Source: Candidatus Magasanikiibacteriota bacterium
GTDB taxonomy: Bacteria > Patescibacteriota > Patescibacteriia > Magasanikbacterales > GWA2-37-8
Length of the DNA: 64,000 nucleotides
NCBI GenBank assembly: GCA_036744835.1
Contig: DAIOHD010000001.1
Coordinates: 736,064-800,063 of the forward strand
Reading direction: 5' to 3'
In this document: positions 1 to 64,000 of the stretch, piece after piece
Numbering within the stretch: the stretch's first letter is position 1
Layout of the letters: each line of letters begins with the position of its first letter
Program-made: the position numbers and the translations under genes
The notes under the pieces: model-generated
Told to the model about the DNA's origin: nothing
The model's input: the letters and a program-made list of their open reading frames with translations, nothing else
Databases searched by the model: none

Positions 1-392
1 CCACAGATCAATCCTTCGTGATATTGACGCAATAGTTCTTTGTCCATCCTGGGTTTATAATAAAACCCTTCCAAGTGAGCAAGCGATGAAAGTTTCATCA
101 AGTTTTTATAACCTGTATAATTTTCCGCTAACAATAGAATATGAAAATATTTATCCTGAGGATTTTTTTCAAAACGTGATCCACTGGCAATATACCCTTC
201 CATCCCAATGATTGGTTTGATTTCTTCTTTGAGACAAGCTTCATAAAATTCAATTGCGCCATACATATTGCCGTGATCAGTCAGAGCCAACGCCGAAAAA
301 CCGCGTTTCTTCGCGGTCTTTACCAATTCTTTGATTTTTGGCAGTCCGTCCAAAAGCGAGTAGTGGCTATGGACGTGGAGGTGGGTAAACAC
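1..392 (-). CDS. dnaE: DNA polymerase III alpha subunit, N-terminal PHP domain; 5' end only, gene continues upstream of window
   Basis: Reverse-strand translation begins (GTG at 390-392) VFTHLHVHSHYSLLDGLPKIKELVKTAKKRGFSALALTDHGNMYGAIEFYEACLKEEIKPIIGMEGY..., the classic DnaE PHP-domain start (HLHVHS..YSLLDG..ALTDHGN). Confidence 0.8.
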   Translation of the reverse strand, partial: MFTHLHVHSHYSLLDGLPKIKELVKTAKKRGFSALALTDHGNMYGAIEFYEACLKEEIKPIIGMEGYIASGSRFEKNPQDKYFHILLLAENYTGYKNLMKLSSLAHLEGFYYKPRMDKELLRQYHEGLIC

Positions 393-436
393 AAAAATTA
401 TTTAAAATTCAAAATTTAATATTTAAAATTATAAAC

Positions 437-546
437 GAATGTCATTGCGAGACCCGAAGGGACGCTAAGCGTTCCGAAGGGTCGTGGCAATCCCACTACT
501 TTCTGAACTTCATGAGATTGCTTCGTCATTACATTCCTCGCAATGA
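437..546. repeat. GTCATT-family element copy 1: 11-bp terminal inverted repeat GTCATTGCGAG ... CTCGCAATGAC enclosing ~88 nt with CCGAAGGG direct repeats
   Basis: Perfect IR gtcattgcgag (437-447) / ctcgcaatgac (536-546). Reverse complement aligns with the copy at 2163-2253 (gtcattgcGaggaatgTaatgacgaagcaat...ttcagaaagTagtgggatt). Confidence 0.5.
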
Positions 547-920
547 CAGTAGTGTTCGGTTTATTTTTTTTAAAAAAATAAACCAAAAAGACCCTCCCTT
601 TGGTTGCCTTTATAATAACTTAAAAAACTGTCTTTGGCAACTGGATAAATTTCGTTTAATTTATTTAAAATCCGCCTTTTCCACAAACACTTCAACCTAT
701 AGGTTGAAGTGTTTGTTTTGGCTAAAATAAAGGGATTATTCCCTCCTCTTCCTCAAGAGGAGGGCTAGGGTGGAATTTTTTAAAAAGACTCTCCCCTAAC
801 CTCCGCCTTCATCCAAGCTCCGTTAAAGCTACGCTGGACTACGGACGGACAAGCTCTCTCTTACATAAAAGAGGGGAATAAAAAACCCGCGCAGATATGC
901 ACGGGGTATGAAAGAACTTT

Positions 921-1451
921 TTAAGATATACGACGGAGAAGTAGACCAAGATGATTCCAAAAATCATTCTCCAGCGGCCTATAGTTTTTGGTCCATTCGT
1001 ATTCTTCCTTCCTCACATCATAATAACAATCGTCAATATAATAAAGCATTTCAGAATCATGGCCTTCGCTATTATTCCAGTTTGTAAAAATAAAATAATA
1101 ACGATAAAAACCACCAGGAATATCTCGTTGATGTTCCAAGATATAATCAGCATCATCAGCACCAAGACAAGCATTCAACGCCCTTGCTCTCTTGATAACT
1201 TCGTAACCAGTGATGGGCTTTTCTTTATCCTTTAGATATGGGATAACTTCATAGACCCTGTCGCCAATTTTCATTTCAACTGGCAAGGTTTCATACTTTT
1301 TTTCAGCAAAAGTAAGCTTTTTGCAAAACTGTAAAACCTTTTCTCTGTTTTCTCTCTCGATCAGTTTTTGGGAATTTTTTTCTCCCAAATCATTAAAAAA
1401 AACATCAACCTCTTGTTTAGATAATTTTACTTCATCCATCAGTCTCTCCAA
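921..1451 (-). CDS. hypothetical protein (no recognisable domain)
   Basis: 176-aa ORF from track; ordinary codon composition; no motif recognised. Confidence 0.4.
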   Translation of the reverse strand: MERLMDEVKLSKQEVDVFFNDLGEKNSQKLIERENREKVLQFCKKLTFAEKKYETLPVEMKIGDRVYEVIPYLKDKEKPITGYEVIKRARALNACLGADDADYILEHQRDIPGGFYRYYFIFTNWNNSEGHDSEMLYYIDDCYYDVRKEEYEWTKNYRPLENDFWNHLGLLLRRIS

Positions 1452-1551
1452 ATCTTTTCAGAATTTATAAATAAAAGGAACAAATTTGTTGATTGCTTAT
1501 ATTATTACAATATAAAGGTTTTGTCAATATAACTTTAACGCTTTATAAAAA

Positions 1552-1585
1552 CCAAAACTCGCCATTTTCAGGCGAGCTTTTTATA
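1552..1585 (-). terminator. rho-independent terminator (ctcgcc-attttca-ggcgag flanked by A-run/T-run), downstream of the 1643-2029 gene
   Basis: 6-bp GC stem plus flanking A/T tracts read directly. Confidence 0.45.
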
Positions 1586-1642
1586 ATTTGGATATTTTTT
1601 TATTCGGAGTATTCGGATATAATTTGTAGATTCGGATTATAT

Positions 1643-2029
1643 TTATTTTTTCATCTTCTTCGCCACTTTCTTCACTTTCTTTTGCGCTACAGCCATAGCT
1701 CTATCCACCGCATCTTTGGCAACATCGCCAAAATCCTCCACTTTATCATCCATAAAATCTCTAGCTTTTTTGGTGATGAAATTTTTCACCATTCCACCGG
1801 TAGTTTCTCTAGCCATCCCAAGCAAACTAACTATCCCCTCTACTTTATCTTGGATGGAATTTATAGTGTCCGTAATTCTCTGAAGACGTAAACGAAATTC
1901 TTCTACAATTGTATTTACATTTTTCAAAATCCTGGCGGCGTAATAAAACATGTAACAAATAAACGCCGTAACCCAGATGATACAAAACGAAATGACGATA
2001 TATAAAATATCTTTTGAATTTTCTAACAT
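1643..2029 (-). CDS. membrane-anchored coiled-coil protein, DUF948-like architecture (single N-terminal TM, helical body, Lys-rich tail)
   Basis: N-terminal hydrophobic segment ILYIVISFCIIWVTAFICYMFYY followed by helical region. Resembles DUF948 proteins only by architecture. Confidence 0.45.
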   Translation of the reverse strand: MLENSKDILYIVISFCIIWVTAFICYMFYYAARILKNVNTIVEEFRLRLQRITDTINSIQDKVEGIVSLLGMARETTGGMVKNFITKKARDFMDDKVEDFGDVAKDAVDRAMAVAQKKVKKVAKKMKK

Positions 2030-2107
2030 AGATCCTCCTTATTAAATTTTAATTATATTTAGATTATAACATTTTTTAAAATATTCGACAAGTAATTTGT
2101 TTAAAAT

Positions 2108-2300
2108 AACTCAAAACTCAAATGTCAAATCTCAAAACTACAATTTAAAACCTTAAAACCCTGTCATTGCAAGGAATGAAATGACGAAGCAATACCACAA
2201 AATTCAGAAAGCAGTGGGATTACTTCATCCGCTTTGCGGATTCGTAATGACACTTATCGTTAGTTTTGACATTTAAGGTTGTGGTTTTAACTTTTGAGAT
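2108..2300. repeat. MITE-like element copy A (composite): arms homologous to copies at 7847-7962 and 20487-20584, with a GTCATT-family element (2163-2253) nested in the core
   Basis: Left arm aactcaaaactcaaatgtcaaatctcaaaac matches copy B left arm. Right arm tagttttgacatttaagg..ttttgagatt is its inverted counterpart. Core replaced by gtcattgcaagg...cgtaatgacac. Confidence 0.55.
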
Positions 2301-2304
2301 TAAT

Positions 2305-4767
2305 CTAATTTCTAATCTCTGCCCCAAACTTATCTTTCAATATTTTCACTATCTCCCCCATCACATCATCCACCTCTTCGTTCTTCAAAGTACGAGTGGA
2401 ATCGGAAAAAACAAAATGATACGCCATACTTTTAAATCCCTCTTTGACATGTTCGCCTTCATAAACATCAAACAATTCCACGAATTTCAAAATCGGTGAA
2501 ATATTTTGCAAAGATTTTAAAATTTCTTGATGTGTAACTTTTTTTTCTGCCACAAAAGCCAAATCACGAGTAGGTTCTGGAAATTGAGATAATGTTTGAT
2601 AAATAAAATCTTTTTTGGTTTTCAAAATATCTCGCAGATCGCTGAGATTTATTTCTACCACTCCAACTCTATCATTCAAATCCCATTTTTTGGCAGTGAG
2701 TGGATTGAGCTCATATACAAAACCTATTTTTTGCTCTTGCACCATCATCTCCCCGGCTCTGCCTGGATGCATATAACCTTTGATTTCTTTAATTTCTCTT
2801 AAATCAAAATTGAGTTGCAAATTTTCCATCACTTTTTCCAAAACCAAACGCGCTTTGATAAAACCGTTGTCACTTTTTTTCTCATAATTTATCGCGGTCA
2901 AGAAAACATCCTGACGTGGTAAAAGCTCATCTTCATTAGAAATTTCTCTTGGCCCCGGTAATTCAGATAAATATGTTTTTCCAATTTCAAAAATATCCAC
3001 CCGATCAAAATTTTCCATATTCTTTTGGACATTTTCCAATAAGTTTGGTAACAATTCTCGACGTAAATAAGGTTTTTCACTAGACAAAGGATTATCTAGT
3101 TCCAAATATTTATTTTTATCTTCACCCAAACGATCTATTTGCAAACCACTAACAAAAGAATAATTATCAACTTCATCGTAAACCAATTCTTTGGTCAAAA
3201 TATTTCGCAAATTGTGTTCCAAATCGCGTAAAATATTTTTTTCTGGAGGAGTAATTTCAAACTCCGGCATAGTGCTTTCGATTTTATCATAACCATAAAT
3301 CCTACCAACTTCTTCAATCAAATCTTCAGAAAGAGATATGTCTTTGGTAGCGCGCCAAGTCGGTATTTTGACACTCAATCCGTCTTTGCCTTTTTCTTTA
3401 ACTTCAAAACCCAGTCTTTGCAAGATACTGATGATTTCTTTTTTCTCAATTTGCACTCCAAGTTTTTTACAAATATCGCTCATGCTAGTTTGTAGCGGTC
3501 CAGTAGCTAGGTGGAAGTTCTTTTTATCTTCTACATTACTTATCACTTTGGCCTCAGAACAAAGCTCCAGCACCATCTCCACCGCTTTTTTCAAAGCTAT
3601 TTCCGCCATATTGGGGTCCAGGCTTTTTTCAAAACGAGCAGAGGAATCCGTGCGACTATCATAATGTAACGCGGTTTTACGCACACAAACTGGATCAAAA
3701 TTCGCAGCTTCAAAAATAATCTCTGTGGTATTGTCATTTATCCCACTATAAAATCCGCCCATCACCCCAGCAAGCGCGATAGGTTTTTCATCATCTGCAA
3801 TAACCAAATCGTTTTCCGTCAAAGATAATTCTTTTTCATCCAACAATTTGAATTTTTCTTTGTCAGTTGCTGTGCGAACAATGATGTGTTTTTGATTTTT
3901 GTTTTTTGTTTGGAGAGTTTGAGCGTCAAATGCATGAAGTGGTTGTCCCAAATCAAACATTATATAGTTAGTAATATCAACAATATTATTGATACTGCGC
4001 AAACCGATAGATGACAGCGCTCTTTGTAACCAGAGAGGCGACGGGCCAACTTGCACTCCGCTTATCGCTACAGCCATATAGCGCGGACAAAGCGGTTCAT
4101 CCTCCACTGTAACTTTCAATTTTATTTCTTTGCCCGGAGTTATTTCTTTTGTTTCGTAAGCACCAAATTCACGAGGAAAAAGCACAGCCACTTCGCGAGC
4201 GATACCATAATGTCCCCAGAGATCAGGACGATTGGAAAGAGATTTGTTGTCAATTTCCAAAATCACATCGTCTAATCCAAGAGCTTTTTTCAAATCCACC
4301 CCAACTTTCAAATTTAGCATGGTCAAATCCAAAATTTCTTTTTCATCTTTGAGCGGAAACATTTCAGTCAATCCGATTTCGCTCCCCGCACAAATCATGC
4401 CATAGGAATCTATGTCTCTGATTTTGGTCGGTACGATTTCCACCAACTCCCCCTCGCCGTGCCAACGAACTTTAGCACCTACTTTGGCCACTGCTACGAG
4501 CATGTCAGTAGTAACGTTACTGCCACCACAAACAATCTGAACTTTCTCTTTTCCCAAATCTACTTGGCAAAGTTTCAATTTATCAGCGTTGGGATGTTTA
4601 TCGGCTTTAAGCACCTTACCCACTACAATATTTTCTAAATTATCACCTTGTTTTATAATATTTTCCACTTCTACTGTACTCAATTTCAATTTCTCCGCCA
4701 CTATTTCGGGGGTGATGGAGTCAGGGATGGTAACGTATTTTTTCAGCCAATTGTATGAAATTAACAT
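2305..4767 (-). CDS. pheT: phenylalanine--tRNA ligase beta subunit
   Basis: 820 aa; MLISYNWLKKYV start, B3/4 and tRNA-binding regions, C-terminal FDVYEG..SMAY motif typical of PheT. Confidence 0.95.
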   Translation of the reverse strand: MLISYNWLKKYVTIPDSITPEIVAEKLKLSTVEVENIIKQGDNLENIVVGKVLKADKHPNADKLKLCQVDLGKEKVQIVCGGSNVTTDMLVAVAKVGAKVRWHGEGELVEIVPTKIRDIDSYGMICAGSEIGLTEMFPLKDEKEILDLTMLNLKVGVDLKKALGLDDVILEIDNKSLSNRPDLWGHYGIAREVAVLFPREFGAYETKEITPGKEIKLKVTVEDEPLCPRYMAVAISGVQVGPSPLWLQRALSSIGLRSINNIVDITNYIMFDLGQPLHAFDAQTLQTKNKNQKHIIVRTATDKEKFKLLDEKELSLTENDLVIADDEKPIALAGVMGGFYSGINDNTTEIIFEAANFDPVCVRKTALHYDSRTDSSARFEKSLDPNMAEIALKKAVEMVLELCSEAKVISNVEDKKNFHLATGPLQTSMSDICKKLGVQIEKKEIISILQRLGFEVKEKGKDGLSVKIPTWRATKDISLSEDLIEEVGRIYGYDKIESTMPEFEITPPEKNILRDLEHNLRNILTKELVYDEVDNYSFVSGLQIDRLGEDKNKYLELDNPLSSEKPYLRRELLPNLLENVQKNMENFDRVDIFEIGKTYLSELPGPREISNEDELLPRQDVFLTAINYEKKSDNGFIKARLVLEKVMENLQLNFDLREIKEIKGYMHPGRAGEMMVQEQKIGFVYELNPLTAKKWDLNDRVGVVEINLSDLRDILKTKKDFIYQTLSQFPEPTRDLAFVAEKKVTHQEILKSLQNISPILKFVELFDVYEGEHVKEGFKSMAYHFVFSDSTRTLKNEEVDDVMGEIVKILKDKFGAEIRN

Positions 4768-4901
4768 ATTTTATTAAATTTTTAATTTTTAATTTTACAA
4801 TTTTTAATTAATTTTCAATTTCGTAATTTCGCCCGCCTGCCATTCGCCTTATGGCTCTAGGCCTTTGGCGGGCAGGTATTCTTTCATACGTTCGTAAGTA
4901 A

Positions 4902-5933
4902 CTAAAATTGTTTTATAAAACTAAGATTGCCACTTTGTAACAATCTCACATCATCTATCCCATATTTGAGCATCACCATACGAGTCAAGCCAAAACCAAA
5001 AGCAAAACCACTATAAACTTGTGGATCAAGACCGCCAGCTCGCATCACATTGGGGTGGATCATCCCGGCGCCAAAAATTTCCATCCAACCAGTATGTTTA
5101 CAAACACCACATCCTTTTCCACCACAAAGCAAACAAGTCACTTCTCCGTTTACTCCCGGTTCAACAAACGGATAAAATTTCGGACGCAAACGAACTTTAG
5201 TTTCCGGACCAAACAAATATTGTGCTACATTTTCCAAAACCGCTTTCATGTGACCAAAGTTAATATTTTTATCCACCACCACACCTTCCAATTGATAAAA
5301 AGTATGTTCGTGTCTAGCATCTGTAGCTTCATTGCGAAAACAACGACCCGGGGTAATCATTCTCAAAGGTGCACCGTATTTTTCCATCGCCCGAACTTGG
5401 TTGGAAGAAGTATGAGTGCGCACCAACCAATTTTCATGATTTTTAATATAAAAAGTATCCTGACTTTCTCTGGCCGGATGGGTGGGTGGAATATTTATCG
5501 CTTCAAAATTGTAGTAATCACTTTCTAATTCCGGGCCATCCAACACCATAAAACCCATGGATGTAAACAAATCTTCCAAATCTTTTTGTACAATAGAATT
5601 GGGGTGTATATGTCCGCTTTCTTTTTTAGGTAAATAAGGTTGACTCAAATCAGCTTTTTCCTGGGCGATTATTTGCGCAAATCCAGCACTACTGAGTTCT
5701 TCTCTTTTACTATTTATCGCCTCTTCCAGTTCTTTTTTGATTTCATTAAGCATTTGTCCGATATTTTTCCTTTCTTCTGCGTTTAAATCTTTCATGCCTT
5801 TCATGAGCTCGGTCAATTCCCCATTTTTACGACCTAAATATTTATTTTCTAAATCATTTAACTCTGCTTCATTTTTACTTTCCAAAATTATAGGCAAAGC
5901 TTTTGTTTTTAATTGTTGCAATTTTTCTTGCAT
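4902..5933 (-). CDS. pheS: phenylalanine--tRNA ligase alpha subunit
   Basis: 343 aa; class II aaRS motifs (FRNEATDARHEHTFYQLEGVVVD, GFAFGFGLTRMVM). Confidence 0.95.
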   Translation of the reverse strand: MQEKLQQLKTKALPIILESKNEAELNDLENKYLGRKNGELTELMKGMKDLNAEERKNIGQMLNEIKKELEEAINSKREELSSAGFAQIIAQEKADLSQPYLPKKESGHIHPNSIVQKDLEDLFTSMGFMVLDGPELESDYYNFEAINIPPTHPARESQDTFYIKNHENWLVRTHTSSNQVRAMEKYGAPLRMITPGRCFRNEATDARHEHTFYQLEGVVVDKNINFGHMKAVLENVAQYLFGPETKVRLRPKFYPFVEPGVNGEVTCLLCGGKGCGVCKHTGWMEIFGAGMIHPNVMRAGGLDPQVYSGFAFGFGLTRMVMLKYGIDDVRLLQSGNLSFIKQF

Positions 5934-5939
5934 AGATTT

Positions 5940-7100
5940 TTAAAATATTTTATTTACCAAATTTATAAATATACCTCTAAATACTGATAAATCTTTTATC
6001 GTCACTACTAAAATCAAAAGCATCAACAACATGAAACCGACCGAGTGTGCAATTTGTTCAAATTTTGCTGGAGCTAATTTTTTATTTATTTTATTTAAAA
6101 TCAAAAATAATAATCTACCGCCGTCCAGTGCTGGAATCGGCAAAATATTTATGAAAGCTAAATTGAGAGACAATATAGCGGTAAATTGTAATAGATATAT
6201 AAAACCAAGTTTAGCAATTTTCCCGGTCATCACCGCAATACCTATCGGTCCGGCCATATCGCCAGCCATACTGGTTCCAACAAAAAGACCCTTAATAAAA
6301 TCCCAAAATGCGATAGCAATAGCGCCAAACATCAGAAAAGCGTTTTTAAATCCATAATAAAAAGATAAATACCAAGGATAGCTTACTGTGCCCAATTCTG
6401 CGATAGCCACACCGATACCAGCTCGACCGGTTTCCTCATACACAAAAGGTTTAATTTCTTTGGTAATTATTTCCTCGCCTCTTTTTATTGCAATGACTAT
6501 GTCTTCATCCCGATGGTTGTTAATATAATCCTGCATTTCTTTGAGTCGTGGATAATCTATAGAACCGACTTGGATAACCGCATCTCCTTCTTGTAAACCA
6601 GCGGTAGCGGCCGGTTTATTGGCAATTACTTGTAAAATTTCCACGCGACGATTTTCTACTTTAGCGCTATCTGGTAATTGCTCGGTCACTTGTGGTAAGC
6701 CAAACATATAACCAACAGAAAATAAAGCTCCGGCCAAAACTATGTTCATCACCACACCAGCTACAATAGTTACGGCTTTGGGCCAAAAACTTTTGGTTTG
6801 AAAACTATCCGGAGCCAAATCCTGTTCGTTTTCTCCGCGAATACTGACAAACCCGCCCAAAGGCAACCAATTTACACTATATAATGTATCGGCCGGACAA
6901 TCTTTGGCTTCATATTTTTTCCCGACAAATTTTATTTTTTTGGTAATAGGGTCTTTGTACCAACCAAAAGCACGAGGTGGAAAACCAAAACCAAATTCAT
7001 AAACTTTTATTCCACTTTTACGCGCGGAAACAAAATGTCCAAATTCGTGAGAAAGGACGAGAACGGCGAGAACGGCGATGAAGATAACTAATGTGAGCAT
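5940..7100 (-). CDS. rseP: RIP metalloprotease RseP (site-2 protease, M50 family with PDZ domain)
   Basis: HEFGHFVSAR zinc motif, PDZ region, C-terminal LDGG motif; multiple TM segments. Confidence 0.9.
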   Translation of the reverse strand: MLTLVIFIAVLAVLVLSHEFGHFVSARKSGIKVYEFGFGFPPRAFGWYKDPITKKIKFVGKKYEAKDCPADTLYSVNWLPLGGFVSIRGENEQDLAPDSFQTKSFWPKAVTIVAGVVMNIVLAGALFSVGYMFGLPQVTEQLPDSAKVENRRVEILQVIANKPAATAGLQEGDAVIQVGSIDYPRLKEMQDYINNHRDEDIVIAIKRGEEIITKEIKPFVYEETGRAGIGVAIAELGTVSYPWYLSFYYGFKNAFLMFGAIAIAFWDFIKGLFVGTSMAGDMAGPIGIAVMTGKIAKLGFIYLLQFTAILSLNLAFINILPIPALDGGRLLFLILNKINKKLAPAKFEQIAHSVGFMLLMLLILVVTIKDLSVFRGIFINLVNKIF

Positions 7101-7265
7101 AATAATTTAAGAAATTTAAAAAATTCAAAAGATTTAAGAAATTAAAAAACAATCTTTTAAATCTATTAAATCTTTTTAATCTTTTGAATATTGTTTCTTG
7201 CCTATTTCAGACAATACGGTATAATAAAACAACTTAACAAAAGTTAATTTATTATTTTAACCTAT

Positions 7266-7832
7266 ATGAGTATACTTTACATCGTTTTGGGGGTTTTGGC
7301 AATAGTCATTTTTTGGCTGATTGCTACGTATAACGGCTTAATTACCACAAAAAATCGCGTGGATGAAGCCACTTCCGATATTGACGTTCAACTCAAACGT
7401 CGCTATGATTTAATCCCAAATTTGGTAGAAACAGTCAAAGGTTATATGACTCACGAACGTGAAACTTTGGTCAAATTGACCGAAGCTCGCACCGCAGCCA
7501 TGACTACTCATGACAAAAAAGACGCTACTTTAGCGGAAAAAGAACAAGCAGAAAATGAATTGTCCTCTACTCTCAAAACTATTTTTGCAGTATCTGAAAA
7601 TTATCCTGATCTCAAAGCTAGTCAAAATTTCTTACAACTTCAAGATGAAATTTCCGATACGGAAAATAAAATTCAAGCTTCTCGCCGATTTTATAATGGC
7701 AATGTTCGTGATTTCAACACCAAAATTCAAGTCTTCCCTACCAATCTTATCGCTGGAATGTTGAAATTTGTTAAATACGAATTTTTTCAAGCAGCAGAGG
7801 GTGAAAGACAGAATGTACAAGTTAAATTTTAA
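7266..7832 (+). CDS. lemA: LemA family protein
   Basis: N-terminal TM then conserved LemA core (ATYNGLITTKNRVDEA...QLKRRYDLIPNLVETVKGY). Confidence 0.9.
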   Translation: MSILYIVLGVLAIVIFWLIATYNGLITTKNRVDEATSDIDVQLKRRYDLIPNLVETVKGYMTHERETLVKLTEARTAAMTTHDKKDATLAEKEQAENELSSTLKTIFAVSENYPDLKASQNFLQLQDEISDTENKIQASRRFYNGNVRDFNTKIQVFPTNLIAGMLKFVKYEFFQAAEGERQNVQVKF

Positions 7833-7846
7833 AATATAACTTGACC

Positions 7847-7962
7847 AAACTCAAAACTCAAATGTCAAAAGTCAAAACTTTGGTGTCCCTGCGGGACAAT
7901 TTAATTAGACATCGCGAAGCGATACTTTAGTTTTGAGATTTGCATTTTGAGATTTGAGATTT
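7847..7962. repeat. MITE-like element copy B (~116 bp) with imperfect terminal inverted repeats and internal gtccc..gggac hairpin
   Basis: Aligns along its length with 20487-20584: ...aaaagtcaaaactt(t/c)ggtgtccc[hairpin]gcgaagcgatacNNtagttttgagatttgagattt. Confidence 0.6.
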
Positions 7963-7969
7963 AATTTTT

Positions 7970-8866
7970 ATGTATAACGAAATTTCTTCCAACAAACGTA
8001 AATCCGTCTTTTTGATGATGATATTTATCGCATTTATTATTTTAATTGGCTATGTTTTTGATCTTGCTTATGGCAATCAAAACGGAATTTCCGGAATATT
8101 TATTGCAATTGTTTTTTCTTTGGGGATGACGGCTGTTTCTTATTTTTCTGGTGATAAAATTGCGCTCAGTACTACCGGAGCAAAACTCGTGGCTCATGAT
8201 GACAATAAATATTATTATCATTTAGTAGAAAATCTTTGCATTGCCAGTGGTACCCCGATGCCAAAACTTTATATTATAGAAGATCAAGCGATAAACGCTT
8301 TTGCTACTGGTCGCAAACCCGAAACCGCTTCTATCGCTGTGACTCGCGGAGCATTAGAAAAACTCACCAACGAAGAATTGGAAGGCGTGTTGGCTCACGA
8401 ACTGTCTCATATCAAAAATTACGACATTCGTTTTATGATGTTAGTAGCAGTATTAGTCGGCACTATCGCGATTTTTTCAGATATGATGATACGCTCCACT
8501 TTTTTTCGTAGAGGTAATAATGATAGAAATGGCGGGAGCAATCAATTGGCCGCTGTATTTATGCTTGTCGGAATTATTTTGGCCATACTTTCTCCAATAA
8601 TCGCCGAGCTTATCAAACTAGCAATCTCTCGCCAACGCGAATATCTCGCTGACGCTTCCGGCTCACTTCTAACTCGTTATCCTGAAGGATTGGCTTCTGC
8701 TTTAGAAAAAATATCAAGAGAAAATCGCCCCATGCAAAAAGCATCTTCGGCTACTGCCCATCTTTTCATTGCATCACCGTTTAGCGGTAAAAAAATTTCC
8801 TCTATGTTTTCCACTCACCCGCCGGTAGAAGAGAGAGTAAAAAGATTAAGAATGATGGGAAGTTAA
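7970..8866 (+). CDS. htpX: zinc metalloprotease HtpX (M48)
   Basis: HELSHIKNYD zinc motif, four TM segments, C-terminal HPP..ERV motif. Confidence 0.9.
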   Translation: MYNEISSNKRKSVFLMMIFIAFIILIGYVFDLAYGNQNGISGIFIAIVFSLGMTAVSYFSGDKIALSTTGAKLVAHDDNKYYYHLVENLCIASGTPMPKLYIIEDQAINAFATGRKPETASIAVTRGALEKLTNEELEGVLAHELSHIKNYDIRFMMLVAVLVGTIAIFSDMMIRSTFFRRGNNDRNGGSNQLAAVFMLVGIILAILSPIIAELIKLAISRQREYLADASGSLLTRYPEGLASALEKISRENRPMQKASSATAHLFIASPFSGKKISSMFSTHPPVEERVKRLRMMGS

Positions 8867-8884
8867 AAATTAATTTTAAATAAA

Positions 8885-8920
8885 AAGAAGCAGGTCGATA
8901 AACGACCTGCTTTTATTTTT
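8885..8920. terminator. bidirectional rho-independent terminator (gcaggtcg-ataaa-cgacctgc with A-run and T-run) between htpX and the convergent ankyrin gene
   Basis: 8-bp perfect stem read directly. Confidence 0.6.
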
Positions 8921-9545
8921 TATGAGCTAACTCAACAAGGTAATTAGCGAGTTTCTTACGACCATTGATAAGGTCGAGCGAAAACTCGTAAACTTTTTTC
9001 TTGTCGATTTCGGGGAATTCTCCTTTGAGCCATTTGATGTTACGCTCCAGGAGCTTTTCCACGAAAACTTTATCTCCTCTTAAGGTTGTGTGTCTGGCGG
9101 CATAACACACCAAACCCACGTCCTCTGACGTAATAATTTTCGGATCCACCGCATCTTTGAGAAGCTGATTATACATCCGAACATCGCGATTGATAATTGC
9201 AGCTTCAAACAAAGTTTCACCACCACGATCTTTGAGATTGATATCCAGACCATAACGAAGTAGCAGGCAAAGACCGTAGAAAGTGCCTGTTTTTGAAAAA
9301 ATGTCACAAACCCCAAGGCGTTCATGATAAAAAATTGCATTGGCGCTGACACCCTTAAGCAATAAATCCTCTGCTTTGAAAAGTTCGCCTGCTTTGATGA
9401 GTTCTGCCAACACTGTTTCCTCCTTCGTGCATGGAGTTTTCTTTCTCTCTGAATTTTTCCCGGGGAAAAGACATTGCCAAAGTTTTTTCAACATAGTTGG
9501 CTCCCGTTTGTTGTTTTTCAAAGATCTAACATCTAATTTAAACAT
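8913..9545 (-). CDS. ankyrin-repeat protein
   Basis: Repeats of the form G.T.L..A......LL..G.D.N..D (e.g. GETLFEAAIINRDVRMYNQLLKDAVDP). Local GC visibly higher than flanking genes. Confidence 0.55.
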   Translation of the reverse strand: MFKLDVRSLKNNKREPTMLKKLWQCLFPGKNSERKKTPCTKEETVLAELIKAGELFKAEDLLLKGVSANAIFYHERLGVCDIFSKTGTFYGLCLLLRYGLDINLKDRGGETLFEAAIINRDVRMYNQLLKDAVDPKIITSEDVGLVCYAARHTTLRGDKVFVEKLLERNIKWLKGEFPEIDKKKVYEFSLDLINGRKKLANYLVELAHKK

Positions 9546-9636
9546 AAAATGAGAAGAAAGTCAAGATTTACCCCTGTGAAATAATTTTTACCTTGAGGTA
9601 AAAATTGGCGAGAAGCGCCATTTCACGGGGTTTACC

Positions 9637-9668
9637 CCATAAAAAAGAGCCCCACGTTGGGGGGCTCT
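9637..9668 (-). terminator. rho-independent terminator for the 9684-10208 gene (agagcccc-acgttgg-ggggctct, T-run on minus strand)
   Basis: 8-bp GC-rich stem followed on the minus strand by TTTTTTAT. Confidence 0.6.
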
Positions 9669-9683
9669 ATTAAAAGAAAAGTT

Positions 9684-10208
9684 CTATTTGAAAAAAACTG
9701 CTCTCTTGACGAGGAATGAAGCGAACTTGGAAAAGTTTTCTCTGTATTCCATTGCTTCGATCTCGTCTATGGCGAAACACTTATCCTGTCTCCAGTCAGC
9801 ACCGGCCTGCAAGAGATCAATGACAAAAGATTTGTCACATGTCCCCTGTTTGAAAAGCTTGATAGCCAGACAAAGAGGGCTCATTCCAAAAGAAGTTACG
9901 ATATTAACATCGGCTTTCTTCTCTTTGAGAAGGTAACCCAACAGGTTCTTATCACATTTATAAATAGCAACCTCTAGAATGGTGTGGTCGTATTTATCCT
10001 TGCGATTGATGTTGAGACCACCTTTTTCCGACAGAAGCTTCACCATTTTGTGGGCACTCCCATAAGAAAAGTAATCTTCCAAAGAGTGCTTTTTGTCTGA
10101 AAAAACTGTGTCCGCTCTGGTACCTCCCTGTAAAAGGTCTCTTACTTCGTTGAAATGACGGCTTTTCACCGCAAACCTGAGCTGTTCGCTCTTTTTTCTT
10201 TCTTTCAT
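9684..10208 (-). CDS. ankyrin-repeat protein
   Basis: HTILEVAIYKCDKNLLGYLLKEKKADVNIVTSFGMSPLCLAI and a second ANK-like unit; elevated GC. Confidence 0.55.
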   Translation of the reverse strand: MKERKKSEQLRFAVKSRHFNEVRDLLQGGTRADTVFSDKKHSLEDYFSYGSAHKMVKLLSEKGGLNINRKDKYDHTILEVAIYKCDKNLLGYLLKEKKADVNIVTSFGMSPLCLAIKLFKQGTCDKSFVIDLLQAGADWRQDKCFAIDEIEAMEYRENFSKFASFLVKRAVFFK

Positions 10209-10288
10209 CTCATCTCCTCCTGATTAAAGTTTTAGGGAACGAATAGATTATTTAAGCACAAAATAAGAAATATGTCAATATTTACCCC

Positions 10289-10318
10289 GTAAAAAACCAA
10301 GGCTTTGTGAGCCTTGGT
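10289..10318 (-). terminator. rho-independent terminator (ccaaggc-tttgtga-gccttgg, T-run on minus strand)
   Basis: 7-bp stem plus A6 tract on plus strand. Confidence 0.5.
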
Positions 10319-10324
10319 AAATAA

Positions 10325-10582
10325 CTATCTTACCGGTCTGAAAGATGGAATTTTTCTCTCCCATCTTTCCGTGATTTTACCGAATTTCAATACGCAAATG
10401 AAAATAACCTGAAACAGAAAACCCAGACAAAAACCTAAGAAAGCTTCAAACCGTTTTTTCATAAAAATCTCCCTGTTTTGGTTAAAAGGACCGGCAATAT
10501 TATAGCATAAAAAAGCCAATTTGTCAACCCGGCTTCGTCCGCCAGCTGGCGGACTACGCCGGACAAGGTCTTTATTTATCAA
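10325..10582 (-). CDS. possible small membrane protein (likely starting at internal MKKRFEAF...; ~45 aa)
   Basis: Short hydrophobic ORF with its own downstream terminator; weak. Confidence 0.2.
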   Translation of the reverse strand: MINKDLVRRSPPAGGRSRVDKLAFLCYNIAGPFNQNREIFMKKRFEAFLGFCLGFLFQVIFICVLKFGKITERWERKIPSFRPVR

Positions 10583-10612
10583 AAAAACACCTGTTATAAA
10601 CAGGTGTTTTTG
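10580..10612. terminator. bidirectional terminator (acacctgtt-ataa-aacaggtgt, A7 upstream and T5 downstream) after the phosphohexomutase gene
   Basis: 9-bp perfect stem read directly. Confidence 0.6.
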
Positions 10613-10624
10613 TCTAAAATTAGA

Positions 10625-11986
10625 TTATTTTTCTATTATTTCTGTAATCTCAGCGATTTTTTCTTTAACAATTTTTTCCCCTACCCCCTCCAAATTCAAC
10701 CGCAACAACGATTCTGTATTGCTCGCCCGGACATTAAACCAAAAATCAGGATATTCAAAAGTCAAACCGTCCAAATCAGAAATCTCAGCGTCCGCAAATT
10801 TTTCTTTGAGTTTTTGCATTACCACATTTTTGTCCTCAACTTTGAAATTTATTTCTCCAGAGTGAAAATATTTTTTCAGCGGTTTTACATAATCTGCCAA
10901 AGTGATATTTTTTTCTGAAAGTTCTTGCAATAATTTCAAAGTCACCACCATTGGGGCTTCAAAAACACCATAAGGAAATTTGACGAAAAAATGTCCGGAT
11001 GATTCACCGCCAAAAACCGCTCCGGTATCAAGCATCTGTTTTTTGATAAGTGAATGTCCTACCCTAGTCACACTTGGCACTCCCCCGTTTTGTAAAATCA
11101 TATCGCGAGTAATTTTTCCCGGACGGATATCATAACAAATTGTTGCGCCCGGATTATCACGCAAGAATAATTCTGCCATAATTCCGCGCAAAATAGCGGG
11201 TTCCACCAATTCACCGGCATTATCAATAAAAAATATTCTATCACCATCACCGTCAGTTGCTATACCCAAATCTGCTTTTTCTGCCAAAACACGTTTTTTC
11301 AAATCCGCAATGTTTTCTTCTTTATATGGGTCCGCTTCGTGAGCTGGAAATGTACCATCCAAATCAAAGTTCATTTTGATAAGTTCTATTTGTGGCAAAT
11401 CAGCAAATAACTCTGTCAAATATTGCGCCCCCATGGCATTGGCTGCGTCAGCCACGATTTTCATGGGTTTAATTTTTTTCAAATCTGCAAATTTTTCTTC
11501 TTCTTTAGCCTGGGTAAATAGAATTTCTTCTTTTGAAATTACATTTCCCTTGTTTTCTGAGACAAAAAACTCGTTCTGTTCAACTATTTTTTGTAACTCT
11601 TCCATACCATTGCCTTGACCAAAAGGTTTAGCACTTTCGCGCACTAGTTTTATCCCATTATACTGAGCCGGATTGTGAGAAGCAGAAACCATCAAACCGC
11701 CATCATAACCAAAATAAGAAACGGCAAAATAAAAAGTTGGGGTGGAAACCAAACCAACATCAATTATCCTAACTCCGCTTTCAACCAAACCTTCAATCAC
11801 TTGTTTTTTTAAGCTTGGCGAGGACATCCTCATGTCAGTGCCTACCACAATAGTAAGTTGCTCTTTATCTAGCTCTTTTTTACGCATCAAAGCAAAGGCT
11901 TGAACGATTTTTTTGGCTAATTCTTCGTTTAATTCATCCGGGTAAATACCACGAATATCGTAAGCTTTGTAAATTGACATAAACAT
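10625..11986 (-). CDS. phosphoglucomutase/phosphomannomutase family protein (alpha-D-phosphohexomutase)
   Basis: Active-site SASHNPAQYNGIK, metal-binding DGDGDR, 453 aa four-domain layout. Confidence 0.85.
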   Translation of the reverse strand: MFMSIYKAYDIRGIYPDELNEELAKKIVQAFALMRKKELDKEQLTIVVGTDMRMSSPSLKKQVIEGLVESGVRIIDVGLVSTPTFYFAVSYFGYDGGLMVSASHNPAQYNGIKLVRESAKPFGQGNGMEELQKIVEQNEFFVSENKGNVISKEEILFTQAKEEEKFADLKKIKPMKIVADAANAMGAQYLTELFADLPQIELIKMNFDLDGTFPAHEADPYKEENIADLKKRVLAEKADLGIATDGDGDRIFFIDNAGELVEPAILRGIMAELFLRDNPGATICYDIRPGKITRDMILQNGGVPSVTRVGHSLIKKQMLDTGAVFGGESSGHFFVKFPYGVFEAPMVVTLKLLQELSEKNITLADYVKPLKKYFHSGEINFKVEDKNVVMQKLKEKFADAEISDLDGLTFEYPDFWFNVRASNTESLLRLNLEGVGEKIVKEKIAEITEIIEK

Positions 11987-12066
11987 TAATAATTAAAACT
12001 TGTTTTTTATATAAAAAAATTATATAATAACCCCAAGAATTAAGCAAATTTCTTATTTTTGATATT

Positions 12067-12528
12067 ATGCAAAAAATTTTAACTCTTTGTGTTGTTCATG
12101 ACGAAGGAAGGGTACTTTTGGGTATGAAAAAAAGAGGGTTTGGTATGGACCGTTGGAACGGTTTTGGCGGTAAAGTTCAACTAGGTGAAACTATAGAACA
12201 AGCAGCTATTCGTGAAACACAAGAGGAAGCCGGCATAACTCCGACCAAAATGGAATTGGTCGGTAAACTAAATTTCAAATTTCAAGATGGCGTAAGCGAA
12301 GAGATGGAAGTTTCAGTTTTTTCCGTGACCGATTTTGATGGTATCCCGAGCGAAACCGAGGAAATGCGTCCTCATTGGTTTAATAAAAGTGAAATACCTT
12401 ATGACAAAATGTGGGCTGATGATAAATATTGGCTACCACTGCTTTTCGCCGGTAAAAAATTTAAAGGCTTTTGTGAATATACAGACTACAACATTATGCT
12501 CAGCCATGAAATTGAGGAAATTATTTAA
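12067..12528 (+). CDS. NUDIX hydrolase (MutT / 8-oxo-dGTP diphosphatase-like)
   Basis: Nudix box GGKVQLGETIEQAAIRETQEEAGI. Confidence 0.85.
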   Translation: MQKILTLCVVHDEGRVLLGMKKRGFGMDRWNGFGGKVQLGETIEQAAIRETQEEAGITPTKMELVGKLNFKFQDGVSEEMEVSVFSVTDFDGIPSETEEMRPHWFNKSEIPYDKMWADDKYWLPLLFAGKKFKGFCEYTDYNIMLSHEIEEII

Positions 12529-12545
12529 AATTTTTAGTTCCTATT

Positions 12546-12639
12546 GTCATGCTGAATTTATTTCAGCATCTCCCCGTACCGCATAAAGGGGGATCCCGAA
12601 ATCCTCCAGAGGCGGACAGACAAAAGTTCGGGATGACAC
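12546..12639. repeat. possible GTCATT-family-related structured element (gtcatgc...cgggatgacac) in the clpC leader
   Basis: Ends tgtcatgctgaa...ttcgggatgacac resemble the termini of the 30539-30618 element (..gcggggatgacac). Internal cccgaa..ttcggg stem. Confidence 0.3.
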
Positions 12640-12652
12640 TTTCAAACTTTAC

Positions 12653-12685
12653 ATACTTAATACTAAATACTTGATACTTAATACT
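12653..12685 (+). promoter_or_regulatory. direct repeat ATACTTAATACT x2 spaced 21 bp, immediately upstream of the clpC start; candidate operator
   Basis: atacttaatact at 12653-12664 and 12674-12685; not a CtsR box. Confidence 0.3.
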
Positions 12686-12690
12686 CATTT

Positions 12691-15219
12691 ATGCATTTGT
12701 CCGAACGTTTTAGCAACCATCTCAAAAATGTTTTGGTCAAAGCCATACAGTTGGCTACAGAATTAAAACAAAAAGAGGTATCCCCGCTTCATCTTTTGTT
12801 TGCCCTTTTGAAAGAAAAAGGTTCTTTGGCTCATGAAATTTTAACTCGTAATAAAATAAAAGAGTCAGTTTTAGAAAATGCCATTTTAAACATCCCAGGA
12901 ATTGATGGGCAGATTTCCGAACAAATACCAGTTACCAATATCACTTCCCAAGCTCAATTAGCTCCGCTTTCACCCATAGCCAAAGGTATTTTAGAAAAAG
13001 CTTTTCTAATCGCTTCCGAAAATAATCATAATTTTTTGGGCACCGAACATTTACTTTTGTCCATTTTACAAACAAACGATTCCACTGTTACAGAAATATT
13101 GCAACAAAGCAGTGTTCTAAAAAATGATTTGGAAGATCAATTAAAAAATATTTTGATGGGCACTTCTCAGTTTCCAAAAATAAATGAAATATCAGATACT
13201 CTCAATAAACTTTCAGAAAGTTTTGAAGGCGAAGCACCGCTGTCTGAATTTGCCGCAAAAAAAATAAAAAATGGTATAGGACAAAAAAAAGAATCCGCTT
13301 TAGAATTTTTTGCCACTGATTTAACTAATCTTGAAATTCAAAAAAATATTGACCCTGTTATTGGTCGAGAAAAAGAAATTGAACGTTTAGTTCAAATCAT
13401 TTGTCGACGTACCAAAAATAATCCGATTTTACTCGGTGATCCCGGGGTTGGAAAAACAGCCATCATAGAAGGTTTGGCCAAAAAAATAACCGAGGGTTCT
13501 GTGCCGGACTTATTAAAACATAAAAAAATATATGCACTGGATATGGGGCTACTTATCGCCGGCACTATGTATCGAGGTGAATTTGAAGCTAGACTACGTC
13601 AGGTTATAGAGGAAACTCTACAAGATTCCAACATTATTTTATTTATTGATGAATTACATAATATCGTCGGAGTCGGTAGTTCACAAGGCAGTATGGACGC
13701 AGCCAACATTTTGAAACCAGCTTTGGCGCGTGGACAAATTCGTTGTATCGGGTCAACCACTCCAGGAGAATTTAAAAAATTTATTGAAAGTGATGCGGCA
13801 TTAGAAAGACGTTTCCAGCCTATCATTGTCAAAGAACCAAGCGTAGAAGAAACCGTGCAAATACTTTCCGGACTTAAAAATAACTATGAGAAATACCATC
13901 AAGTAAAGATAAGCGAGAGTGCTATAACAGCAGCGGTAAAACTTTCTAATCGTTATATCAATGACAAGTTTCTACCGGATAAAGCTATCGATCTTATTGA
14001 TGAAACCGCTTCAGCCAAAAGACTAAGTTTTGGTATTGATCCAAAAAAAAATCGTTTATGGCAACTAAATCGTAAACTAAATAAAATAATTTTTGACAAA
14101 GAAAAGGCGGCATTGGATAACAATTTTGGTTTGGCCATGACTATGAAAGAAGATGAAATTAAATTGGCACACGAAATAAAATCATTGGAAAAAGAGATTT
14201 CTCAACAAAAAGATAAATATCTTGGAACAGTCACGGAAAAAGATATTTTAAATACTATCGCCAAAATAATCAACACTGAACCGAACGAATTGATTTTGGA
14301 CAATCGCGACCGTTTTGAAAAAATAAAAATCAATTTAAAAAAACAACTAATAGGGCAAGATGAAGTTGTGGATGAAGTGATCAAAACAATAGAAAAAGCA
14401 CAATTGGGTTTAACTGACCCGCAGAAACCGCTAGGATCATTTATGTTTATTGGAATTTCCGGCACCGGTAAAACCGAATTGAGCAAACTCTTGGCCAAAG
14501 AACTTTACCAAAATACCGATTCTCTCATCAAACTTGATATGAGTGAATTTAATGAAAGTTTTGGTGTATCCAAACTACTTGGCTCACCAGCCGGTTATAT
14601 CGGATATAAAGAAACTAACCCATTTACCGATAAGCTAAAAATGAATCCTTATAGCGTAATTTTGTTTGATGAAATAGATAAAGCCCATCGCGATGTTACT
14701 AAACTACTTTTACAATGTTTGGAAAGCGGCTCTATCGCCGACTCGACCGGCAAGAAAATTTCTCTAAAACATGCTATAATAATATTAACTACTTCGATAT
14801 TTACTGCAGAGCTATACAAAGGTGTGGTCGGTTTTGGTGAAAAAAATAAAAATAACGAAGAAGTTAAAACAAAAATAACGGAAAAACTCAAGGAATATTT
14901 TTCTCCAGAACTCATCAACCGCTTAGACAAAATCTGTCTTTTTGGAGAACTGAATCAAAAACAACTGGAAAAAATAGCTCGATTACAAATAGATATTTTT
15001 AATGAACGCTTAAAAAATTATAAAACTAAAGTCACTGCTTCGGAAAAAATAATTAATTTTATTGTAAACCAACTTAAACCAGAAAAATATAATGCTCGCG
15101 AATTACGCGCCTTACTGGAAAATAAGATAGAAAATTTAATGACTGAAATAATATTGAAGGGAAAAATAAAAAAACAATACACTTTAAGATTGCAAAAAGA
15201 AAAATTGGTTATAATCTAA
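12691..15219 (+). CDS. clpC: ATP-dependent Clp chaperone, ClpC/ClpB-family AAA+ ATPase (Clp_N repeats plus two nucleotide-binding domains)
   Basis: Clp_N repeats at N-terminus. D1 Walker A GDPGVGKTAIIEGLA, Walker B ILFIDELH. D2 GISGTGKTEL, ILFDEIDKAH; sensor NARELRA. Confidence 0.85.
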   Translation: MHLSERFSNHLKNVLVKAIQLATELKQKEVSPLHLLFALLKEKGSLAHEILTRNKIKESVLENAILNIPGIDGQISEQIPVTNITSQAQLAPLSPIAKGILEKAFLIASENNHNFLGTEHLLLSILQTNDSTVTEILQQSSVLKNDLEDQLKNILMGTSQFPKINEISDTLNKLSESFEGEAPLSEFAAKKIKNGIGQKKESALEFFATDLTNLEIQKNIDPVIGREKEIERLVQIICRRTKNNPILLGDPGVGKTAIIEGLAKKITEGSVPDLLKHKKIYALDMGLLIAGTMYRGEFEARLRQVIEETLQDSNIILFIDELHNIVGVGSSQGSMDAANILKPALARGQIRCIGSTTPGEFKKFIESDAALERRFQPIIVKEPSVEETVQILSGLKNNYEKYHQVKISESAITAAVKLSNRYINDKFLPDKAIDLIDETASAKRLSFGIDPKKNRLWQLNRKLNKIIFDKEKAALDNNFGLAMTMKEDEIKLAHEIKSLEKEISQQKDKYLGTVTEKDILNTIAKIINTEPNELILDNRDRFEKIKINLKKQLIGQDEVVDEVIKTIEKAQLGLTDPQKPLGSFMFIGISGTGKTELSKLLAKELYQNTDSLIKLDMSEFNESFGVSKLLGSPAGYIGYKETNPFTDKLKMNPYSVILFDEIDKAHRDVTKLLLQCLESGSIADSTGKKISLKHAIIILTTSIFTAELYKGVVGFGEKNKNNEEVKTKITEKLKEYFSPELINRLDKICLFGELNQKQLEKIARLQIDIFNERLKNYKTKVTASEKIINFIVNQLKPEKYNARELRALLENKIENLMTEIILKGKIKKQYTLRLQKEKLVII

Positions 15220-15254
15220 TTTTTTAATTTTAAAGTTCAATATTTTAAAAAGAT

Positions 15255-15851
15255 ATGGCCGGAGAAAATAAAATGCAACCACTAATCGGAGAAGAATTCC
15301 AGCCAGGTTCTCAAACCGGCACAATTTCTGATTTTGAAAAAAGTCCGGCAACAGCCTACGAGCAAATGTCTGGTACCAGATCAGCTAGCGCTAATAAAAG
15401 ATCTTTGAGAAAAGAATTGGGGTCTGAAAATGAACCTCCAAGAGAAACTCGAAGTATTGATGAAGAAAAACAAAAAGCTGTCGCGGCAAATCTCGCAACT
15501 CGTAAAGCTGAAGCAACCCAAAACAAAAAAGAATCTGGTTCTACAGACCAAATTATGAAACAAGCAGCAACAGCAGCGACTAAAATTCCCGGTGTTGGTT
15601 GGTATATAAAAGTAATAGCCATTATTATTCGTATCTTGAAAATTTTTACTGGGGAACAAATAGCCGGTTTTTTGGCAATCTGGTTCTTGGTGGGCACGGC
15701 TCTGGCTTTTTTAAATATTTTACCGATAGTCGGCACAATACTATTTTTAATAATTCCGCCTTGTGCAGCTCTGCCGCTTACCGCTTTGCTCTGGCCGAAA
15801 ATAAAACCATTTTTGGAAGAAGCCGGAAAAATAACACCTATAAAAAAATAA
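15255..15851 (+). CDS. hypothetical membrane protein (disordered Ser/Thr/Lys-rich N-terminus, C-terminal TM hairpins)
   Basis: C-terminal hydrophobic segments VIAIIIRILKIF..FLAIWFLVGTALAFLNILPIVGTILFLIIPP. Confidence 0.45.
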   Translation: MAGENKMQPLIGEEFQPGSQTGTISDFEKSPATAYEQMSGTRSASANKRSLRKELGSENEPPRETRSIDEEKQKAVAANLATRKAEATQNKKESGSTDQIMKQAATAATKIPGVGWYIKVIAIIIRILKIFTGEQIAGFLAIWFLVGTALAFLNILPIVGTILFLIIPPCAALPLTALLWPKIKPFLEEAGKITPIKK

Positions 15852-15876
15852 TCTTAAAAAAAATTAATAAATTTTT

Positions 15877-17115
15877 ATGTCTGATTCAACTAAAAAAATT
15901 CTCATGATTATCGGCTTGATTTTAATCGCCGCACTTTTGGGTTTTGGTCTTTATTATATGTTTAGCAAAACTCTACCAAAACCGACTATTCCCCCTCCCG
16001 GAGAAACATCTACCACAACCGGGGCAGGTTTTACTCCTTCCGGAGTAAGAATCGTCACTACCACCGGCCCGAATGGGCAAATTATAACAACAACTTTACC
16101 GGTAGCCGGAGTAATTCCTACCACCGGACCTGGTTATTATCAGAGTACAGCGGTCACAAAAATAGTCGACCAAGCAGTCTCTTTTCCAGCTATCAATAAC
16201 ACAAGTGGTGAACTACGTTTTTATAATGAAAATGACGGAAAATTTTATCAAGTTAAAAGTGATGGCACGATGGAACCGCTGTCTGAAAAAGTTTTTTATA
16301 ATGTTTCAGAAACCACCTGGGCCAACAACACAGATAAAGCTGTTTTGGAATTTCCAGACCAAAGTAAAATTATTTATAATTTTGAGAAAGATAAACAATA
16401 TACTATTCCATCTCATTGGGAAGAATTTTCTTTTTCACCAGAAGATGATAAAATTGCCGCTAAAAGTATAGGATATTCTCCTGATAATCGCTGGCTTATA
16501 ACAACCGGCGATGATGGCACCGGAACAACTTTGATTGAACCTATGGGAGAAAATGCTGACAAGGTGACTGTTTCTTGGTCACCTAACCGTCAAGTGGTGG
16601 CTTTTAGTAAAACTGGTGCTGATGATTTGGGCGCTTATAGAAAAGAGATTTTATTAGTTGGACAAAATCAAGAAAATTTTAAATCCATTACTGTTGAAGG
16701 TTTAGGTTTTGATTCACAATGGTCTCCAAACGGGAATAAACTCCTTTATAATATCTATAGTCCAAACAGTGATTTTAAACCGGAACTTTGGATAGTAAAT
16801 TCTTCGGGAGATTATATAGGATCAGGAAGAGAATTTTTAAAAATTAATACTTGGGCTGATAAGTGCACTTTTACCAACGAAAATATACTTTATTGTGCTG
16901 TACCTCAAACATTACCCCAGGGTGCCGGAATCTCTCCGAGTATTGCCAATGGCACTCCGGATGAACTTTACAGAATAGATTTGACTACTGGATTTAAAAC
17001 ACCTATAGACCTAGGCGGGTCTTATTCTATAAAAAATATTTATTATGATAACAATAGCAACAAAGTTATCTTTTCCGATTATAACCAAACCGGTATTTTT
17101 GAAGTTAATCAATAA
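15877..17115 (+). CDS. membrane-anchored TolB-like beta-propeller protein (PD40/WD40-like repeats) with Thr/Pro-rich linker
   Basis: N-terminal TM, TTTG/PTTGP linker, repeated ..WSPN(R/G)..(V/L).. blades (VSWSPNRQVVAFS, QWSPNGNKLLYN). Confidence 0.55.
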   Translation: MSDSTKKILMIIGLILIAALLGFGLYYMFSKTLPKPTIPPPGETSTTTGAGFTPSGVRIVTTTGPNGQIITTTLPVAGVIPTTGPGYYQSTAVTKIVDQAVSFPAINNTSGELRFYNENDGKFYQVKSDGTMEPLSEKVFYNVSETTWANNTDKAVLEFPDQSKIIYNFEKDKQYTIPSHWEEFSFSPEDDKIAAKSIGYSPDNRWLITTGDDGTGTTLIEPMGENADKVTVSWSPNRQVVAFSKTGADDLGAYRKEILLVGQNQENFKSITVEGLGFDSQWSPNGNKLLYNIYSPNSDFKPELWIVNSSGDYIGSGREFLKINTWADKCTFTNENILYCAVPQTLPQGAGISPSIANGTPDELYRIDLTTGFKTPIDLGGSYSIKNIYYDNNSNKVIFSDYNQTGIFEVNQ

Positions 17116-17141
17116 ATTTTAAATAAAAATCGTTTTTTTGT

Positions 17142-17786
17142 ATGAAAAAAATTTTTATAAGTTTAATTATTGTTTTAGTTGGTTTATTTTTGATAACTTT
17201 ATCCATAGTTAAACAAAGTTCTCAAATTACCATAAAACCGATTTCCAAACCTTTGGTTGAAAACAATGCTGTACGATTACCAGTAGATGATAGTGGCCCT
17301 ATTTTTGGCAATCCCGGGTCTCCCATAACGGTCACTGAATTTTTTTCTTTTAATTGTAATGATTGCATCAAAATTCATACAGAATTAGTCAATTTTATAA
17401 ATCAAAACCCCAGTCATGTTCGTCTGATTTCTCAAGGTGTTGCAATAGAAAACTGGTTGGGAAACAAAAATAACTATCCTCTTTTGGCTCTTTATTGCGC
17501 TGAACAACAAAATAAATATTGGGATTTTTTGAATAAATCTATTCAACTAAAAAAAATAGATGAAATAAATATAAAAAATCTGGTTTCTGAAATTAAATTG
17601 AACTCGGATGTTTTTGAAAATTGTCTTAAAGAAAATACCAATATTGCTAAAATTGAAAATCTACAAGATAAATTAAAATCTTTCGGAATTATAGAGACAC
17701 CACTTATTTTTGTTGATAATAAAAAAATTAATTTAACCGATGGTGTTACAATAAGTACTATTTTGAATAGTCTTATCGAAAAATAA
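17142..17786 (+). CDS. DsbA-like thiol:disulfide oxidoreductase (thioredoxin fold, CxxC)
   Basis: Signal/TM anchor then FFSFNCNDCIKIH (CNDC active site) in a thioredoxin-like context. Confidence 0.65.
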   Translation: MKKIFISLIIVLVGLFLITLSIVKQSSQITIKPISKPLVENNAVRLPVDDSGPIFGNPGSPITVTEFFSFNCNDCIKIHTELVNFINQNPSHVRLISQGVAIENWLGNKNNYPLLALYCAEQQNKYWDFLNKSIQLKKIDEINIKNLVSEIKLNSDVFENCLKENTNIAKIENLQDKLKSFGIIETPLIFVDNKKINLTDGVTISTILNSLIEK

Positions 17787-17787
17787 T

Positions 17788-19131
17788 ATGAAAAAAATAA
17801 TTTTATTTTTATTTTTTATAATTTTATTATCCAAACCAACTATAGTTTCTGGTGCTGGCGGAGCTATTTATCAATGTCGCTGTAACGCAAAAGAAGTTGT
17901 TGTAAATTCTGCTGGAATAAGTCAAATGATAAATCTACTAGGTATAACTTTCAAAATGGATGACATAGAAAACCAAAGTATTCTGGGTTGTACTAAAAAA
18001 TTTGTAGAAGAACACCCAAAGGCAATGGACATATCATGTGTTTATGAACCGCTTTTGGAAATGACCGAACTTTCAGATGAATTTAAATTACAAGCGCCTG
18101 ACCTAAAAGTAAGAATACCTGGATTTGACAAATTTAGCGATCCCCCTACCCAATGGGACAAAGAAGGAAACGTTTATCTGCCTTGGATTGGAGAATATAT
18201 TCAAGCTATTTATAATTTTGGTTTAGTTGCTATCAGTATTTTAGCAGTTTTGATGATTATTGTTTCCGGTATCAAAGTGATGATGTCCGGTCTCGGAGGA
18301 GAGAAAAAAGAAGCTTACAAACGTATTGCTCAAGCGGTTATCGGTTTGGCTTTAGCCTGGAGCTCTTATACGATTCTTTTTATTATCAATCCTAATTTAT
18401 TAAAATTAAAAAGTTTGCAAATTCAATTGGTGCAACCGATAGATATCCCCGACGATTATATGCCGGAAATTCCAGACTCTCCCGCCGATGTGCCACCACA
18501 TGATTTAGTTTCTCTTGATGGTTATAATAAATTTCTTGTAACTAATGCTACTAATGAAGCTTTTAAAAAAGTAAAAGAAGAACTCAAAAAAATAGGCGAA
18601 ATCGGCGTTAATAGTGCTTATCGCGGGCCGGGAGAACAATATTCTTTAATGGTTAAACTTTGTGGTTGTCCTAATCCCCCACCACAAAATGCAGTAAAAT
18701 CTGACTGGGAAAAACTTTGTACAAATTATAAAGGGTGCAATGTAGCAATGGTGGTAGAAATAAAAAACGGAATTATGCAAGCGCCGAAAGTATCTCATTT
18801 TTCCGGCCAAGCCCTAGATGCACAAATGTCAAATAAACCCACTACTATACCTTGTAGCGATAGTAGCGACCCCAATATTGTTCTAAGTGATGGGGTGGCT
18901 AAATTTACAAGAGATGGCAATACGTGGAATGTGGGGTATTGCATTTCAAAAGAACAACAACTACTGATAAAAGCCATGTTAAACAACGGTTTCTGTGTTT
19001 TACTTGGAAATTCTAAAAATCTTCGTGAATCTTGGCATTTTCAATATCAAATCTTTAATGATAATTGTGTAGGTAAAGATCATGCTAATATTAAAAAACT
19101 TTATTACGTTCAAAATGACGAAGAAAAATAA
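17788..19131 (+). CDS. secreted fusion protein: Cys-rich T4SS-pilin-like domain (VirB2/TrbC-like hydrophobic hairpin) plus C-terminal M15 (VanY-type) zinc D,D-carboxypeptidase / peptidoglycan hydrolase domain
   Basis: Signal peptide MKKIILFLFFIILLSKPTIVSG. Hairpin AIYNFGLVAISILAVLMIIVSGIKVMMSGLGG..AVIGLALAWSSYTILFIINP. LAS-peptidase motifs SAYRGPGEQ, VSHFSGQALD (SxHxxGxAxD) and ESWH (ExxH). Confidence 0.7.
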   Translation: MKKIILFLFFIILLSKPTIVSGAGGAIYQCRCNAKEVVVNSAGISQMINLLGITFKMDDIENQSILGCTKKFVEEHPKAMDISCVYEPLLEMTELSDEFKLQAPDLKVRIPGFDKFSDPPTQWDKEGNVYLPWIGEYIQAIYNFGLVAISILAVLMIIVSGIKVMMSGLGGEKKEAYKRIAQAVIGLALAWSSYTILFIINPNLLKLKSLQIQLVQPIDIPDDYMPEIPDSPADVPPHDLVSLDGYNKFLVTNATNEAFKKVKEELKKIGEIGVNSAYRGPGEQYSLMVKLCGCPNPPPQNAVKSDWEKLCTNYKGCNVAMVVEIKNGIMQAPKVSHFSGQALDAQMSNKPTTIPCSDSSDPNIVLSDGVAKFTRDGNTWNVGYCISKEQQLLIKAMLNNGFCVLLGNSKNLRESWHFQYQIFNDNCVGKDHANIKKLYYVQNDEEK

Positions 19132-20458
19132 TATTTTTATTTGCTCCAACTGTGGCGCGCAATTCCAAAAATGGGTTGGGCGTTGTTTGGAGTGTGGAAA
19201 GTGGGGTACATTAGTTGAAAGTGAAAAGTTGAAAGTTGAAAGTACGGAAAAAGAAATAAAATATCCAACGATTAAAACTTACTCCTTAAACGAAATAAAA
19301 GGACAAGAAACTCAGAGATTACAAACTGGGATTGGTGAGATGAATAGAGTACTTGGTGGCGGATTGGTACCAGGAAGTTTTATTTTACTTGGTGGAGAAC
19401 CTGGAATTGGTAAAAGTACTATCGCCTTGCAACTAGCTAATGCAATAAAAAATACTATTTATGTTTCTGGCGAAGAATCTATTCAACAAATCAAAATGCG
19501 CGCCGAAAGATTGGGAATAAAAAACAATGACTTGATGTTAGCCAATGAAACTCACGTGGAAAAAATCATTGCCACGCTCAAAGAAAAAAAACCAACCCTT
19601 GCAATCATTGATTCCGCCCAAACTGTTTACTCAGCCGAGTCCGATGGTGAAGCTGGTGGTTTATCCCAAATTCGTGTATGTGCCACCAAAATCATGGAAG
19701 TGGCCAAAACTACTAATACAGCTATTGTTTTGGTTGGTCATGTCACCAAAGATGGTGAAGTGGCTGGGCCAAAAACCCTAGAACACTTAGTTGATACAGT
19801 GCTCTATCTTGAAGGAGACCGCCACCATTTTTATCGTATTTTACGCACAGTAAAAAATCGTTTTGGCAGCACAGACGAAGTCGGAGTTTTCAATATGGCA
19901 CAAAACGGATTAGAAGAAGTCAAAAATCCATCCGCTTCTTTTCTTTCCGAAAGACAAGAAAATTTATCCGGCAATGTTATTACATGTCTCATGGAAGGCA
20001 CTCGTCCAATACTAGTAGAAATTCAAGCTCTTGTCAGTAAAACAGCTTTTGGTTTTCCCGTACGTAAAGCTAGTGGGTTTGAATTAAACAGATTACATGT
20101 GCTAGTAGCAGTATTACAAAAACGTGCAGGCTTAAATCTAGAACAATACGATATTCATCTCAATGTAGTTGGTGGATTAAAAGCTGATGAACCAGCTGCT
20201 GATCTCGCTGCCGCCCTAGCTATTGCCTCTGCATATAAGGATAAACCTCTGGATTTTCGTCTAGCTTCGTTTGGAGAAGTCGGTCTCAACGGCGAAATTC
20301 GACCGGTCCCATTCATAGAAAAAAGAATTAAAGAATGCGAACAGCTCGGGATGAAAATGGTAATAACAAATTTAGGTGCAAAAGATAAAATAAAAACTTC
20401 GGAAAAAATAAAATTGTTTGAAATAAAAAATATTAAAGAGATAATAAAACACACTTAA
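19115..20458 (+). CDS. radA: DNA repair protein RadA (Sms)
   Basis: N-terminal C4 zinc finger CSNCGAQFQKWVGRCLECGKW, RecA-like Walker A GEPGIGKST, KNRFG motif, Lon-like C-terminus. Start placed at MTKKNN (ORF track begins 19082). Confidence 0.9.
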   Translation: MTKKNNIFICSNCGAQFQKWVGRCLECGKWGTLVESEKLKVESTEKEIKYPTIKTYSLNEIKGQETQRLQTGIGEMNRVLGGGLVPGSFILLGGEPGIGKSTIALQLANAIKNTIYVSGEESIQQIKMRAERLGIKNNDLMLANETHVEKIIATLKEKKPTLAIIDSAQTVYSAESDGEAGGLSQIRVCATKIMEVAKTTNTAIVLVGHVTKDGEVAGPKTLEHLVDTVLYLEGDRHHFYRILRTVKNRFGSTDEVGVFNMAQNGLEEVKNPSASFLSERQENLSGNVITCLMEGTRPILVEIQALVSKTAFGFPVRKASGFELNRLHVLVAVLQKRAGLNLEQYDIHLNVVGGLKADEPAADLAAALAIASAYKDKPLDFRLASFGEVGLNGEIRPVPFIEKRIKECEQLGMKMVITNLGAKDKIKTSEKIKLFEIKNIKEIIKHT

Positions 20459-20488
20459 AAAAATCCGCCAAAAGCGGATTTTTTTTAA
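20458..20488. terminator. bidirectional terminator between convergent radA and recG (aaatccgc-caaaa-gcggattt + T8)
   Basis: 8-bp stem, T-run on plus strand, A-run on minus-strand side. Confidence 0.6.
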
Positions 20489-20584
20489 ACTCAAAAGTCA
20501 AAACTTCGGTGTCCCGATTAAATCGGGACGATTTTTATTATAAATATTGCGAAGCGATACAATAGTTTTGAGATTTGAGATTTA
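20487..20584. repeat. MITE-like element copy C
   Basis: aaactcaaaagtcaaaacttcggtgtcccgattaaatcgggacg...gcgaagcgatacaatagttttgagatttgagattta; homologous to 7847-7962. Confidence 0.6.
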
Positions 20585-22705
20585 TTCTAGATGTACACTC
20601 TTCTCCCAAGCCCCAAACTTCGCTTTTATCGTAGGATATTTCTCAAATTCAACAGCTATTTCTTTCGCCGCTTCACGAGCTTTTTTTATCAAAACTTGAT
20701 CAGTCAATTTTGCTAATCTCAAATTTTCTTCTCCACTTTGCACCGTGCCATAAACATCGCCTGGTCCCCTAATTTCTAAATCCTTTTCCGCCAATTTGAA
20801 GCCGTCATTTTCTTTTTCAAAATATTTCAAACGCTCAGATGATTTTTGTGCTTGTTTTTGTGGAAACAAAAAACAATATGACTGATATTCGCTTCTACCT
20901 ACCCGACCACGAAATTGATGCAATTGTGCCAACCCAAACCTTTCAGCGCCTTCAATCATCATCACACTGGCATTTGGGATGTCCACCCCGACTTCAACTA
21001 CGGACGTAGAAACCAAAATATCAATTTCTTTATCTTTAAATTTTTTCATTACTAAATCTTTTTCTTCACTTTTCATTTTTCCATGTAAATATCCGACTTT
21101 CAGATTAGGGAAAATATTTTTACTAAGTTTTTCATATTCACTCATCACACTTTTCTTTTCCAAAGACACATTCCAACTCGGCTGATAGCCGTTTATTTCA
21201 ATACCATTTTCTTCTTCTGCGCCTTTGGCAGACTTTTCTTCTATCAATGGACAAATCACAAAAACTTGTCTCCCCTGCTTTACTTGGGAACCAATAAACT
21301 CATACGCTTTTTGACGATTATGTTCTTCTACCAAACGAGTCATTATTTTTTTTCTCCCCAACGGCATTTGTGAAATAATAGAGATGTCCAAATCACCATA
21401 GATCATCAAAGCATATGACCGGGGAATTGGTGTAGCCGTCATACTCAAAAAATGTGTGTGCTCGCCTTTTTCTTTTATCAATTTTCTCTGATTTACACCG
21501 AAACGATGTTGTTCATCCACTACTACCATGCCAAGTTTGGAAAAATTTACTTTATCACCAAGCAGGGCGTGAGTACCGATGATTATATCTACTTCTCCAT
21601 TTTTAATTTTATCCAAAACTTCTTTTTTTTGTTTAGCTTTTACATCACTAGAATATTCAGTATTCAATATCCAATATTTATTATTAGTCAAAATAGCTAT
21701 TCTAACTTTATTTCCTAGTAAGCCACACAATGTATTATAGTGCTGTAGAGCAAGTATCTCCGTTGGTGCCATCAAAACACCCTGGAAGCCGTTTAAAACA
21801 ACATTTAACAGGCAAATACCGGCCACTATAGTCTTGCCCGAACCTACATCACCAGAAAGTAACCTGTTCATCGGTATTCCCTTTTGTAAATCCTGCAAAA
21901 TCTCCCAAGCTGATCTTTTTTGTGTGTCGGTTAATTTATATGGCAAACTTGCAACAAAATTTTTTATTTCTGACTCAAAAAATTTCATGGCTGGAGCAAT
22001 TTCTCTGATACGATTGGCACGAGTGATTTCTGATTTTAGTTGCAATAATAATAATTCGTTGAATTTCAAACGATCCGTACTTTGTTTGAGATCAATGTCG
22101 TCTTTGGGAAAATGGATTCCACGCAAAGAATCTTTCAGTGGCGCTAAATCAAAACTATCCAAAATTTTTTCTGGTAACCAATCTTTCATTTTTTCTGTGA
22201 CAGGTAATGCTTGCTCTATCAAAAATCGCATCTGTTTTTGCGTTATCCCGTGAGTTAACGGATACATCGGCACCATCCGCGCGGTGTGTGTTTGAATATT
22301 TTTATTTTTTTCATAATAGGGGCTGTTCATTTTCACCCCAAACATATCATCGCTAATTTTTCCGGAAAGATAAATCTGATCACCGGTTTGTAAATTTTTG
22401 GCAATGAAGGGCTGATTAAACCAAATGGACCGAAACGATCCACTGTCGTCACTCAGCATCGCTTCGGTAATATTTTTTCCACGCCGTCTACTTCTTTTGC
22501 TATTGATAAATTCCACTCGAGCCAAAACCGTAGCTGTCATTCCAGGCTTCAATTCGGATATTTTGTACACTTGGCGATAATCTTCATAGCGGAAAGGAAA
22601 GTATGACAACAACTCCCCGATATTTTTGATATTGAGACGTTTGAGATGGCTGGCGGTCTTTTTCCCGACTTTATTAAGTTGTGAAACAGGGGTGGATAAA
22701 AACAT
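20582..22705 (-). CDS. recG: ATP-dependent DNA helicase RecG
   Basis: Wedge/OB N-terminus, helicase motifs GDVGSGKT, DEQHRFG, TATPIPR, QLHQFRGRVGR. Start placed at internal MFLSTPV (ORF track extends to 22774). Confidence 0.9.
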   Translation of the reverse strand: MFLSTPVSQLNKVGKKTASHLKRLNIKNIGELLSYFPFRYEDYRQVYKISELKPGMTATVLARVEFINSKRSRRRGKNITEAMLSDDSGSFRSIWFNQPFIAKNLQTGDQIYLSGKISDDMFGVKMNSPYYEKNKNIQTHTARMVPMYPLTHGITQKQMRFLIEQALPVTEKMKDWLPEKILDSFDLAPLKDSLRGIHFPKDDIDLKQSTDRLKFNELLLLQLKSEITRANRIREIAPAMKFFESEIKNFVASLPYKLTDTQKRSAWEILQDLQKGIPMNRLLSGDVGSGKTIVAGICLLNVVLNGFQGVLMAPTEILALQHYNTLCGLLGNKVRIAILTNNKYWILNTEYSSDVKAKQKKEVLDKIKNGEVDIIIGTHALLGDKVNFSKLGMVVVDEQHRFGVNQRKLIKEKGEHTHFLSMTATPIPRSYALMIYGDLDISIISQMPLGRKKIMTRLVEEHNRQKAYEFIGSQVKQGRQVFVICPLIEEKSAKGAEEENGIEINGYQPSWNVSLEKKSVMSEYEKLSKNIFPNLKVGYLHGKMKSEEKDLVMKKFKDKEIDILVSTSVVEVGVDIPNASVMMIEGAERFGLAQLHQFRGRVGRSEYQSYCFLFPQKQAQKSSERLKYFEKENDGFKLAEKDLEIRGPGDVYGTVQSGEENLRLAKLTDQVLIKKAREAAKEIAVEFEKYPTIKAKFGAWEKSVHLE

Positions 22706-22813
22706 AATTAATGCTAATATTATAGCATAAAAAACTGAAATAAAAAGTTCGATTCCTACCGATACAATACACATAATTAAAATACTGCCCTTGTGGGCAG
22801 TATTTTAATTATG

Positions 22814-22885
22814 TGATCTCGCTAGGAATCGAACCTAGATTGCAAGCTCCGCAAGCTTGCGTCCTATCCGTTGAACGACGAGACC
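22814..22885 (-). tRNA. tRNA-Arg, anticodon GCG as read (72 nt, 4-nt variable loop, no encoded CCA)
   Basis: Manual cloverleaf on reverse complement: acceptor ggtctcg/cgagatc, D gttc-aacggata-ggac, anticodon arm caagc-ttGCGga-gcttg, T ctagg-ttcgatt-cctag. Anticodon call depends on this fold. Confidence 0.6.
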
Positions 22886-22894
22886 GATATTATT

Positions 22895-22935
22895 TTAAAA
22901 ATTGACGCTTTAAAGCATCAATTTTTTAAAGCTGG
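22895..22935. terminator. weak/imperfect hairpin (attgacgcttt/aaagcatcaat) with flanking A and T runs between tRNA-Arg and the 22953-23459 gene
   Basis: One mismatch in 11-bp stem. Confidence 0.3.
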
Positions 22936-22952
22936 TATACTGTAGCACATTT

Positions 22953-23459
22953 TTAATGTAATTTCAAGAGGCGACCCATTTTATCAGAAAACGGTTCGTC
23001 TTCTTCTTCTAAATTTTCTGTTACAAATTGACTAAGATATTCATGAACAGGTCGAGGATCAATATCTCCAAGCGGCACACTAACACGATGTTTGATAACA
23101 TTTTTTAATCCAAAGTACAAAACTTTTACTTCAGGCGGATTATAAATAATCCAAAAATCATTTAATTCACTAAAACGATAGTATTTATCGCCAATGATAA
23201 TACCTGTTTGCACGATAGCAAAAGGCATTTCAATCGGTTCATTTTTATCCTGCAAAAAAATAATAATTGAAAACAAAACTAAAATTATAGCAAATAAATA
23301 ATTTTGCGATAAAATCGCATAAACCAACATGGTCAAACCAACAATACTCATTATCCAATACCAGCGCAAAGTTCTCTCATGTTTTTCATATTCTTTAAAA
23401 GACCATGAAAAAATAATTTCTCCAAAATTAACTTGTTCTTTTGTTAAATCTTGTGGCAT
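22953..23459 (-). CDS. hypothetical membrane protein (two TM segments near N-terminus)
   Basis: WYWIMSIVGLTMLVYAILSQNYLFAIILVLFSIIIFL hydrophobic hairpin; no recognised domain. Confidence 0.45.
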   Translation of the reverse strand: MPQDLTKEQVNFGEIIFSWSFKEYEKHERTLRWYWIMSIVGLTMLVYAILSQNYLFAIILVLFSIIIFLQDKNEPIEMPFAIVQTGIIIGDKYYRFSELNDFWIIYNPPEVKVLYFGLKNVIKHRVSVPLGDIDPRPVHEYLSQFVTENLEEEDEPFSDKMGRLLKLH

Positions 23460-23471
23460 ATTAATATATTA

Positions 23472-23548
23472 TGGTGGACTCAAGAGGGCTCGAACCTCTG
23501 ACCTTACGGATGTGAACCGTACGCTCTAACCAACTGAGCTATGAATCC
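23472..23548 (-). tRNA. tRNA-Val, anticodon CAC as read (CCA encoded)
   Basis: Reverse complement ggattcatagctcagttggttagagcgtacggttCACatccgtaaggtcagaggttcgagccctcttgagtccacca folds as canonical cloverleaf. Confidence 0.7.
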
Positions 23549-23652
23549 TATTTTGCTCCTCTGGTTATATAAACAAAAACTTCCCTCTTGCTCTAATTTT
23601 AACACACCACTAAAAAGTTATCAATAGACTATTTGGTCTAATCTTATAGAGA

Positions 23653-23681
23653 TTGAATTTTAAAAATTACTATGTTATAAT
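23653..23681 (+). promoter_or_regulatory. sigma70-type promoter for the LCP gene: TTGAAT-17 bp-TATAAT
   Basis: -35 at 23653-23658, -10 at 23676-23681, 9 nt before the ATG at 23691. Confidence 0.5.
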
Positions 23682-23690
23682 CTTTTTCGT

Positions 23691-25289
23691 ATGGAAAGTA
23701 AAGAAAAAAAGCCAATTTTAGAGGATAAATACCCAGCTGAAAAAAGTTCTGATGATGAAAAAAGAATCAATGATTTTGATTTAAAAAAACCTCTAAAACA
23801 TAAGTGGTTTTGGTATGTTTTATCCGGACTATTGTTAATATTCCTGTCTTTTTTGACTTACCAAAATATTCAGGCTGCCAAAAATGGCAGTTTACAAATA
23901 CTGGAACCTAAAAAATTCGGTATTTTTAATACTGTTAAAAATTTTCTTTTTCATTCTGACAACATGCTAGAGGGGCAAAGAGATGACAGAATAAATATTT
24001 TATTACTTGGAATCGGTGGCCCTGGACACGATGGCCCCTATCTCTCCGACACCAACATTATTGCTAGTATAAAACCTAGTACCAAAGAAGTAGCAATGAT
24101 TTCTATCCCCCGTGATTTAGGAGTAAAGATAGGTGACAAAGGAGTAAATAAAATAAACTTTGCCAGTGCCTGGGGGGAAATAGAAAATCCCGGTCAAGGA
24201 GGTGAATATGCTCGTCAAATTTTTGAAAAAACTTTCAATTTAGACATTCCTTATTATGTAAGGTTGGATTTTAAAGCTTTTGAAGAAATCATAAATCTAG
24301 TTGGCGGAATAGAAGTTGAAATAAAAAATTCATTCATAGACCAAGCTTATCCCGGTCCAAATTACTCCTATCAAACAGTACAATTTGAAAAAGGTCTAGA
24401 ATTGATGGGTGGTTCACGTGCTTTAATTTACGCTCGTTCTCGTCATGGCACCAACGGAGAAAACTCTGATTTTGCTCGTTCTCGTAGACAGCAACAAATT
24501 ATGTCCTTGCTAAAAGATAAATTACTTTCTTTTGAAACTTATAGTAATCCTATAAAAATAAAAGAAATTTTAGAATCATTGTCTAAAAATATCAGCACCA
24601 ATCTCAATATCAGCCAAATTATTTATTTGGGCAATTTGGTACGCAACACTAAACAAGAAGAGATTAAAAATTTAGTTTTGGATAGTGGAGAAAATGGTTT
24701 TACCGTTCCTTATATTGGAAACGGGGGCGCTTTTATGCTTGCTCCTCGCGGAGGAAAACTAGATTATATCAACTATGCAATCACTAAAATTTTTGACAAT
24801 ATTACTACAACACCAAACTGGACTATGGTAATAAACGATGAATCTGTTTATCAATTTACTACGGAAAAAAACAGCGTTTCTTCAACAGATAAAAAACAAA
24901 CAATTCCTATCTGGCCAAATGTAAGAATAGAAATATTTAATGGAACCTGGCGTGGAGGTCTGGCTTCCCGCTATCAAAGCAAACTAAGCGATAATGGTTT
25001 TAATATTATATCTATCGGCAACGCAGAGGATAGACCTACAGAAAAAACTACAATTTATCTTATTAATAAAAACATTCAAGAAGAAATTATTCTTGCTTTA
25101 AACAAAGAAGTGCCGGGAAAAATTATTTCTTCTACTCCAGATTGGTATTTATCTAAATTTTCTCTTACTACCAATACCCTACCCAACAACTACGCCGGTC
25201 TAGAAGATGAAGAAATCGAACAAGAAATATTGACAAATCCGCTCATTTCTGATATAATTATCGTTCTTGGCACGGATGCAAAAGAATAA
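23691..25289 (+). CDS. LytR-CpsA-Psr (LCP) family cell-envelope phosphotransferase with C-terminal LytR_C-like domain
   Basis: N-terminal TM, LCP core LLLGIGGPGHDGPYLSDTNIIASIKP...MISIPRDL...INFASAWG. Confidence 0.85.
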   Translation: MESKEKKPILEDKYPAEKSSDDEKRINDFDLKKPLKHKWFWYVLSGLLLIFLSFLTYQNIQAAKNGSLQILEPKKFGIFNTVKNFLFHSDNMLEGQRDDRINILLLGIGGPGHDGPYLSDTNIIASIKPSTKEVAMISIPRDLGVKIGDKGVNKINFASAWGEIENPGQGGEYARQIFEKTFNLDIPYYVRLDFKAFEEIINLVGGIEVEIKNSFIDQAYPGPNYSYQTVQFEKGLELMGGSRALIYARSRHGTNGENSDFARSRRQQQIMSLLKDKLLSFETYSNPIKIKEILESLSKNISTNLNISQIIYLGNLVRNTKQEEIKNLVLDSGENGFTVPYIGNGGAFMLAPRGGKLDYINYAITKIFDNITTTPNWTMVINDESVYQFTTEKNSVSSTDKKQTIPIWPNVRIEIFNGTWRGGLASRYQSKLSDNGFNIISIGNAEDRPTEKTTIYLINKNIQEEIILALNKEVPGKIISSTPDWYLSKFSLTTNTLPNNYAGLEDEEIEQEILTNPLISDIIIVLGTDAKE

Positions 25290-25339
25290 ACTAGACTTCG
25301 GTCTTCAGACTACGGTCGCGCGAAATTAAAAATTAAAAA

Positions 25340-26725
25340 TTGAAAATTGGTCATATGTCTACTCCCGCAAAAATTGTTGAAACAAAATTACCTACCGTAG
25401 CTCTGGTTGGGAGAGTTAATGTTGGCAAATCGACTCTTTTTAACCGCCTTACCGAAAGTGCCCATGCTTTGGTTTCAGACATCCCCGGTACAACTCGCAC
25501 TCGTAATATCGGCCTGGTAACTTGGCGAGGAAAAAATTTTAGACTTATCGATACCGGAGGTTTAACATTTGATGAAAGCGTTCCTTTGGAAAAAGAAATT
25601 ATTGCCCAAACCGAAATAGCTTTAACAGAAGCTGATTTGGTAATTTTTGTTACCGATATTCAAGATGAACTCCTTCCACAAGAAAAAGAATTGGCCAAAT
25701 ATTTACGTCAACAACAAAAAAACAAAAAAGTTTTACTCCTTGCTAACAAAGCCGATACATCTTCTTTGAGAACACGTGTTTATGAAAAAGATTGGCTTAA
25801 ACTCGGACTTGGCGAACCAATTCCGGTATCCGCTAGTAACGGCAGTAATTTGGGTGATTTTTTAGATATTGTTTATAAAAATTTAAATACATCTAAACTT
25901 AGACCAAAAAAAGAAAAGGAGATTATACCTATCAAAGTAGCTCTCATTGGTAAACCCAATGTCGGTAAGTCTTCCCTTTTCAACAAACTAATAGGTGAAG
26001 ACAGAGTTATTGTTTCTCCAATGCCCCACACCACTCGCGAACCACACGACACATTGGTTGAATACGAAAAAACAAATTATTTATTTATTGATACCGCCGG
26101 TATTCGTCGTAAAACAAAGGTTACTGGTCAACTTGAAAAAATAGGTATTGGCAAAAGTTTAAGTACTGTCAACAAAGCTGATATTGTTTTATTTTTACTT
26201 GATGCCAGTCAGCCAATAACCGATCAGGATCAACAACTTGGTGGTTTCTTGAAAGAGCACACCAAAAGCGTGGTAATTGTAGTCAACAAATGGGATACAG
26301 CCGAAGCCAACGACGATGAATTTCGCAATCAAATAAAACAGGATATTTATCATAGTTTTCCACATTTAGACTACGCACCAATAATTTTTGTTTCCGCTTT
26401 AACTGGTTACCGAGCTCACCAAATATTCCCTCTTTTACAAGAAGTTTGGGCTGGAAGACAAATAATGGTGGACGAAAAAACTCTAAGTGTATTTTTGAAA
26501 AAAATAACTCGCAAACATCTACCTTCCAAAGGTAAGGGCGTTCGCCATCCAAAGATATTAAGCCTTAAACAAATCAACGCTAATCCACCAGTTTTTGAAC
26601 TAATGATAAAACAAAAAACTTCTCTACATATTTCTTACGTAAAATTTTTGAAAAACAGATTACGTGAAGAATATGGCTTTTTTGCCACTCCGATTATTAT
26701 CAAGTTGTCTAAATTCAAACAATAA
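25340..26725 (+). CDS. der: ribosome biogenesis GTPase Der (EngA), tandem GTPase domains plus KH-like domain
   Basis: Two G1 motifs GRVNVGKSTLFNRL and GKPNVGKSSLFNKL, DTGG/DTAG, NKAD/NKWD. Confidence 0.9.
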   Translation: MKIGHMSTPAKIVETKLPTVALVGRVNVGKSTLFNRLTESAHALVSDIPGTTRTRNIGLVTWRGKNFRLIDTGGLTFDESVPLEKEIIAQTEIALTEADLVIFVTDIQDELLPQEKELAKYLRQQQKNKKVLLLANKADTSSLRTRVYEKDWLKLGLGEPIPVSASNGSNLGDFLDIVYKNLNTSKLRPKKEKEIIPIKVALIGKPNVGKSSLFNKLIGEDRVIVSPMPHTTREPHDTLVEYEKTNYLFIDTAGIRRKTKVTGQLEKIGIGKSLSTVNKADIVLFLLDASQPITDQDQQLGGFLKEHTKSVVIVVNKWDTAEANDDEFRNQIKQDIYHSFPHLDYAPIIFVSALTGYRAHQIFPLLQEVWAGRQIMVDEKTLSVFLKKITRKHLPSKGKGVRHPKILSLKQINANPPVFELMIKQKTSLHISYVKFLKNRLREEYGFFATPIIIKLSKFKQ

Positions 26726-26762
26726 TTGCGTATATCGTATAAAGTATTTCGTATGTCGTATT

Positions 26763-26790
26763 TAAACCGCCAAAACTATGGTGGTTTTTA
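26763..26790 (+). terminator. terminator-like hairpin after der (aaccgcca-aaactat-ggtggtt with one G-U pair, then T5)
   Basis: Read directly; moderate stem. Confidence 0.35.
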
Positions 26791-26857
26791 TATATAAACT
26801 TGCTAATTTACATCCAGATACGATATACTATATACGCTATACTATATACAAATTTGT

Positions 26858-27385
26858 ATGAAATTAATTATCGGTCTAGGTAATCCAGGAAAAGAATACA
26901 CCAAAACCCGCCATAACGTTGGTTTTATGGTTATTGATGCACTCGCAAAAAATTTGGGGGCTGATTTTAAATTAAACAAAAAATTTCAAGCTGAGGTTGC
27001 GGTAATAAAAAATGGAAAAGAAGAAATTGTCTTGGCTAAACCACAAACTTTCATGAATCTGTCAGGAATTAGCACTCGCGCAATATTGGATTTTTATAAA
27101 ATTAAACCCAAAGATATTATTGTTATCCACGATGACAAAGATATATTATTTGGGCAAGTAAAATACCAAACCGACCGTAGTGCCGCTGGACACAATGGCA
27201 TCAAATCTATTATCGAACACCTAAAAACACAAGATTTTTCTCGTGTACGCATCGGCGTAGCTTGGAAAGATAGGGAGAAGATGGGAGACACTGCAAATTT
27301 TGTGCTGATGAACTTTACCAAAACTGAGCTGGAAGCGTTGGACGGAATAATCAAGGAAATAGTGAAAAAAATGGCACAAAATTAA
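26858..27385 (+). CDS. pth: peptidyl-tRNA hydrolase
   Basis: MKLIIGLGNPGKEYTKTRHNVGFMVID; HDD motif. Confidence 0.9.
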   Translation: MKLIIGLGNPGKEYTKTRHNVGFMVIDALAKNLGADFKLNKKFQAEVAVIKNGKEEIVLAKPQTFMNLSGISTRAILDFYKIKPKDIIVIHDDKDILFGQVKYQTDRSAAGHNGIKSIIEHLKTQDFSRVRIGVAWKDREKMGDTANFVLMNFTKTELEALDGIIKEIVKKMAQN

Positions 27386-27415
27386 ATTTTCAATTAAAAA
27401 TTAAAAATTGTCACT

Positions 27416-28495
27416 GTGTATTTACTATTATCATTTTTCCCCAAAATCACCTATTCCCGCTTTAAAAAGGCGGTGAATTATTTTATTACTCCGGAAAATA
27501 TTTGGGAATCTGAAGTGTCTGACTTTATGAGTGCAGGTTGGGAAGAAAATGTATCCGCAGAATTTATTGCTTGGAAAGATAATCAAACAAAAGAAAAACT
27601 TCAAGAAATTTTGGACAAAGAAAATGTCCGAATTATAAATATAAATGACGAAGAATATCCGGAGTTACTCAAAAAAATTCCGGACCCACCTTTTACTCTT
27701 TTTGTACGTGGAAAAATACCACCCCTGACACCCAGAAGTTTGAGCGTGGTTGGTACACGCAAACATAGTGTTTATGCTAAAATAGCCACGGAAAAAATTG
27801 TTAGCGATTTGGCAAGACGCGGTTTTGTAATAGTTTCCGGACTGGCTCTCGGGATAGATGCCCTGGCTCACGAATACGCTCTAAAAGCTGGTGGAAAAAC
27901 TGTAGCTTTTTTGGGTAGCAGTGTAGCATCGCGCGAAATTTATCCGGTAAATAATCAAAAATTGGCTAATGAAATAGTAGCTTCTGGCGGAGCGGTAATT
28001 TCCGAATATCCACCTGGGTTTTTACCTACACTCTACTCTTTTCCCATGAGAAATCGCTTGATTGCCGGTTCTACTCCTGGAACACTAGTTATTGAGGCCC
28101 CAATGGGCTCAGGATCGCTAATTACAGCAGAAAATGCTAAAGAATACAGCCGAGTAATAATGTGCATTCCACACCCCATAAATTCAATTTTTGGCACTGG
28201 TGGTAATTTATTATTACAAAATGATGCGAAATTAATACTGAAAGCAGAAGATATTTTGGAAATTCTCAATCTAAATTTGGCTATAAAACAAACCACAGAA
28301 CAAACAGTAATGAATTTCAGCCCTGATGAAGAAAAAATATTGAATATTATGTCAACTGAGCCAAAAAATATTGATTTTATCATCCGCGAGTCCGGTCTTC
28401 CCGGTCCTCAGATTAGTGCTATAATGGTATTTTTGGAAATGAGAGGAATTATCAAAAATGCTGGGAATATGAATTTTTACAAAAATATCGTTTAA
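27416..28495 (+). CDS. dprA: DNA-processing protein DprA (Smf)
   Basis: Rossmann core SLSVVGTRKHSVYA...VIVSGLALGIDALAHEYALKAGGKTVAFLGSSV and C-terminal winged-helix-like region. Confidence 0.85.
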   Translation: MYLLLSFFPKITYSRFKKAVNYFITPENIWESEVSDFMSAGWEENVSAEFIAWKDNQTKEKLQEILDKENVRIININDEEYPELLKKIPDPPFTLFVRGKIPPLTPRSLSVVGTRKHSVYAKIATEKIVSDLARRGFVIVSGLALGIDALAHEYALKAGGKTVAFLGSSVASREIYPVNNQKLANEIVASGGAVISEYPPGFLPTLYSFPMRNRLIAGSTPGTLVIEAPMGSGSLITAENAKEYSRVIMCIPHPINSIFGTGGNLLLQNDAKLILKAEDILEILNLNLAIKQTTEQTVMNFSPDEEKILNIMSTEPKNIDFIIRESGLPGPQISAIMVFLEMRGIIKNAGNMNFYKNIV

Positions 28496-28505
28496 AATTT
28501 GAGAC

Positions 28506-28541
28506 TAAAAAATGACAGAAATTATTCTGTCATTTTTTTAT
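28506..28541. terminator. bidirectional terminator (atgacagaa-atta-ttctgtcat, A5 upstream and T7 downstream) between convergent dprA and the 28592-30487 gene
   Basis: 9-bp perfect stem. Confidence 0.6.
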
Positions 28542-28591
28542 TTATTTTATAAATATCAAAGTGTCGAAAAAGTGATTAAGAAAATCAAAAA

Positions 28592-30487
28592 TCACTTGCG
28601 GAGACGAAACACAAACCCGCTGCAGTCATTCCACCTGACGTCGGACTCAGCATAGTCGCGGTTGAGCCACAGACCGCCATCAATACTGCTCAGGTAGAAC
28701 ACGTTCGGGTAGTCATCACGGTCGGAAATTTGTTTCATTCCAATAAAAATTGTTCTTTGAGTTGGGTTTTGCAACCTAAATTGAGGTCCGGTTTCGGGAG
28801 GACAGAGTTCCAAACCAAGTTCTTTGACTTTGGCAAATATTTCATTAGTGGTTCTATTTTCTGTTTTAAGATCTCTTACTTTTAAATGAATCAGGGTTTC
28901 ATTTTCTGCGGTTTTGGAAGTGATAAAATCCGGGGAATTTAGCATGTCTTGTGCATAATCACAAGGGGTAATATTTTGTTTTCTCATTTCTTTTATTAGT
29001 TCGTCTTTGGTTTTTCCGCCGACTTCAATGTTATATCTTCTGATTTTACCTTCGGGAAATTCGGTGTAAATATGTTCGGTTTGAAGAGTTTGAAAAATAT
29101 TGGGAAATAATTCACCAACATAGGCTTTAGTGTTTTCATTTGCTTCATCTTGATTGTGAGCGATTTGATTTGGATCGCAATCAAAAATTATTGACATGTC
29201 TTTTTCTTGGTTTCTACCATCTCTGATTTCTTTTACTCTTGGATCATCTTTATATCCAAAACCATGAATAGGTTGATCTATTTCGTAAAGGAAAGTTAAT
29301 TCGTCTTTATTTAGTTCTTCGTTATTTTGAGTTTTTTTATCTATTTGGGTTAAGAATTTCATGTCCGCAGATTTTTTTACATATTTTTCCGCTCCGGGAA
29401 ATTCACTCATTTTCTTTTGCGCAATGTCAACCATATTACCTTCAAGATTTTGATCATTATCAGCCACTCCTCTAACTTCACCAATATCCTTTCCTTGCAT
29501 CCTGATAGCTATGCGCGGAATGGTCGGTTTACCTTGTTTATCCAAAGTGTAATAAACATAAAAATCACCGCCTTTGAGCTGGGTTTGCGCAGTGCCAAAA
29601 CCTTTGGTACACCAAGCTGTGCCTTTGTTTTGTAGAGATGACCAAAGCGCAGTTGGGTCTGTGTCTTTTTGATATTTTTTCCATTCACCTCTTGTTTCTT
29701 GTCGCATTTCCGGAGTAATCTCTCCGGATTGTTTTATCCCTTCAGCATATTGTTTGGCAAAAGAAAGTTTGGCAAAATTGGCAACTTTTTCTTTAGTAAT
29801 CAGTTGGTCTTCAGGGATATTTTGGAGTGCATTTGCTTTTTGTATTTTTCTAAGCTTTTCAAACATTTCCGGATCTTTTTCCGCCTCAATCATCTGCTCT
29901 ACATAAGCCAAAGCCCCTCTGTCAATATCTGGAAAAAGACGCACTGTACCCGGAGATCGTTTGGTAAATTCTCCTTTATCTTTGTCATAATCTCCCAAAT
30001 CAAGAACATTGCGAAAAGCGTAATATCTAAACCAAGTAGGATATGGTTCATTGGCATCTGAAAGATATGAAATCCAGCCATCCAAACTTTTTTCTACATC
30101 TGTAACGGCAATCTCTCCGCGCTCTGCAAGTTCCTCTTGCCCGTATTGAGCATCAATACCCAAAGTTCTAGCTGCGCGCTCTTCAACTCTGGCCGCATTT
30201 TCAGCCATTTTTTCTTTATTGGGACGAACATATTTTTCCATCACCATTTCTCGAAGTAATGACATGGCTCTGGGGCGGGATTCTCCGTCAACTGTTTTTT
30301 TCTTCTGTTTTTTCTCAGGATCAAGAACTAGGCTTTCCAAACGGTCAAGATAATTTTGAATTGTAGATTCCGGGTCGCCTTTTACTTTTTCGCCAGTTTT
30401 GCTTTCGGTGCGTTTTTTGGCATTCAAAACTTCTTCACTAGTGTGAAGATTGTATTTGTTTTTGAGGAAGTTTGGATTTTCGGACAT
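28592..30487 (-). CDS. large hypothetical protein (~630 aa from MSENPNFLK), compositionally atypical (GC-rich), no recognisable domain
   Basis: Long clean ORF with distinctly higher GC and different codon flavour than neighbours. Start placed at internal M (ORF track 30571). Confidence 0.55.
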   Translation of the reverse strand: MSENPNFLKNKYNLHTSEEVLNAKKRTESKTGEKVKGDPESTIQNYLDRLESLVLDPEKKQKKKTVDGESRPRAMSLLREMVMEKYVRPNKEKMAENAARVEERAARTLGIDAQYGQEELAERGEIAVTDVEKSLDGWISYLSDANEPYPTWFRYYAFRNVLDLGDYDKDKGEFTKRSPGTVRLFPDIDRGALAYVEQMIEAEKDPEMFEKLRKIQKANALQNIPEDQLITKEKVANFAKLSFAKQYAEGIKQSGEITPEMRQETRGEWKKYQKDTDPTALWSSLQNKGTAWCTKGFGTAQTQLKGGDFYVYYTLDKQGKPTIPRIAIRMQGKDIGEVRGVADNDQNLEGNMVDIAQKKMSEFPGAEKYVKKSADMKFLTQIDKKTQNNEELNKDELTFLYEIDQPIHGFGYKDDPRVKEIRDGRNQEKDMSIIFDCDPNQIAHNQDEANENTKAYVGELFPNIFQTLQTEHIYTEFPEGKIRRYNIEVGGKTKDELIKEMRKQNITPCDYAQDMLNSPDFITSKTAENETLIHLKVRDLKTENRTTNEIFAKVKELGLELCPPETGPQFRLQNPTQRTIFIGMKQISDRDDYPNVFYLSSIDGGLWLNRDYAESDVRWNDCSGFVFRLRK

Positions 30488-30538
30488 AGAAAACACTAAT
30501 TTAAAAACACGAATTAACGCAAATAAAAAGTAGAGAAT

Positions 30539-30618
30539 GTCATTCCCGCATAAACAAAAATCCAGTGGCAATTACTAACTTTAACTTTCCTGGATCCCCG
30601 CCTTCGCGGGGATGACAC
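30539..30618. repeat. GTCATT-family element copy 3 (gtcattcccgc ... gcggggatgacac terminal inverted repeat)
   Basis: 11-bp IR; internal ccagtggcaatt resembles cagtgggatt of copies 1 and 2. Confidence 0.45.
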
Positions 30619-30708
30619 GCTGTAAAAAGCAAGTTCTTTTTTACTTATTCCATAATAGCTAATATTTTAACTTTTGTCCAATAAAATAATCAATAAATAC
30701 CTTATAAA

Positions 30709-30737
30709 TTGACTATTTTATACATATATAGTAGAAT
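30709..30737 (+). promoter_or_regulatory. sigma70-type promoter for topA: TTGACT-17 bp-TAGAAT
   Basis: -35 at 30709-30714, -10 at 30732-30737, ATG at 30755. Confidence 0.45.
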
Positions 30738-30754
30738 AGGGTCTAAAATACATT

Positions 30755-32959
30755 ATGAAAACACTTGTAATCGTAGAATCTCCTACAAAAGCCAAGACAA
30801 TTTCTCGTTTTTTGGGCTCTAATTACACAATTAAGTCCTCTTTTGGTCATATAAGAGATTTGCCAAAAAGCAAAATCGGGATTGATATTGAACATGATTT
30901 TAAACCTCAGTATGTAGTTTCCAAAGACAAAACCAAAATTGTCAAAGAATTGCAAGCCGCAGCTAAAAAAGCGGACGAAGTAATACTCGCAAGCGATGAG
31001 GACCGTGAAGGAGAGGCTATTTCTTGGCATTTGGCAGAAATTTTGGATTTGAAAAACAAAGAAATCAAACGTATTACTTTCCACGAAATTACCAAACATG
31101 CGATTGAAGAAGCCATAAAACACCCTCGTAAATTGGATATGAATTTGGTTGATGCCCAACAAGCTCGTCGTGTGCTTGATAGATTAGTAGGTTATGAATT
31201 ATCCCCATTTCTGTGGCGTAAAGTAGCCAAAGGATTGTCCGCCGGCCGTGTTCAATCTGTAGCTGTGCGTTTGGTTGTTGAACGTGAACGCGAAATCAAA
31301 GCTTTTAATATTGAAGAATATTGGAGTTTGAGCGGTTTATTTGCCAAAGACAAAAGTGAATCATTTGAAGCTAAGCTTCATTCTATTGCGGACAAAAAAT
31401 TGGATAAGATGGATCTCAAAGATACTTCCGCTGTAGAAAAAATAGTGAAAGATTTGGAAAAACAAAAATATACCATACAAAATTTAGAGAAAAAACAAAC
31501 AAAACGCAATCCTCTACCTCCCTTTACAACTTCTACTTTACAACAAGAAGCCAACAATACTCTAGGCTTTTCTGCCAAACAAACAATGATGTTGGCACAA
31601 AAATTATATGAAGGTGTAGAAATGGGCACACAAGGACACGTCGGTCTCATCACTTATATGAGAACCGATGCGGTAAATTTATCAGAAAAATTTTTAAAAG
31701 AAGCCAAAGAAGTGGTTGAAAAAGAGTTTGGTAAAAAATATTCTTTGTCTGAACCAAGATTTTATAAAAATAAAAATAAAAATGCTCAAGAAGCTCATGA
31801 GGCTATCCGTCCGACCGATGCTTTTCTTACTCCAAAATCAGTAGAACCTTATTTGGATAGAAATCAATATCGACTTTATGATTTGATTTGGCGTCGAGCC
31901 GTGGCCACTCAAATGGCTGAAGCAGAGATGAACTCTGTAAGTTTGGATATCGTATCTGATAATAATTATTTATTTCGTGCCACAGGACAAACTATTCTTT
32001 TTGAAGGTTTCTTGAAACTTTTTCCAGAAAAATCCAAAGAAAATGCTTTGCCTGAATTAAAAATAAAAGACATTGTAAACTGTTTGGAATTAAAACCAGA
32101 ACAACATTTCACTGAACCTCCAGCCAGATATTCTGACGCCACTCTCGTCAAAGCTATGGAAGAGTTTGGTATTGGTCGTCCTAGTACTTATGCTCCGACC
32201 ATCGCCACAATTGAAAGTCGTGGTTATGTGGATCGTGATGAAAAAAAACGTCTTGCTCCAACTGATATCGCCTTTTTGGTTAACGATGTTTTAGTAGAAC
32301 ATTTTGCTCAAATTGTAGATTATAAATTTACCGCGGAAATGGAAAGTACGCTTGACGATATCGCTGAAGGTACAAAAAAATGGGCTCCGGTAATTTCTGC
32401 TTTTTATACTCCTTTCAAAGAAAATCTGGTTATCAAAGATAAAGAATTGGTTAAAAAAGATATTGTAGAAGAAGAAACAAATGAAGTTTGTGAAAAATGC
32501 GGTAAACCAATGGTAATAAAAACTTCTCGTTATGGAAAATTTTTGGCTTGTACCGGATATCCAGAATGTAAAAACACCAAAAATATCGGTCGCGACGGTC
32601 AAGTCGAAGAAAAACCAACCAACGAACCAACGGGGGAAAAATGTGAAAAATGCGGAGGAGATATGGTCAAGAAAGTCGGACGTTTCGGACCATTTTTAGC
32701 TTGTGACAATTATCCTAAATGTAAGAATATAAAAAATATTGAGGTTAAAATAGATATGAAGTGTCCTAAATGTGAGAATGGTGATATCGTCCAAAAGCGC
32801 AGTAAACGAGGAAAAATATTTTTTGGCTGTAGTAAATATCCAGATTGTGATTTTGCACTTTGGGAAAAACCAACCGGAAAATTTTGCGAAAAATGTAAAG
32901 CCCCGATGATAATTGATAGAAAGGGGTTAGAAAAATGTAGTAATAAAGAATGCAACTAA
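30755..32959 (+). CDS. topA: DNA topoisomerase I with C-terminal tandem zinc ribbons
   Basis: Toprim MKTLVIVESPTKAK, active-site region, multiple C4 ribbons (CEKCGKPMV..CTGYPEC etc.). Confidence 0.95.
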   Translation: MKTLVIVESPTKAKTISRFLGSNYTIKSSFGHIRDLPKSKIGIDIEHDFKPQYVVSKDKTKIVKELQAAAKKADEVILASDEDREGEAISWHLAEILDLKNKEIKRITFHEITKHAIEEAIKHPRKLDMNLVDAQQARRVLDRLVGYELSPFLWRKVAKGLSAGRVQSVAVRLVVEREREIKAFNIEEYWSLSGLFAKDKSESFEAKLHSIADKKLDKMDLKDTSAVEKIVKDLEKQKYTIQNLEKKQTKRNPLPPFTTSTLQQEANNTLGFSAKQTMMLAQKLYEGVEMGTQGHVGLITYMRTDAVNLSEKFLKEAKEVVEKEFGKKYSLSEPRFYKNKNKNAQEAHEAIRPTDAFLTPKSVEPYLDRNQYRLYDLIWRRAVATQMAEAEMNSVSLDIVSDNNYLFRATGQTILFEGFLKLFPEKSKENALPELKIKDIVNCLELKPEQHFTEPPARYSDATLVKAMEEFGIGRPSTYAPTIATIESRGYVDRDEKKRLAPTDIAFLVNDVLVEHFAQIVDYKFTAEMESTLDDIAEGTKKWAPVISAFYTPFKENLVIKDKELVKKDIVEEETNEVCEKCGKPMVIKTSRYGKFLACTGYPECKNTKNIGRDGQVEEKPTNEPTGEKCEKCGGDMVKKVGRFGPFLACDNYPKCKNIKNIEVKIDMKCPKCENGDIVQKRSKRGKIFFGCSKYPDCDFALWEKPTGKFCEKCKAPMIIDRKGLEKCSNKECN

Positions 32960-32962
32960 ACT

Positions 32963-32987
32963 AAAACCTCCCCATGGGAGGTTTTTA
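32963..32987 (+). terminator. rho-independent terminator of topA (aaacctccc-cat-gggaggttt + T-run)
   Basis: 9-bp stem read directly; a second similar hairpin (gaaacacctcccc..ggggaagtgtttc) follows at ~32992-33022. Confidence 0.6.
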
Positions 32988-33275
32988 AATAGCGAAACAC
33001 CTCCCCATGGGGGAAGTGTTTCTAAAGTGCGAAACGCCTAGACGCCTTAATGCCTTTGGTAATGCCAAGGTTCTGGCGCAACGCAAAATTATAATAACAA
33101 AAATCAATAAAAAAAGCAATGTTTTAAAAATAATCTATATATTCGTGTTGATTCGTATAAAAAATTATTATTATTTAAAAGCAAAATCCCGTGTCCAACT
33201 AGTGTACACGGGATTTGCTGGCGCTAAAGGCGCTTTTTGACATTACCAATATTAATATAGCATAAATTTACCATC

Positions 33276-33304
33276 TTGTCAAGAGTTGAATTTGAGGATA
33301 TGAT
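33276..33304 (+). promoter_or_regulatory. sigma70-type promoter for rel: TTGTCA-17 bp-TATGAT
   Basis: -35 at 33276-33281, -10 at 33299-33304, ATG at 33322. Confidence 0.4.
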
Positions 33305-33321
33305 ATATAGTAGATAAAAAT

Positions 33322-34827
33322 ATGCATAGAGGCTGGTTTTTCGAAATTCCAAAAGATTTAGATTCTAATACTTTATTTAAAGTATTAAAAACTTATTGCT
33401 CTGCCAATGATGTGGAAAGGGCTATTTTTGCTTATACTTATGCAGCCGATGCTCATAAAGATAAAAAACGATATTCCGGAGAATCTTATATCACCCATCC
33501 GTTAACTGCCGCCTATTTTTTGGCCAAAATGCACATCGACGTTAATATTGTTATCGCCGCTTTGCTTCACGATGTACCAGAAGATGCCGGGGTACCGATA
33601 GAAGAAATAGAAAAAATCTTCGGCGAAGATATCGCTAACATGGTAAAAGGTATCACCAAGTTAGGAAAACTAAAATATCGCGGTCTTGAAAGATATATAG
33701 AAAACCTGCGTAAAATGTTCTTGGCAATGGCTGAAGATATGCGCGTGATGATCATCAAATTTGCCGACAGGATACACAATCTCAAAACCTTGGAATTTCA
33801 TACTCCAGCCAAACAATATCGTATCGCTAAAGAAAGCTTAGAAATTTATGCACCTATCGCCAATCGTCTCGGGATGGGCGAATTCAAAGGAGCGCTCGAA
33901 GACCTATCTTTTCCCTATGTTTATCCGGAAGATTATGAAAAAGTAAAAACTATTCGTAATAATTTTATTGAAGAATCTGAAGAATATTTGGAAAAAATGA
34001 TGGAAGTCACAAAAAAAGAATTACAAAAAAATGACATTGAGGTTACGGATATTCATGGTCGAAAAAAACAATTGTACAGTTTATATCAAAAATGTTTAGC
34101 TAAAAATTGGATGATTGATAAAATTTATGATATCGTTGCTCTGCGAGTTTTAGTAAAAGATCTAGGAGATTGTTACGCTGCTTTGGGTATTATACATAAA
34201 CTTTGGAGACCACTTAAAGGAAGAATAAAAGATTATATAGCACAACCAAAACCCAATGGCTATCAATCATTACACACAACTGTTTTTTGCGATGATGGTA
34301 AAATAGTAGAATTTCAAATTCGCACTCCAGAAATGCACGATGAAGCCGAGTATGGTATCGCTGCTCATTGGCACTATGATGAAAAAGGTAAATCAAAAAT
34401 ACCCAATCGCGACATACCTTGGGCCAAAGAATTAGCCAAAATTCAGAAAGAGCTTTTAAACAACATGTCTGATCTGGAAAATTTAAAATTGGATTTTTTT
34501 CAAAATAGAATTTTCATTTTTACCCCGGTCGGTGATGTTATTGATTTACCAGAAAATGCAACACCCGTAGATTTTGCCTATCAAATTCATACCGAAGTTG
34601 GTAATAAGTGTACTGGAGCCAAAGTAAACGACCAGATGGTTAGTTTAGATACAGCGCTTAAAAACGGAGACGTGGTGGAAATAATTATTGATAGAACTCG
34701 TAAAACCCCTAATGCCGATTGGTTGGAATTTGTAAAAACAAATAGCGCCAAAGCAAAAATCAAAGAAGCCATCAATAATAATAAAAGTGGGTGGTTGAAA
34801 ATGCTCATCCCGCCATTAAAAAAATAA
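33322..34827 (+). CDS. rel: (p)ppGpp synthetase/hydrolase Rel/SpoT family, short form (HD + synthetase + TGS; no long C-terminal ACT region)
   Basis: HD motif HPLTAAYFLAKMHIDVNIVIAALLHDVPED; synthetase RVLVKD..YIAQPKPNGYQSLHTTV; TGS FTPVGDVIDLPENATPVDFAY; only 501 aa. Confidence 0.85.
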   Translation: MHRGWFFEIPKDLDSNTLFKVLKTYCSANDVERAIFAYTYAADAHKDKKRYSGESYITHPLTAAYFLAKMHIDVNIVIAALLHDVPEDAGVPIEEIEKIFGEDIANMVKGITKLGKLKYRGLERYIENLRKMFLAMAEDMRVMIIKFADRIHNLKTLEFHTPAKQYRIAKESLEIYAPIANRLGMGEFKGALEDLSFPYVYPEDYEKVKTIRNNFIEESEEYLEKMMEVTKKELQKNDIEVTDIHGRKKQLYSLYQKCLAKNWMIDKIYDIVALRVLVKDLGDCYAALGIIHKLWRPLKGRIKDYIAQPKPNGYQSLHTTVFCDDGKIVEFQIRTPEMHDEAEYGIAAHWHYDEKGKSKIPNRDIPWAKELAKIQKELLNNMSDLENLKLDFFQNRIFIFTPVGDVIDLPENATPVDFAYQIHTEVGNKCTGAKVNDQMVSLDTALKNGDVVEIIIDRTRKTPNADWLEFVKTNSAKAKIKEAINNNKSGWLKMLIPPLKK

Positions 34828-34857
34828 TCCCGGTTAAATCGGGATTATTTTTTTATT
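34824..34857 (+). terminator. rho-independent terminator of rel (aatcccg-gttaaat-cgggatt + T-run)
   Basis: 7-bp stem followed by TTTTTTTATT. Confidence 0.6.
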
Positions 34858-34891
34858 AAAAAGATTGCAAAAATTACAAAGATTTAAAAGA

Positions 34892-35809
34892 TTATTCCAA
34901 TCCAGTGATTTTGCGAATAAGTTGAACAAGTTCTTCTTTGGAATAATATGAGATATTGATACTTCCGGACTCCCCGCGAGCGGAAATGGAAACTTTGGTG
35001 CCAAGTGCTTCTCTTAATTTTTCTTCTAAAAACAAAAGATTGGCATCTCGTTTGATAGGAATTTTCTTAATTCTTATTTTTTGAGCCTCACGTTCCAATT
35101 CACGAACGGTTATTTTTTGTCCAAGCATCGATGAAAGCATTTCTAAGCGCTCTTTATCAGATGGTAGTGCTAACAAAGCTCTCGCTTGTCCAGTGTTTAT
35201 TTTACTATCTATCAATGCTTCTTTTACTTTTTCCGGCAAATCCAATAAACGAACGATATTTGCCACAAAAGATCGGCTCTTGCCAACTCTAACGGCTACT
35301 TCTTCTTGGGTTAAATTAAATTCTTCCATTAGTCTTTTGTAAGCAAAGCCTTCTTCAATCGGATTTAAATCAGCACGCTGTACATTTTCTATTAAAGATA
35401 CTTCTAACTTTTCTTGATCTTTAAATTCTTTTACCAAAGCTGGTACAGTAGCCAAACCAGCCAATTTACTGGCTCGCCAACGACGCTCTCCGGCAATAAT
35501 CTCATAATTACCATCTGATTTTTCTGATAAAACAAGAGGTTGTAAAACACCGTGTTTTTTAATACTTTCAGAAAGCTCGTCTAAAAGTTCCGGTTTAAAA
35601 TTTTTACGCGGTTGTTTTGGATTGCTAAAAATTTTACTTACTGGTATAAACCATAGATTATTTTCTAAATTTTTTTCTTCTTTTTTAACAATCGATTTTT
35701 CTGAAACAACCAAATTGCCCGCTTTTGAGACAACAGGTGTCACAATCGGTTCTTTTTTAATATTATTGTTAGACGAAATTAATGCGCCTAAACCTCGGCC
35801 TAGAGACAT
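34892..35809 (-). CDS. parB: chromosome partitioning protein ParB (Spo0J)
   Basis: ParB box PKQPRKNFKPELLDELSESIKKHGVLQPLVL, GERRWRA, HTH region. Confidence 0.9.
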   Translation of the reverse strand: MSLGRGLGALISSNNNIKKEPIVTPVVSKAGNLVVSEKSIVKKEEKNLENNLWFIPVSKIFSNPKQPRKNFKPELLDELSESIKKHGVLQPLVLSEKSDGNYEIIAGERRWRASKLAGLATVPALVKEFKDQEKLEVSLIENVQRADLNPIEEGFAYKRLMEEFNLTQEEVAVRVGKSRSFVANIVRLLDLPEKVKEALIDSKINTGQARALLALPSDKERLEMLSSMLGQKITVRELEREAQKIRIKKIPIKRDANLLFLEEKLREALGTKVSISARGESGSINISYYSKEELVQLIRKITGLE

Positions 35810-35852
35810 AAGGTTAAGTTACAAGTTGCAAGTAAAAAGTTGCAAGTAAAAA

Positions 35853-36638
35853 TTAAATAGTATTAGAATTATTATTTTCAAACCTCTCCACAAACTCTTT
35901 TGCTAAACGTTCGTATGCTTTTGCACCCTTACCACTGGGTTCATAATGAAAAATACTTTTACCGTATGATGGAGCTTCGGCTAAACGAACAGTTCGTGGA
36001 ATAACTGAACGGAAAATATTGTTAGGAAAATATTTATACAATTCATGCAAAACTTCCTCAGACAAACGATTGCGACTATCAAACATAGTCAAAACCGCTC
36101 CTAAAACACTCAATTCAGCTTTGACATTTTCTTTTACCAAAGCTATAGTTTTGAGCAATTGACCCAAACCCTCCAAAGCATAGTACTCGGCTTGCACAGG
36201 GATAAGAATATGATCAGCGGCAACTAAGCCATTGAGAGTTAAAATACCAAGTGACGGCGGACAATCAATGATAATATAATCATAAGCGTGTTTGGCCTGT
36301 GCTAAAAGATCGTCAAGCTTAAATTCACGTCTATCCAAATTTACCAATTCTACATTAGCTCCAGCTAAATCTTGCGTGGCCGGTAAGATTCGCAAACCAA
36401 CATGTTTAGAATCAACTATCACATCGTGAACTGGATGGTCGTTTACCAAAGCATGATATAAACCTTTTTCAAGCTCATTATGATTGATACCTAAACCAGA
36501 AGTTGCATTAGCTTGCGGGTCTAAATCTACAAGCAAAACAAACTTGCCCAAATCAGCAAGCCCAGCAGCTAAATTCACTGCTGTGGTGGTTTTACCCACA
36601 CCACCTTTTTGATTAACTACGGAAATTACTTTTGACAT
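35853..36638 (-). CDS. parA: chromosome partitioning ATPase ParA (Soj)
   Basis: Deviant Walker A NQKGGVGKTTTAVNLAAGLA. Start at MSKVISV (track ORF from 36650). Confidence 0.9.
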   Translation of the reverse strand: MSKVISVVNQKGGVGKTTTAVNLAAGLADLGKFVLLVDLDPQANATSGLGINHNELEKGLYHALVNDHPVHDVIVDSKHVGLRILPATQDLAGANVELVNLDRREFKLDDLLAQAKHAYDYIIIDCPPSLGILTLNGLVAADHILIPVQAEYYALEGLGQLLKTIALVKENVKAELSVLGAVLTMFDSRNRLSEEVLHELYKYFPNNIFRSVIPRTVRLAEAPSYGKSIFHYEPSGKGAKAYERLAKEFVERFENNNSNTI

Positions 36639-36733
36639 AAAAATACCCAAAAATTGACCGAATTACGGTTAATGTTATTTTATCATAAGCTTGACAAAAA
36701 ATCAAAATTTGGTACAATTGTACACATAAAAAT

Positions 36734-36815
36734 GCCCTGGTGGCGGAATTGGTAGACGCGCACGACTCAAAATCGTGTACCGCAAGGTGTGAGAGTTCGA
36801 TTCTCTCCTAGGGCA
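36734..36815 (+). tRNA. tRNA-Leu, anticodon CAA as read (class II, long variable arm)
   Basis: gccctggtggcggaattggtagacgcgcacgactCAAaatcgtgtaccgcaaggtgtgagagttcgattctctcctagggca; cloverleaf with variable stem taccgcaaggtg. Confidence 0.75.
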
Positions 36816-36817
36816 CT

Positions 36818-36856
36818 AAAACAAAATACAGACTTTATGTCTGTATTTTGTTTTAT
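36818..36856 (+). terminator. strong terminator after tRNA-Leu (aaacaaaatacagac-tttatg-gtctgtattttgttt + T)
   Basis: 15-bp perfect stem. Confidence 0.65.
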
Positions 36857-36861
36857 AGGGT

Positions 36862-36985
36862 TCCCCGGGAGAGAATCGAACTAGGAAAGGGAGAAAACGT
36901 GAGTTTTCTCTTGCTGAGGAAAGGTATTGGAAAACCCGAAGGTTTTCCAAGGAGGAAGCCGAAGGCTGACGACGTGAGTCTTCTC
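36862..36985 (-). ncRNA. candidate structured RNA (~125 nt): closing helix ggagagaa/ttctctcc, three internal hairpins, minus-strand cUUCGg tetraloop. 3' end carries an inverted 15-nt copy of the tRNA-Leu T-arm/acceptor (agttcgattctctcc)
   Basis: Hairpins ttggaaaacc-ttcg-ggttttccaa, gagaaaac-tcac-gttttctc and agcc..ggct on the minus strand. GC-rich island in AT-rich spacer. Overlapped only by an implausible ORF (36848-37156). Confidence 0.4.
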
Positions 36986-36987
36986 TC

Positions 36988-37395
36988 CTATATCAAATCT
37001 TTATACTCTTTAACTTCATCCTCAAACTTCACTTCCTCTTTCGTAATCTCCCTAACCTCTTTTGGTAATTTTGAAATATCAAAAAATCTAATTGGCTTAC
37101 CTAAACTCTTAAACATTTGGATTTCAGCCAAAACACCATCACTAACCTCGCCATAAACCCACAATTCATCGCTTCTTTTCATTAAATTATTATTACCATT
37201 CCGCACCAAATCTCTTTCTACCAATTCATATAAATAATAACCAAACGTGTTAAATGGATTTACCGGTACAACTCCTTGTTCAAAAGCGTGTTTGCAAATC
37301 AACATTCTTTGATGAAAATTTTTACAAGACTGAGCAGTAAAAATCACCTTCTTTTCTTCTTGCAACCCTTCTGCAATATGTTCAAAATTATTCAT
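36988..37395 (-). CDS. hypothetical protein, possibly nucleoside 2-deoxyribosyltransferase-like / DUF4406-like fold
   Basis: VFTAQSC...ELWVYGEVSDGVLAEIQMFKSLGKPIRFF pattern reminiscent of that superfamily; weak. Confidence 0.4.
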   Translation of the reverse strand: MNNFEHIAEGLQEEKKVIFTAQSCKNFHQRMLICKHAFEQGVVPVNPFNTFGYYLYELVERDLVRNGNNNLMKRSDELWVYGEVSDGVLAEIQMFKSLGKPIRFFDISKLPKEVREITKEEVKFEDEVKEYKDLI

Positions 37396-37405
37396 AATAT
37401 TTGTT

Positions 37406-37783
37406 TTACTTCTTTTCTTTCATTAAATTACCAATTTTATCCAAAAATTCTTTTATCGCCTCAACATCTTTTTCTTCTTTTATTCTATCCAAATTACTGT
37501 TAAAATTGACAACTAGACTATTTAGGCTTTCTATCGCTTTAGCGTCACTTAATTTTAAAACATACGGAAGAATGTTTGGATTTTTTTCTTCCCCTGAAAA
37601 ATACTCTTCATAAGTTTGTATCGGCTTCATTTCTTCAAATCTTGATAATTGTCTACAAAAGTCTATCATCAAATAAGCATTTACATAATCCATGCTCAAC
37701 TTTACACCACCACCAAATTGCATATCTACTTGCCTTTTTTCTTCAAGAGGTAAGCTGATTTCTTCGGGTTTAAATTTTTCCAT
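37406..37783 (-). CDS. hypothetical protein
   Basis: 125-aa ORF co-oriented with the neighbouring gene, 10 bp upstream of it. Confidence 0.4.
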   Translation of the reverse strand: MEKFKPEEISLPLEEKRQVDMQFGGGVKLSMDYVNAYLMIDFCRQLSRFEEMKPIQTYEEYFSGEEKNPNILPYVLKLSDAKAIESLNSLVVNFNSNLDRIKEEKDVEAIKEFLDKIGNLMKEKK

Positions 37784-37895
37784 ACTTTTAATTATTTTTA
37801 ATTTTATTAACTAAATCGTACCAAAAATAACCAGCTGTGTCCAGTTTGTACATATTATTGCCACAACCCAAATTTTCCGCTAAAATATAGTCAAT

Positions 37896-38864
37896 ATGAA
37901 TCCTGTCTCTGTTATAATTTATAGTTATATTTTAACTGCTTTATTGCTGGTTTATTTTATAGTTCGCGATTTACGACAAAAAGACCTATTTTTCAACCTT
38001 CATAAAAAAATTGCCTATTTGTGCGTTATTGTACTGTGTTTTGGAATTATCTGCGCTTTTTACGCACATTTGATAGAACCATTTATTTTAATCACCAAAC
38101 AAGTAGAAATAGAAAACACATCTTTTAAAAATCCTATCAAAATTGCTTTTGTTGCCGATATTCAAGCTGGTAGACATAAAAAAATTGATTGGATAGAAAA
38201 AATCACGGATAAAATAATAGCGACTGAACCAGATTTAGTAATTTTTGGCGGAGATTTGATAGATAATGAGGGGGTTTTTGAAGACGAAAGTATTTATTTA
38301 GAACCGTTAAAAAAGGTTGCAAAAAAATATCCAAGTTTCTATGTGTTTGGAAATCACGAGTATGGTTTAGGGCAAATGGATTTATCCAAAAGACATCTAG
38401 GCACGGGTGACAAAACAAAAGAATTAACAAATCAAATGGAAAAACTCAACATAACTTTATTAAAAAATAATTTATATTGTTTAGAAGTAAAAAATCAAAA
38501 TCTTTGTCTTTTTGGCATTGATGATATTTATGCTGGAAAAAAAGATTATGCAGAATTAAAAAATTTACCTGAAAACTACCCCTTGATTTTTATTACTCAC
38601 AATCCAGATGGTATACTTGATTACCCGGAAATATTTAAAAAACCCAATTTAGTTTTAGCTGGACATACTCACGGCGGACAAGTTTATTTACCTGTTTTAG
38701 GGCCAGTTGGTAGCGTTGATTTGATATTACCTAAAAAATTCTATCGTGGATTAAATTATTGGGAAAATATCCCTATTTTTACTTCTGTAGGAGTTGGTGA
38801 ATCAGGAGGGCAAATACGTTTTATGTCTATTCCAGAAATTGTCTTGATTACTTTAACCCCTTGA
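37896..38864 (+). CDS. membrane-anchored metallophosphoesterase (calcineurin-like)
   Basis: N-terminal TMs then IAFVADIQAG...IFGGDLID...YVFGNHEY...GHTHGGQ metal-binding motifs. Confidence 0.8.
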   Translation: MNPVSVIIYSYILTALLLVYFIVRDLRQKDLFFNLHKKIAYLCVIVLCFGIICAFYAHLIEPFILITKQVEIENTSFKNPIKIAFVADIQAGRHKKIDWIEKITDKIIATEPDLVIFGGDLIDNEGVFEDESIYLEPLKKVAKKYPSFYVFGNHEYGLGQMDLSKRHLGTGDKTKELTNQMEKLNITLLKNNLYCLEVKNQNLCLFGIDDIYAGKKDYAELKNLPENYPLIFITHNPDGILDYPEIFKKPNLVLAGHTHGGQVYLPVLGPVGSVDLILPKKFYRGLNYWENIPIFTSVGVGESGGQIRFMSIPEIVLITLTP

Positions 38865-38907
38865 TTTTTTGGCTAATTTGTGCTAAAATAAACCAAATAC
38901 AAAGCAT

Positions 38908-39915
38908 ATGTTATACCCTAAAAAAATCACTAAATTTAGCCAAATTAATCTGGTCAATACCTCTTCTCCAGTCGGCAAAAACGACTGGTCTGTTTTCGAA
39001 AAATCTCTAAGTAAACTCCAAACACAATATCCGTTAACCAAATATTTTGAAGTGGAAAGAAATTATCTTGACCCACGCTATCTTTCTGCGTCCGGTTTAG
39101 AGCGTTTACGTAAACTTCGCAAAGCTCTCAAAAAAGTAAATTGGCTTTTACCGGTTTACGGTGGCACCGGATGTGCTGACATTGTTCGTCGTTTTTCCCC
39201 CGAAGATTTAGCAAGGCTAAAAAAACAAAAACCGATTGTGAACGGATTTTCTGATACGACTTTTTTAATAAACTTTTTATATTTTAAGATTAAACTTCTC
39301 ACTTTTCATTACAGTAATGCTTGCGGACTTTTTGTCCAAAATAATTATAAATTATTTTTTGATGTTATCTCCGGAGAAAAAACTAAATTTTCTTTTCAAG
39401 AAAAAAATTATAAATGGATAGGTAGCGCCGGAGCACCAAACAACCCACTTGAGGGTATTTGCATCGGCGGCAATTTCAGCACTTTTCGCGATTTGCTAGA
39501 CATCGGCGATATTAATCCACGTTCTTGGGAAGATTATATTTTATTTATTGAGGAACTGGATATGGATTTGGAAGATTTACATCGGATAGTTATCGCTTTG
39601 GATGCGCGAGGTGTTTTCAGGAAAATAAAGGCTTTGGTCATCGGCAAAATGAATGAAAAAAAACTCGGCAGTGAATATAGACGTTTCAATGATATCTTTA
39701 ATCGTGAAAATGAAATGAAATTTACTAATGTTTTTGAATATTTGATTTCCGATGTTTTACAAAAACGCATACAGGAAAATGACCCTCTTTATATTTTAAA
39801 AGTTGAAAACTTTGGACATGGTGTTTATAAAAATACCATGATTTTACCAATTGGAGGAAAAACAATTATTTATCCAGACAAAAAGATAGAATTTATCGGG
39901 CCGTTTGTAGAATAA
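38908..39915 (+). CDS. LD-carboxypeptidase-like protein (peptidase S66 family)
   Basis: Nucleophile motif PIVNGFSDTTFL (cf. GYSDITAL) and overall ~330 aa two-domain layout. Confidence 0.6.
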   Translation: MLYPKKITKFSQINLVNTSSPVGKNDWSVFEKSLSKLQTQYPLTKYFEVERNYLDPRYLSASGLERLRKLRKALKKVNWLLPVYGGTGCADIVRRFSPEDLARLKKQKPIVNGFSDTTFLINFLYFKIKLLTFHYSNACGLFVQNNYKLFFDVISGEKTKFSFQEKNYKWIGSAGAPNNPLEGICIGGNFSTFRDLLDIGDINPRSWEDYILFIEELDMDLEDLHRIVIALDARGVFRKIKALVIGKMNEKKLGSEYRRFNDIFNRENEMKFTNVFEYLISDVLQKRIQENDPLYILKVENFGHGVYKNTMILPIGGKTIIYPDKKIEFIGPFVE

Positions 39916-39969
39916 AATTACAAAGATTACAAAAATTAAAATTCGTCCAATCAATTGGACGAATTTTTT

Positions 39970-40002
39970 ATAAAAAAATAGCGTGGCTTGCAGGCCACGC
40001 TA
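39970..40002 (-). terminator. strong rho-independent terminator on minus strand (tagcgtggc-ctgcaa-gccacgcta + T7), ~210 bp downstream of recO
   Basis: 9-bp perfect GC-rich stem, A7 on plus strand. Confidence 0.6.
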
Positions 40003-40212
40003 TAAAGTACGAAAAACATGAAGTTTTAAAGGGACACAAGGAGGTTTTTAACCGCGCGAGATGAAATTTCTTGAGGCGTGGCTCTAGCGTTCTTCTCTGC
40101 AAAGAAGAACAAGCCGATAAAACTCTCCTCCATCAGGAGTTTCGTATGATCAAGGGATCAAACGGAACATTTAATATGTTACCAATAAACAGTATTTCTG
40201 TCAATAACTTTT

Positions 40213-40932
40213 TTAATTTATCAAAAAAATTAAAGTAGGTACTTTTTTTTCACTATAATACGTACAAAAATCATTTAATATTTGTTCTTGTTTTTGTGTT
40301 TCTTCTTTATTTGTTTTAATTTCCGCCCAATCATTTCTAATTAACATTTTCAAATTTTCTTTGTCTTTATCTTTGAGAAAAATAGCTTTTTGTAAATATG
40401 TATTTTTATCTCTACAATTATCACAGAGCAGTCCCCCGTTTAATGACGAAAAGAAATTTAAATTATTTTCTTGGTTACAAACTACGCAAGTATCCAAATT
40501 TGGCGAATAACCCTGCATTACAAAAACTTTCCAAACAAAAGTTAAAGCTAAAATTCTATCTACTTCTTTTGTTTGGGTTAAAAATTTTAAATAAGAAAAA
40601 AATAATTTAAAAATTTTATTTTCCGGTTGGTTATTTGGTAACAAGCGCGCCAAAACTTCACAGGCATATCTAGCCAATAGACTTTTTTGCCAATCGGTGC
40701 GTATTTCTTTAAAACTTTCAATCGAAGTTGCAGTAGTTAAACGAAAAAATTCTTTACCCTCAATAATTTCAACTTCAGACAAAAAAAACGGCTCTAAAAA
40801 AGCCGAGTTTTTCGATGTAATTTTTTTTATACCTTTACTCAAAATCTCTATTTTTCCTTTTTCCGCCGTAAACAAAGTTATGATTTGATCAGTTTCTCTA
40901 AAATCTCGACGGAATAGAACAAAAGCAAGCAT
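40213..40932 (-). CDS. recO: DNA repair protein RecO
   Basis: OB-fold N-terminus and C-terminal zinc finger CVVCNQ...CDNC typical of RecO. Confidence 0.8.
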   Translation of the reverse strand: MLAFVLFRRDFRETDQIITLFTAEKGKIEILSKGIKKITSKNSAFLEPFFLSEVEIIEGKEFFRLTTATSIESFKEIRTDWQKSLLARYACEVLARLLPNNQPENKIFKLFFSYLKFLTQTKEVDRILALTFVWKVFVMQGYSPNLDTCVVCNQENNLNFFSSLNGGLLCDNCRDKNTYLQKAIFLKDKDKENLKMLIRNDWAEIKTNKEETQKQEQILNDFCTYYSEKKVPTLIFLIN

Positions 40933-40934
40933 AA

Positions 40935-41321
40935 TTATATCTTATTAGCCTCCAAATAATCTTGTAGAATAATCATGGCTGCTTTTTCATCGCGACTAGC
41001 ATCCCCTTCCATCTGATCTGCAGCGAATGAACTAAAACGTTCATCGTAAAAATCAACTGGAATGTTTATATTTTTTTTTAATTCTTCTACAAAACTGCGT
41101 ACTCTTCTACTATTAGAACTTTCTTGCCCCTCAAGCGTCAAAGGTAAACCAAAAACAACTTTATCAGCTCTTTCTTCTTTGATTATTTTGGCTAATTTCA
41201 GCATCATTTCTTCTTTATTTTTCTCTTGAACCTTACCAAAAGGTAACACAACTCCAAGTTCTTTTTGAACCCAAGCAAGACCTATTCTTTTTGTTCCGTA
41301 ATCAACACCGAGTATGTTCAT
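40935..41321 (-). CDS. ruvX: Holliday junction resolvase-like protein RuvX (YqgF)
   Basis: MNILGVDYGTKRIGLA start, LPLTLEGQESSNSRRVRSF. ATG at 41319-41321 (track ORF extends to 41360). Confidence 0.85.
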   Translation of the reverse strand: MNILGVDYGTKRIGLAWVQKELGVVLPFGKVQEKNKEEMMLKLAKIIKEERADKVVFGLPLTLEGQESSNSRRVRSFVEELKKNINIPVDFYDERFSSFAADQMEGDASRDEKAAMIILQDYLEANKI

Positions 41322-41329
41322 AATATTTA

Positions 41330-41450
41330 AAAATCCCAATGTCCAAATCCCAATTTCCAATCAATGCCCAATGCCTAAATGTCCAAATGTAATTGGGGTT
41401 TAGAATTTGGGATTTGATTGGTCATTGGGGTTTGGTCATTAAAAAGTATT
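41330..41450. repeat. CCAAT/CCAAA-rich palindromic spacer between map and ruvX (arms ...aatcccaatgtccaaatcccaatttccaat... / ...attggtcattggggtttggtcatt...)
   Basis: Imperfect long inverted repeat of short degenerate units read directly. Confidence 0.4.
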
Positions 41451-41453
41451 TAA

Positions 41454-42248
41454 TCAAATTATTTCTTGATTTTCATTGGGTCTTCTCGTAATCACCTCAC
41501 ACCCATCTTCTGTAACAACAACAGTGTGTTCATAATGTGCACACAGCGAACCGTCGGCCGTATCAATTGAAAAACCATTCGAGCCATCTTTTACCCTCCA
41601 ATCACCCAACGTTATCATCGGTTCAATCGCCAAAACCATTCCTGGTTTTAAAATAAAATTTTCCATTTTTCTATCATAATAATTAGGAATCATCGGATCT
41701 TCATGAACCGCATGACCAACTCCATGACCTACCAATTCACGGACAATACTATATTTACCTTGGCTTTTCACATAAATTTCAATGGCTTTACCAATATCTG
41801 CTACACTATTTCCCGACTTAACAGCTTTTATCCCTTCTTCTAACGATTGTTTGGTCACCCTCATCAATTCTTTTATTTTTGGGCTTACCTCTCCTATTGC
41901 CACTGTAATAGCTGTATCTGTAAACATTCTATTCTTTTGCATCCCAATATCAATAGTAAAAATATCTCCTTTTTTTAAAATAACTTTTTTTGAAGCAGCC
42001 GCATGAACTATTTGTTCATTTACACAAGCACAGATAGTGCTAGGAAATGGTTTATCGTAAGGACTGCTTCTATAATTTTTAAAAGCTGGCTTTCCGCCTG
42101 CTTTTAAAATTAATTTTTCAGCCATTTCGTCTATTTCCCACGTACTTTTTCCGACAACACAAATTTGGCTTAATTTAGACAAAATTTCACCTATTATTTT
42201 CCCTCCCTTTTTTAATTCTTTTATTTCTTTTTGGTTCTTAATCAACAT
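41454..42248 (-). CDS. map: type I methionine aminopeptidase
   Basis: Metal ligands in FTIDIGMQKN..HGVGHAVHE..IEPMI..CAHYEHTVVVT context. Confidence 0.95.
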   Translation of the reverse strand: MLIKNQKEIKELKKGGKIIGEILSKLSQICVVGKSTWEIDEMAEKLILKAGGKPAFKNYRSSPYDKPFPSTICACVNEQIVHAAASKKVILKKGDIFTIDIGMQKNRMFTDTAITVAIGEVSPKIKELMRVTKQSLEEGIKAVKSGNSVADIGKAIEIYVKSQGKYSIVRELVGHGVGHAVHEDPMIPNYYDRKMENFILKPGMVLAIEPMITLGDWRVKDGSNGFSIDTADGSLCAHYEHTVVVTEDGCEVITRRPNENQEII

Positions 42249-42250
42249 AA

Positions 42251-42919
42251 TTACGTATTTATAATTTCATTTTCCACTAAAAGAGTAACCTCGTCAATAC
42301 TTTTCATTCCATCGATAATTTTTAACATTTTATGCTTTCTATAAAAATCCAAAATAGGTTTTTGTGCTACGGAACCCTGAACTTTAATCCTTTTTTTAAT
42401 AACTACCAAATTATCATCTTTACGTAATTTCAACTTCCCGCCACACTTAGGACAAATCTTCAATTTTGCAGTGAGAGATGTCCAGGGAATTATTTCTTCG
42501 CATTTACTGCAAATACGTCTTTTGGTTAACCTGTCAAAAGCTTCTTTGTTTGAAATTTTGATATCCAAAGCTAATATTTCTCCATCTAAATCAAGACTTT
42601 GAAAATGTTTTTGAAAAGCTTTTGCTTGTTTCAGGTTACGTATAGCTCCATCAAAAATAATACCTTGATTTTTTTTCAATAATAATTTGTCAGCTTCTGG
42701 AAAAACAACTTTATAAACTAACCAATCAGGGACTAGATGCCCTTTTTTCATAAATTCTAAAGCCTTTTTAATCCTTGTAGGTAATTTTTCCTGTCTACTT
42801 AGGCGACGCAACAAATCACCTGTACTGATATGTATATAACCGAATTTTTCAACCATTCTCTTTGCCTGAGTACCTTTCCCCGAACCCGGGCTACCTATAA
42901 AAATAATTATTTTTTTCAT
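42251..42919 (-). CDS. adk: adenylate kinase with zinc-binding lid
   Basis: P-loop GSPGSGKGTQA, lid CSKCEEI...CPKCGGKL. Confidence 0.95.
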   Translation of the reverse strand: MKKIIIFIGSPGSGKGTQAKRMVEKFGYIHISTGDLLRRLSRQEKLPTRIKKALEFMKKGHLVPDWLVYKVVFPEADKLLLKKNQGIIFDGAIRNLKQAKAFQKHFQSLDLDGEILALDIKISNKEAFDRLTKRRICSKCEEIIPWTSLTAKLKICPKCGGKLKLRKDDNLVVIKKRIKVQGSVAQKPILDFYRKHKMLKIIDGMKSIDEVTLLVENEIINT

Positions 42920-43019
42920 ATATATTTTTCTTCCTTATTATATCAAAATCAACCTCTTTATACAATTAACCCCGCATTTTTTTAGCGGGGCTAATTTAAA
43001 CTTTTGATTTGAGTGTAAC

Positions 43020-44300
43020 TTATAAATGATCGTACTGGTGCATGGTAACCTGAGAATCTATTTGTTTATAAGTTTCTATTGCCACCGCAACTACGATTAA
43101 CAAAGATGTACCACCAATAGTTAAACTGCGAGAGCCTATAATGGCCTGAAGTAAAAGAGGTAAAATGGCAATCATCCCAAGAAAAGAAGCGCCTACCAAA
43201 TTAATACGATTAACTGTTTTTTGAAGATAACCTTCTGTTTCTTTACCCGGCCTGATACCCGGTACAAATCCACCTTGTTTCTGTAAATTCTCGGCAATCT
43301 TTTGAGGATTGAAAACTACCGAAGTATAGAAAAAAGTAAAACCAAATACTAACAGAAAATAGAAAAGCCCGTAAAAAGTTTGATTTTGAAACAAACCAAT
43401 AATAAAATAAGCAAATTCTTTTAACCATATAGCTTTGGCATTCACAAAAAACTGTGCAATCATCGGAGGCATCATGACAAGTGAAATGGCAAAGATAATA
43501 GGTATAACTCCGGCCATATTTACACGTAATGGCAGATGGGTAGATGAACCACCATATGTTTTATTACCATGCATTTGTTTAGCATAATTAACCGGAATTT
43601 GACGTTGTCCTTCGTTTATAAAAACTACGCCAACAACGGTCAAAATTGTTAAAACAGCAAACATCAATAGAGTATAAAAACTTCCAGTATTATAATTAAC
43701 AACAACCTGTCCCAAAGATGTCGGCAAAGCGGAAACGATACCGGCAAATATAAGTAAAGAAATACCATTGCCAACTTTACGTTCAGAAATCAATTCTCCA
43801 AGCCATACTAAAAACATCGTCCCGGCAGTAATACTAACCATTATAATCAACATGTCAAAATTACTAAAATTTGTAGGCAAAATAGAACGAGCGGAAGTGC
43901 TGAGTAATTTAATCATGGCATAAGATTGAATAAAAGCCAGCGGTACAGTCAACCAACGAGTATACATGTTAATTTTTTGACGACCACCTTCTCCTTCTTT
44001 ACTCATTTCTTCAAGCTTTGGTACAATCATAGTCAAAAGTTGAAAAATGATAGACGAAGTAATATACGGAGCTACCCCAAGCATTATCAAAGAAAAGTTT
44101 TTTACAGTACCGCCTGAAAAAATATCAAGCAATTGAAACATTTGTTGTCCTCCGGATAAAAAATCACGCAATGCCACCACATCTACTCCCGGCACCGGGA
44201 TATGAGCGACAATACGGAAAATAACCAACAAACCAACGACAATTAGGATATTTTGTCTAACATCTTTTATTTTCCAAATTTTTTGAAATGTCTCCCACAT
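43020..44300 (-). CDS. secY: protein translocase subunit SecY
   Basis: 10-TM profile, 426 aa, position downstream of rplO. Confidence 0.95.
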   Translation of the reverse strand: MWETFQKIWKIKDVRQNILIVVGLLVIFRIVAHIPVPGVDVVALRDFLSGGQQMFQLLDIFSGGTVKNFSLIMLGVAPYITSSIIFQLLTMIVPKLEEMSKEGEGGRQKINMYTRWLTVPLAFIQSYAMIKLLSTSARSILPTNFSNFDMLIIMVSITAGTMFLVWLGELISERKVGNGISLLIFAGIVSALPTSLGQVVVNYNTGSFYTLLMFAVLTILTVVGVVFINEGQRQIPVNYAKQMHGNKTYGGSSTHLPLRVNMAGVIPIIFAISLVMMPPMIAQFFVNAKAIWLKEFAYFIIGLFQNQTFYGLFYFLLVFGFTFFYTSVVFNPQKIAENLQKQGGFVPGIRPGKETEGYLQKTVNRINLVGASFLGMIAILPLLLQAIIGSRSLTIGGTSLLIVVAVAIETYKQIDSQVTMHQYDHL

Positions 44301-44321
44301 AGGATTTTAAAGTTAGGTCCT

Positions 44322-44762
44322 TTATTTAATTTCGCCGCCCAATTCTTTAACAATTTCTGCGGCTTTAGTTGTAAATTTTATCCCTTCAAAAGATAATTTC
44401 TTTGTTAATTTTCCGGTATTAACTACTTTAACAGTTTTAATATTTGACCCGATAACTTTTTTTTCTACTAAAGATTTCAAATTAATTTTATCGCCAGAAG
44501 AAAATTTCTTATCCAAAATATCCAAATTCAAAGTTAGCGGTCTAACTTCTAAAGAATTAAACCCGCGTAATTTAGGAGTTGATTGCATCAAACGGCGAAA
44601 AGCTTTTTGTTTCAAACGATGAGCCCCGCCAGATCTAGCTGTTTGTCCTTTACCACCACGAGTAGAGGAAGTTCCGTGACCGGAAGCATTACCCCGACCA
44701 ACTAATTTCTTTTTTTTATGAGAACCATGAGCTGGTTTTAGGGTATGAATCTTTAATTTCAT
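44322..44762 (-). CDS. rplO: 50S ribosomal protein L15
   Basis: GRGNASGHGTSSTRGGKGQTARSGG. Confidence 0.9.
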   Translation of the reverse strand: MKLKIHTLKPAHGSHKKKKLVGRGNASGHGTSSTRGGKGQTARSGGAHRLKQKAFRRLMQSTPKLRGFNSLEVRPLTLNLDILDKKFSSGDKINLKSLVEKKVIGSNIKTVKVVNTGKLTKKLSFEGIKFTTKAAEIVKELGGEIK

Positions 44763-44801
44763 AAACTATTTATTATTAAGTAATTTTGCTAACAATTTCT
44801 T

Positions 44802-45431
44802 TTATTTCTTTTTAATAGTTTCTTTTTTGACCGGTTTCTTATCTTCTTCTTTTTTTATTTCCTTTGTTTTAGAAATTTCTACAAAATTATTTTCCGGTTT
44901 TTTGTTTTGTTCAATTTCTTTTCTTTTATTCATTACTTCATAACGACCATTCTTAGTTTTAAAAGATTGTAAAGCTTCCAAAGTAGCTTTGGCAATAGAA
45001 ATTTTATTTTTGGTTCTACCTAAAATTTTAGACGACACATTCGGAACGCCGGCCAGTTCTAGAACTACACGAACTGGACCTCCGGCGATAATACCAGAAC
45101 CTTTTGGAGCCGGTTTAAGCATCACTACGGCAGCATTAGCCTTACTGATAACAGGGTGTGGAATTGTTTCGTTAATAATCGGAACGTTGATAATGTGCTT
45201 TTTAGCTTGTCTTACGGCTTTTTCCACGCCAAACTGAACATCTTTGCCTTTGGACAAACCCAGACCAACTCTACCTTTGTGATCACCTAAAATAACACAG
45301 GCACGAAAACTCAACTGTTTACCGCCTTGAGTCACACGAGTAACACGGGCCAAATCCAAAATATGTTGGTCGAATTCTTTTTTTTCTTCACGAGGACGTC
45401 CGTCTTTTTTTCGAAATGATTTTTCTTTCAT
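44802..45431 (-). CDS. rpsE: 30S ribosomal protein S5 with Lys-rich C-terminal extension. Followed directly by L15; no L30 gene is present
   Basis: dsRBD and S5 core (GRVGLGLSKGKDV...GSGIIAGGPVRVVLELAGV); 209 aa. Confidence 0.9.
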   Translation of the reverse strand: MKEKSFRKKDGRPREEKKEFDQHILDLARVTRVTQGGKQLSFRACVILGDHKGRVGLGLSKGKDVQFGVEKAVRQAKKHIINVPIINETIPHPVISKANAAVVMLKPAPKGSGIIAGGPVRVVLELAGVPNVSSKILGRTKNKISIAKATLEALQSFKTKNGRYEVMNKRKEIEQNKKPENNFVEISKTKEIKKEEDKKPVKKETIKKK

Positions 45432-45448
45432 AAATAAAAAATTACTTA

Positions 45449-45823
45449 TTAAAATTGTAATCCCCCGTCACGGGCACCTTGTGCTACTGCTGCTATCCGA
45501 CCATGATAACGATAACCTCCGCGATCAAAAACTACCTGTTGTATACCTTTGGTTTTTGCCAATTCGGCCAATTTTTTACCAGCCACATAAGCAATTGCCA
45601 CTTTTGCTTCTTTACCTTCAATTTTTTCCGGCTTTATATCAATAGAATTAACGAAACACAATGTCGTACCTTTTACGTCATCGATGATTTGTAAGGTAAC
45701 ATTTTTTAAACTACGAAAAACGGATAAACGAGGAACTTGCGCTGTACCTTTTATCACAGCGCGGATACGTTTATGGCGAATTTCTCTAGCTTTATTTTTG
45801 GCTTTTGAAAATTTTCTTTTCAT
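45449..45823 (-). CDS. rplR: 50S ribosomal protein L18
   Basis: RLSVFRSLKN...DRGGYRYHGRIAAVAQGARDGGLQF. Confidence 0.9.
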   Translation of the reverse strand: MKRKFSKAKNKAREIRHKRIRAVIKGTAQVPRLSVFRSLKNVTLQIIDDVKGTTLCFVNSIDIKPEKIEGKEAKVAIAYVAGKKLAELAKTKGIQQVVFDRGGYRYHGRIAAVAQGARDGGLQF

Positions 45824-45847
45824 AACGGTAATTATTAACTAAAAAAT

Positions 45848-46396
45848 TTATTTAGCGGATTTCGCTGCAGTCTTTCCAGCCTTGCGTCGAATAACTTCAT
45901 CCATATATTTAATACCTTTTCCTTTATAAGGTTCTGGTTTGCGAATTTTACGAATCTGGGCGGATATTTCACCGACCAATTGTTTATCTATGCCTTCAAC
46001 GGCAATAACATTCTTTTCTACAGCGAAGCTAATACCTTCCGGAGCTTTAAAAATAACCGGATGAGAAAAACCGACTTCCAAAGATAAGTCTTTTCCTTTT
46101 AAAGCAACTTTAAAACCAACTCCGTTGATTTCAAGTTCTTTTTTAAATCCTTTGGTAACACCTTCAAATAAATTTTCAATCAAACTGCTAAAAGTACCCC
46201 AGAGAGCACAGTCTTTTTTATTATTTTCATCAACTACGTTTACAGTTAAAGTTCCGTCGTTTTGAACTACTGTTACACGAGGATGCAAAGAAAGAGATAA
46301 TTTACCTTTTGGCCCGGTAACCAACAACTCTCCGTTTTTTATTTCCACGGTTACTCCGGAAGGAATTTTTCTAATAATTTTACCTACACGAGACAT
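45848..46396 (-). CDS. rplF: 50S ribosomal protein L6
   Basis: MSRVGKIIRKIPSGVTVEIKNGELLVTGPKGKLS; two-domain L6. Confidence 0.9.
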   Translation of the reverse strand: MSRVGKIIRKIPSGVTVEIKNGELLVTGPKGKLSLSLHPRVTVVQNDGTLTVNVVDENNKKDCALWGTFSSLIENLFEGVTKGFKKELEINGVGFKVALKGKDLSLEVGFSHPVIFKAPEGISFAVEKNVIAVEGIDKQLVGEISAQIRKIRKPEPYKGKGIKYMDEVIRRKAGKTAAKSAK

Positions 46397-46422
46397 ATGA
46401 TTTTAAAATTAAATTCCGTAAT

Positions 46423-46812
46423 TTAGTAAACTTCACAAATGATTTCTCCTCCGATTTTATCACGAGAAGCTTCCCATCCTGTCATAACACCTCTTGGAGT
46501 AGAAATAATTGCAATTCCAAAACCATTCAAAACTTTATCAATTTCACTACTCTTTGCATAACGTCTTTGACCAGGTTTACTAATACGTTTTAATGAATGA
46601 ATTACTGGTTTTCTATCTTCGTATTTCAAAGTTATTACCAGTTGCGGAATTTTGTCTTTGCTTTTTTCCGCTTTATCTAAATAACCTTCTTTTACCAAGG
46701 TTAAGGCAATAGCCATTTTAATTTTTGAAAAAGGCACCGTTACTTCGGCTTTTTTTACCGCTGAAGCATTACGTATTCTTGTAAGCATGTCGGCGATAGG
46801 ATCAGTCATCAT
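46423..46812 (-). CDS. rpsH: 30S ribosomal protein S8
   Basis: MMTDPIADMLTRIRNA. Confidence 0.9.
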   Translation of the reverse strand: MMTDPIADMLTRIRNASAVKKAEVTVPFSKIKMAIALTLVKEGYLDKAEKSKDKIPQLVITLKYEDRKPVIHSLKRISKPGQRRYAKSSEIDKVLNGFGIAIISTPRGVMTGWEASRDKIGGEIICEVY

Positions 46813-46854
46813 AGCTTTTTTATTATAATATTTAAATAAATCGCAAATTAAAAT

Positions 46855-47040
46855 TTACCAGCTTGATTTGCGAACACCAGGAATTTTACCGTCATTGGCC
46901 AATTCGCGAAAACAAATACGGCACAAGCCGAATTTGCGAAAAAAGCCGTGCTGACGACCGCATTTCCAGCAACGACGCACTATTCTAGTGCTAAATTTTG
47001 GTTTACGATTTGATTTTGCTATTTGATTTTGTGTAGCCAT
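46855..47040 (-). CDS. rpsZ: 30S ribosomal protein S14 type Z (zinc-binding, 61 aa)
   Basis: [48 protein letters not shown]; C4 motif. Track ORF is 5'-extended. Confidence 0.85.
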
Positions 47041-47050
47041 AAAATTATAA

Positions 47051-47593
47051 TTATTTTGTAAATGGAAAGCCCAATAAAGATAATAGCGCTTTGCCTTCCT
47101 CTTTACTTTTGGCTGTAGTGGAAACAGTGATTTCCAAACCATGATTTTTTTCAATATCAGTTTGTTTAATTTCCGCAAAAGCTGTCATGTCCTTTAAACC
47201 AAAATTATAGTTACCTTGACGATCAAAAGATTTATCAGAAATACCTCTGAAGTCACGAACACGAGGAAAGGTAATGTTTAATAGTTTTTCCAAAAATTGA
47301 TACATTTTTGTACCGCGTAAAGTAACCATCGCTCCGATTTCCATACCTTCTCTTATTTTGAAGTTAGAAATTGATTGTTTGGCTTTGGTACGTACTGCTT
47401 TTTGACCGGAAATTTTAACCAGGTTTTTTTCCACCAATTCGGCAAAATTAGGTTCTTTTAAAAATCTGCCATAACCGACATTCAAAGTAACCTTGGTAAT
47501 TTTGGGAGATTGCATTATGCTTTTAAACCCAAATTCTTTTACCATGGCCGGAACTACTTCTTTTTTATATTTTTGATACAAAGTTGGAGTCAT
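47051..47593 (-). CDS. rplE: 50S ribosomal protein L5
   Basis: [23 protein letters not shown]... start placed at 47591-47593 (track ORF to 47632 overlaps rplX). Confidence 0.9.
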
Positions 47594-47597
47594 ATTT

Positions 47598-47906
47598 TTA
47601 ATCAATAAACTGTTGACATTTTTTACAAACACGTTTTTTTTGTTCAGCTTCCTCTTTACAAGCTGATCTAACGGCTAAGCCGCATTTTGGACATATAATC
47701 TTAACATTGCTGGCATTAAACGGGGCCGGTAATTCAATAACTTGACCTTTTTCACCTTGTTTTCTGGCTCTCATATGTTTTTTTAACAAATTTACGCCTT
47801 CTACAACAATTTTATTTTCTTTTTTAAAAATTTGAATTACTTTGCCTTCTTTGCCTTTATCTTTTCCGGCAATTATTTTTACTCTGTCGTTGTTTTTAAT
47901 TTTCAT
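47598..47906 (-). CDS. rplX: 50S ribosomal protein L24 (KOW) with C-terminal C4 zinc-ribbon-like tail
   Basis: MKIKNNDRVKIIAGKDKGKEGKV KOW motif; C-terminus ICPKCGLAVRSACKEEAEQKKRVCKKCQ. Confidence 0.85.
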   Translation of the reverse strand: MKIKNNDRVKIIAGKDKGKEGKVIQIFKKENKIVVEGVNLLKKHMRARKQGEKGQVIELPAPFNASNVKIICPKCGLAVRSACKEEAEQKKRVCKKCQQFID

Positions 47907-47933
47907 AAGATATTTTTTAATTGCATTATTTGT

Positions 47934-48305
47934 TTACAAAACTTCCGGTGCCAAAGAAATAATCTTTTGAAAACCTTTGGTACGTAATTCACGAGCAACA
48001 GGACCAAAAATACGTGTTCCTTTCGGTTCTTTATTTTTTCTATCTACTACCACAGCCGCATTTTCATCAAAACGAATATAAGTACCGTCAGGACGACGAG
48101 TTTCTTTACGTATACGAACCAAAACAGCGTGTACCACTTCTCCTTTTTTAACCATACCGCGAGGAGCAGCTTGTTTTACAGAACAGGTAATAATCTCTCC
48201 TAAATGAGCATATCTTTTTTTATAACCTCCCAAAACACGAATACATTGTAATTTTTTGGCTCCGGAATTATCGGCCACCTCTAACATGGAACGATGTTGA
48301 ATCAT
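47934..48305 (-). CDS. rplN: 50S ribosomal protein L14
   Basis: [18 protein letters not shown]. Confidence 0.9.
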
Positions 48306-48317
48306 ATATTTCAAAAA

Positions 48318-48584
48318 TTATTTGTTTTCTTTAATCACAGCCACCAAACGCCACTTTTTGGTTTTGGATAACGGACGACATTCTACAAACTTTACCGTAT
48401 CACCTATTTTAGCGACTTTTTTCTCATCATGAACATGAAATTTTTTAGAAACACGATAAGACTTTTTATATTTTGGATGCATTTTCATCGTATCAATATT
48501 TACTACCAAAGTTTGCTTCATCGTATTAGAAACAACTTGACCGATAAAACTGCGCTTAATTTTATTTATAATTTTCTTTTCCAT
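48318..48584 (-). CDS. rpsQ: 30S ribosomal protein S17
   Basis: OB fold, GQVVSNTMKQTLVV...KFHVHDEKK. Confidence 0.9.
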   Translation of the reverse strand: MEKKIINKIKRSFIGQVVSNTMKQTLVVNIDTMKMHPKYKKSYRVSKKFHVHDEKKVAKIGDTVKFVECRPLSKTKKWRLVAVIKENK

Positions 48585-48594
48585 ACATCTTTAA

Positions 48595-48789
48595 TTATTT
48601 ATTTAAAAAGCGTAACTTTAGCTCGGTCTTAATCTGAGCGATAGTTTTTCTATTTTTAGAAATTTTATTATTTTGTTTCAAACTTTGAGCTCCGGCTTTA
48701 AAGCGCAAAACTCGCAATTCTTCTTTTAATTCCTCGACCAAAGCCAAAAGTTCTTCGGTGGCTTTAGTTTTAATTTCTTTAAAATCCAT
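48595..48789 (-). CDS. rpmC: 50S ribosomal protein L29
   Basis: 64 aa helical; TEELLALVEELKEELRVLRFK. Confidence 0.85.
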   Translation of the reverse strand: MDFKEIKTKATEELLALVEELKEELRVLRFKAGAQSLKQNNKISKNRKTIAQIKTELKLRFLNK

Positions 48790-48809
48790 ACGCTTCTTAA
48801 TAAATTATA

Positions 48810-49220
48810 TTATTTTGAAATTAATCTTGTTTTGACTCCCAATTTATGACCGGCTAATTTCATTGCTTCAGCAACTAAATCTTTTTCTACTCCACCCATT
48901 TCAAAAATTACAGTCCCGGGCTTAATCACAGCTACATAATGATCCGGAGAACCCTTCCCTCCGCCCATAGGAGTTTCGTTACCTTTTTGAGTCACCGGTT
49001 TATCCGGAAAAATACGAATCCAAATTTTTCCACCACGACGAACATAGCGAGTCAAAACACGTCTGGCGGCTTCAATTTGACGAGAAGTAATCCAGCCAAA
49101 ATCTTCCGATTTTAAACCAAATTCACCAAAAGCCAAATTATTGGCACGAGTAGCAATGCCTTTTTGGCGACTGCGTCCTTTTTGCCATTTACGATGTAAA
49201 ACTTTTTTAGGTAACAACAT
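48810..49220 (-). CDS. rplP: 50S ribosomal protein L16
   Basis: [16 protein letters not shown]... Confidence 0.9.
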
Positions 49221-49232
49221 ATATTTAAAAAA

Positions 49233-49907
49233 TTATTTCTTTTCTTCTCTTTTTTCAAATTTATCGCGACGACCAAAAGATTCTCCGTAATAAATCCAAA
49301 CTTTAACTCCTATTTTTCCGTAAATCGTGTGTGCTTCTTCAAAAGCATAGTCGACATCTGAACGTAAAGTAATAAGTGACATTTTTCCGGCAGAAAGATT
49401 TTCGCGACGGGCAATTTCCACTCCGTTCAAACGACCGGCCATATTTATTTTTACTCCTTTGGCACCGGCTGCCATCACTTTTTCCAAAACTTGTTTCATA
49501 ACACGACGAAAAGGCATACGCTTTTCAATTTCCGCTACAGCATTCAAAGCTACCACTTTAGCCGACAAAGCCGGTTGTTTAACAGGCAAAACATTAATTT
49601 TAACTTTTAATTTTAAACCCAAATATTTCTTTTCAATTTCTTTACGAAGATCTTCCAATCCCTGACCGCTACGACCAATAATCACACCTGGTTTGGCTGC
49701 TAAAATAGTTATAACCATTTCTTTTTCAGTACGTTCAAAACAAATAGAATCCATGCCAGCTTCTTTTAATTTCTTTTCCAAAAAAGATCTAATACCTACT
49801 TCTTGTTTCAAAAAAAGTGATAATTGTTCTTTTTTACCAAACCATCTAGAATCCCAAGTATAAATATTGGGAATGCGATAAATTTTCGGGTGTACTTTGT
49901 GTCCCAT
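49233..49907 (-). CDS. rpsC: 30S ribosomal protein S3
   Basis: MGHKVHPKIYRIP..., KH domain. Start at 49905-49907 (track ORF to 49949 overlaps rplV). Confidence 0.9.
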   Translation of the reverse strand: MGHKVHPKIYRIPNIYTWDSRWFGKKEQLSLFLKQEVGIRSFLEKKLKEAGMDSICFERTEKEMVITILAAKPGVIIGRSGQGLEDLRKEIEKKYLGLKLKVKINVLPVKQPALSAKVVALNAVAEIEKRMPFRRVMKQVLEKVMAAGAKGVKINMAGRLNGVEIARRENLSAGKMSLITLRSDVDYAFEEAHTIYGKIGVKVWIYYGESFGRRDKFEKREEKK

Positions 49908-49917
49908 AGTTTTAAAA

Positions 49918-50292
49918 TTATTTTTTAACTTTTTTCTCTTTTTTAACAATCTTTTCTACAGATATTAAAAATATCGTAACATGAGAAGTTCTCTCTCGAA
50001 TTGGAGTGGCACGACCATGGGCTTTCGGCATCCAGCGTTTTAACATTGGTCCACCATCTACAGTAATATTTTTTATTTTTAAACTATCTTCTTCCAATTT
50101 AAAATTATTTTTAGCATTGGCTATGGCTGAATTAAGCAATTTTAAAATTGGTCTAGCCGCTCTTTTGTTTGTAAGAGAAAGGATGTCTTGGGCTTTTTTG
50201 ACAGAACGTCCTTTTACTAAGTCCGTAACTAAACGCACTTTTCTAGGTCCCATTCTCAAAAATCTCAATTTTGCTATAATTTCCTGATTCAT
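49918..50292 (-). CDS. rplV: 50S ribosomal protein L22
   Basis: AKLRFLRMGPRKVRLVTDLVKGRSV. Confidence 0.9.
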   Translation of the reverse strand: MNQEIIAKLRFLRMGPRKVRLVTDLVKGRSVKKAQDILSLTNKRAARPILKLLNSAIANAKNNFKLEEDSLKIKNITVDGGPMLKRWMPKAHGRATPIRERTSHVTIFLISVEKIVKKEKKVKK

Positions 50293-50300
50293 ATATTTTT

Positions 50301-50621
50301 TTATTTTTTAGCCGCTGGTGCAGCAGCAGTGGCAGTAGCACCGGTTGCCTGATCTTTGGCCATTTTACCACCATGACGAATAAATTTCTTGGTTGGCGCA
50401 AATTCTCCCAAACGATGTCCGACCATATTTTCCTCAACAAAAACAGTCAAAAAATCTTTTCCATTATGTACTGAAAAAGTTGTACCTACCATTTCCGGAG
50501 AAATAACACAAGCACGAGACCAGGTTTTAATCGGCTGATGTTTACCACTTTCTTTCATGGTCATTACTTTTTTTAGGACACGCGGATCAATGTAAGGTCC
50601 TTTTTTTAAACTTCTAGACAT
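50301..50621 (-). CDS. rpsS: 30S ribosomal protein S19 (Ala-rich C-terminal tail)
   Basis: [18 protein letters not shown]...[13 protein letters not shown]. Confidence 0.9.
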
Positions 50622-50632
50622 ATTTTAAATTA

Positions 50633-51478
50633 TTAAGCTGTTTTTTTAACACGTTTTTTAACAATAAATTTATCGCTCCATTTTCCAGGCTGACGAGTAC
50701 GCACACCCAAAGCGGCTTTACCATACACAGTACGTGGACCTCTTTTTTGACCAATAGGAGAATGTCCTTCACCACCACCATGTGGGTGATCAACCGGATT
50801 CATGTTTTTGCCTTTTACCCTAGGTTTAATTCCACGATGATACATACGCCCAGCCTTTCCCCAACGGATAAGACGACGATCAGCGTTACTCAAAGCACCA
50901 ATTGAAGCAAAACATTCTTTACGAATTTTTCTAATTTCCCCGGAAGGTAATTTAACAAGTGCATAATTTCCTTCAATTCCCATGAATTGAGAAGAAAGTC
51001 CGGCGCCACGAGCTAATTGCCCTCCTTTGCCAGGAGTAATTTCGATATTATAAATGAAAAGACCTACCGGAATTTGAGAAAAAGGCATACGATTGCCTAC
51101 TTTAGATTCTATCAATTTTGTTGAAGCCATAACTTTATCCCCTACTTTGAGTCCTTCCGGAGCCAAAATATAAGATTTGGTTTTATCGGCATATTCTATC
51201 AAAGCGATTCTCGGGCCACGATTAGGATCATATTCAATAGCCAAAACTTCAGCTGGAATATCAAATTTTTGTTGTTTAAAATCAACCAAACGATAAAGTT
51301 TTTTAGCTCCCCCTCTTTTGTGTCGCACCGTAATTATACCTTGATTATTACGACCAGATTTTGGACGCAAAATAGTAACCAAAGATTTTTCTGGATTTTT
51401 TTTCGTAATATCAGAAAAAGAATCAACGCTACTAATACGACGACCGGCGGTAGTTGGTTTGTAAACTTTAATAGGCAT
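50633..51478 (-). CDS. rplB: 50S ribosomal protein L2
   Basis: 281 aa; GRNNQGIITVRHKRGG...HPHGGGEG. Confidence 0.95.
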   Translation of the reverse strand: MPIKVYKPTTAGRRISSVDSFSDITKKNPEKSLVTILRPKSGRNNQGIITVRHKRGGAKKLYRLVDFKQQKFDIPAEVLAIEYDPNRGPRIALIEYADKTKSYILAPEGLKVGDKVMASTKLIESKVGNRMPFSQIPVGLFIYNIEITPGKGGQLARGAGLSSQFMGIEGNYALVKLPSGEIRKIRKECFASIGALSNADRRLIRWGKAGRMYHRGIKPRVKGKNMNPVDHPHGGGEGHSPIGQKRGPRTVYGKAALGVRTRQPGKWSDKFIVKKRVKKTA

Positions 51479-51523
51479 ACTTTTTATTATTTATTTCGTA
51501 TATTTTCGTACTTTTGTGAGTAA

Positions 51524-51838
51524 TTAAACACCTTCGTGAGTTATGGTCTGTCCGGAAGCCAAAGTTACAATGGCTTTTTTTGTATCAACCCTTTTTCCAA
51601 CAGTTCGTCCACGATAAACCTTTTTGCCTTCCAAATTAAGAATATTTACATTTACCGGCTTAACTTTATAAATTTCTTCTATCGCTTTTTTAATTTGTCC
51701 TTTGGTGGCATTGCGACTAACAAAAAAACCATATTTATTTTTTGATGCCTCAATCGCCATCTTTTCAGTTATTACCGGACGTAAGATAACTTTTGGTGCA
51801 ATTTTGGTTTTTATCTCTTTTTTATTTTCATTTGTCAT
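51524..51838 (-). CDS. rplW: 50S ribosomal protein L23
   Basis: VILRPVITEKMAIEASKNKYGFFVSRNATKGQIKKAIEEIYKVKP. Confidence 0.9.
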   Translation of the reverse strand: MTNENKKEIKTKIAPKVILRPVITEKMAIEASKNKYGFFVSRNATKGQIKKAIEEIYKVKPVNVNILNLEGKKVYRGRTVGKRVDTKKAIVTLASGQTITHEGV

Positions 51839-51860
51839 ATGCTTTACAAAATCTTAAAAA

Positions 51861-52490
51861 TTATTTAACCAAAATTTCCGTCAACTGTTCTAATCCTTTT
51901 TTACTAACAATCACAGCTTCTCTATTTAAAAGAGATAAAACATTTACGTCTTTGGCACGAATAGTATTTACTTTTTTAATGTTTTGACTCATTTTTACCA
52001 AATTTTTATTACTTTCATCATTTAATAATAGAAAGTTTTTGTTTTTGGCAGGGAGATTTTTCAAAAATTCTGCAACTGTTTTTGTTTTAGGCTTTTCAAA
52101 AGAGAAATCTTCCACCACATACAAAGCACCGTTTTGAGCCTTATCGGTCAAACACATTTTTAAAGCCAAACGTCTGGTATCTTTGTTAATTTTGGTTTTC
52201 CAATTTCTTTCACTGGTTGGACCAAAAATAACAGCTCCACCTCGCCAAATAGGTGAACGTATAGAACCGTGACGAGCTCGGCCAGTACCTTTTTGAGCCC
52301 ATGGTTTTTTACCACCACCACGCACTTCGCTACGATTTTTGGTGTGAGCTATTGATTCTCGTTGATTTCCGGACTGAGAAACAAAAACTTGATGAACAAC
52401 TTCCGGTTTAATTTTAACGGCAAAAATAGCGTCGTTTAATTCGACTTCGCCGATTTCTTTACCTAGAATATTATAAACTACTGTTTTCAT
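51861..52490 (-). CDS. rplD: 50S ribosomal protein L4
   Basis: VRGGGKKPWAQKGTGRARHGSIRSPIWRGGAVIFGP. Confidence 0.9.
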   Translation of the reverse strand: MKTVVYNILGKEIGEVELNDAIFAVKIKPEVVHQVFVSQSGNQRESIAHTKNRSEVRGGGKKPWAQKGTGRARHGSIRSPIWRGGAVIFGPTSERNWKTKINKDTRRLALKMCLTDKAQNGALYVVEDFSFEKPKTKTVAEFLKNLPAKNKNFLLLNDESNKNLVKMSQNIKKVNTIRAKDVNVLSLLNREAVIVSKKGLEQLTEILVK

Positions 52491-52503
52491 ATAATTTCAA
52501 ATA

Positions 52504-53229
52504 TTAAGCGTTATTTTCTGCCGACACTTCCGAAACATTGTTTTCCGTAACTTGAACTTCGACCTCTTTATTTTCCACTTTTTCTTCAATTGCCGATTTT
52601 TTATTAATTTTCAAATCGCCTTGGCCTTTGATAATTATCAAACCATTGCGACCGCCCGGCACCGCTCCTTTTATATATAAAATATTGTCCTGTGGATTAA
52701 CTTCCACAATTTCTAAATTTTTTATGGTTACTTGCTCTCCTCCCATACGCCCACCCATACGCATACCTTTAAAAACTCTCTGTACGCCACCAGCACCGAT
52801 AGAACCAGGCATTCTCAAATTATCTTTATGACCATGAGAAGCCGGACCACCGCGAAAATGATGTCTCTTAACCACACCAGCAAAACCACGTCCTTTGGAA
52901 AAACCAACAACATCCACAACATCGCCGGAAACAAAAGTATCAACAGCGATAAAATCTCCTTTTTCTATATTTTCTACTTTATCCAAAGCAAAATCCTTCA
53001 AAAAACGAACCGGCGATAAACCTTTTAAATGTCCGGCTTGCGGTTTTTTTAAACGAAACTCTTTCTTTTCTCCAAAGCCAATTTGGATCGCTTTTTGATT
53101 GTCTTTTTCTCCATCTTTTACTTGTACAACAACACAAGGACCAGCTTTAATTTTAGTTACCGGCACTACTTCACCATTTGGTAAAAATACCTGTGTCATT
53201 TCTAATTTTTGTCCTAAAATAAATTTCAT
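52504..53229 (-). CDS. rplC: 50S ribosomal protein L3 (with extended C-terminus)
   Basis: MKFILGQKLEMTQVF...FKGMRMGGRMGGEQVTIKNLEIV. Confidence 0.9.
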   Translation of the reverse strand: MKFILGQKLEMTQVFLPNGEVVPVTKIKAGPCVVVQVKDGEKDNQKAIQIGFGEKKEFRLKKPQAGHLKGLSPVRFLKDFALDKVENIEKGDFIAVDTFVSGDVVDVVGFSKGRGFAGVVKRHHFRGGPASHGHKDNLRMPGSIGAGGVQRVFKGMRMGGRMGGEQVTIKNLEIVEVNPQDNILYIKGAVPGGRNGLIIIKGQGDLKINKKSAIEEKVENKEVEVQVTENNVSEVSAENNA

Positions 53230-53533
53230 AAATATTTAACGTCATTGGCCTCTTATTTTTTTGGGAAAAACAAGGTGCTTAACAAAAAAACTAGAAGCGC
53301 TAACATCGATTAATATCAATGATACTGCTTCTAGCCCTTTTCTGCCAAAAATTTAATCTAAAACAAAATGGCAGAAACTCTAAACTTTAGAGTTTTGGCT
53401 TGTAACAATACATTTATATCTGTTAGCGATTTCCTTTCTTTTGATATTATCTTTGATCTTTCGTCTAAAGGTTTTTATCCGCCAAAACGGACAATCTTAT
53501 TTAGCTAAAGATTTGATAACAAAATTTTGCCCT

Positions 53534-53562
53534 ATCTTAAACATATTTTTCGTTTTTGTCAA
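53534..53562 (-). promoter_or_regulatory. candidate internal sigma70-type promoter on minus strand (TTGACA-17 bp-TAAGAT) heading a ~300-nt structured leader before rplC
   Basis: Reverse complement of 53557-53562 is TTGACA; of 53534-53539 is TAAGAT; 17-nt spacer. Confidence 0.35.
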
Positions 53563-53603
53563 GGGCCCTTCTTTACTTCTTTGTAAATAACTTTTTATTT
53601 AAA

Positions 53604-53945
53604 CTACATTTTTATTTCCACATCCACACCTGACGGCAAATTGAGACTCATCAGAGCATCAATGCATTTGGCCGAAGCATCCATGATATCAATCAATCTT
53701 TTATGCACACGCATTTCATATTGTTCGCGAGCGTCTTTATGCACAAAAGTCGAACGATTTACGGTAAATTTATTTACTTCGGTTGGTAGCGGTACTGGGC
53801 CAATAACTTTGGCATCGTTACGCTGAGCCGTTTCAATGATGGTTTTGGTTGCTTGATCGATAATTTTATTATCGTAAGCGCGGATCTTGATTCTGATTCG
53901 ACTAACCTCAACACTTTTCTTGATTGTCGGTTTTTTTTCTGTCAT
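53604..53945 (-). CDS. rpsJ: 30S ribosomal protein S10
   Basis: Start at MTEKKPTIKK... (IRIKIRAYDNKIIDQ...) (track ORF 5'-extended to 53996). Confidence 0.9.
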   Translation of the reverse strand: MTEKKPTIKKSVEVSRIRIKIRAYDNKIIDQATKTIIETAQRNDAKVIGPVPLPTEVNKFTVNRSTFVHKDAREQYEMRVHKRLIDIMDASAKCIDALMSLNLPSGVDVEIKM

Positions 53946-54009
53946 GTGATTAACATTAAAGAACTTTATAGTCCAAGGGGGCGCAATTTCTTGCACCCCC
54001 TCGTCTATA

Positions 54010-55200
54010 TTATTTAATAATTTTTGTTACTACTCCAGCACCTACAGTACGACCACCTTCACGAATAGCGAAGTTCATCTTATCTTCCATAGCTACCGGT
54101 TTAATAAGCTTCACAACTAGATTAACGGTATCACCAGGCATAACCATTTCAGTGCCGGCAGGTAAAGTAACTTCACCTGTTACATCAGTAGTACGAATAT
54201 AAAATTGAGGTTTATATCCGTTAAAGAATGGTTTATGACGACCGCCTTCTTCTTGTTTCAAAACGTAAATTTGAGCTTCGTATTCGGTATGAGGAGTAAT
54301 AGAACCAGGTTTGGCTAAAACCATACCTCTTTCTACATCTTCTTTTTTAGTACCGCGAAGAAGTAATCCGGCGTTATCTCCAGCTTGACCTTCTTTAAGT
54401 TGTTTATTAAACATTTCAATACCGGTTATTACGGTTTTGGAAGTTTCTTCTTTCAAACCAACAATCTCAATTTCATCATTAACATGGATAATACCACGTT
54501 CAATACGACCAGTAACTACAGTACCACGGCCTTCAATAGAAAATACATCTTCAACTGGCATCAAGAAAGGTTTTTCAACATCACGTTGAGGAGTTGGAAT
54601 GTATTCATCAACCGCTTTCATCAAATCCATAATAGGTTTGATGGCAGTTTCATCAGTTGGATTTTCCAAAGCTTTCAAAGCGGAACCACGAATAATAGGA
54701 GTGGTGTCACCAGGAAATTTATATTTTTTGAGCAAATCACGAACTTCTGCTTCTACCAAATCAATCAATTCCGGATCAGAAACTTGATCAACTTTGTTTA
54801 AGAAAACAATAATATAAGGCACACCTACTTGACGAGCAAGCACAATGTGTTCGCGAGTTTGAGGCATCGGACCGTCAGTAGCGGAAACTACAAGAATAGC
54901 ACCGTCCATTTGAGCAGCACCTGTAATCATGTTTTTCACATAATCAGCATGTCCAGGACAATCAACATGAGCGTAGTGACGAGCTTCTGATTCATATTCT
55001 ACATGGGCAGTAGAAATAGTAATACCACGAGCTTTTGATTCTGGAGCTTTGTCCAAATCATCAACGCCCTTATTTTGAGCGGCCAAACCTTTTGCAGCTA
55101 AAGTCTGCAAAATAGCGGCGGTAAGAGTTGTTTTGCCATGGTCAACGTGGCCGATAGTGCCGATGTTGACGTGTGGCTTACTTCTAACAAACTCAGCCAT
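54010..55200 (-). CDS. tuf: elongation factor Tu
   Basis: [30 protein letters not shown]...; start at 55198-55200. Confidence 0.95.
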
Positions 55201-55475
55201 ATTGGTTAACATAAATATTGCGGTACTCTGCCCGAGTGGTCGAGCTTAAGTTTTGTAATCCAACCGCGAAAAAATATTTTTAAATTAAAAAATGTTATCA
55301 AACAACAGCTCCTAATCTATAATTTAGATTAATAGCTTTTTTTTAATAGCTTTTGCATTATAACAGATTATTTATTTTTTGGCAAGAGGGCAGATGTGGA
55401 CATTTTGTGCACCGTTTAGCCACCCTCTATTTTGCTTATTGCTTATGACTTATCGTTTTATATATGCTATATGCT

Positions 55476-56057
55476 TTATTCAACTGGTTCTAAATAAAAT
55501 CTTTCTTCTTCCTCCGGAATGCCAGCTAGGTCTTCTTCTTGAAAAAAAGCATTGTTAAAAAACTCTTGATCGGGATCATTCTTTTTACGTAATTTTTGTT
55601 CAATTTCCTCTTTTTTTATATCACGACGGCGAAATAAATCTTGAGTGTCAAGAACATCTTTTAAAGAAGATAGACCGGGGCCAAGTGGTTTTTTTCTCTC
55701 AATACGGGCAAAATTTTCAAAATCAACATTTTTTCTATCTTCTTTGATAAATTGTTCTACGGCTTTTTCAATGCTATTTTTTTCTCTATTTTTACGTAAA
55801 ATTTCCTCGAATTCTTCATATTTTTGCTTTTCTTCCTGTAAGGAGTGCCAAAAAGCAATTTCTTTATTAACCTTTTCTAACATCTCTGTTTCATTAAGAT
55901 TAGCCACAATTTGACGATGCGTGCCTGCAGTTAAACGTTCGTATTCAAAAGCCGGTAAAATAACGTATAAATCACCATTTTCGCTATCAGCCAAAACCCC
56001 CCTACCTTCTGTTTGGCGTAATAATTTAAACAATTCTTTTAAAATTTTATTAAGCAT
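55476..56057 (-). CDS. hypothetical protein (charged, helical; no recognisable domain), co-oriented with and upstream of tuf
   Basis: 193-aa ORF; part of the island separating fusA from tuf. Confidence 0.45.
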   Translation of the reverse strand: MLNKILKELFKLLRQTEGRGVLADSENGDLYVILPAFEYERLTAGTHRQIVANLNETEMLEKVNKEIAFWHSLQEEKQKYEEFEEILRKNREKNSIEKAVEQFIKEDRKNVDFENFARIERKKPLGPGLSSLKDVLDTQDLFRRRDIKKEEIEQKLRKKNDPDQEFFNNAFFQEEDLAGIPEEEERFYLEPVE

Positions 56058-56246
56058 ACAAATAATTATTTAAAAAGTTTTTTAATTGTAGCATTGATTA
56101 GCAAAAAGTCAAGCCGGACTTCGGAATATAGACTACGATGATACGAAATATTGGCTATTTTGCTTTTTTTTGATTTTGTGATAAAATATTTATAGAATTA
56201 AAAAATCTATTTTGGCTAATTTTAGCTAAAATACAACAAAAAGGCC

Positions 56247-56275
56247 TTGACAAAAATGCTAAAATGTGCTATAAT
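56247..56275 (+). promoter_or_regulatory. perfect-consensus sigma70 promoter TTGACA-17 bp-TATAAT driving the plus-strand island genes
   Basis: -35 at 56247-56252, -10 at 56270-56275. The track ORF ATG at 56247 lies inside this promoter, so the CDS start is more likely the downstream MEFLKK. Confidence 0.5.
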
Positions 56276-56309
56276 TAAACGTTATATAGCTAAGATTAAA
56301 CAAAAAAAT

Positions 56310-57167
56310 ATGGAATTTTTAAAAAAATCATTTGAAACAATAAAAAATAAAATCAATTCTCAAGAAAAAAAATCCAAAACTTGGGAATCCAAAATCGGCA
56401 ACTTAAGTAAAGAATATTTAAGCAATCTTGAAAACGACTTTACTCAACTAAACGCCGAGGTTTTAAAAACAAAAATAAAATTTCTCGGCAAAACAGAAAG
56501 TGGCGAATCAATATTAACTTCAGGATTTTCCAGAAAAGAATTGGTCTCACCAAAAGAAATCGGGGAAACCGAAGGTGGTGGTGTAATTTATGAACATTCA
56601 CCTCTTTATAATTTTATAAAAGAAGCGGTTGAACTAACAAAAAACTGGCAAGAAAAAATAACTTCTGAAAAATTAACCGACGAAGAAAAAAAGATTTTAA
56701 ACAATACCTTAAAAATAAAAATTCAAAGTTTAAAAAACAGCTTATTTGACATTCGCCATCAAGCAGATCCCGATAAAGCCAAAAAAGATGTTTTAAAGAA
56801 AGCAAAACTATATTTTCACGAAGAAGGTTTAAAAACAAACGAACTAAGTAATATTGATGAATGTATTGCTAAAATTCAAAACTTAGCCGAAACTTATAGT
56901 CCAGAAGAAAGCAGTGATGATTCTATTCGCCAAGCCGTAATTTTGATAGGCAGAATTTCCACTGAAGAAAAAACCGAACCCAAAAAACTGATCTTTGATT
57001 TAAAAAGTATTTTTTCCAATCCAGACAAAAAAGATATTGAAACTTTTTATGAAAAATTGCTTGGTTTTTTTGATACTGTGGAAAATATTCAAAAAAATCA
57101 AACTAGCTCGATTTTAAAAGATGATGAAACTCAAATCATGGGACCACCGCCAGCTTTTAATGCTTAA
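56310..57167 (+). CDS. hypothetical protein (285 aa from MEFLKKSF...), helical, no recognisable domain
   Basis: Long ORF downstream of consensus promoter. Confidence 0.5.
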   Translation: MEFLKKSFETIKNKINSQEKKSKTWESKIGNLSKEYLSNLENDFTQLNAEVLKTKIKFLGKTESGESILTSGFSRKELVSPKEIGETEGGGVIYEHSPLYNFIKEAVELTKNWQEKITSEKLTDEEKKILNNTLKIKIQSLKNSLFDIRHQADPDKAKKDVLKKAKLYFHEEGLKTNELSNIDECIAKIQNLAETYSPEESSDDSIRQAVILIGRISTEEKTEPKKLIFDLKSIFSNPDKKDIETFYEKLLGFFDTVENIQKNQTSSILKDDETQIMGPPPAFNA

Positions 57168-57197
57168 AATTATAAATAATTTAACCTAACAAATTAT

Positions 57198-57740
57198 ATG
57201 GGACTAGAAACCACGGGTTATATCCCGCCGGACTATAAACATTTTAAGACACCGGAAACATCTAAAAAATCTTTAACAAAAAATTCTATGGAAAAAAAAG
57301 TAACTCGCGAAGAAATGAGTGATATTTTGATGGAACGCCCAAAAATTGGAACTGATGAACTCTACAAAATATTAACGGAAGATTTAGACAGAGAAAAAGA
57401 GGAGGAATTAAGAAAAAAAGCAAAAAAAGAAGAGATGGTTGATCAAATTATATTAAACATGAAAGAATATTTAAATTCTCCCGAGCATGCCAAAAAAACC
57501 CAAGAAAATCTGTTTAAAGCCATAAGAGAAGCTATTAAAACCATAGAAGAACAGGGTGAAGAAATAATTAAACTAAAAATTGCCGGCCATAATACAGGAG
57601 CAAAAAAAGCACAGCCTATTCCACGAGAATTTAAAGGTAAAATTTTAGAAGGTACGGATGATGAAGAAGAAACAAAAATAGGAATTAATCCTTTACTTGA
57701 AGAAAATTATAATGAAACTGGAAAAGAAGCTAATTCTTAA
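57198..57740 (+). CDS. hypothetical Lys/Glu-rich coiled-coil protein
   Basis: 180-aa ORF, 30 bp after preceding gene. Confidence 0.45.
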   Translation: MGLETTGYIPPDYKHFKTPETSKKSLTKNSMEKKVTREEMSDILMERPKIGTDELYKILTEDLDREKEEELRKKAKKEEMVDQIILNMKEYLNSPEHAKKTQENLFKAIREAIKTIEEQGEEIIKLKIAGHNTGAKKAQPIPREFKGKILEGTDDEEETKIGINPLLEENYNETGKEANS

Positions 57741-57775
57741 AAAAATTGTAAATTAAAATAAATAATTTTAACTTT

Positions 57776-58180
57776 ATGTTTGAAGGAATGAAAAATTTTT
57801 TTAGTTCACCTCCCGATAAAAAAATCTCTGGTAAAAAAGTAGAGACTATCAGTTCAACTACACGAAAAAGTCAAGAAAAACCGTCTTACAAAAATACCGT
57901 CGGTTATGATGAAAACCTGGATAAAGGAGGAGTAATAATAGATTGGGGAAAAAATACTGATAATAGCAATAGTGGAACCAAAGAAGCCTACAAAGTAATT
58001 CTTGATGAACAAATGAAAGGAACTAACTTCCAAAACCGTCCTGATGCTATTCCTTTCAAAAAAGCTGACCCTAATTTTGTCGGAATGTCCGGAGATACAA
58101 AAACTTATGAAATTAATCCCGATGAAATTGATCTTAAAAAAACAAGAGATAAAATAGACAAGATGCGTCCTGCGGCTTAA
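57776..58180 (+). CDS. hypothetical protein
   Basis: 134-aa ORF, followed by bidirectional terminator. Confidence 0.45.
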   Translation: MFEGMKNFFSSPPDKKISGKKVETISSTTRKSQEKPSYKNTVGYDENLDKGGVIIDWGKNTDNSNSGTKEAYKVILDEQMKGTNFQNRPDAIPFKKADPNFVGMSGDTKTYEINPDEIDLKKTRDKIDKMRPAA

Positions 58181-58189
58181 AAAATAAAA

Positions 58190-58226
58190 ATAAAAACGAC
58201 CCAAAATCAAAGGGTCGTTTTTATTT
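58190..58226. terminator. bidirectional rho-independent terminator shared by fusA (minus) and the plus-strand island (aaaacgaccc-aaaatcaaa-gggtcgtttt)
   Basis: 10-bp stem with A-run and T-run on both sides. Confidence 0.65.
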
Positions 58227-58236
58227 TATTTTATTT

Positions 58237-60312
58237 TTATTTCTTTTTTCCGGTAATAATATTTTGTGCAACATTACCAGGCACCTCAGCATAATGAGAA
58301 AATTCCATAGTAGAACTGGCACGACCCTGAGTAATATTACGTAAGTTGGTGGTATAACCAAACATAGATGCCAACGGTACGATGGCACGTACGGCTTTGA
58401 GCTGACCACGATCAGTCATTTCTTGAATTTGACCGCGTTTGGAATTAAGATCACCAATCACATCTCCCATGAATTGTTCTGGAGTCAAAACTTCCACTTT
58501 CATAATAGGTTCTAAAATTATCGGGTTAGCTTTACGACAAGCATCTTGAAAAGCCATGGAGCCGGCCATTTTGAAAGCAGCTTCAGAAGAATCAACTTCG
58601 TGATAAGAGCCATCATAACAAGTAACTTTAACGTCCACTACCGGATACCCAGCTTGGATACCACGAGTAATAGCTTCTTTAACACCTTTTTCAATCGCCG
58701 GTAAATATTCACGAGGAACAACGCCACCTTTAACAGCATCAATAAATTCAAAACCTTTATTTTCTTCTTGTGGTTCCACGCGCAACCAACAGTGACCGTA
58801 TTGACCTCGACCACCGGATTGTTTGACATATTTACCCTCGGCTTCAGCGGAATTTTTAATAGTTTCTTTATAAGCAACCTGTGGCGCCCCGACATTGGCT
58901 TCAACTTTAAATTCACGCTTCATACGATCCACGATAATTTCCAAGTGAAGCTCACCCATACCTTCAATAATAGTTTGCAAAGTTTCTTCATCGGTGTGAA
59001 CCTTGAAAGTCGGATCTTCTTCAGTAAGTTTTTGTAAAGCCATGCCGATTTTTTCTTGATCAACTTTGGTCTTTGGCTCAATAGCAACGGAAATAACCGG
59101 TTCCGGAAAAGTAATCTTTTCCAAAACAATCGGTTTATTTTCATCACAAAGAGTGTCTCCGGTAACAGTATCTTTGAGCCCAATAGCAGCCGCAATTTCT
59201 CCGGCAAAAACCTCGTTAACATCCTCACGGTGATTAGAATGCATACGCACAATACGAGAAATTCTTTCTTTTTCACCTTTGGTGGAATTAAGCATATAGG
59301 AACCGGCTGAAATTTTTCCTGAATAAACACGGAAAAAAATAAGACGACCAACAAATGGATCAGTAGCCACTTTAAAAGCAAGCGCAGAAAAAGGCTCGTC
59401 GTCATTGGCTTTGCGAGTCATCGGTTCGTCGGTATCCGGATTAAGACCTTTGATCTCTGGTAAATCGGTTGGAGCAGGTAAATAATAATTTACAGCATCA
59501 AGTCCTAATTGAACACCGATATTTCCTAAAGCACTACCACACATCACTGGAAAAACTCTACTGGCAATTACCATTTCACGAATAGCTTTTTTAATTTCTT
59601 CGACAGTTAGTGTTTCACCATTTAAAAATTTGCCCATAGTTTCATCGTTGGCTTCAGAAATTTTTTCAATCATTTCCGCACGATATTTAACAACGTTTTC
59701 TTTCATGTCTTCCGGAATAGGAATTTCCACAATATTTTCACCATTTTTCCCTTCAAATTTATAAGCTTTTTCTTCTATCAAATCAACGATACCTGAAAAA
59801 GTGCTTTCAGCACCAATTGGTAATTGAATAGCTACTGCATCTTTACTCAAACGTTCTTTAATAGAAGCCAAGGTCATATAAAAATCCGCACCCATCTTAT
59901 CCATTTTATTGGCGAAAGCGATACGAGGTACATTATATTTAGTAGCTTGATGCCAAACGGTTTCTGATTGAGGTTCTACACCTTGAGATCCGTCAAACAA
60001 AGCAACAGCTCCATCAAGTACACGCAAAGAACGCTCTACCTCTACGGTAAAGTCTACGTGTCCGGGAGTATCAATCAAATTGATACGATGGTTTTTCCAA
60101 AAACAAGTGGTGGCAGCAGAAGTGATAGTAATACCACGCTCTTTTTCTTGTTCCATCCAATCCATTTCTGCGGCCCCTTCGTGCACTTCACCAATTTTAT
60201 GTTTGCGTCCGGTATAAAACAAAACGCGTTCGGAAAAAGTGGTTTTACCGGCATCAATGTGAGCCATGATCCCGATATTTCTAGTTTTATCCAAAGGATA
60301 TTCACGAGGCAT
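58237..60312 (-). CDS. fusA: elongation factor G
   Basis: [25 protein letters not shown]..., 691 aa five-domain EF-G. Confidence 0.95.
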
Positions 60313-60319
60313 AAATAAA

Positions 60320-60420
60320 TTTATTTAAGAAATTTAAGAGATTTAAGAAATTTAAGAGATTGAAAGATTTTTATAAAAACAAATAATTTTTTAAATCTTT
60401 TTAATCTTTAAATCTTTTAA
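60320..60420. repeat. AT-only palindromic spacer: tandem aagaaatttaagagattt x2 mirrored by tttaaatctttttaatctttaaatctttt
   Basis: Read directly; related word set (aaagatttaa / ttaaatcttt) also at 7101-7180 and 34860-34892. Confidence 0.4.
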
Positions 60421-60423
60421 ATA

Positions 60424-60900
60424 TTATTTGGCGAATCTGGCAAAATGAGCAAAAGCTTTATTAGCTTCGGCCATTCTGTGGACATCATCGCGTTTTTTGA
60501 TAGCATCACCCAATCCTTGAGAGGCTTCAAATAAAACAGTAGCTAATTTTTGAGCCATTGGCTGTCCTTTTTTTGCTTGAGCCGCTCCGATAATCCATCT
60601 GAAAGCTAAAGAATTTTGGCGTTCGCCACGAACTGGAAGTGGAACTTGATAATTGGCACCACCGACTCTTTTGGAACGTACTTCAACTTGAGGAGATACA
60701 GTACGAACAGCTTCTTCAAAAACACCCATGGCGTCTTTTTTGGCCAATAAAGCTATTTTTTCCAAAGCTTCATAAACTACTCTTTGAGCGGTATTTTTTT
60801 TGCCGTCTTGCATCACATAATTGATAAATTTAGCCAATAATACACTACCGTATTTTGGATCGGCAACAATACTTCTTTTTATTGCTTTTTTTCCACGCAT
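60424..60900 (-). CDS. rpsG: 30S ribosomal protein S7
   Basis: MRGKKAIKRSIVADPKYGS... Confidence 0.95.
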   Translation of the reverse strand: MRGKKAIKRSIVADPKYGSVLLAKFINYVMQDGKKNTAQRVVYEALEKIALLAKKDAMGVFEEAVRTVSPQVEVRSKRVGGANYQVPLPVRGERQNSLAFRWIIGAAQAKKGQPMAQKLATVLFEASQGLGDAIKKRDDVHRMAEANKAFAHFARFAK

Positions 60901-60920
60901 ATTAAAATATTTTATTTGAG

Positions 60921-61349
60921 TTATGCTTTCTTGGCTTTCGGTCTCTTTGTACCGTAAACACTTCGACCACGACGACGACTTTCAATACCTTGAGTATCAA
61001 AAACACCACGTACAATATGATAACGAACACCTGGTAAATCTTTTACTCTACCACCGCGAATCAAAACTATAGAGTGTTCTTGAAGATTATGTCCTTCTCC
61101 AGGAATATAAGCGATAACCTCTACACCATTACTTAAACGAACTTTGGCGACTTTACGCAAAGCGGAGTTTGGTTTTTTTGGAGTAGTGGTATAAACTTTG
61201 GTGCAAACACCTCGTTTAAAAGCGCATCCTTTGGCAAATACGGTTTTACGACGATGTAAATTATCAATCGTAAATTGTAAAGCTGGATTTTTGCTTTTAA
61301 CCACCTTACTTTTGCGCCCTTTTCTGATAACTTGGTTAATTGTCGGCAT
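60921..61349 (-). CDS. rpsL: 30S ribosomal protein S12
   Basis: [24 protein letters not shown]...[11 protein letters not shown]. Confidence 0.95.
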
Positions 61350-61509
61350 AAAAATGCTTTAATTTTAAACTCAAAAATGAGCTTTTTGTAAATTAAGTAA
61401 TAAAAAAACAACGTTTCAAAATCAGCCACGATTTCTTAACGTTTTTTAGACGTTTACGTTCGAATAAAATAATATCAAAATCAGATGACCTTGTCAAGGT
61501 GTTTGGATC

Positions 61510-61600
61510 TATAGTTTTTATCCCCGTGAACTTTCATGGGGTTTACCCTGTGAACTCCTGCCTTCGGCAGGGTCACCCGCTAAGGCGGGTGAAAGTTCAC
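61510..61600. ncRNA. structured element upstream of rpsL: 15-bp helix tttaccctgtgaact/agttcacagggtaaa enclosing two short hairpins (cctgcc-ttc-ggcagg and cacccgc-taag-gcgggtg), preceded by ccccgtgaactttcatgggg
   Basis: Perfect 15-bp inverted repeat at 61532-61546 / 61584-61598. Shares the GGGGTTTACCC(t/c)GTGAA motif with 9568-9640 and 10275-10290. Confidence 0.4.
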
Positions 61601-61624
61601 AGGGTAAATAAAAAAAGCGCCACC

Positions 61625-61960
61625 TTATTTACGGTCGCGCTGTGAGATTAAGACTGTAAGCCAGTCTCTTAGATATCTATTAAAACTCTCATCTTCGGTC
61701 AAAATGATATTTTGAGGAAAACAGTAGATTGTATTTCTCTCAAAATTTTTTATCTTCTGGCCGTCTTTCACCTCTACCATTTTTTTGTTGTTTTGATGAT
61801 TTTCCGAGCTTACTATTATATTTTGAGGAAAATAATAAACAGTGCCCATCTCAAGTTTTTCTAACTTATCACCTTTTTCCACTTTTACAAACCTAGTCAG
61901 ACTCTTTTTATCACCTTCACAGCCCTTTGAATCTTGGGTAACCATGATAACCTCCGACAA
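61625..61960 (-). CDS. hypothetical protein with internal tandem repeat (TVYYFPQNIIVSSENHQ / TIYCFPQNIILTEDESF)
   Basis: 111-aa ORF; duplicated ~35-aa unit visible in translation. Confidence 0.4.
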   Translation of the reverse strand: MSEVIMVTQDSKGCEGDKKSLTRFVKVEKGDKLEKLEMGTVYYFPQNIIVSSENHQNNKKMVEVKDGQKIKNFERNTIYCFPQNIILTEDESFNRYLRDWLTVLISQRDRK

Positions 61961-62362
61961 AAAAATAATAAAAAATAAAACAAAGAACGAGTTACATTAC
62001 CTTATTTTGACGTTTTTGTCAATACCCTCATCCCCACCCCGCCCGGACCTTCTTTTTTTATAAAAAACAACTGGTAAGGCGAGCATTTGTAATCGCGAAG
62101 ATAAAATTTATAGACGAGCTGAGCGTTAAAAAATTCCACTTGTTTGAGCCCGAAGGGTGAGTTTGGAATTTTAGTGAAGCGACGTCATAAATTTACGTAG
62201 CGATTATAACAGCGAGCGATTTTCTTTCAGTCCACTTTCTTTTCTAAAAAGAAAGTGGACAAAACTGCGAAGCAAAATAAAAATATTTAGAAAGAAGGAT
62301 GTTGGAATAACAAGGGAGACAAAAACTCTCCCTTAATCCCTCTCTTGAGGAAGAGAGGGAAA

Positions 62363-63661
62363 CTACAGCAAAGGTACCTGTCTGAATTTATTTATCTCTT
62401 TCTCCCCCACCAACCCTATCTTCCCATACACCCCATCATATCCCGGAGACAGATCTACCCTGCCAGTACGCATATTATTGATAGCTAACCACAGCTCCGG
62501 ATATTTTGTATGTTGCAAAATTTCCTTTTCACCAGCTTTTGTCAAAATATAAAATTCCGAACCGATATTTTTGATCAGATGTTCGTATTCGGCTACAACT
62601 TTTTTGGATTTGGGGCCAACTTCCAAAATTTGCGATAAAATTTCCAGGAGCGGGACAATATATTTGTGCGGAATAAATTTTTCCCACGGAATTTCGCTCA
62701 CTTCCCTACTGGCCAAATCATCCACCCTGTGTTCCACCCCTATGACCAGAGGTTTTTTGCATTTCGGGCAAATATTTTTTTCTTTCTTGCTTTGTTTGGG
62801 AGATAAACAAACACCGCAAACCGCATGACCGTCGTATTGGTACATTCCTTCTTCTGGATAAAATTCAATTGTATATAAAAACTTTTTTCTATCTCCAGTA
62901 AAAATTATTTTTTTGATTTCATCATAAGTAATTTTGTTTTCGTCGGCAAAAGAAAAAACATTTGCTTCACGTCCTAGTTTATCCAAACTATGGGCATCAG
63001 AATTTGATACCAAAGTTATTTTATCTAGTTTTTCCAAGCGATGGTTCATGTTTGGGTCACTACTTAACCCTGTTTCTATCGCACAAATTTGGGGAGTGAG
63101 CTCTTCAAAACATTCTTCCAAACTGTCATAACCGGATTTGGAACCGAAAATAGCATACCAAGGAGTCCAGGCGTGCGCCGGAATCATAAAACATCTTTTG
63201 TCGGCTTTCAAAATCAGCTGTAAAAGTTTTTTTGCCGACATGCCGATAATCGGCCGGCCATCGGATCGGCGATTCAAACCCAGTTTATCAAAATCATCAT
63301 TGATTTTTTCCACCGCCTGCAAACTCGGCGCGAAAATGAGCAAGTGTACCCGACGGGTTTTATCTTTGTCTTTATAAATACAAGAAATTTCCGTACCAAG
63401 TATGAAGCGTGTCGGATTTTTCCCCTCCTTTTGTGAAGAGGAGGGCGAGGGTGGAGTCTTTAATTCAAAAAGTCCGCTATTACCAATTTCTTTCAATTCT
63501 TTTTGAATATGTTCAAACCATTTCGGGTGGGTAAAATCACCGGTGGCCACAATATCAATCCCTTTTTTGAGACACATGGCGGCAATTTTTGGCAATTCCA
63601 AATCCGGGCTACAAGCCCGTGAATATTTGGAGTGGATATGTAAATCAAGAATTTTTTCCAT
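62363..63661 (-). CDS. PHP-domain phosphoesterase with internal C4 zinc finger (endonuclease Q-like family)
   Basis: LDLHIHSKYSRACSP PHP N-terminus, ...GDFTHPKW..., later AHAWTPW, NSDAHS, and CGVC...CPKC finger. Contains low-complexity insert TPPSPSSSQKEG (see findings). Confidence 0.6.
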   Translation of the reverse strand: MEKILDLHIHSKYSRACSPDLELPKIAAMCLKKGIDIVATGDFTHPKWFEHIQKELKEIGNSGLFELKTPPSPSSSQKEGKNPTRFILGTEISCIYKDKDKTRRVHLLIFAPSLQAVEKINDDFDKLGLNRRSDGRPIIGMSAKKLLQLILKADKRCFMIPAHAWTPWYAIFGSKSGYDSLEECFEELTPQICAIETGLSSDPNMNHRLEKLDKITLVSNSDAHSLDKLGREANVFSFADENKITYDEIKKIIFTGDRKKFLYTIEFYPEEGMYQYDGHAVCGVCLSPKQSKKEKNICPKCKKPLVIGVEHRVDDLASREVSEIPWEKFIPHKYIVPLLEILSQILEVGPKSKKVVAEYEHLIKNIGSEFYILTKAGEKEILQHTKYPELWLAINNMRTGRVDLSPGYDGVYGKIGLVGEKEINKFRQVPLL

Positions 63662-64000
63662 AATCAAAATCATTGTATTCCAACACCATTTCCTTATCCC
63701 CAGTCGCTGTTTTGAAAGTCAGTTTATCTGCAAATAATGCAATGCTTTTATCAGAAAGTGGTTTTTCAGCTCCATATTTAATATCACCAATCAATGGATG
63801 GCCAAGATGTGCAAATTGCACACGGATTTGATGATGGCGTCCGGTTTTGAGATTTATTTTTACCAAAGTATTTCCTTTTATTTCTTTTACCACTTCATAA
63901 TCCAATTCCGCGCGTTGACTGCCAGCAACTTCTCTATCAAAAATTTCCGCTTTATTATTTTTTTCATTATGTTTGAGAAAATTTATCAGCGTGCCTTTTT
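63645..64000 (-). CDS. RluA-family pseudouridine synthase, C-terminal part (gene continues beyond window end)
   Basis: TGRHHQIRVQFAHLGHPLIGDIKYG motif; ORF open to window edge. Confidence 0.75.
   Translation of the reverse strand, partial: KGTLINFLKHNEKNNKAEIFDREVAGSQRAELDYEVVKEIKGNTLVKINLKTGRHHQIRVQFAHLGHPLIGDIKYGAEKPLSDKSIALFADKLTFKTATGDKEMVLEYNDFDYGKNS

What the first reader, a model, noticed from the sequence alone, without database searches (positions are those of the whole stretch)
53230..53603. 370-bp structured non-coding spacer with internal promoter between rpsJ and rplC
S10 and L3 genes are normally adjacent. Here they are separated by about 370 bp with no ORF. The spacer contains a minus-strand TTGACA-17-TAAGAT promoter-like site (53534-53562) and several hairpins: ctagaagc...gcttctag (8 bp), aaactctaaa-ct-tttagagttt (10 bp) and ccgccaaaacgg. 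In this genome tuf abuts rpsJ, so a classical S10-operon leader upstream of rpsJ is impossible. This spacer may be a relocated regulatory leader for the L3-L4-L23 block (for example an L4 autoregulatory target), or it may host an sRNA.
Basis: partly seen in the sequence, partly recalled or inferred. Interest (0 to 1): 0.5.

Follow-up and report, generated by a model that had tools for sequence, protein, structure and literature searches.

The report
Leader RNA with attenuator before rplC
The 374-base gap between the S10 and L3 ribosomal-protein genes of this Candidatus Magasanikbacteria genome holds a conserved promoter, a folded RNA domain and a transcription terminator just ahead of L3, which looks like an undescribed control leader for the large ribosomal-protein operon.

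Summary
rpsJ ends at 53604 and rplC starts at 53229 on the minus strand. The 374 nt between them hold no conserved ORF.

About 24 distinct orthologous spacers from Magasanikbacteria-type genomes keep the same ordered modules:
- A TTGACA-17-TAnnAT promoter (53562..53534).
- A 5' hairpin domain (53518..53449). Helices P1 and P2 covary around an invariant internal loop, AUAAGAU / AAAAC.
- A variable middle closed by an AGCC:GGCU helix.
- An intrinsic terminator, GGCUAGAAGC-hairpin-GCUUCUAG-U7 (53341..53284), 55 nt before the rplC ATG. No conserved promoter follows it.

The terminator module alone recurs just upstream of rplC in other Patescibacteria lineages. Nothing matches Rfam 15 or the E. coli S10 leader.

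The best reading is a cis-acting ribosomal-protein leader that works by transcription attenuation. It is functionally analogous to the E. coli L4/S10 leader but sits downstream of rpsJ. rpsJ itself is preceded by a boxA-like element.

The ligand is unknown, and no convincing rRNA mimicry was found. A stand-alone sRNA remains a rival. I class it as a new member of a known kind, of moderate interest.

The parts
53604..53945 (-). rpsJ (S10), the upstream gene. It follows tuf after a 64-nt spacer.
   Evidence: ORF and translation. Pfam Ribosomal_S10 on the identical contig.
53534..53562 (-). Sigma-70-type promoter: TTGACA (53562..53557), 17 nt, TAAGAT (53539..53534). The inferred transcription start is near 53527.
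   Evidence: Found by the scan. TTGACA is invariant in alignment A2. A perfect -35 is present in 21 of 23 orthologous spacers, 20 with 17-nt spacing, usually 28-38 nt before the AUAAGAU box. The start site is inferred, not measured.
53449..53518 (-). 5' structured domain. P0 pairs AUCUUU (53512..53507) with AAAGAU (53461..53456). P1 pairs CUAAAU (53504..53499) with CUUUAG (53470..53465). The invariant internal loop is AUAAGAU (53500..53494) opposite AAAAC (53475..53471). P2 is a hairpin at 53493..53476.
   Evidence: RNAalifold on 24 sequences. Pair counts: 87.5% paired, and 58 double-sided changes against 19.9 in shuffles, reached by 0 of 500 shuffles. Covariance model R1 gives a single hit in the window at 56 bits, E = 2e-9. 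R1 hits lie only upstream of rplC in related loci.
53430..53442 (-). Purine-rich block AAAAGAAAGGAAA. Relatives carry GGAG, GAGGAAAU or CUAGAAG at the same place.
   Evidence: Seen in all family members. It is complementary to the terminator 3' strand CUUCUAG-U in several members. A role as antiterminator strand is inferred only.
53397..53401 (-). Conserved AAGCC, the 5' strand of helix P3. It pairs with GGCU at 53336..53333, at the base of the terminator.
   Evidence: AGCC:GGCU is the MFE partner in 17 of 22 leaders when the terminator 3' strand is left out. Each sequence pairs better with its own partner than with others (permutation about 0.0015, with a selection bias noted).
53342..53394 (-). 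Two variable hairpins enclosed by P3: AACUCUAAA/UUUAGAGUU and CUGCCA...UGGCAG.
   Evidence: Folds. Sequence and number of hairpins differ between relatives.
53284..53341 (-). Intrinsic terminator or attenuator. It comprises an A-tract with GGG, the stem CUAGAAGC (53334..53327) paired with GCUUCUAG (53298..53291), an upper hairpin, and U7 (53290..53284).
   Evidence: Folding energy is -18.5 kcal/mol for the core and -24.8 with the A/U extension. In 22 sequences 92.4% of cells are paired, with 43 double-sided changes against 12.9 in shuffles, reached by 0 of 500. Model R2 scores 75 bits in the window and also hits just upstream of rplC in other Patescibacteria.
53230..53283 (-). Remaining 5' UTR between the terminator and the rplC start codon. 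It begins with the conserved GUUAA. No conserved promoter is present.
   Evidence: Alignments. The only promoter-like site near here (53348..53319) lacks a conserved -35 even in close relatives.
52504..53229 (-). rplC (L3), the first gene of a tightly packed run of ribosomal-protein genes that continues to at least about 43000.
   Evidence: ORFs. Pfam families on the identical contig.

Best explanation
The spacer encodes the promoter and a roughly 300-nt 5' leader of the rplC-rplD-rplW-rplB... ribosomal-protein operon.

Proposed course of events:
- Transcription starts about 7 nt after the TAAGAT box, near 53527.
- The nascent RNA first forms a long irregular hairpin (P0-P1-P2). Its invariant A-rich internal loop (AUAAGAU / AAAAC) is the likely binding site for a protein.
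- A variable middle region follows, closed by the AGCC:GGCU helix P3.
- Last comes a strong intrinsic terminator that ends 55 nt before the rplC start codon.

Expression of L3 and the genes behind it therefore depends on read-through of this terminator. I propose autogenous feedback by transcription attenuation. When a ribosomal protein encoded downstream is in excess over rRNA, it binds the 5' domain and favours termination. Candidates are L4 or L3 by position, and S8 by a loose resemblance of the loop.

Shown here: the promoter, the covarying structure, the terminator, their order, and their linkage to rplC.
Inferred: the transcription start, the regulatory switch, and the ligand.
For: Conservation of the modules:
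- The same ordered modules occur in about 24 distinct spacers whose L3 is only 54-86% identical to the window's.
- The promoter has a perfect TTGACA in 21 of 23 spacers, with 17-nt spacing in 20.
- The 5' domain covaries: pair 16-79 is UA in 16 and CG in 7 sequences, and pair 26-69 is UA in 13 and CG in 11. Overall 0 of 500 shuffles reach the observed score.
- The terminator stem covaries above an invariant base.

Linkage to rplC:
- R1 and R2 hit once each in the 64-kb window (apart from a weaker opposite-strand echo of the R2 terminator hairpin at the same site) and, in 648 kb of related loci, at E < 0.1 only directly upstream of rplC on the operon strand (again apart from such echoes).
- No conserved promoter lies between the terminator and rplC.
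- In L008 a 144-aa ORF is inserted between rpsJ and the element, which stays attached to rplC.

Breadth:
- The terminator module GGCYAGAAG...CUUCURG-U4-7 is also found just before rplC in Uhrbacteria-type and other loci that lack the 5' domain.
- Other lineages carry different terminator-like hairpins 15-60 nt before rplC.

Alternative folds:
- P3 competes with the base of the terminator.
- In the window an antiterminated fold (-67.3 kcal/mol) and the terminated fold (-65.9 kcal/mol) are nearly isoenergetic.

Precedents: L4-dependent attenuation in the E. coli S10 leader and L20-dependent attenuation in B. subtilis (PMC3616713, PMC1865079).
Against: - There are no expression data. The start site and the 3' ends are predictions.
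- No ligand is identified. R1 finds nothing in E. coli 16S or 23S rRNA. The resemblances to 23S H97 and to the 16S h21 S8 site are partial and topologically different.
- In 20 of 22 family members the MFE of the whole leader is simply the terminator. The own-versus-cross test for a mid-region antiterminator is not significant, p = 0.12. No conserved RNA switch is therefore demonstrated.
- A strong terminator in front of an essential, highly expressed operon needs an explanation.
- A consensus promoter plus a terminator is also the signature of an sRNA gene.
Confidence: 0.62

Rival explanations
1. A stand-alone small RNA gene of about 245 nt (53527..53284), with its own promoter and terminator and a trans-acting or housekeeping role. 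The rplC operon would then be transcribed by polymerases arriving from tuf-rpsJ that read through, perhaps modified at the boxA-like site upstream of rpsJ.
For: - It has a consensus promoter, a conserved structured body and a strong terminator that is the MFE in 20 of 22 members. This is the classic sRNA gene anatomy.
- A boxA-like element precedes rpsJ.
- L008 lacks the promoter but keeps the RNA.
Against: - It always lies on the operon strand, immediately upstream of rplC.
- It stays with rplC when a gene is inserted after rpsJ.
- The terminator module persists before rplC in lineages that lack the 5' domain and the promoter.
- No second promoter for the essential operon exists.
- There is no match to 6S, SRP, RNase P, tmRNA or any other Rfam family.
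Confidence: 0.2
2. A non-regulatory junction. The hairpins would serve mRNA processing or stability, or the terminator would insulate the tuf-rpsJ unit, and the promoter would simply restart transcription. No ligand sensing would be involved.
For: No ligand or rRNA mimic was found. There is no demonstrable conserved antiterminator.
Against: - The terminator lies downstream of the promoter, not upstream, so it cannot insulate the promoter's own transcripts.
- An invariant internal loop flanked by covarying helices is the typical pattern of a specific binding site.
- The invariant sequence of the terminator stem across deep lineages goes beyond what hairpin stability needs.
Confidence: 0.1
3. 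A riboswitch-like or tRNA-sensing attenuator that responds to a small molecule such as an alarmone or nucleotide, or to uncharged tRNA, rather than to a ribosomal protein.
For: The architecture is a 5' sensor domain followed by a terminator.
Against: - There is no match to any riboswitch or T-box model, even at E = 10.
- The conserved core is one small A-rich internal loop in a rod-like hairpin, without a multi-helix junction or pseudoknot of the kind metabolite pockets usually need.
- The 5' domain is confined to one order-level clade.
Confidence: 0.05

Closest known systems
E. coli S10-operon leader (L4-interacting RNA; L4- and NusA-dependent attenuation)
   Same: It is a promoter-proximal structured leader of the operon that contains rplC-rplD-rplW-rplB. 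An intrinsic terminator lies a few tens of nt before the first regulated cistron, and a required hairpin lies upstream of the terminator hairpin (PMC3616713).
   Different: - The E. coli leader precedes rpsJ. Here the element follows rpsJ and precedes rplC.
- There is no sequence or structure homology. R1 and R2 find nothing in the E. coli leader, and inspection shows nothing.
- The E. coli family is confined to Gammaproteobacteria.
- The ligand here is unknown.
B. subtilis infC-rpmI-rplT leader (L20-dependent transcription attenuation)
   Same: It is a roughly 200-nt leader in which binding of a ribosomal protein to a 5' structure decides whether a downstream terminator forms (PMC1865079).
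   Different: It belongs to a different operon and has a different protein and fold. It shows clear rRNA mimicry and a defined antiterminator. Neither is demonstrated here.
L4 r-leader candidate of Archaeoglobi, and the S10 r-leader / rpsJ motifs of Firmicutes (Eckert & Weinberg 2020; Narunsky et al. 2024)
   Same: They are comparative-genomics candidates for ribosomal-protein leaders in front of rplC-rplD-rplW-rplB or rpsJ (PMC7247131, PMC11109978).
   Different: They come from different lineages. No family in Rfam 15, including whichever of these motifs it holds, matches the present RNA. I did not check whether these motifs are in that library. The Firmicutes motifs lie upstream of rpsJ.
S8 binding sites (16S rRNA helix 21 and E. 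coli spc mRNA)
   Same: Each is a small asymmetric A-rich internal loop between two helices. The leader has UAAG(A)U on the 5' strand and A(A)AAC on the 3' strand. E. coli 16S has U594-AAGU-C599 and G639-AUAC-U644 (PMC4176348). rpsH lies in the same gene run.
   Different: Both strands of the leader's loop are one nucleotide longer. The A596-U644 pair has no equivalent. R1 does not hit h21. The organism's own 16S rRNA could not be examined. This is a lead only.

Membership tests
Any Rfam 15 family (includes the curated r-protein leaders, riboswitches, T-box, 6S, SRP and others) | The covariance-model score reaches the family's gathering threshold. | tested here: not met
   The whole window yields only 3 tRNAs. 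In the spacer at E <= 10 the best hits are 18-19 bits against thresholds of 75-144 bits, all to unrelated families. Nine orthologous loci at E <= 0.1 give nothing in the spacer. Note that the E. coli S10 leader itself is not in Rfam 15.
E. coli-type S10 (L4) leader | It lies upstream of rpsJ, and its last hairpin overlaps the rpsJ start. | tested here: not met
   The element lies downstream of rpsJ and upstream of rplC.
E. coli-type S10 (L4) leader | Homologous helices HD-HG in sequence and structure. | tested here: not met
   R2 gives no hit and R1 gives no hit in the E. coli leader region with filters off. No similarity is visible by eye.
E. coli-type S10 (L4) leader | L4 (with NusA) increases termination at the leader terminator. 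| not testable with these tools
   This needs in vitro transcription or genetics.
Ribosomal-protein leader (generic, cis-regulatory) | It lies in the 5' UTR of a ribosomal-protein operon, on the same strand, and the position is conserved. | tested here: met
   All R1 and R2 hits with E < 0.1 (other than opposite-strand echoes of the R2 hairpin) lie immediately upstream of rplC on the operon strand. The element stays with rplC in L008.
Ribosomal-protein leader (generic, cis-regulatory) | A conserved secondary structure supported by compensatory changes. | tested here: met
   In both modules 0 of 500 shuffles reach the observed covariation, and the slid controls score 3-10 times lower.
Ribosomal-protein leader (generic, cis-regulatory) | It mimics the rRNA site of the regulating protein. 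| tested here: inconclusive
   Only E. coli rRNA was available. R1 gives no hit. Partial motif matches were found at 23S 2738-2756 (H97) and 1754-1788 and at the 16S h21 S8 site, but in different structural contexts. A match of GGCUAGAAG to H43 is at chance level.
Ribosomal-protein leader (generic, cis-regulatory) | It is bound by a protein of the regulated operon, with feedback on expression. | not testable with these tools
   This needs biochemistry or genetics.
Intrinsic (Rho-independent) terminator | A stable stem-loop immediately followed by a U-tract. | tested here: met
   The core hairpin folds at -18.5 kcal/mol and is followed directly by U7. U6-7 is conserved in the 22 aligned orthologues. 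The simple scanner missed it because the stem has internal bulges.
Sigma-70-type promoter | -35 and -10 hexamers with 16-18 nt spacing, and an active transcription start. | tested here: inconclusive
   Consensus and conservation are met. Activity and the start site cannot be tested here.
Independent sRNA gene | Its own promoter and terminator, and a function independent of the adjacent gene. | tested here: inconclusive
   A promoter and a terminator are present. Independence is doubtful, because the element is always linked to rplC. A trans function is not testable.

The most novel reading that the evidence does not exclude
The invariant helix GGCYAGAAG / CUUCURG plus U-tract just before rplC may be an ancient attenuator shared across the Magasanikbacteria, Uhrbacteria and related Patescibacteria lineages. 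It would be read sequence-specifically by one factor, either a ribosomal protein such as L4, L3 or S8 or a Nus-type factor. This single site would gate a super-operon of about 25 genes (S10, spc and alpha genes). rpsJ (NusE) would have been split off and placed under separate boxA-type control. The terminated 245-nt RNA might in addition be a stable RNA with a function of its own.
Probability: 0.2. Interest if true: 0.65.

Novelty: new member of a known kind. Interest (0 to 1): 0.45.

Why it matters
Autogenous control of ribosomal-protein operons is understood almost only in E. coli and Bacillus, and the known leader RNAs are phylogenetically narrow. Almost nothing is known about gene regulation in the Candidate Phyla Radiation, whose members are uncultured and have reduced genomes and unusual ribosomes.

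This locus offers a concrete, testable regulatory RNA for that group. It has a defined promoter, a small invariant loop that is a likely protein-binding site, and a terminator whose stem sequence is conserved across deep lineages.

It also shows a rewiring of the classical layout. The control point sits after rpsJ instead of before it, and rpsJ carries its own boxA-like element. That speaks to how S10's dual role, as ribosomal protein and as NusE, may be handled. The covariance models built here could be used to annotate these genomes.

Tried and rejected
- **Known RNA family.** Rfam at gathering thresholds and at permissive E-values found nothing, both on the window and on nine orthologous loci.
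- **Hidden small protein.** No operon-strand ORF exceeds 25 aa. The plus-strand ORFs of 46, 49 and 31 aa are interrupted in close relatives. SD-like purine blocks are followed by short ORFs of inconsistent frame and length.
- **Homology to the E. coli S10 leader.** None was found.
- **Mimicry of 23S H97.** E. coli 2736-2766 reads AGAUAAG..GAAAGCAUCU..CGAAA. The pattern matches once. In rRNA, however, these bases are internal-loop and hairpin-loop residues, whereas in the leader AGAU and AUCU form the covarying helix P1. Only AUAAG and AAAnCAU are truly shared, so I rejected it as structural mimicry.
- **23S H43 similarity (GGCUUAGAAGCAGCCAUCAUU).** It extends only in the window's own subclade, and the core match is at chance level.
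- **boxA inside the leader.** AUCUUUAACUAA occurs only in the window's subclade and lies within the paired P0/P1, so I rejected it.
- **Second promoter TTGGCA-18-TATCAT (53348..53319), which would bypass the terminator.** Its -35 is not conserved even among close relatives.
- **Conserved mid-region antiterminator.** It is attractive in the window. It is not the MFE in 20 of 22 relatives, and the own-versus-cross pairing test is not significant. I kept it only as a possibility.
- **The organism's own rRNA.** I could not obtain it, because the collection scans were exhausted.

Full report
**Organism and layout.** The window comes from a Candidatus Magasanikbacteria (Patescibacteria/CPR) genome. 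The nearest named L3 proteins carry that label, and the identical L3 is on contigs of up to 906 kb. The genes run on the minus strand:
- tuf, 55212..54010
- rpsJ, 53945..53604
- a 374-nt gap, 53603..53230
- rplC, 53229..52504
- then rplD, rplW, rplB, rpsS, rplV and a tightly packed run of ribosomal-protein genes

GC content in the gap is about 0.28-0.32, against 0.35-0.47 in the flanking genes.

**Check of the observation.** The longest operon-strand ORF in the gap is 25 aa. The plus-strand ORFs of 31-49 aa carry stops and frameshifts in relatives whose S10 is 93-97% identical. The region folds much better than shuffles, with z = -5.7. The gap itself is unusual:
- 32 nt in E. coli
- 8-57 nt in Dehalococcoidia
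- 56-347 nt in other Chloroflexota
- 162-792 nt in every Patescibacteria locus recovered

**Comparative anatomy.** I collected orthologous loci from three sources: representative genomes, metagenomes, and contigs that encode the closest L3 proteins. About 24 distinct spacers share an ordered set of modules, although their L3 is only 54-86% identical to the window's.

1. *Promoter.* A perfect TTGACA -35 hexamer is present in 21 of 23 spacers. In 20 of them it lies exactly 17 nt from a TAnnAT-like -10. It usually ends 28-38 nt before the next module.

2. *5' hairpin domain.* It consists of helix P0, a bulge G(A/G)CG, helix P1, an internal loop and hairpin P2. The loop nucleotides AUAAGAU (5' strand) and AAAAC(A)U (3' strand) are invariant or nearly so. 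The flanking helices change in a compensated way:
   - P1 is CUAAAU/AUUUAG, CAGAU/AUCUG, CUUGAU/AUCAAG or CGAAU/AUUCG.
   - The first P2 pair is U-A in 13 sequences and C-G in 11.
   - For 11 pairs in 24 sequences, 87.5% of cells are paired.
   - There are 58 double-sided changes against 19.9 +/- 4.4 in shuffles, reached by 0 of 500 shuffles.
   - The covariation score is 0.53, against at most 0.18 when the partners are slid.

3. *Middle region.* It is variable but has a conserved purine-rich block and a conserved (A)AAGCC. With the terminator's 3' strand left out, AGCC pairs with the GGCU at the base of the terminator in the MFE structure of 17 of 22 leaders. This helix (P3) is often extended by UUCUU:AAGAA-type pairs that differ between lineages, and it encloses one to three variable hairpins.

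4. *Intrinsic terminator.* It reads AAGGCUAGAAGC - upper hairpin - GCUUCUAG - U6-7, followed by GUUAA.
   - The upper stem covaries freely and the lower stem is almost invariant.
   - 92.4% of cells are paired, with 43 double-sided changes against 12.9 +/- 3.0 in shuffles, reached by 0 of 500.
   - In the window the core hairpin folds at -18.5 kcal/mol.
   - The U-tract ends 55 nt before the rplC ATG.

No conserved promoter follows the terminator. The only promoter-like site nearby lacks a conserved -35 even in close relatives.

**Distribution.**
- Model R1 (5' domain) hits once in the window at 56 bits.
- In 648 kb of related loci, R1 hits below E = 0.1 lie only directly upstream of rplC, and only in the Magasanikbacteria-type clade.
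- Model R2 (terminator with flanks) hits the same loci. It also gives weaker hits (17-33 bits) just upstream of rplC in Uhrbacteria-type and other Patescibacteria loci. These show the same GGCYAGAAG...CUUCURG-U4-6(n)GUUA core without the 5' domain.
- Other lineages have unrelated spacers that still end in a terminator-like hairpin 15-60 nt before rplC.
- In L008 a 144-aa ORF is inserted between rpsJ and the element, and the element stays adjacent to rplC. The element therefore belongs to rplC, not to rpsJ.

**Mechanism.** The order is promoter, structured domain, terminator, first cistron. No alternative promoter exists. This is the anatomy of a transcription attenuator. The invariant internal loop between covarying helices is the pattern expected of a specific protein-binding site. 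By analogy with the E. coli S10 leader (L4 with NusA) and the B. subtilis L20 leader (PMC3616713, PMC1865079), I propose autogenous feedback: excess free ribosomal protein binds the 5' domain and increases termination.

The switch itself is not resolved.
- P3 competes with the lowest pairs and the A-tract of the terminator.
- Purine blocks complementary to CUUCUAG occur downstream of the 5' domain. L005 even carries a second ACUAGAAG.
- In the window an antiterminated long-range fold (-67.3 kcal/mol) is nearly isoenergetic with the terminated fold (-65.9 kcal/mol), and it is the MFE at each co-transcriptional step.
- However, in 20 of 22 relatives the MFE is the terminator, and the own-versus-cross pairing test has no power, p = 0.12.

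Read-through may therefore be set kinetically or by a factor.

**Ligand.** I could not obtain the organism's own rRNA. Against E. coli rRNA:
- R1 finds nothing.
- A relaxed pattern matches once, at 23S 2738-2756 in H97. H97 is one of the two anchor points of uL6 (PMC6821245). The shared bases sit in a different structural context there.
- The leader's loop (UAAG-A-U / A-AAA-C) loosely resembles the S8 site of 16S h21 (UAAG-U / A-UA-C; PMC4176348). Both strands of the leader's loop are one base longer.
- The match of GGCUAGAAG to H43 is at chance level.

The ligand is left open. L4 and L3 are candidates by position and S8 by resemblance.

**Comparison with known systems.**
- Nothing in Rfam 15 matches.
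- The E. coli S10 leader is not in Rfam and shows no homology to R1 or R2.
- Published candidates exist upstream of rplC in Archaeoglobi and upstream of rpsJ in Firmicutes (PMC7247131, PMC11109978), but none for CPR. A full-text search for CPR ribosomal-protein leaders returned nothing.

The element works like an r-protein leader with an attenuator. It is not a member of any described family, and its position after rpsJ is unusual.

**Rivals.**
- A stand-alone sRNA gene fits the promoter-plus-terminator anatomy and the strength of the terminator. It fits poorly with the strict linkage to rplC and the lack of another promoter for the operon.
- A purely structural junction does not explain the invariant loop or the invariant terminator stem.
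- A metabolite or tRNA sensor has no support from the models or the architecture.

**Verdict.** The element is a real, conserved, previously uncatalogued leader RNA. I file it as a new member of a known kind. Its regulatory logic is plausible but unproven, and the ligand is unknown.

Noticed in passing
window 53946..54009 (minus strand), between tuf and rpsJ: A strong GC hairpin (GAGGGGGUGCAAGAAAUUGCGCCCCCUU; the 76-nt spacer region containing it folds at about -30 kcal/mol) follows the tuf stop. Relatives keep a 10-13 bp GC hairpin with a U-rich tail at the same place. It looks like a terminator or attenuator placed before rpsJ, with no room for a promoter after it.
   Followed up: partly
window about 53959..53968 (minus strand), 8-20 nt before the rpsJ ATG: A boxA-like sequence is present: GUUCUUUAAU here and GCUCUUUAAU in relatives. 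E. coli boxA is UGCUCUUUAACAA. It is conserved in the Magasanikbacteria-type loci (28 of 96 loci matched the pattern), and there is no obvious Shine-Dalgarno for rpsJ. It may mean NusB/S10 autoregulation of rpsJ, as proposed for some Gammaproteobacteria (PMC5725501).
   Followed up: partly
L008:1834-2268: A 144-aa ORF of unknown function is inserted between rpsJ and the leader in a Magasanikbacteria MAG (JACPGS010000004.1). That spacer is 792 nt and has no recognisable TTGACA promoter in front of the leader.
   Followed up: partly
L009:2360-2490: The terminator hairpin of this orthologue carries an insertion of about 120 nt in its loop, with short direct repeats (AAACAGAUUUA twice and CUGUCUAAAUCAAU twice).
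   Followed up: no
L014:1430-1682: About 250 nt between the terminator and rplC contain a long perfect inverted repeat (TTGTTGCACAATATGCTCAT ... ATGAGCATATTGTGCAACAA). It may be an inserted palindromic element.
   Followed up: no
L010, L013, L024 spacers; L025, L035, L040, L055 spacers: Other Patescibacteria lineages have their own conserved motifs in the rpsJ-rplC spacer. One is ATCRCGATTTTGTCC...AAGTCGCGATTTTT. Another is GCTGGTTTCAAGACCAG followed by T5-7. Each ends in a terminator-like hairpin 15-30 nt before rplC. These may be further, unrelated leaders.
   Followed up: partly
L058, L074, L075 (Anaerolineae/Chloroflexota): Some Chloroflexota also have long rpsJ-rplC spacers of 250-350 nt, whereas Dehalococcoidia have 8-57 nt. 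Their content was not examined.
   Followed up: no
L013:1886-1985: The first 100 nt of this spacer are a run of N. This is probably a scaffold gap, or it may be database masking, so this orthologue could not be assessed.
   Followed up: no
window 55213..58236: fusA (58237..60312) and tuf are separated by about 3 kb that holds several ORFs on both strands (for example 55476..56057 on the minus strand and 56247..57167 on the plus strand). The classical str operon is therefore interrupted in this genome.
   Followed up: no

Follow-up and report, generated by a model that had tools for sequence, protein, structure and literature searches.

The fusA-tuf interval of a Magasanikbacteria genome: a widespread gene fixed beside tuf and a clade-restricted predicted operon, both probably vertically inherited

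In the tiny genome of a member of the Magasanikbacteria (Patescibacteria), the contiguity of the classical str operon, rpsL-rpsG-fusA-tuf, fails. Within the window, that is, the whole 64-kb stretch of DNA that was analysed, the listing of open reading frames places a gap of 3.0 kb and four genes between fusA and tuf. The gap is accompanied by a strong predicted bidirectional terminator after fusA and by separate, conserved predicted promoters for orfA and tuf, and would be divided among several predicted transcription units. A preliminary description of this DNA had reported that the str genes are interrupted and that three plus-strand reading frames constitute a convergent transcription unit of their own, with a consensus promoter and a terminator common with fusA. 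Every feature that it placed in the interval was recovered at its coordinates, the separation of fusA and tuf is real, and the present analysis likewise predicts the convergent unit. The genes and features of the locus, with the evidence for each, are as follows.

60921-61349, minus strand: rpsL (open reading frame).
60424-60900, minus strand: rpsG (open reading frame).
58237-60312, minus strand: fusA, encoding EF-G, the last gene of the rpsL-rpsG-fusA unit (open reading frame; Pfam EF-G domains on an identical product).
58179-58235, both strands: predicted bidirectional intrinsic terminator, common to fusA and the orf1-3 operon (inverted repeat, folding z-scores).
57776-58180, plus strand: orf3, 134 aa (dN/dS against L085, orthologues).
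57198-57740, plus strand: orf2, 180 aa (dN/dS, orthologues after orf1).
56310-57167, plus strand: orf1, 285 aa (alignments, dN/dS, AlphaFold2).
56247-56275, plus strand: predicted consensus sigma-70 promoter of orf1-3, TTGACA-17-TGcTATAAT (12/12 match, kept in relatives).
56213-56228, no strand: conserved palindrome TGGCTAAnnTTAGCCA, a candidate regulator site (conserved alignment columns).
56085-56112, minus strand: promoter-like site for orfA, TTGACT-16-TACAAT with TG (10/12 match).
55476-56057, minus strand: orfA, 193 aa (family profile match, linkage to tuf).
55395-55413, minus strand: direct repeats TGTGCACA-N3-TGTCCACA, upstream of the tuf promoter (block exact in 10 loci).
55357-55385, minus strand: predicted tuf promoter, TTGCCA-17-TGTTATAAT (11/12 match, near-invariant in eight relatives).
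55304-55340, minus strand: hairpin conserved within the 5' leader of tuf (compensatory changes between the two arms in an alignment, folding).
55220-55268, minus strand: clade variant, lacking P2, of a structured RNA motif, its end lying a few bases short of the start codon of tuf (alignment, folding).
54010-55212, minus strand: tuf, encoding EF-Tu, followed by rpsJ and rplC (open reading frame; Pfam domains on orthologues).

The product of orf1 is helical, with two β-hairpins that carry G(E/K)TE(G/S)G motifs, and its ATG at 56310 is supported over the 303-aa start of the gene caller because all orf1 homologues begin MEF. The orf2 protein is acidic and hydrophilic, with a conserved N-terminal MxxETxGYxP motif, while that of orf3, an accessory member of the module, is basic and hydrophilic. 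The AlphaFold2 model of orf1 is moderately confident (pLDDT 66, with residues 30-150 at approximately 80-90); it has no structural neighbour in the PDB by Foldseek (no match with E<1), and a search of PDB sequences with the orf1 profile found nothing. Only four clusters among 1.84 billion representatives matched orf1. None of the four interval proteins had a match of any weight in Pfam, PHROG, NCBIfam or PADLOC, all four were unnamed singletons in a cluster look-up, and no Pfam family recurred when the members of the orf1 and orf2/orf3 families were scanned one by one. The earlier characterization of these proteins as soluble, charged, mostly helical and devoid of a recognised domain holds, its last element with a qualification for orfA that is given below.

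As judged from sequence comparison, orf1-3 are real genes with a strong coding signal. Their dN/dS values are 0.14-0.19 for orf1 against its orthologues, about 0.19-0.22 for the well-aligned part of orf2 and 0.17 for orf3 against the relative L085, at dS of 0.8-1.9; for comparison, those of fusA and tuf are 0.05 and 0.07. Reading frames and lengths are conserved, and protein motifs are kept at 25% identity. Homologues of orf1 at 25-73% identity all occur in a single arrangement, in which orfA leads into tuf on one strand and orf1, orf2 and any further module genes diverge from orfA and converge on fusA. Even where protein identity falls to 25-38%, orf1-orf2(-orf3) occupies the same position in every sampled close relative. 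Divergent homologues of orf1 and orf2, unchanged in place and direction, are also present in the two genomes of the species-level collection that are closest to this one. Orthologues of orf2 follow orf1 in all clade members; those of orf3 are found in L085 and L092, with a weak one in L007, and are absent from L082, L089, L095, L002 and L003. The module comprises two to four genes among relatives. Neither patchy presence nor any other context of the module was seen, all orf1-family members found being at the fusA-tuf junction.

The predicted promoter of orf1-3 matches the TTGACA-17-TATAAT consensus at 12 of 12 positions and has an extended -10 TG in addition. The number of perfect consensus promoters expected in the whole window is 0.02, and three are found, at 10499, 25230 and 56247, so that the orf1-3 promoter is far from chance, yet not unique to the fusA-tuf locus. 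With these three and seven near-perfect sites in 64 kb, including the near-consensus promoters that tuf and rpsL each possess, the unusual strength at first ascribed to it is not exceptional. Five relatives keep its -35 and extended -10 without change, while identity over the alignment as a whole averages 63%. The palindrome TGGCTAAnnTTAGCCA is centred approximately 26 bp upstream of the -35, and its half-site recurs just after the -10; four matches with at most two mismatches occur in the window against 0.16 expected, which suggests a site at which a regulator may bind. Both this palindrome and the repeats at 55395-55413 are candidate operator sites. In the promoter-like site of orfA, the complement of the -35, AAGTCAA, is kept in relatives.

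The arms of the terminator (58179-58202 and 58212-58235) are 88% complementary, and the hairpin folds on both strands (z = -7.1 on the plus and -6.1 on the minus strand, against shuffles); a consensus scanner missed it because its loop is 9 nt long. The hairpin is GC-rich, has an A-run on one side and a T-run on the other, is stable whichever strand is folded and is conserved in position, as is characteristic of a bidirectional terminator. In relatives it lies in the same place with other stem sequences and with A- and T-runs at its flanks, and the predicted terminator is thus conserved in structure and not in sequence. Together, the inverted repeat and the two-strand folding support the terminator previously predicted for fusA.

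Two functional readings of orf1-3 can be weighed against these properties. Their rapid divergence relative to their neighbours and the variable gene number of the module would suit an episymbiont's proteins that are exported or interact with its host and are driven to rapid evolution by antagonistic pressure, as would the small residues in which the unrelated module proteins end (such as -NA, -NS, -NT and -AA), given that only 8 of the 61 other window genes encode an A, S or T ending. This reading is nevertheless unlikely: the proteins have no signal peptide or hydrophobic segment (highest 19-residue hydropathy ≤0.16), dN/dS of 0.14-0.22 denotes purifying and not positive selection overall, and no secretion-system genes are adjacent. 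Marginally less probable again is that orf1-3 are clade-specific accessory factors of translation, acting with EF-G, EF-Tu or the ribosome. Such guilt by association draws on a location that is stable through extensive sequence divergence and on a promoter comparable in strength to those of tuf and rpsL, but the module is a separate unit on the opposite strand and is limited to a very narrow clade, and in other lineages the boundary is occupied by genes unrelated to it. Because the contents of this boundary vary among lineages, position alone is weak evidence for a role in translation.

The gene upstream of tuf has a different distribution. The acidic orfA protein consists of an N-terminal α-β-β-α domain, a conserved helix, a variable acidic linker and a C-terminal EEEERFYLEPVE motif, and it matches its family profile at 4e-32. 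At least 907 proteins in the database belong to the family, none of them with a name or a Pfam assignment, and dN/dS of orfA against its orthologues is 0.10-0.13. In a genome scan anchored on fusA (the 80 loci with the closest fusA), 51 of 54 related loci have an orfA-family gene in the fusA-tuf interval. In an independent metagenome sample, anchored with a narrower orfA alignment, tuf directly follows the orfA-family gene in 58 of 59 loci, and fusA precedes it by no more than 400 nt in 46 of 60. The term Patescibacteria-wide is used here for the sampled ABY1-like relatives, namely genomes labelled Magasanik-, Falkow-, Uhr- and Parcubacteria.

Weak matches to PF02604 (Phd/YefM) at E≤1 occur in 60 of 86 orfA-family members (best 2.6e-5), none of them shown to attain the Pfam curated threshold, and the orfA protein of the window itself has no Pfam match at E≤1. 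Alignment of the family with Escherichia coli YefM by hhalign gave 75% over 26 columns, and a search of PDB sequences with hmmsearch reached YefM at E=0.36 only. AlphaFold2 models the N-terminal domain as α-β-β-α with pLDDT of about 83; in fold searches the long helix dominates, and the best Foldseek matches are insignificant ones to MarR-type regulators. The N-terminal domain appears weakly Phd/YefM-like, and the original statement that no protein of the interval has a recognisable domain stands for orf1-3 and is to be qualified, in the light of the PF02604 matches, for orfA. A YefM-like TGTACA operator was also sought across the wider orfA family, and the motif is restricted to the clade of the window.

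Phd/YefM antitoxins are small and acidic, with a disordered C-terminal tail. The orfA protein resembles them in this architecture, and its family has a weak but consistent similarity to PF02604, so that orfA might be thought a type II antitoxin whose toxin lies nearby, as one of orf1-3 or as an unrecognised gene. Such an identification is very improbable, as tuf is the gene downstream of orfA-family members in 58 of 59 loci of the metagenome sample and in 51 of 54 of the fusA-anchored scan, with no cognate toxin of the YoeB, Doc or RelE type found directly downstream and no toxin family matched. Moreover, orf1-3 are transcribed divergently from orfA and limited to one clade, most orfA-family members have no orf1-3 neighbours, and toxin-antitoxin loci are patchily distributed, whereas this family has a fixed place beside an essential gene in hundreds of genomes.

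Between orfA and tuf, the tuf promoter, the repeat block and the leader hairpin are conserved to the extent listed above. Across these bacteria, a covarying structured RNA that has no entry in Rfam lies directly 5' of tuf. The covariance model of the full motif, R1, has 31 matches, all directly 5' of tuf, and 13 of 16 pairs of the motif covary. No relevant match to Rfam 15 at E≤1 was obtained in the window region or in the loci of ten relatives.

The interruption of the str genes had been presented as a single recent insertion, or island, at one of the most conserved operon junctions in bacteria. As to the junction, tuf lies within 1 kb of fusA in only 1 of 21 informative Magasanikbacteria-like loci. 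Other lineages carry unrelated genes at the boundary between fusA and orfA, including an ABC transporter, a trmD-like gene, a gene for a 2038-aa protein and a Doc-like gene; the junction is usually open in Magasanikbacteria-like loci, with unrelated contents. Since the link between fusA and tuf is routinely open in these bacteria and the genes in the gap are native, the claim of a surprising insertion becomes much less striking.

As to the event, a horizontally acquired island or mobile-element remnant that recently split an intact str operon is highly improbable. The interval has a GC content of 0.27-0.31, lower than that of fusA and tuf, homologues of the ORFans orf1-3 are confined to a narrow clade, and the module has its own predicted promoter and terminator. 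A recent foreign insertion is, however, largely refuted by the same position and orientation of the module in all sampled relatives, down to 25% identity. Codon usage and GC3 of the interval genes are native, within approximately 1.2 SD of the genes of the window (GC3 z-scores run from -0.8 to -1.2, and the cosine of codon usage is 0.86-0.93, the background being 0.91 ± 0.05). No integrase, transposase or other mobility gene was found among the interval proteins or the corresponding reading frames of relatives, no tRNA gene lies within 18 kb, tRNA and Rfam scans of the interval returned nothing, and viral contigs scanned with orf1, orf2 and orf3 yielded no relatives. Flanking direct repeats are likewise lacking: only low-complexity, A/T-rich chance matches occur apart from the terminator hairpin. 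With orfA lineage-wide and orf1-orf2(-orf3) at the same place in every sampled close relative, a single recent event is not supported, the interruption itself being genuine. That the plus-strand frames are merely chance openings in an AT-rich spacer, as the low-complexity, lysine/glutamate-rich proteins and the base composition might suggest, is already refuted by their conserved frames, lengths and motifs and by their dN/dS at such dS.

The reading that we consider probable is that the fusA-tuf interval consists of two unrelated, vertically inherited components, neither of them a recent foreign island. In the first, orfA would be this genome's representative of a family of small acidic proteins, specific to Patescibacteria and fixed in the str cluster immediately upstream of tuf. 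Its N-terminal domain may be a divergent fold of the Phd/YefM type, with no toxin gene as a partner, and the protein might serve the tuf/S10 unit not as an antitoxin but as a dimeric factor that binds nucleic acids or associates with EF-Tu. In the second, orf1-orf2(-orf3) would be a clade-restricted ORFan operon that entered between fusA and orfA in the ancestor of a narrow clade of Magasanikbacteria, of about genus rank, and has presumably kept that position ever since; it has evolved, under purifying selection, several times faster than the genes beside it. It would be transcribed from its own conserved consensus promoter, end at the hairpin predicted also to terminate fusA, and be regulated, as the conserved palindrome upstream suggests. 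Its products may be abundant, soluble cytoplasmic proteins, which could associate through the repeated GETEGGG β-hairpin motif of orf1, echoed by the N-terminus of orf2. Predicted from sequence, the classical str operon appears cut into separate units, namely rpsL-rpsG-fusA, closed by the terminator, followed by orfA and by tuf-rpsJ, which has a promoter of its own and a structured leader. Because the operon would be cut into such units, the boundary between fusA and orfA would be permissive, a place where genes accumulate.

A more speculative proposal, which we hold to be possible but on balance doubtful, is that the orfA family and the tuf leader RNA form an undescribed, Patescibacteria-specific control module for EF-Tu synthesis. 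A Phd/YefM-derived, toxin-free protein would bind the tuf promoter repeats or leader, or EF-Tu itself via its acidic C-terminal motif, and so set the output of EF-Tu and the S10 operon; orf1-3 would in that case have been added, in one clade, at the boundary so created. To our knowledge, almost nothing is known experimentally of translation-factor expression in Patescibacteria, and the orfA family and leader RNA offer testable handles on it. The family itself is an unannotated one fixed in the str cluster beside tuf in a large group of ultra-small bacteria, the covarying RNA that abuts the tuf start codon is new to Rfam, and the ORFan operon, tightly localised and evolving fast, illustrates how operon boundaries in reduced genomes become home to new genes.

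Several known systems bear comparison with this locus. Like the Phd/YefM antitoxins of PF02604, the orfA family appears to have a β-hairpin-plus-helix core (VhD..d..fVVMsL.eYE.L) in a small, acidic protein whose flexible C-terminal part bears a conserved short motif. It differs in having neither a cognate toxin gene nor the first β-strand, in the addition of a conserved helix (LTEeELLDKINRDIAiWKS) and a C-terminal FYLEP/RQYLE motif, and in being fixed upstream of tuf in hundreds of genomes where the antitoxins are patchy and mobile. The RNA motif resembles the leader RNAs of translation-factor and ribosomal-protein operons, such as the S10 leader of E. coli that is bound by L4, in being compact, covarying and adjacent to the ribosome-binding region of the first gene of an operon, and differs in having no Rfam match; we know of no leader of this kind upstream of tuf. 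Literature searches on Patescibacteria (CPR) yielded nothing relevant on a gene intervening between fusA and tuf. Most ribosomal-protein and translation-factor leader RNAs are reported to be narrowly distributed (PMC3616713).

As for gene order, the separation seen here recalls a published account of insertions at a boundary of this cluster, in which a few unrelated genes were similarly inserted and the flanks then became fully disconnected in related lineages; its statement that insertions relax selection for synteny matches the pattern in Magasanikbacteria. Here, however, the break falls inside a classical single operon, between fusA and tuf, and not between operons. In Rickettsia prowazekii, fusA and tuf are also separated and tuf adjoins the S10 genes, the two having been split by recombination between tuf copies. 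Both genomes are small, in both fusA and tuf are not co-transcribed (here by prediction), and in both tuf heads the S10 genes; in Magasanikbacteria, however, fusA and tuf are still neighbours, and the gap is filled by lineage-specific genes. Relative to the published insertions, these genes include ORFans on the opposite strand, and orfA is now a fixed part of the cluster.

The genes rpsL, rpsG and fusA, then tuf, rpsJ and rplC, were called as ORFs in that order along the minus strand of the window, which belongs to a low-GC (35%) genome of Candidatus Magasanikbacteria (Patescibacteria/CPR), the label that related contigs bear. Between fusA and tuf lies a gap of 3.0 kb that holds four genes: orf1, orf2 and orf3 on the plus strand, here also termed the cassette, and orfA on the minus strand upstream of tuf. 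The preliminary description of this layout was accurate, with the gap, the ORFs, the promoter and the hairpin all found in place.

Features of the fusA-tuf gap in the window
54010-55212, minus strand: tuf
55476-56057, minus strand: orfA
56213-56228: conserved palindrome TGGCTAAnnTTAGCCA, ~26 bp upstream of the -35 of the orf1-3 promoter
56247-56275: predicted orf1-3 promoter, 12/12 to consensus, with extended -10
56310-57167, plus strand: orf1
57198-57740, plus strand: orf2
57776-58180, plus strand: orf3
58179-58235: terminator hairpin, with an A-run and a T-run on its flanks
58237-60312, minus strand: fusA

The hairpin folds on both strands (z = -7.1 and -6.1), and this predicted terminator of orf1-3 and fusA is conserved in structure while its stem sequences differ from lineage to lineage. 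The coding signal of the ORFs, a point raised for checking, is present; orf1-3 and orfA are genes. The dN/dS values of the window genes indicate that purifying selection acts on all four gap genes; next to the elongation factors, their proteins evolve at two to four times the rate. The start of orf1 is placed at ATG 56310, rather than in a longer frame starting inside the promoter, because all orf1 homologues begin with MEF.

dN/dS of window genes against orthologues from other samples
orf1: dN/dS 0.14-0.19, dS 0.9-1.7
orf2, well-aligned orthologues: dN/dS 0.19-0.22, dS 1.4-1.9
orf3: dN/dS 0.17, dS 0.8
orfA: dN/dS 0.10-0.13, dS 1.0-1.5
fusA: dN/dS 0.05, dS 0.9
tuf: dN/dS 0.07, dS 0.7

The orf1-3 promoter had been singled out as unusually strong, but consensus promoters are commonplace in this genome, and the gap is no special case. 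The window has three perfect TTGACA-17-TATAAT sites where 0.02 would be expected. If one mismatch is allowed there are seven sites in 64 kb for 1.0 expected, and these include the promoters of tuf and rpsL. The other two perfect sites, both TTGACA-17-TG.TATAAT, lie at 10499-10527 (minus strand) and 25230-25258 (plus strand), and on these counts near-consensus extended -10 promoters appear to be in wide use. The -35 and extended -10 of the orf1-3 promoter are invariant in five relatives, in an alignment that averages 63% identity as a whole, and a half-site of the palindrome is repeated just downstream of the -10 (TGGCTAA in relatives). Together, the conserved palindrome and half-site suggest that the orf1-3 operon is regulated rather than constitutive.

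A foreign origin of the cassette is made unlikely by its native composition, with GC3 and codon usage no more than ~1.2 SD away from the values of the window's remaining 60 genes. No tRNA or mobility genes were found for it, no meaningful repeats flank it, and no viral relatives of orf1-3 were found. In 5.8 billion protein clusters, a word-indexed search picked up five relatives of orf1 (58-100% identity). When 1.84 billion representatives were searched exhaustively with a profile, the orf1 clusters numbered four overall, the most distant at 25% identity. Each of these relatives is encoded at the same junction, arranged as tuf<-orfA<-|->orf1->orf2(->0-2 further small ORFs)|<-fusA. The two closest genomes of the species-level collection (fusA 93% and 91% identical) carry a 286-aa ORF and a 103- or 128-aa ORF in the fusA-orfA gap, oriented as in the window; these are divergent orf1 and orf2 homologues, and the shared motifs are GETEGGG, I(Q/E)NLAExY and, at the orf2 N-terminus, MxxETxGxxP. 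The third gene, orf3, is accessory and was found in three or four lineages. The common junction and native composition argue that a narrow clade inherited the cassette vertically from its ancestor, since when it is judged to have diverged in place.

Family libraries (Pfam, PHROGs, NCBIfam, PADLOC) yielded no credible match to orf1-3, and PDB sequence and fold searches with orf1 gave none either. The AlphaFold2 model of orf1 (pLDDT 66 overall, 80-90 over residues 30-150) is helical with two beta-hairpins, the predicted turns of which are the repeated G(E/K)TE(G/S)G(x)I motif at 56490-56600 (residues 60-95). All distant orf1 homologues hold (I/V)GETEGGGxI in two copies (IGETEGGGEI twice), and the orf2 N-terminus, MGLETTGYIPP (57198-57240), echoes the motif. 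The orf1-3 proteins are hydrophilic (GRAVY -0.7 to -1.1) and contain no hydrophobic segment. Counted from sequences, the last residue is small in ~26 of 28 cassette proteins of the clade, which belong to four or more unrelated families, and as a rule it follows N, A, G or H (-ANS, -FNA, -PAA, -KNA, -GNS, -KAA). These C-termini lie at 57150-57167, 57723-57740 and 58163-58180 (plus strand) and in the corresponding ORFs of related loci L082-L097; A, S or T is the last residue in only 8/61 other window genes. This common ending could be a degron or sorting signal. Our working view is that the orf1-3 products would be abundant soluble cytoplasmic proteins interacting through the hairpin motif; for any specific role our confidence is low.

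The remaining gap gene, orfA, had been counted as part of the insertion. A profile built from its obvious relatives was run on the 80 loci with the closest fusA, drawn by fusA query from one-genome-per-species assemblies. Of the 54 loci with tuf within reach, 51 have an orfA-family ORF resident in the fusA-tuf gap. A second sample, drawn independently with orfA as the anchor, comprised 80 metagenome loci; in it, tuf directly follows orfA in 58/59 loci with enough sequence, and fusA ends <400 nt upstream of orfA in 46/60. The fusA-orfA spacing exceeds 300 nt in 16/51 loci and the orfA-tuf spacing exceeds 500 nt in 2/51; nearly all insertions thus lie on the fusA side of orfA and few on its tuf side, and orfA is therefore tied to tuf and does not belong to an insertion.

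The orfA family is defined by an N-terminal signature, L..hI.L.kKTGD+hIVhD....d..fVVMsL.eYE.L, a helix, LTEeELLDKINRDIAiWKS, and a variable acidic linker that leads to a conserved C-terminal motif. This short motif follows an acidic tail and reads EEEE(R/K)FYLEPVE in Magasanikbacteria, whereas Falkowbacteria-like genomes have W.IP..RK..AEEIIEEDRQYLE; in the window it lies at 55476-55515 (minus strand), and it looks like a partner-binding peptide. Searching with the profile recovered at least 907 proteins, all called hypothetical, none carrying a Pfam domain and every named source a member of the Patescibacteria. AlphaFold2, given an 86-sequence alignment, predicts an alpha-beta-beta-alpha N-domain (pLDDT ~83), a long helix over residues 56-114 and a tail without order. 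In scans of the individual members, PF02604 (PhdYeFM_antitox) is matched by 60 of the 86 at E<=1 (best 2.6e-5) and no other Pfam family recurs comparably among them; the window protein itself gave zero Pfam matches. E. coli YefM aligns with the family profile at 75% probability over the beta-hairpin and helix (hhalign) and appears at E=0.36 in a PDB sequence search, while fold searches were uninformative. We read the N-terminus as a divergent Phd/YefM-like domain. The protein is not filed as an antitoxin because the defining toxin partner is absent, and a role in DNA, RNA or EF-Tu binding is something we only infer.

Within the locus, no non-coding DNA is more conserved than the region 55213-55475, which had been flagged as a possible island boundary and holds the features listed next.

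Features upstream of tuf in the window
55357-55413, minus strand: tuf promoter TTGCCA-17-TGTTATAAT with upstream direct repeats
55304-55340, minus strand: conserved tuf 5' leader hairpin
55220-55268, minus strand: window-clade variant of the tuf leader motif, shorter and without P2

The promoter and its repeats, TGTGCACA-N3-TGTCCACA with 11-bp spacing, vary hardly at all among eight relatives in which nearby synonymous sites are close to saturated; the repeats, a candidate regulator site, are confined to the clade of the window. The arms of the leader hairpin change compensatorily between relatives (AUUAAUC/GAUUAG vs GUUAACC/GGUUAU), and a conserved GUUUGAUAACAUUUUUU tract comes after it; the hairpin could be an attenuator. 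No recognisable Shine-Dalgarno was seen upstream of orf1, orf2, orf3 or tuf in this clade (56290-56312, 57180-57200, 57760-57778 and 55213-55225); AAGGA closes tuf leaders of the Falkowbacteria type.

The structured RNA motif ends a few bases 5' of the tuf start codon and in the wider genome set has the full form ACGGCUGG - P2 hairpin - AAnAAC - P3 hairpin - GCCGU (for example L051 12496-12550; L028 12835-12891; L078 13164-13217). Its covariance model, R1, built from 20 sequences and searched against 1.39 Mb, gave 31 matches, all on the tuf strand and immediately 5' of tuf. In their alignment 91% of cells pair, a share that is 82% for shuffles and drops to 45-63% when partners are slid; both-sided changes occur in 13/16 pairs, and 0/500 shuffles reach any of five measures. 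Rfam 15 holds zero matches to it. A simple signature, CGG[CT]TGG, accompanies orfA in 105 loci, orfA stands without it in 15, several with variant P1 sequences, and both orfA and motif are absent from three, although these counts are phylogenetically confounded.

The fusA-tuf distance was tallied in 66 fusA-anchored loci with enough downstream sequence, and gap content varies by lineage. Only 1/21 Magasanikbacteria-like loci (fusA >=72% identical) has tuf <1 kb from fusA.

Distance from fusA to tuf
up to 1 kb, with orfA filling the gap: 35 loci
1-3 kb: 12 loci
3-10 kb: 6 loci
no tuf within at least 3 kb: 13 loci

Unrelated gap contents in other lineages
L008 12224-20898: 2038-aa protein and ABC-transporter genes
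L013 12167-12910: trmD-like gene
L007 13267-14649: purF-like amidotransferase gene
L070 14865-15543: HTH protein, then Fic/Doc-like protein (HPFENGNKR motif), between fusA and orfA

Doc toxins phosphorylate EF-Tu, and the Doc-like gene of L070, as a single case, may be coincidence. With a predicted terminator for fusA itself and a conserved predicted promoter each for orfA and tuf, the classical str operon appears already divided here and its boundary permissive. The gap and its gene content thus stand as described, but the reading of an island inserted at a sacrosanct junction is largely replaced by that of a lineage-specific operon member, orfA, beside an old clade-specific ORFan cassette. 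The value of the locus lies mainly in the orfA family and in the leader RNA of tuf rather than in the insertion itself. The variation at this junction matches the pattern of the translation operon cluster in other phyla, where small boundary insertions have been described and some descendants then show the flanking genes fully disconnected (PMC8046335).

What the first reader, a model, noticed from the sequence alone, without database searches (positions are those of the whole stretch)
61510..61600. Multi-stem element upstream of rpsL sharing a GGGGTTTACCC/GTGAA motif with other spacers
A perfect 15-bp helix (tttaccctgtgaact / agttcacagggtaaa) encloses two short hairpins (cctgcc-ttc-ggcagg and cacccgc-taag-gcgggtg). 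It is preceded by ccccgtgaactttcatgggg. The words ggggtttaccc and cc(c)ctgtgaa recur at 9568-9640 (cccctgtgaaat...atttcacggggtttacccc) and 10275-10290. At 61510-61600 the element lies 150-250 nt upstream of the str-operon start and just downstream of a minus-strand gene. It could be a leader, a terminator complex, or a third repeat family.
Basis: seen in the sequence. Interest (0 to 1): 0.5.

Follow-up and report, generated by a model that had tools for sequence, protein, structure and literature searches.

The report
Widespread T-shaped palindromic intergenic repeat
The hairpin cluster upstream of rpsL is not a ribosomal-protein leader: it is one copy of a short T-shaped palindromic DNA repeat whose 15-base arms recur between genes in dozens of uncultured species from several bacterial phyla, and neither Rfam nor any searchable paper describes it.

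Summary
Window 61542-61608 is a perfect 15-bp helix that encloses two mini-hairpins, and 9567-9638 is a second copy with the same architecture.

The str operon is on the minus strand. The element lies between the upstream gene's own terminator and the rpsL promoter (TTGACA-17-TATTAT, -35 at 61497-61492), so it is not in the rpsL leader.

- **Close relatives (RpsL at least 92% identical):** all carry 1-2 such units at this spot, with swapped or inverted interiors. One interior is 37/37 identical only as the reverse complement.
- **More distant relatives (90% or less):** they keep the promoter and leader but lack the element.
- **Wider distribution:** It found none in 2.9 million viral contigs.
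- **Consensus:** TT(T/C)ACCCYGTGAAAT, two hairpins with C-NNN-G triloops, then ATTTCACRGGGT(G/A)AA.
- **Pairing:** it covaries and is strictly Watson-Crick and strand-symmetric. Copies are intergenic and have no target-site duplication, no associated transposase, no Rfam match and no literature match.

Best reading: a REP/BIME- or MITE-like DNA-level palindromic repeat, a new variant of that kind. How it spreads and what it does are unknown.

The parts
61542..61608 (.). Full T-shaped palindromic unit: 15-nt arms 61542-61556 and 61594-61608, inner hairpin 61557-61571 (triloop), inner hairpin 61573-61592 (tetraloop)
   Evidence: fold, z about -10 on both strands. (model R1: 50.2 bits on the - strand, 48.9 on the + strand). 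(the same interior in L010, inverted, 37/37).
61522..61541 (.). Minimal unit with no interior hairpins: CCCCGTGAA-ct-TTCATGGGG, joined to the main unit by TTTA
   Evidence: The homologous CCTCATGAAAGTTCACAGGG is in L002. Weak on its own: DNA fold z -3.0 on the + strand and -1.4 on the - strand.
61610..61640 (-). Intrinsic terminator of the upstream 111-aa ORF (hairpin 61640-61617, T7 run 61616-61610). It directly abuts the unit and is not part of the repeat.
   Evidence: The same GCGC-hairpin, T-run, A, TTTACCC junction is in all close relatives.
61469..61497 (-). rpsL promoter TTGACA-17-TATTAT with TG extension. It lies downstream (in the rpsL sense) of the element.
   Evidence: 11 of 12 matches. 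Conserved in all relatives, including those without the element.
9567..9638 (.). Second full unit: arms CCCC(T)GTGAAAT 9571-9582 and ATTTCACGGGG 9620-9630, hairpins 9583-9606 and 9607-9619, plus a flanking half-arm TTTACCCC 9631-9638. It lies between a minus-strand terminator (9668-9646) and a promoter (-35 at 9564-9559).
   Evidence: (38.0 bits on the - strand, 34.6 on the + strand). Its interior type recurs at the rpsL locus of L003, L006, L011 and L002.
10281..10293 (.). Solo remnant or half-arm TTTACCCCGTAAA (GGGGTAAA on the minus strand) between terminator 10318-10296 and promoter TTGACA
   Evidence: Not significant with model R1.

Best explanation
The element is a member of an interspersed family of short palindromic DNA repeats, in the manner of REP/BIME/REPIN or MITE elements, and its active form is a DNA hairpin or cruciform rather than a dedicated RNA.

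**Shown**
- Each unit has a 15-bp arm pair, TT(T/C)ACCCYGTGAAAT and its complement. The base of the stem is a CCC/GGG clamp.
- The interior is 22-37 nt and usually consists of two perfect mini-hairpins with 3-nt loops, which gives a T-shaped three-way junction.
- Units sit in intergenic DNA. In this small genome they fill the short gap between one gene's terminator and the next gene's promoter.
- Units occur singly, in tandem or as fragments.
- Orthologous sites in close relatives carry different interiors or inverted ones.

**Inferred**
- Copies are spread or homogenised by a hairpin-dependent process. This would be either a trans-acting enzyme that reads the conserved arm in folded single-stranded DNA, or gene conversion between copies.
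- Interiors flip by recombination or template switching between the arms.
- At rpsL the element is a passenger in a neutral gap. At most it buffers supercoiling or read-through between the upstream gene and the strong rpsL promoter. It does not regulate rpsL as a leader.
For: **Family membership and spread**
- The scan found 119 or more loci in 83 assemblies against about 14 expected.
- A model built from Bacteroidota and Cloacimonadota copies recovers both window copies at E 3e-14 and 4e-10.
- Some loci hold several copies, for example 5 in 6.5 kb of L044 and 5 in 8 kb of L057.
- In my listing many hits lie within about 100 nt of a contig end, as expected where repeats break assemblies.

**Structure**
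- 95.6% of cells are paired, against 82.9% in shuffles (0 of 500 reach it) and 38-45% when the pairing is slid.
- Nine of the 11 inner pairs carry compensatory double changes.
- Arm variants also change on both sides, for example GTTAAAT/ATTTAAC and GTGGAAT/ATTCCAC.

**DNA-like symmetry**
- Folding energy favours one strand in 45 copies and the other in 47, and G-U pairs number 58 against 58.
- Relative to flanking-gene sense the split is 23 against 23, with 38 against 39 G-U pairs.
- G-U pairs are almost absent from the inner helices.
- 109 of 150 loops are triloops. In the asymmetric elements 93 of 103 triloops are closed 5'-C...G-3', and loop sequences show no strand bias.

**Context**
- 108 of 133 copies are intergenic, in co-directional, divergent and convergent settings.
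- No sequence is conserved outside the arms.

**Turnover at rpsL**
- The element is present in all 6 lineages with RpsL at least 92% identical, with 1-2 units and two interior types.
- It is absent from the lineages with RpsL 90% identical or less whose upstream sequence is held (L131, L133, L134/L136). These keep the promoter and leader.
- Interiors are inverted: window against L010 is 37/37 as reverse complement and 26/37 direct; L003 against L006 unit 2 is 34/37 against 21/37.
- The interior type at window locus 9567-9638 occurs at rpsL in relatives.

**Not in the rpsL transcript**
- The promoter lies downstream of the element.
Against: - The arms are conserved across phyla while the interiors are free. 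That is unusual for REPs, which are lineage-specific and co-evolve with their RAYT, and for MITEs, whose copies share a conserved interior.
- There is no target-site duplication.
- No transposase or recombinase recurs next to copies, and no HUH-Y1 motif was found in about 1.06 Mb of held DNA.
- Copy number in Patescibacteria looks low: 2 per 64 kb here, and single strict-pattern hits on contigs of 650-830 kb.
- Asymmetric copies are co-oriented with the downstream gene 47 against 21 (p = 0.002). This hints at a strand-specific or promoter-linked role, although related copies are not independent.
- Retention at the same spot in six lineages could also reflect function.
Confidence: 0.55

Rival explanations
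1. RNA element carried on neighbouring transcripts. The very stable T-shaped hairpin is transcribed by read-through from the upstream gene, or as part of a 5' leader elsewhere. It acts as a barrier to 3'-exonucleases, a backup terminator or an RNase III substrate, as described for some REP, ERIC and Correia elements.
For: - The fold is very stable.
- Many copies lie 2-25 nt after a stop codon of a co-oriented gene.
- Several Patescibacteria copies are followed by GGGGTGAA and a T-run.
- One copy lies immediately 5' of a 16S rRNA gene (L065).
- The TTTA/TGAA ends give a U-G rather than a C-A in the orientation that is co-directional with the downstream gene, 47 against 21.
- A weak, sub-threshold resemblance to the Rfam Gut-1 RNA, which has GUGAAAU words between CUUCG hairpins.
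Against: - There is no strand asymmetry in folding energy or G-U content, either in absolute terms or relative to gene sense.
- Interiors flip between close relatives.
- In the window both copies lie after a canonical terminator and before a promoter.
- There is no general T-run after the element.
- No conserved promoter sits at a fixed distance upstream, so it is not an independent sRNA gene.
- It occurs in divergent intergenic regions.
Confidence: 0.2
2. Host DNA site for a conserved DNA-binding protein (nucleoid-associated, chromosome-organising or regulatory). Each arm is itself a near-palindrome, TTCAC-CCY-GTGAA. A unit would present two such 13-bp sites about 43-45 bp apart, often just upstream of a -35 hexamer.
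For: - The arms are conserved across phyla while the interiors are not.
- Desulfobacterota copies include direct repeats of the arm (L028, L035, L090).
- The 3' end of the unit lies 0-2 nt from a -35 in window locus 9567-9638, in the 10281 remnant, and in L046 and L083.
- The orientation bias is toward the downstream gene.
- The element is retained at rpsL in six lineages.
Against: - Arm variants change on both sides so that pairing is kept, and the interiors are selected to fold. Two independent duplex binding sites would not need either.
- The promoters involved already have consensus -35 and -10 hexamers.
- rpsL relatives without the element keep the same promoter.
- The flanking genes share no functional theme.
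- I recalled partial resemblances to Rex/CRP-type half-sites and to parS half-sites, but the spacing is wrong. These are leads from memory and were not tested.
Confidence: 0.17
3. Cis-regulatory leader of the str operon, for example a binding site for a ribosomal protein that feeds back on rpsL-rpsG-fusA.
For: Only its position upstream of rpsL, and its retention there in close relatives.
Against: - It lies upstream of the promoter -35.
- It is absent from relatives that keep the promoter and a conserved 5'UTR box, TCGTGGCTG plus a T-run.
- It is present at unrelated loci in many phyla.
- Its orientation differs between relatives.
Confidence: 0.02

Closest known systems
REP / BIME / REPIN elements mobilised by RAYT (TnpA-REP, HUH-Y1) transposases
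   Same: - Short extragenic palindromes found singly, in inverted pairs and in mosaic clusters.
- Three consecutive G-C pairs at the bottom of the stem.
- A complementary tetranucleotide 'double foot' at both ends, as described for RAYT subclass 2.4 REPs (PMC6006769).
- No target-site duplication.
- Persistence at orthologous sites.
   Different: - The foot is TTTA/TTCA/CTTG, not GT[AG]G or CGTC.
- The tip is T-shaped with two inner hairpins.
- The arms are conserved across phyla, whereas REPs are lineage-specific.
- No RAYT was found in any held sequence.
- Copy number in this lineage is low.
TIR repeats of TIRYT 'TIRtrons' (Di Nocera et al. 2013, PMC3733652)
   Same: - Moderately abundant inverted-repeat families, arranged as dimers or clusters.
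- They share a motif, GGGGWSAS, across unrelated species. GGGGTGAA at the unit's 3' end matches 7 of its 8 positions.
   Different: - The match is partial, and the window copies read GGGTAAA.
- No TIRYT gene was seen.
- The paper's TIR sequences are in figures that are not held, so I could not compare them.
MITEs such as Neisseria Correia elements, and the modular pneumococcal BOX elements
   Same: - Small non-coding elements with terminal inverted repeats, located between genes and next to promoters and terminators.
- Modular or variable interior (BOX).
- Stable folding.
   Different: - No target-site duplication.
- No parent insertion sequence with the same ends.
- The interior is not conserved among copies.
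- Distribution spans phyla.
T-shaped inverted terminal repeats of adeno-associated virus, and small hairpin-loop inversions in chloroplast DNA (structural and mechanistic analogues, from my own knowledge)
   Same: - An outer palindrome encloses two small palindromes.
- Two configurations differ by inversion of the interior ('flip/flop').
- A short segment flanked by inverted arms can invert.
   Different: - These are chromosomal internal sites, not replicon ends.
- There is no Rep gene.
- The resemblance is structural only.
Rfam Gut-1 RNA (RF01706; Weinberg et al. 2010, PMC2864571)
   Same: GUGAAAU words alternate with short CUUCG-type hairpins.
   Different: - The score is 24.4 bits against a gathering score of 50, on one Bacteroidota tandem copy only.
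- The window copies do not hit it.
- Gut-1 has direct, not inverted, GUGAAAU words.

Membership tests
REP/REPIN (RAYT-associated) | Conserved 5' GT[AG]G (or CGTC) tetranucleotide at the foot of the hairpin | tested here: not met
   The foot is TTTA, TTCA or CTTG. GTGA occurs only inside the arm.
REP/REPIN (RAYT-associated) | A cognate RAYT (HUH-Y1) gene, usually flanked by the repeats | tested here: inconclusive
   A regex for published HUH...Y motifs found none in 1.06 Mb of held DNA. No recurrent neighbouring gene was found. Whole genomes could not be searched.
REP/REPIN (RAYT-associated) | Many extragenic copies per genome, with GC-rich stem bases | tested here: inconclusive
   The CCC/GGG clamp is met. 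Copies are extragenic (108 of 133). Density is high in some Bacteroidota and Cloacimonadota loci but only 2 per 64 kb here.
MITE | Terminal inverted repeats flanked by a target-site duplication | tested here: not met
   TIRs are present. Flanks are not conserved and are not direct repeats. The apparent GGGGTAAA duplication at 9567-9638 is not reproduced at 61542-61608 or elsewhere.
MITE | An autonomous parent element with the same ends | tested here: inconclusive
   No pair of arms flanks an ORF in the held loci. There are no hits in viral contigs or plasmids.
Ribosomal-protein operon leader | Lies within the 5'UTR and is conserved with the operon | tested here: not met
   It lies upstream of the -35 and is absent from relatives with RpsL 90% identical or less.
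Intrinsic terminator | A GC-rich hairpin immediately followed by a U-tract | tested here: not met
   No T-run follows 61542-61608 on either strand. A separate terminator lies at 61640-61610. Some Patescibacteria copies elsewhere do have a T-run.
Integron attC site | R''(RYYYAAC)...R'(GTTRRRY) order, extrahelical bases, cassette arrays with an integrase | tested here: not met
   The arms read GTGAAAT...ATTTCAC. In the GTTAAAT variants the order of the boxes is reversed. The stems are perfect. No integrase or cassette array was seen. The consensus used is from my own knowledge.
Any Rfam 15 family | Score at or above the family's gathering threshold | tested here: not met
   at the gathering threshold. 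at E up to 10. The best hit is Gut-1 at 24.4 bits against 50.
Structured non-coding RNA (generic) | Strand-specific structure, with G-U pairs and stability favouring the transcribed strand | tested here: not met
   Favoured strand 45 against 47 and G-U 58 against 58. Relative to gene sense, 23 against 23 and 38 against 39.

The most novel reading that the evidence does not exclude
The family is a distinct class of prokaryotic repeat, neither REP/RAYT, MITE nor attC. It would be a T-shaped DNA hairpin whose 15-nt arm is read by an as yet unidentified machinery shared by Bacteroidota, Cloacimonadota, Desulfobacterota, Patescibacteria and other mostly anaerobic lineages. Its interior would undergo flip/flop inversion. 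It would be either a new hairpin-dependent mobile element system or a conserved chromosomal structural site.
Probability: 0.25. Interest if true: 0.8.

Novelty: new variant of a known kind. Interest (0 to 1): 0.6.

Why it matters
- **Annotation.** It removes a tempting mis-annotation (an 'rpsL leader') and points to the real conserved leader box downstream of the promoter.
- **An open puzzle.** It exposes a repeat family with an unusual combination of properties: arms conserved across phyla, free but always hairpin-forming interiors, strict strand symmetry, inversion between close relatives, and no visible transposase. If a cognate protein exists, the family gives a direct handle for finding it by phylogenetic profiling. 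If none exists, it is a case of palindromic DNA that persists by host processes alone.
- **Practical effects.** Such elements may break metagenome assemblies (many hits lie near contig ends in my listing), may mimic structured RNAs in comparative screens, and mark fast-evolving terminator-promoter gaps in reduced genomes.

Tried and rejected
**Searches that found nothing relevant**
- tRNA, tmRNA and Rfam searches: nothing at the gathering threshold, and only noise or a sub-threshold Gut-1 hit at E up to 10.
- Literature: six 11-mers of the arms occur only as unrelated primers. Keyword searches for REP, MITE and palindromes in CPR or Bacteroidetes found no description.
- Viral contigs gave 0 hits and plasmids gave no match.
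- The metagenome scan with the AT-rich inner hairpin returned mostly unrelated palindromes. Only L139 and L162 are family members.

**Ideas tested and dropped**
- *Leader:* rejected on promoter position and on absence from more distant relatives.
- *Target-site duplication:* GGGGTAAA flanks the copy at 9567-9638 and stands alone at 10281, but this is not reproduced elsewhere.
- *Neighbouring transposase or RAYT:* all-against-all clustering of flanking ORFs found only housekeeping families, plus four-helix-bundle proteins in 5 loci. An HUH-Y1 regex found nothing.
- *GNA-triloop strand bias, as a sign of a functional DNA strand:* none (20 against 25).
- *Independent sRNA gene:* no conserved upstream promoter.
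- *Mis-binning as the cause of the cross-phylum spread:* similarity between loci of different labels is confined to the element or to short repeat mosaics. However, some NCBI labels are clearly wrong; see the items noticed in passing.

**Resemblances recalled from memory, not tested beyond spacing**
- Rex/CRP boxes, parS, dif, attC and DnaA boxes. The spacing or the order of the half-sites does not fit.

Full report
**1. What is there**

The str operon is on the minus strand: rpsL 61349..60921, rpsG 60900..60424, fusA 60312..58237. A 111-aa ORF of unknown function lies upstream at 61960..61625.

Read in the rpsL sense, the intergenic region has this order:
- the upstream ORF's stop codon, which sits inside a hairpin (61640-61617) followed by T7 (61616-61610), a canonical intrinsic terminator;
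- the 67-nt element (61608-61542);
- a 20-nt mini-palindrome (61541-61522);
- 24 nt of spacer;
- a near-consensus promoter, TTGACA-17-TATTAT with a TG extension (61497..61469, 11 of 12 matches);
- a 5'UTR of roughly 110 nt.

It folds far better than shuffles, and equally well on both strands, as RNA (z -9.0 and -9.4) and as DNA (-31.0 and -30.7 kcal/mol, z about -10).

**2. A second copy in the window**

Region 9567-9638 has arms CCCC(T)GTGAAAT / ATTTCACGGGG around two hairpins of unrelated sequence. The GTGAA...TTCAC span is 51 nt, identical to that at rpsL. This copy too lies between a minus-strand terminator (9668-9646) and a minus-strand promoter (-35 at 9564-9559).

CCCYGTGAA is enriched in the window: 5 occurrences against 0.46 expected. 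The site at 10281 is only a half-arm (GGGGTAAA on the minus strand) between another terminator and promoter.

**3. Relatives**

RpsL homologues place the organism in Patescibacteria. I fetched the rpsL upstream region from six lineages with RpsL 92-96% identical.

All six share one layout: terminator T-run, A, TTTACCCYGTGAAMT, two hairpins, AKTTCACRGGGTRAA, a partial unit, then the -35.

The content of that layout is fluid:
- There are one or two full units.
- There are two recurrent interior types. Type I is CCTGCC-GAA-GGCAGG plus TCACCCGC-CTTA-GCGGGTGA. Type II is GGCGC-TTCG-CGCC plus AATTTTTACC-NNNN-GGTAAAAATT.
- Type II is also the interior of the window's copy at 9567-9638, which is a non-orthologous locus.

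L010 carries the window's type I interior inverted: 37/37 identical as reverse complement against 26/37 direct. L003 carries an inverted type II interior: 34/37 against 21/37.

Of the four more distant lineages fetched (RpsL 90% identical or less), L131, L133 and L134/L136 hold enough upstream sequence. They keep the promoter and a conserved leader box (TCGTGGCTG followed by a T-run) but have no element. L132 holds only 83 nt upstream of rpsL and is uninformative on this point.

The element is therefore an addition in one sub-lineage. It lies outside the rpsL transcript and turns over quickly.

**4. The family is far wider**

I scanned one genome per species (596 Gb) with the pattern TTTACCCYGTGAA-N{30,55}-TTCACNGGG.
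About 14 hits were expected by chance.
- By record title the hosts are Bacteroidota (the most numerous), Cloacimonadota, Desulfobacterota, several Patescibacteria classes, Ignavibacteriaceae, Stahlbacteria, Elusimicrobia and Binatia.
- The same pattern has no match in 2.9 million viral contigs.
- The element has no BLAST match in 72,556 plasmids.

Positions I did not force are also conserved. The full consensus is TT(T/C)ACCCYGTGAAAT ... ATTTCACRGGGT(G/A)AA, and nothing is conserved outside it.

A covariance model built from 20 Bacteroidota and Cloacimonadota copies does two things. It recovers both window copies (50 and 38 bits) and nothing else in the window. It also finds extra, pattern-independent copies in the loci, up to 5 in 6.5-8 kb. 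Those unbiased copies show complementary feet (TTCA..TGAA, TTTA..TAAA, CTTG..CAAG). Their arm variants change on both sides so that pairing is kept.

**5. Structure, and which molecule**

On a gap-free alignment of 20 copies:
- 95.6% of cells pair, against 82.9% in shuffles (0 of 500 reach it) and 38-45% when the pairing is slid;
- the inner helices are 99% paired;
- 9 of the 11 inner pairs show double changes.

The median z-score of the interior against shuffles is -2.0.

The structure has none of the asymmetry expected of a functional RNA:
- One strand folds better in 45 copies and the other in 47, with G-U pairs 58 against 58.
- Relative to co-directional flanking genes the split is 23 against 23, with G-U 38 against 39.
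- G-U pairs are almost absent from the inner helices.
- 109 of 150 loops are minimal triloops. In the asymmetric elements 93 of 103 triloops are closed 5'-C...G-3', and loop sequences occur equally on both strands.

Together with the interior inversions, this points to selection or generation at the level of DNA palindromes: hairpins in single-stranded DNA, or cruciforms.

**6. Context**
- 108 of 133 copies overlap no ORF of 100 aa or more. They occur in co-directional, divergent and convergent gaps, roughly in proportion to available space.
- Asymmetric copies (TTTA...TGAA) are co-oriented with the downstream gene 47 against 21 (p = 0.002). The split is 43 against 32 for the upstream gene, which is not significant. 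Related copies are not independent, so I treat this as a lead. It could reflect a replication-strand bias or a promoter-side preference.
- No protein family recurs next to the copies.
- No HUH-Y1 signature was found in 1.06 Mb of held DNA.
- There is no target-site duplication.

**7. Comparison with what is known**

The closest concept is the REP/BIME/REPIN world. Published REP classes include long hairpins with three G-C pairs at the stem bottom and a complementary 'double foot' (PMC6006769). TIR-type repeats around TIRYT genes share a GGGGWSAS motif across species (PMC3733652), and GGGGTGAA matches 7 of its 8 positions.

The defining GT[AG]G or CGTC tag is absent, however. No RAYT or TIRYT gene was seen, the tip is T-shaped, and the arms are conserved across phyla.

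MITE membership fails on the target-site duplication and on the missing parent element. attC membership fails on box order and on the perfect stems. Rfam offers only a sub-threshold Gut-1 hit (24 against 50 bits).

I found no paper that prints the arm sequence.

**8. Verdict**

'Leader' is wrong. The 'terminator' is a separate neighbouring feature.

The most likely nature is a DNA-level, REP/MITE-like palindromic repeat that occupies the terminator-promoter gap as a passenger (confidence about 0.55). The main rivals are an RNA stabiliser or terminator role (about 0.2) and a protein-binding host site (about 0.17).

The mode of spread and any function are inferred, not shown.

Noticed in passing
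window 61402-61443 (minus strand); same region in L002-L011 and L131-L134: The rpsL 5'UTR holds an invariant box, TCGTGGCTG (window 61431-61423), followed 12-18 nt later by a T-run (61408-61402). It is conserved even in distant Patescibacteria that lack the palindromic element. It is a candidate true leader or attenuator of the str operon. The consensus fold is weak (-2.7 kcal/mol).
   Followed up: partly
window 60314-60421, 7105-7195, 34854-34902: A separate AT-rich repeat family (units of about 9 nt, ATTTAAGAR, in tandem and inverted). It fills the rpsG-fusA spacer and two other spacers (families D1, I2, I3, I7 and I8).
   Followed up: no
window 733-780, 62321-62362, 63414-63461: A third repeat, GGATT(A/T)TTCCC(C)TCC...GAGGAGGG..., contains a CCCTC/GAGGG hairpin. 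The copy at 63414-63461 lies inside the 436-aa ORF 62363..63673, so it may be an in-frame intragenic repeat insertion.
   Followed up: no
L065 about 3105-3163 (Saccharibacteria MAG): A family member lies within a few bases of the 5' end of a 16S rRNA gene (AGAGTTTGATCCTGGCTCAG), so there it would be part of the pre-rRNA leader.
   Followed up: no
L048 about 4919-4989; L105 about 6709-6778; also L035, L124, L130: Four-helix-bundle ORFs that I recognised by eye as resembling 23S-rRNA-IVS / Avd-type proteins (not scanned against Pfam) lie near copies in 5 loci. In L048 and L105 the ORF reads out of the element's 3' arm (ILFHGVNQ...), with a possible GTG start inside GGGGTGAA.
   Followed up: partly
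L003/L019 (GCA_964459625.1, CAYWMO01); L038/L060/L130 (CAYRYH01); several 'Bdellovibrionales' MAGs: NCBI titles call these MAGs Gammaproteobacteria or Bdellovibrionales. However, CAYWMO01 encodes an RpsL 96% identical to this Patescibacteria window, and its loci are low-GC and CPR-like. Record-title taxonomy in the hit list is therefore partly unreliable.
   Followed up: partly
L120 (Cloacimonadota) vs L124 (Bacteroidales) vs L091 (Prolixibacteraceae): These elements have nearly identical interiors (AATGCTTTGCATT + AAAATCTNNGATTTT) in MAGs assigned to different phyla, in opposite end-orientation. This is either recent cross-phylum transfer of a subfamily or mis-binning.
   Followed up: no
L119 5320-5560: The same 8-kb locus has hairpins with the TTTA + CCCC foot but other arm sequences (CCCCGCACAC..., CCCCGTTAAAT...). 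The family defined by GTGAAAT arms may therefore be part of a broader class of hairpins with a TTTA foot and a CCCC clamp.
   Followed up: no
L138, L140, L142, L150, L156, L158, L161, L163 (Ga0058701 contigs): An unrelated, very dense palindromic repeat (GGGAATTTTTACCCCCCGGTAAAAATTCCC and variants) turned up in one JGI metagenome during the hairpin scan.
   Followed up: no
P0001, P0004, P0005, P0008, P0010, P0011, P0013: Several database RpsL entries of close relatives are called at 194-229 aa instead of 142 aa. These are probably start codons mis-called upstream into the leader.
   Followed up: no
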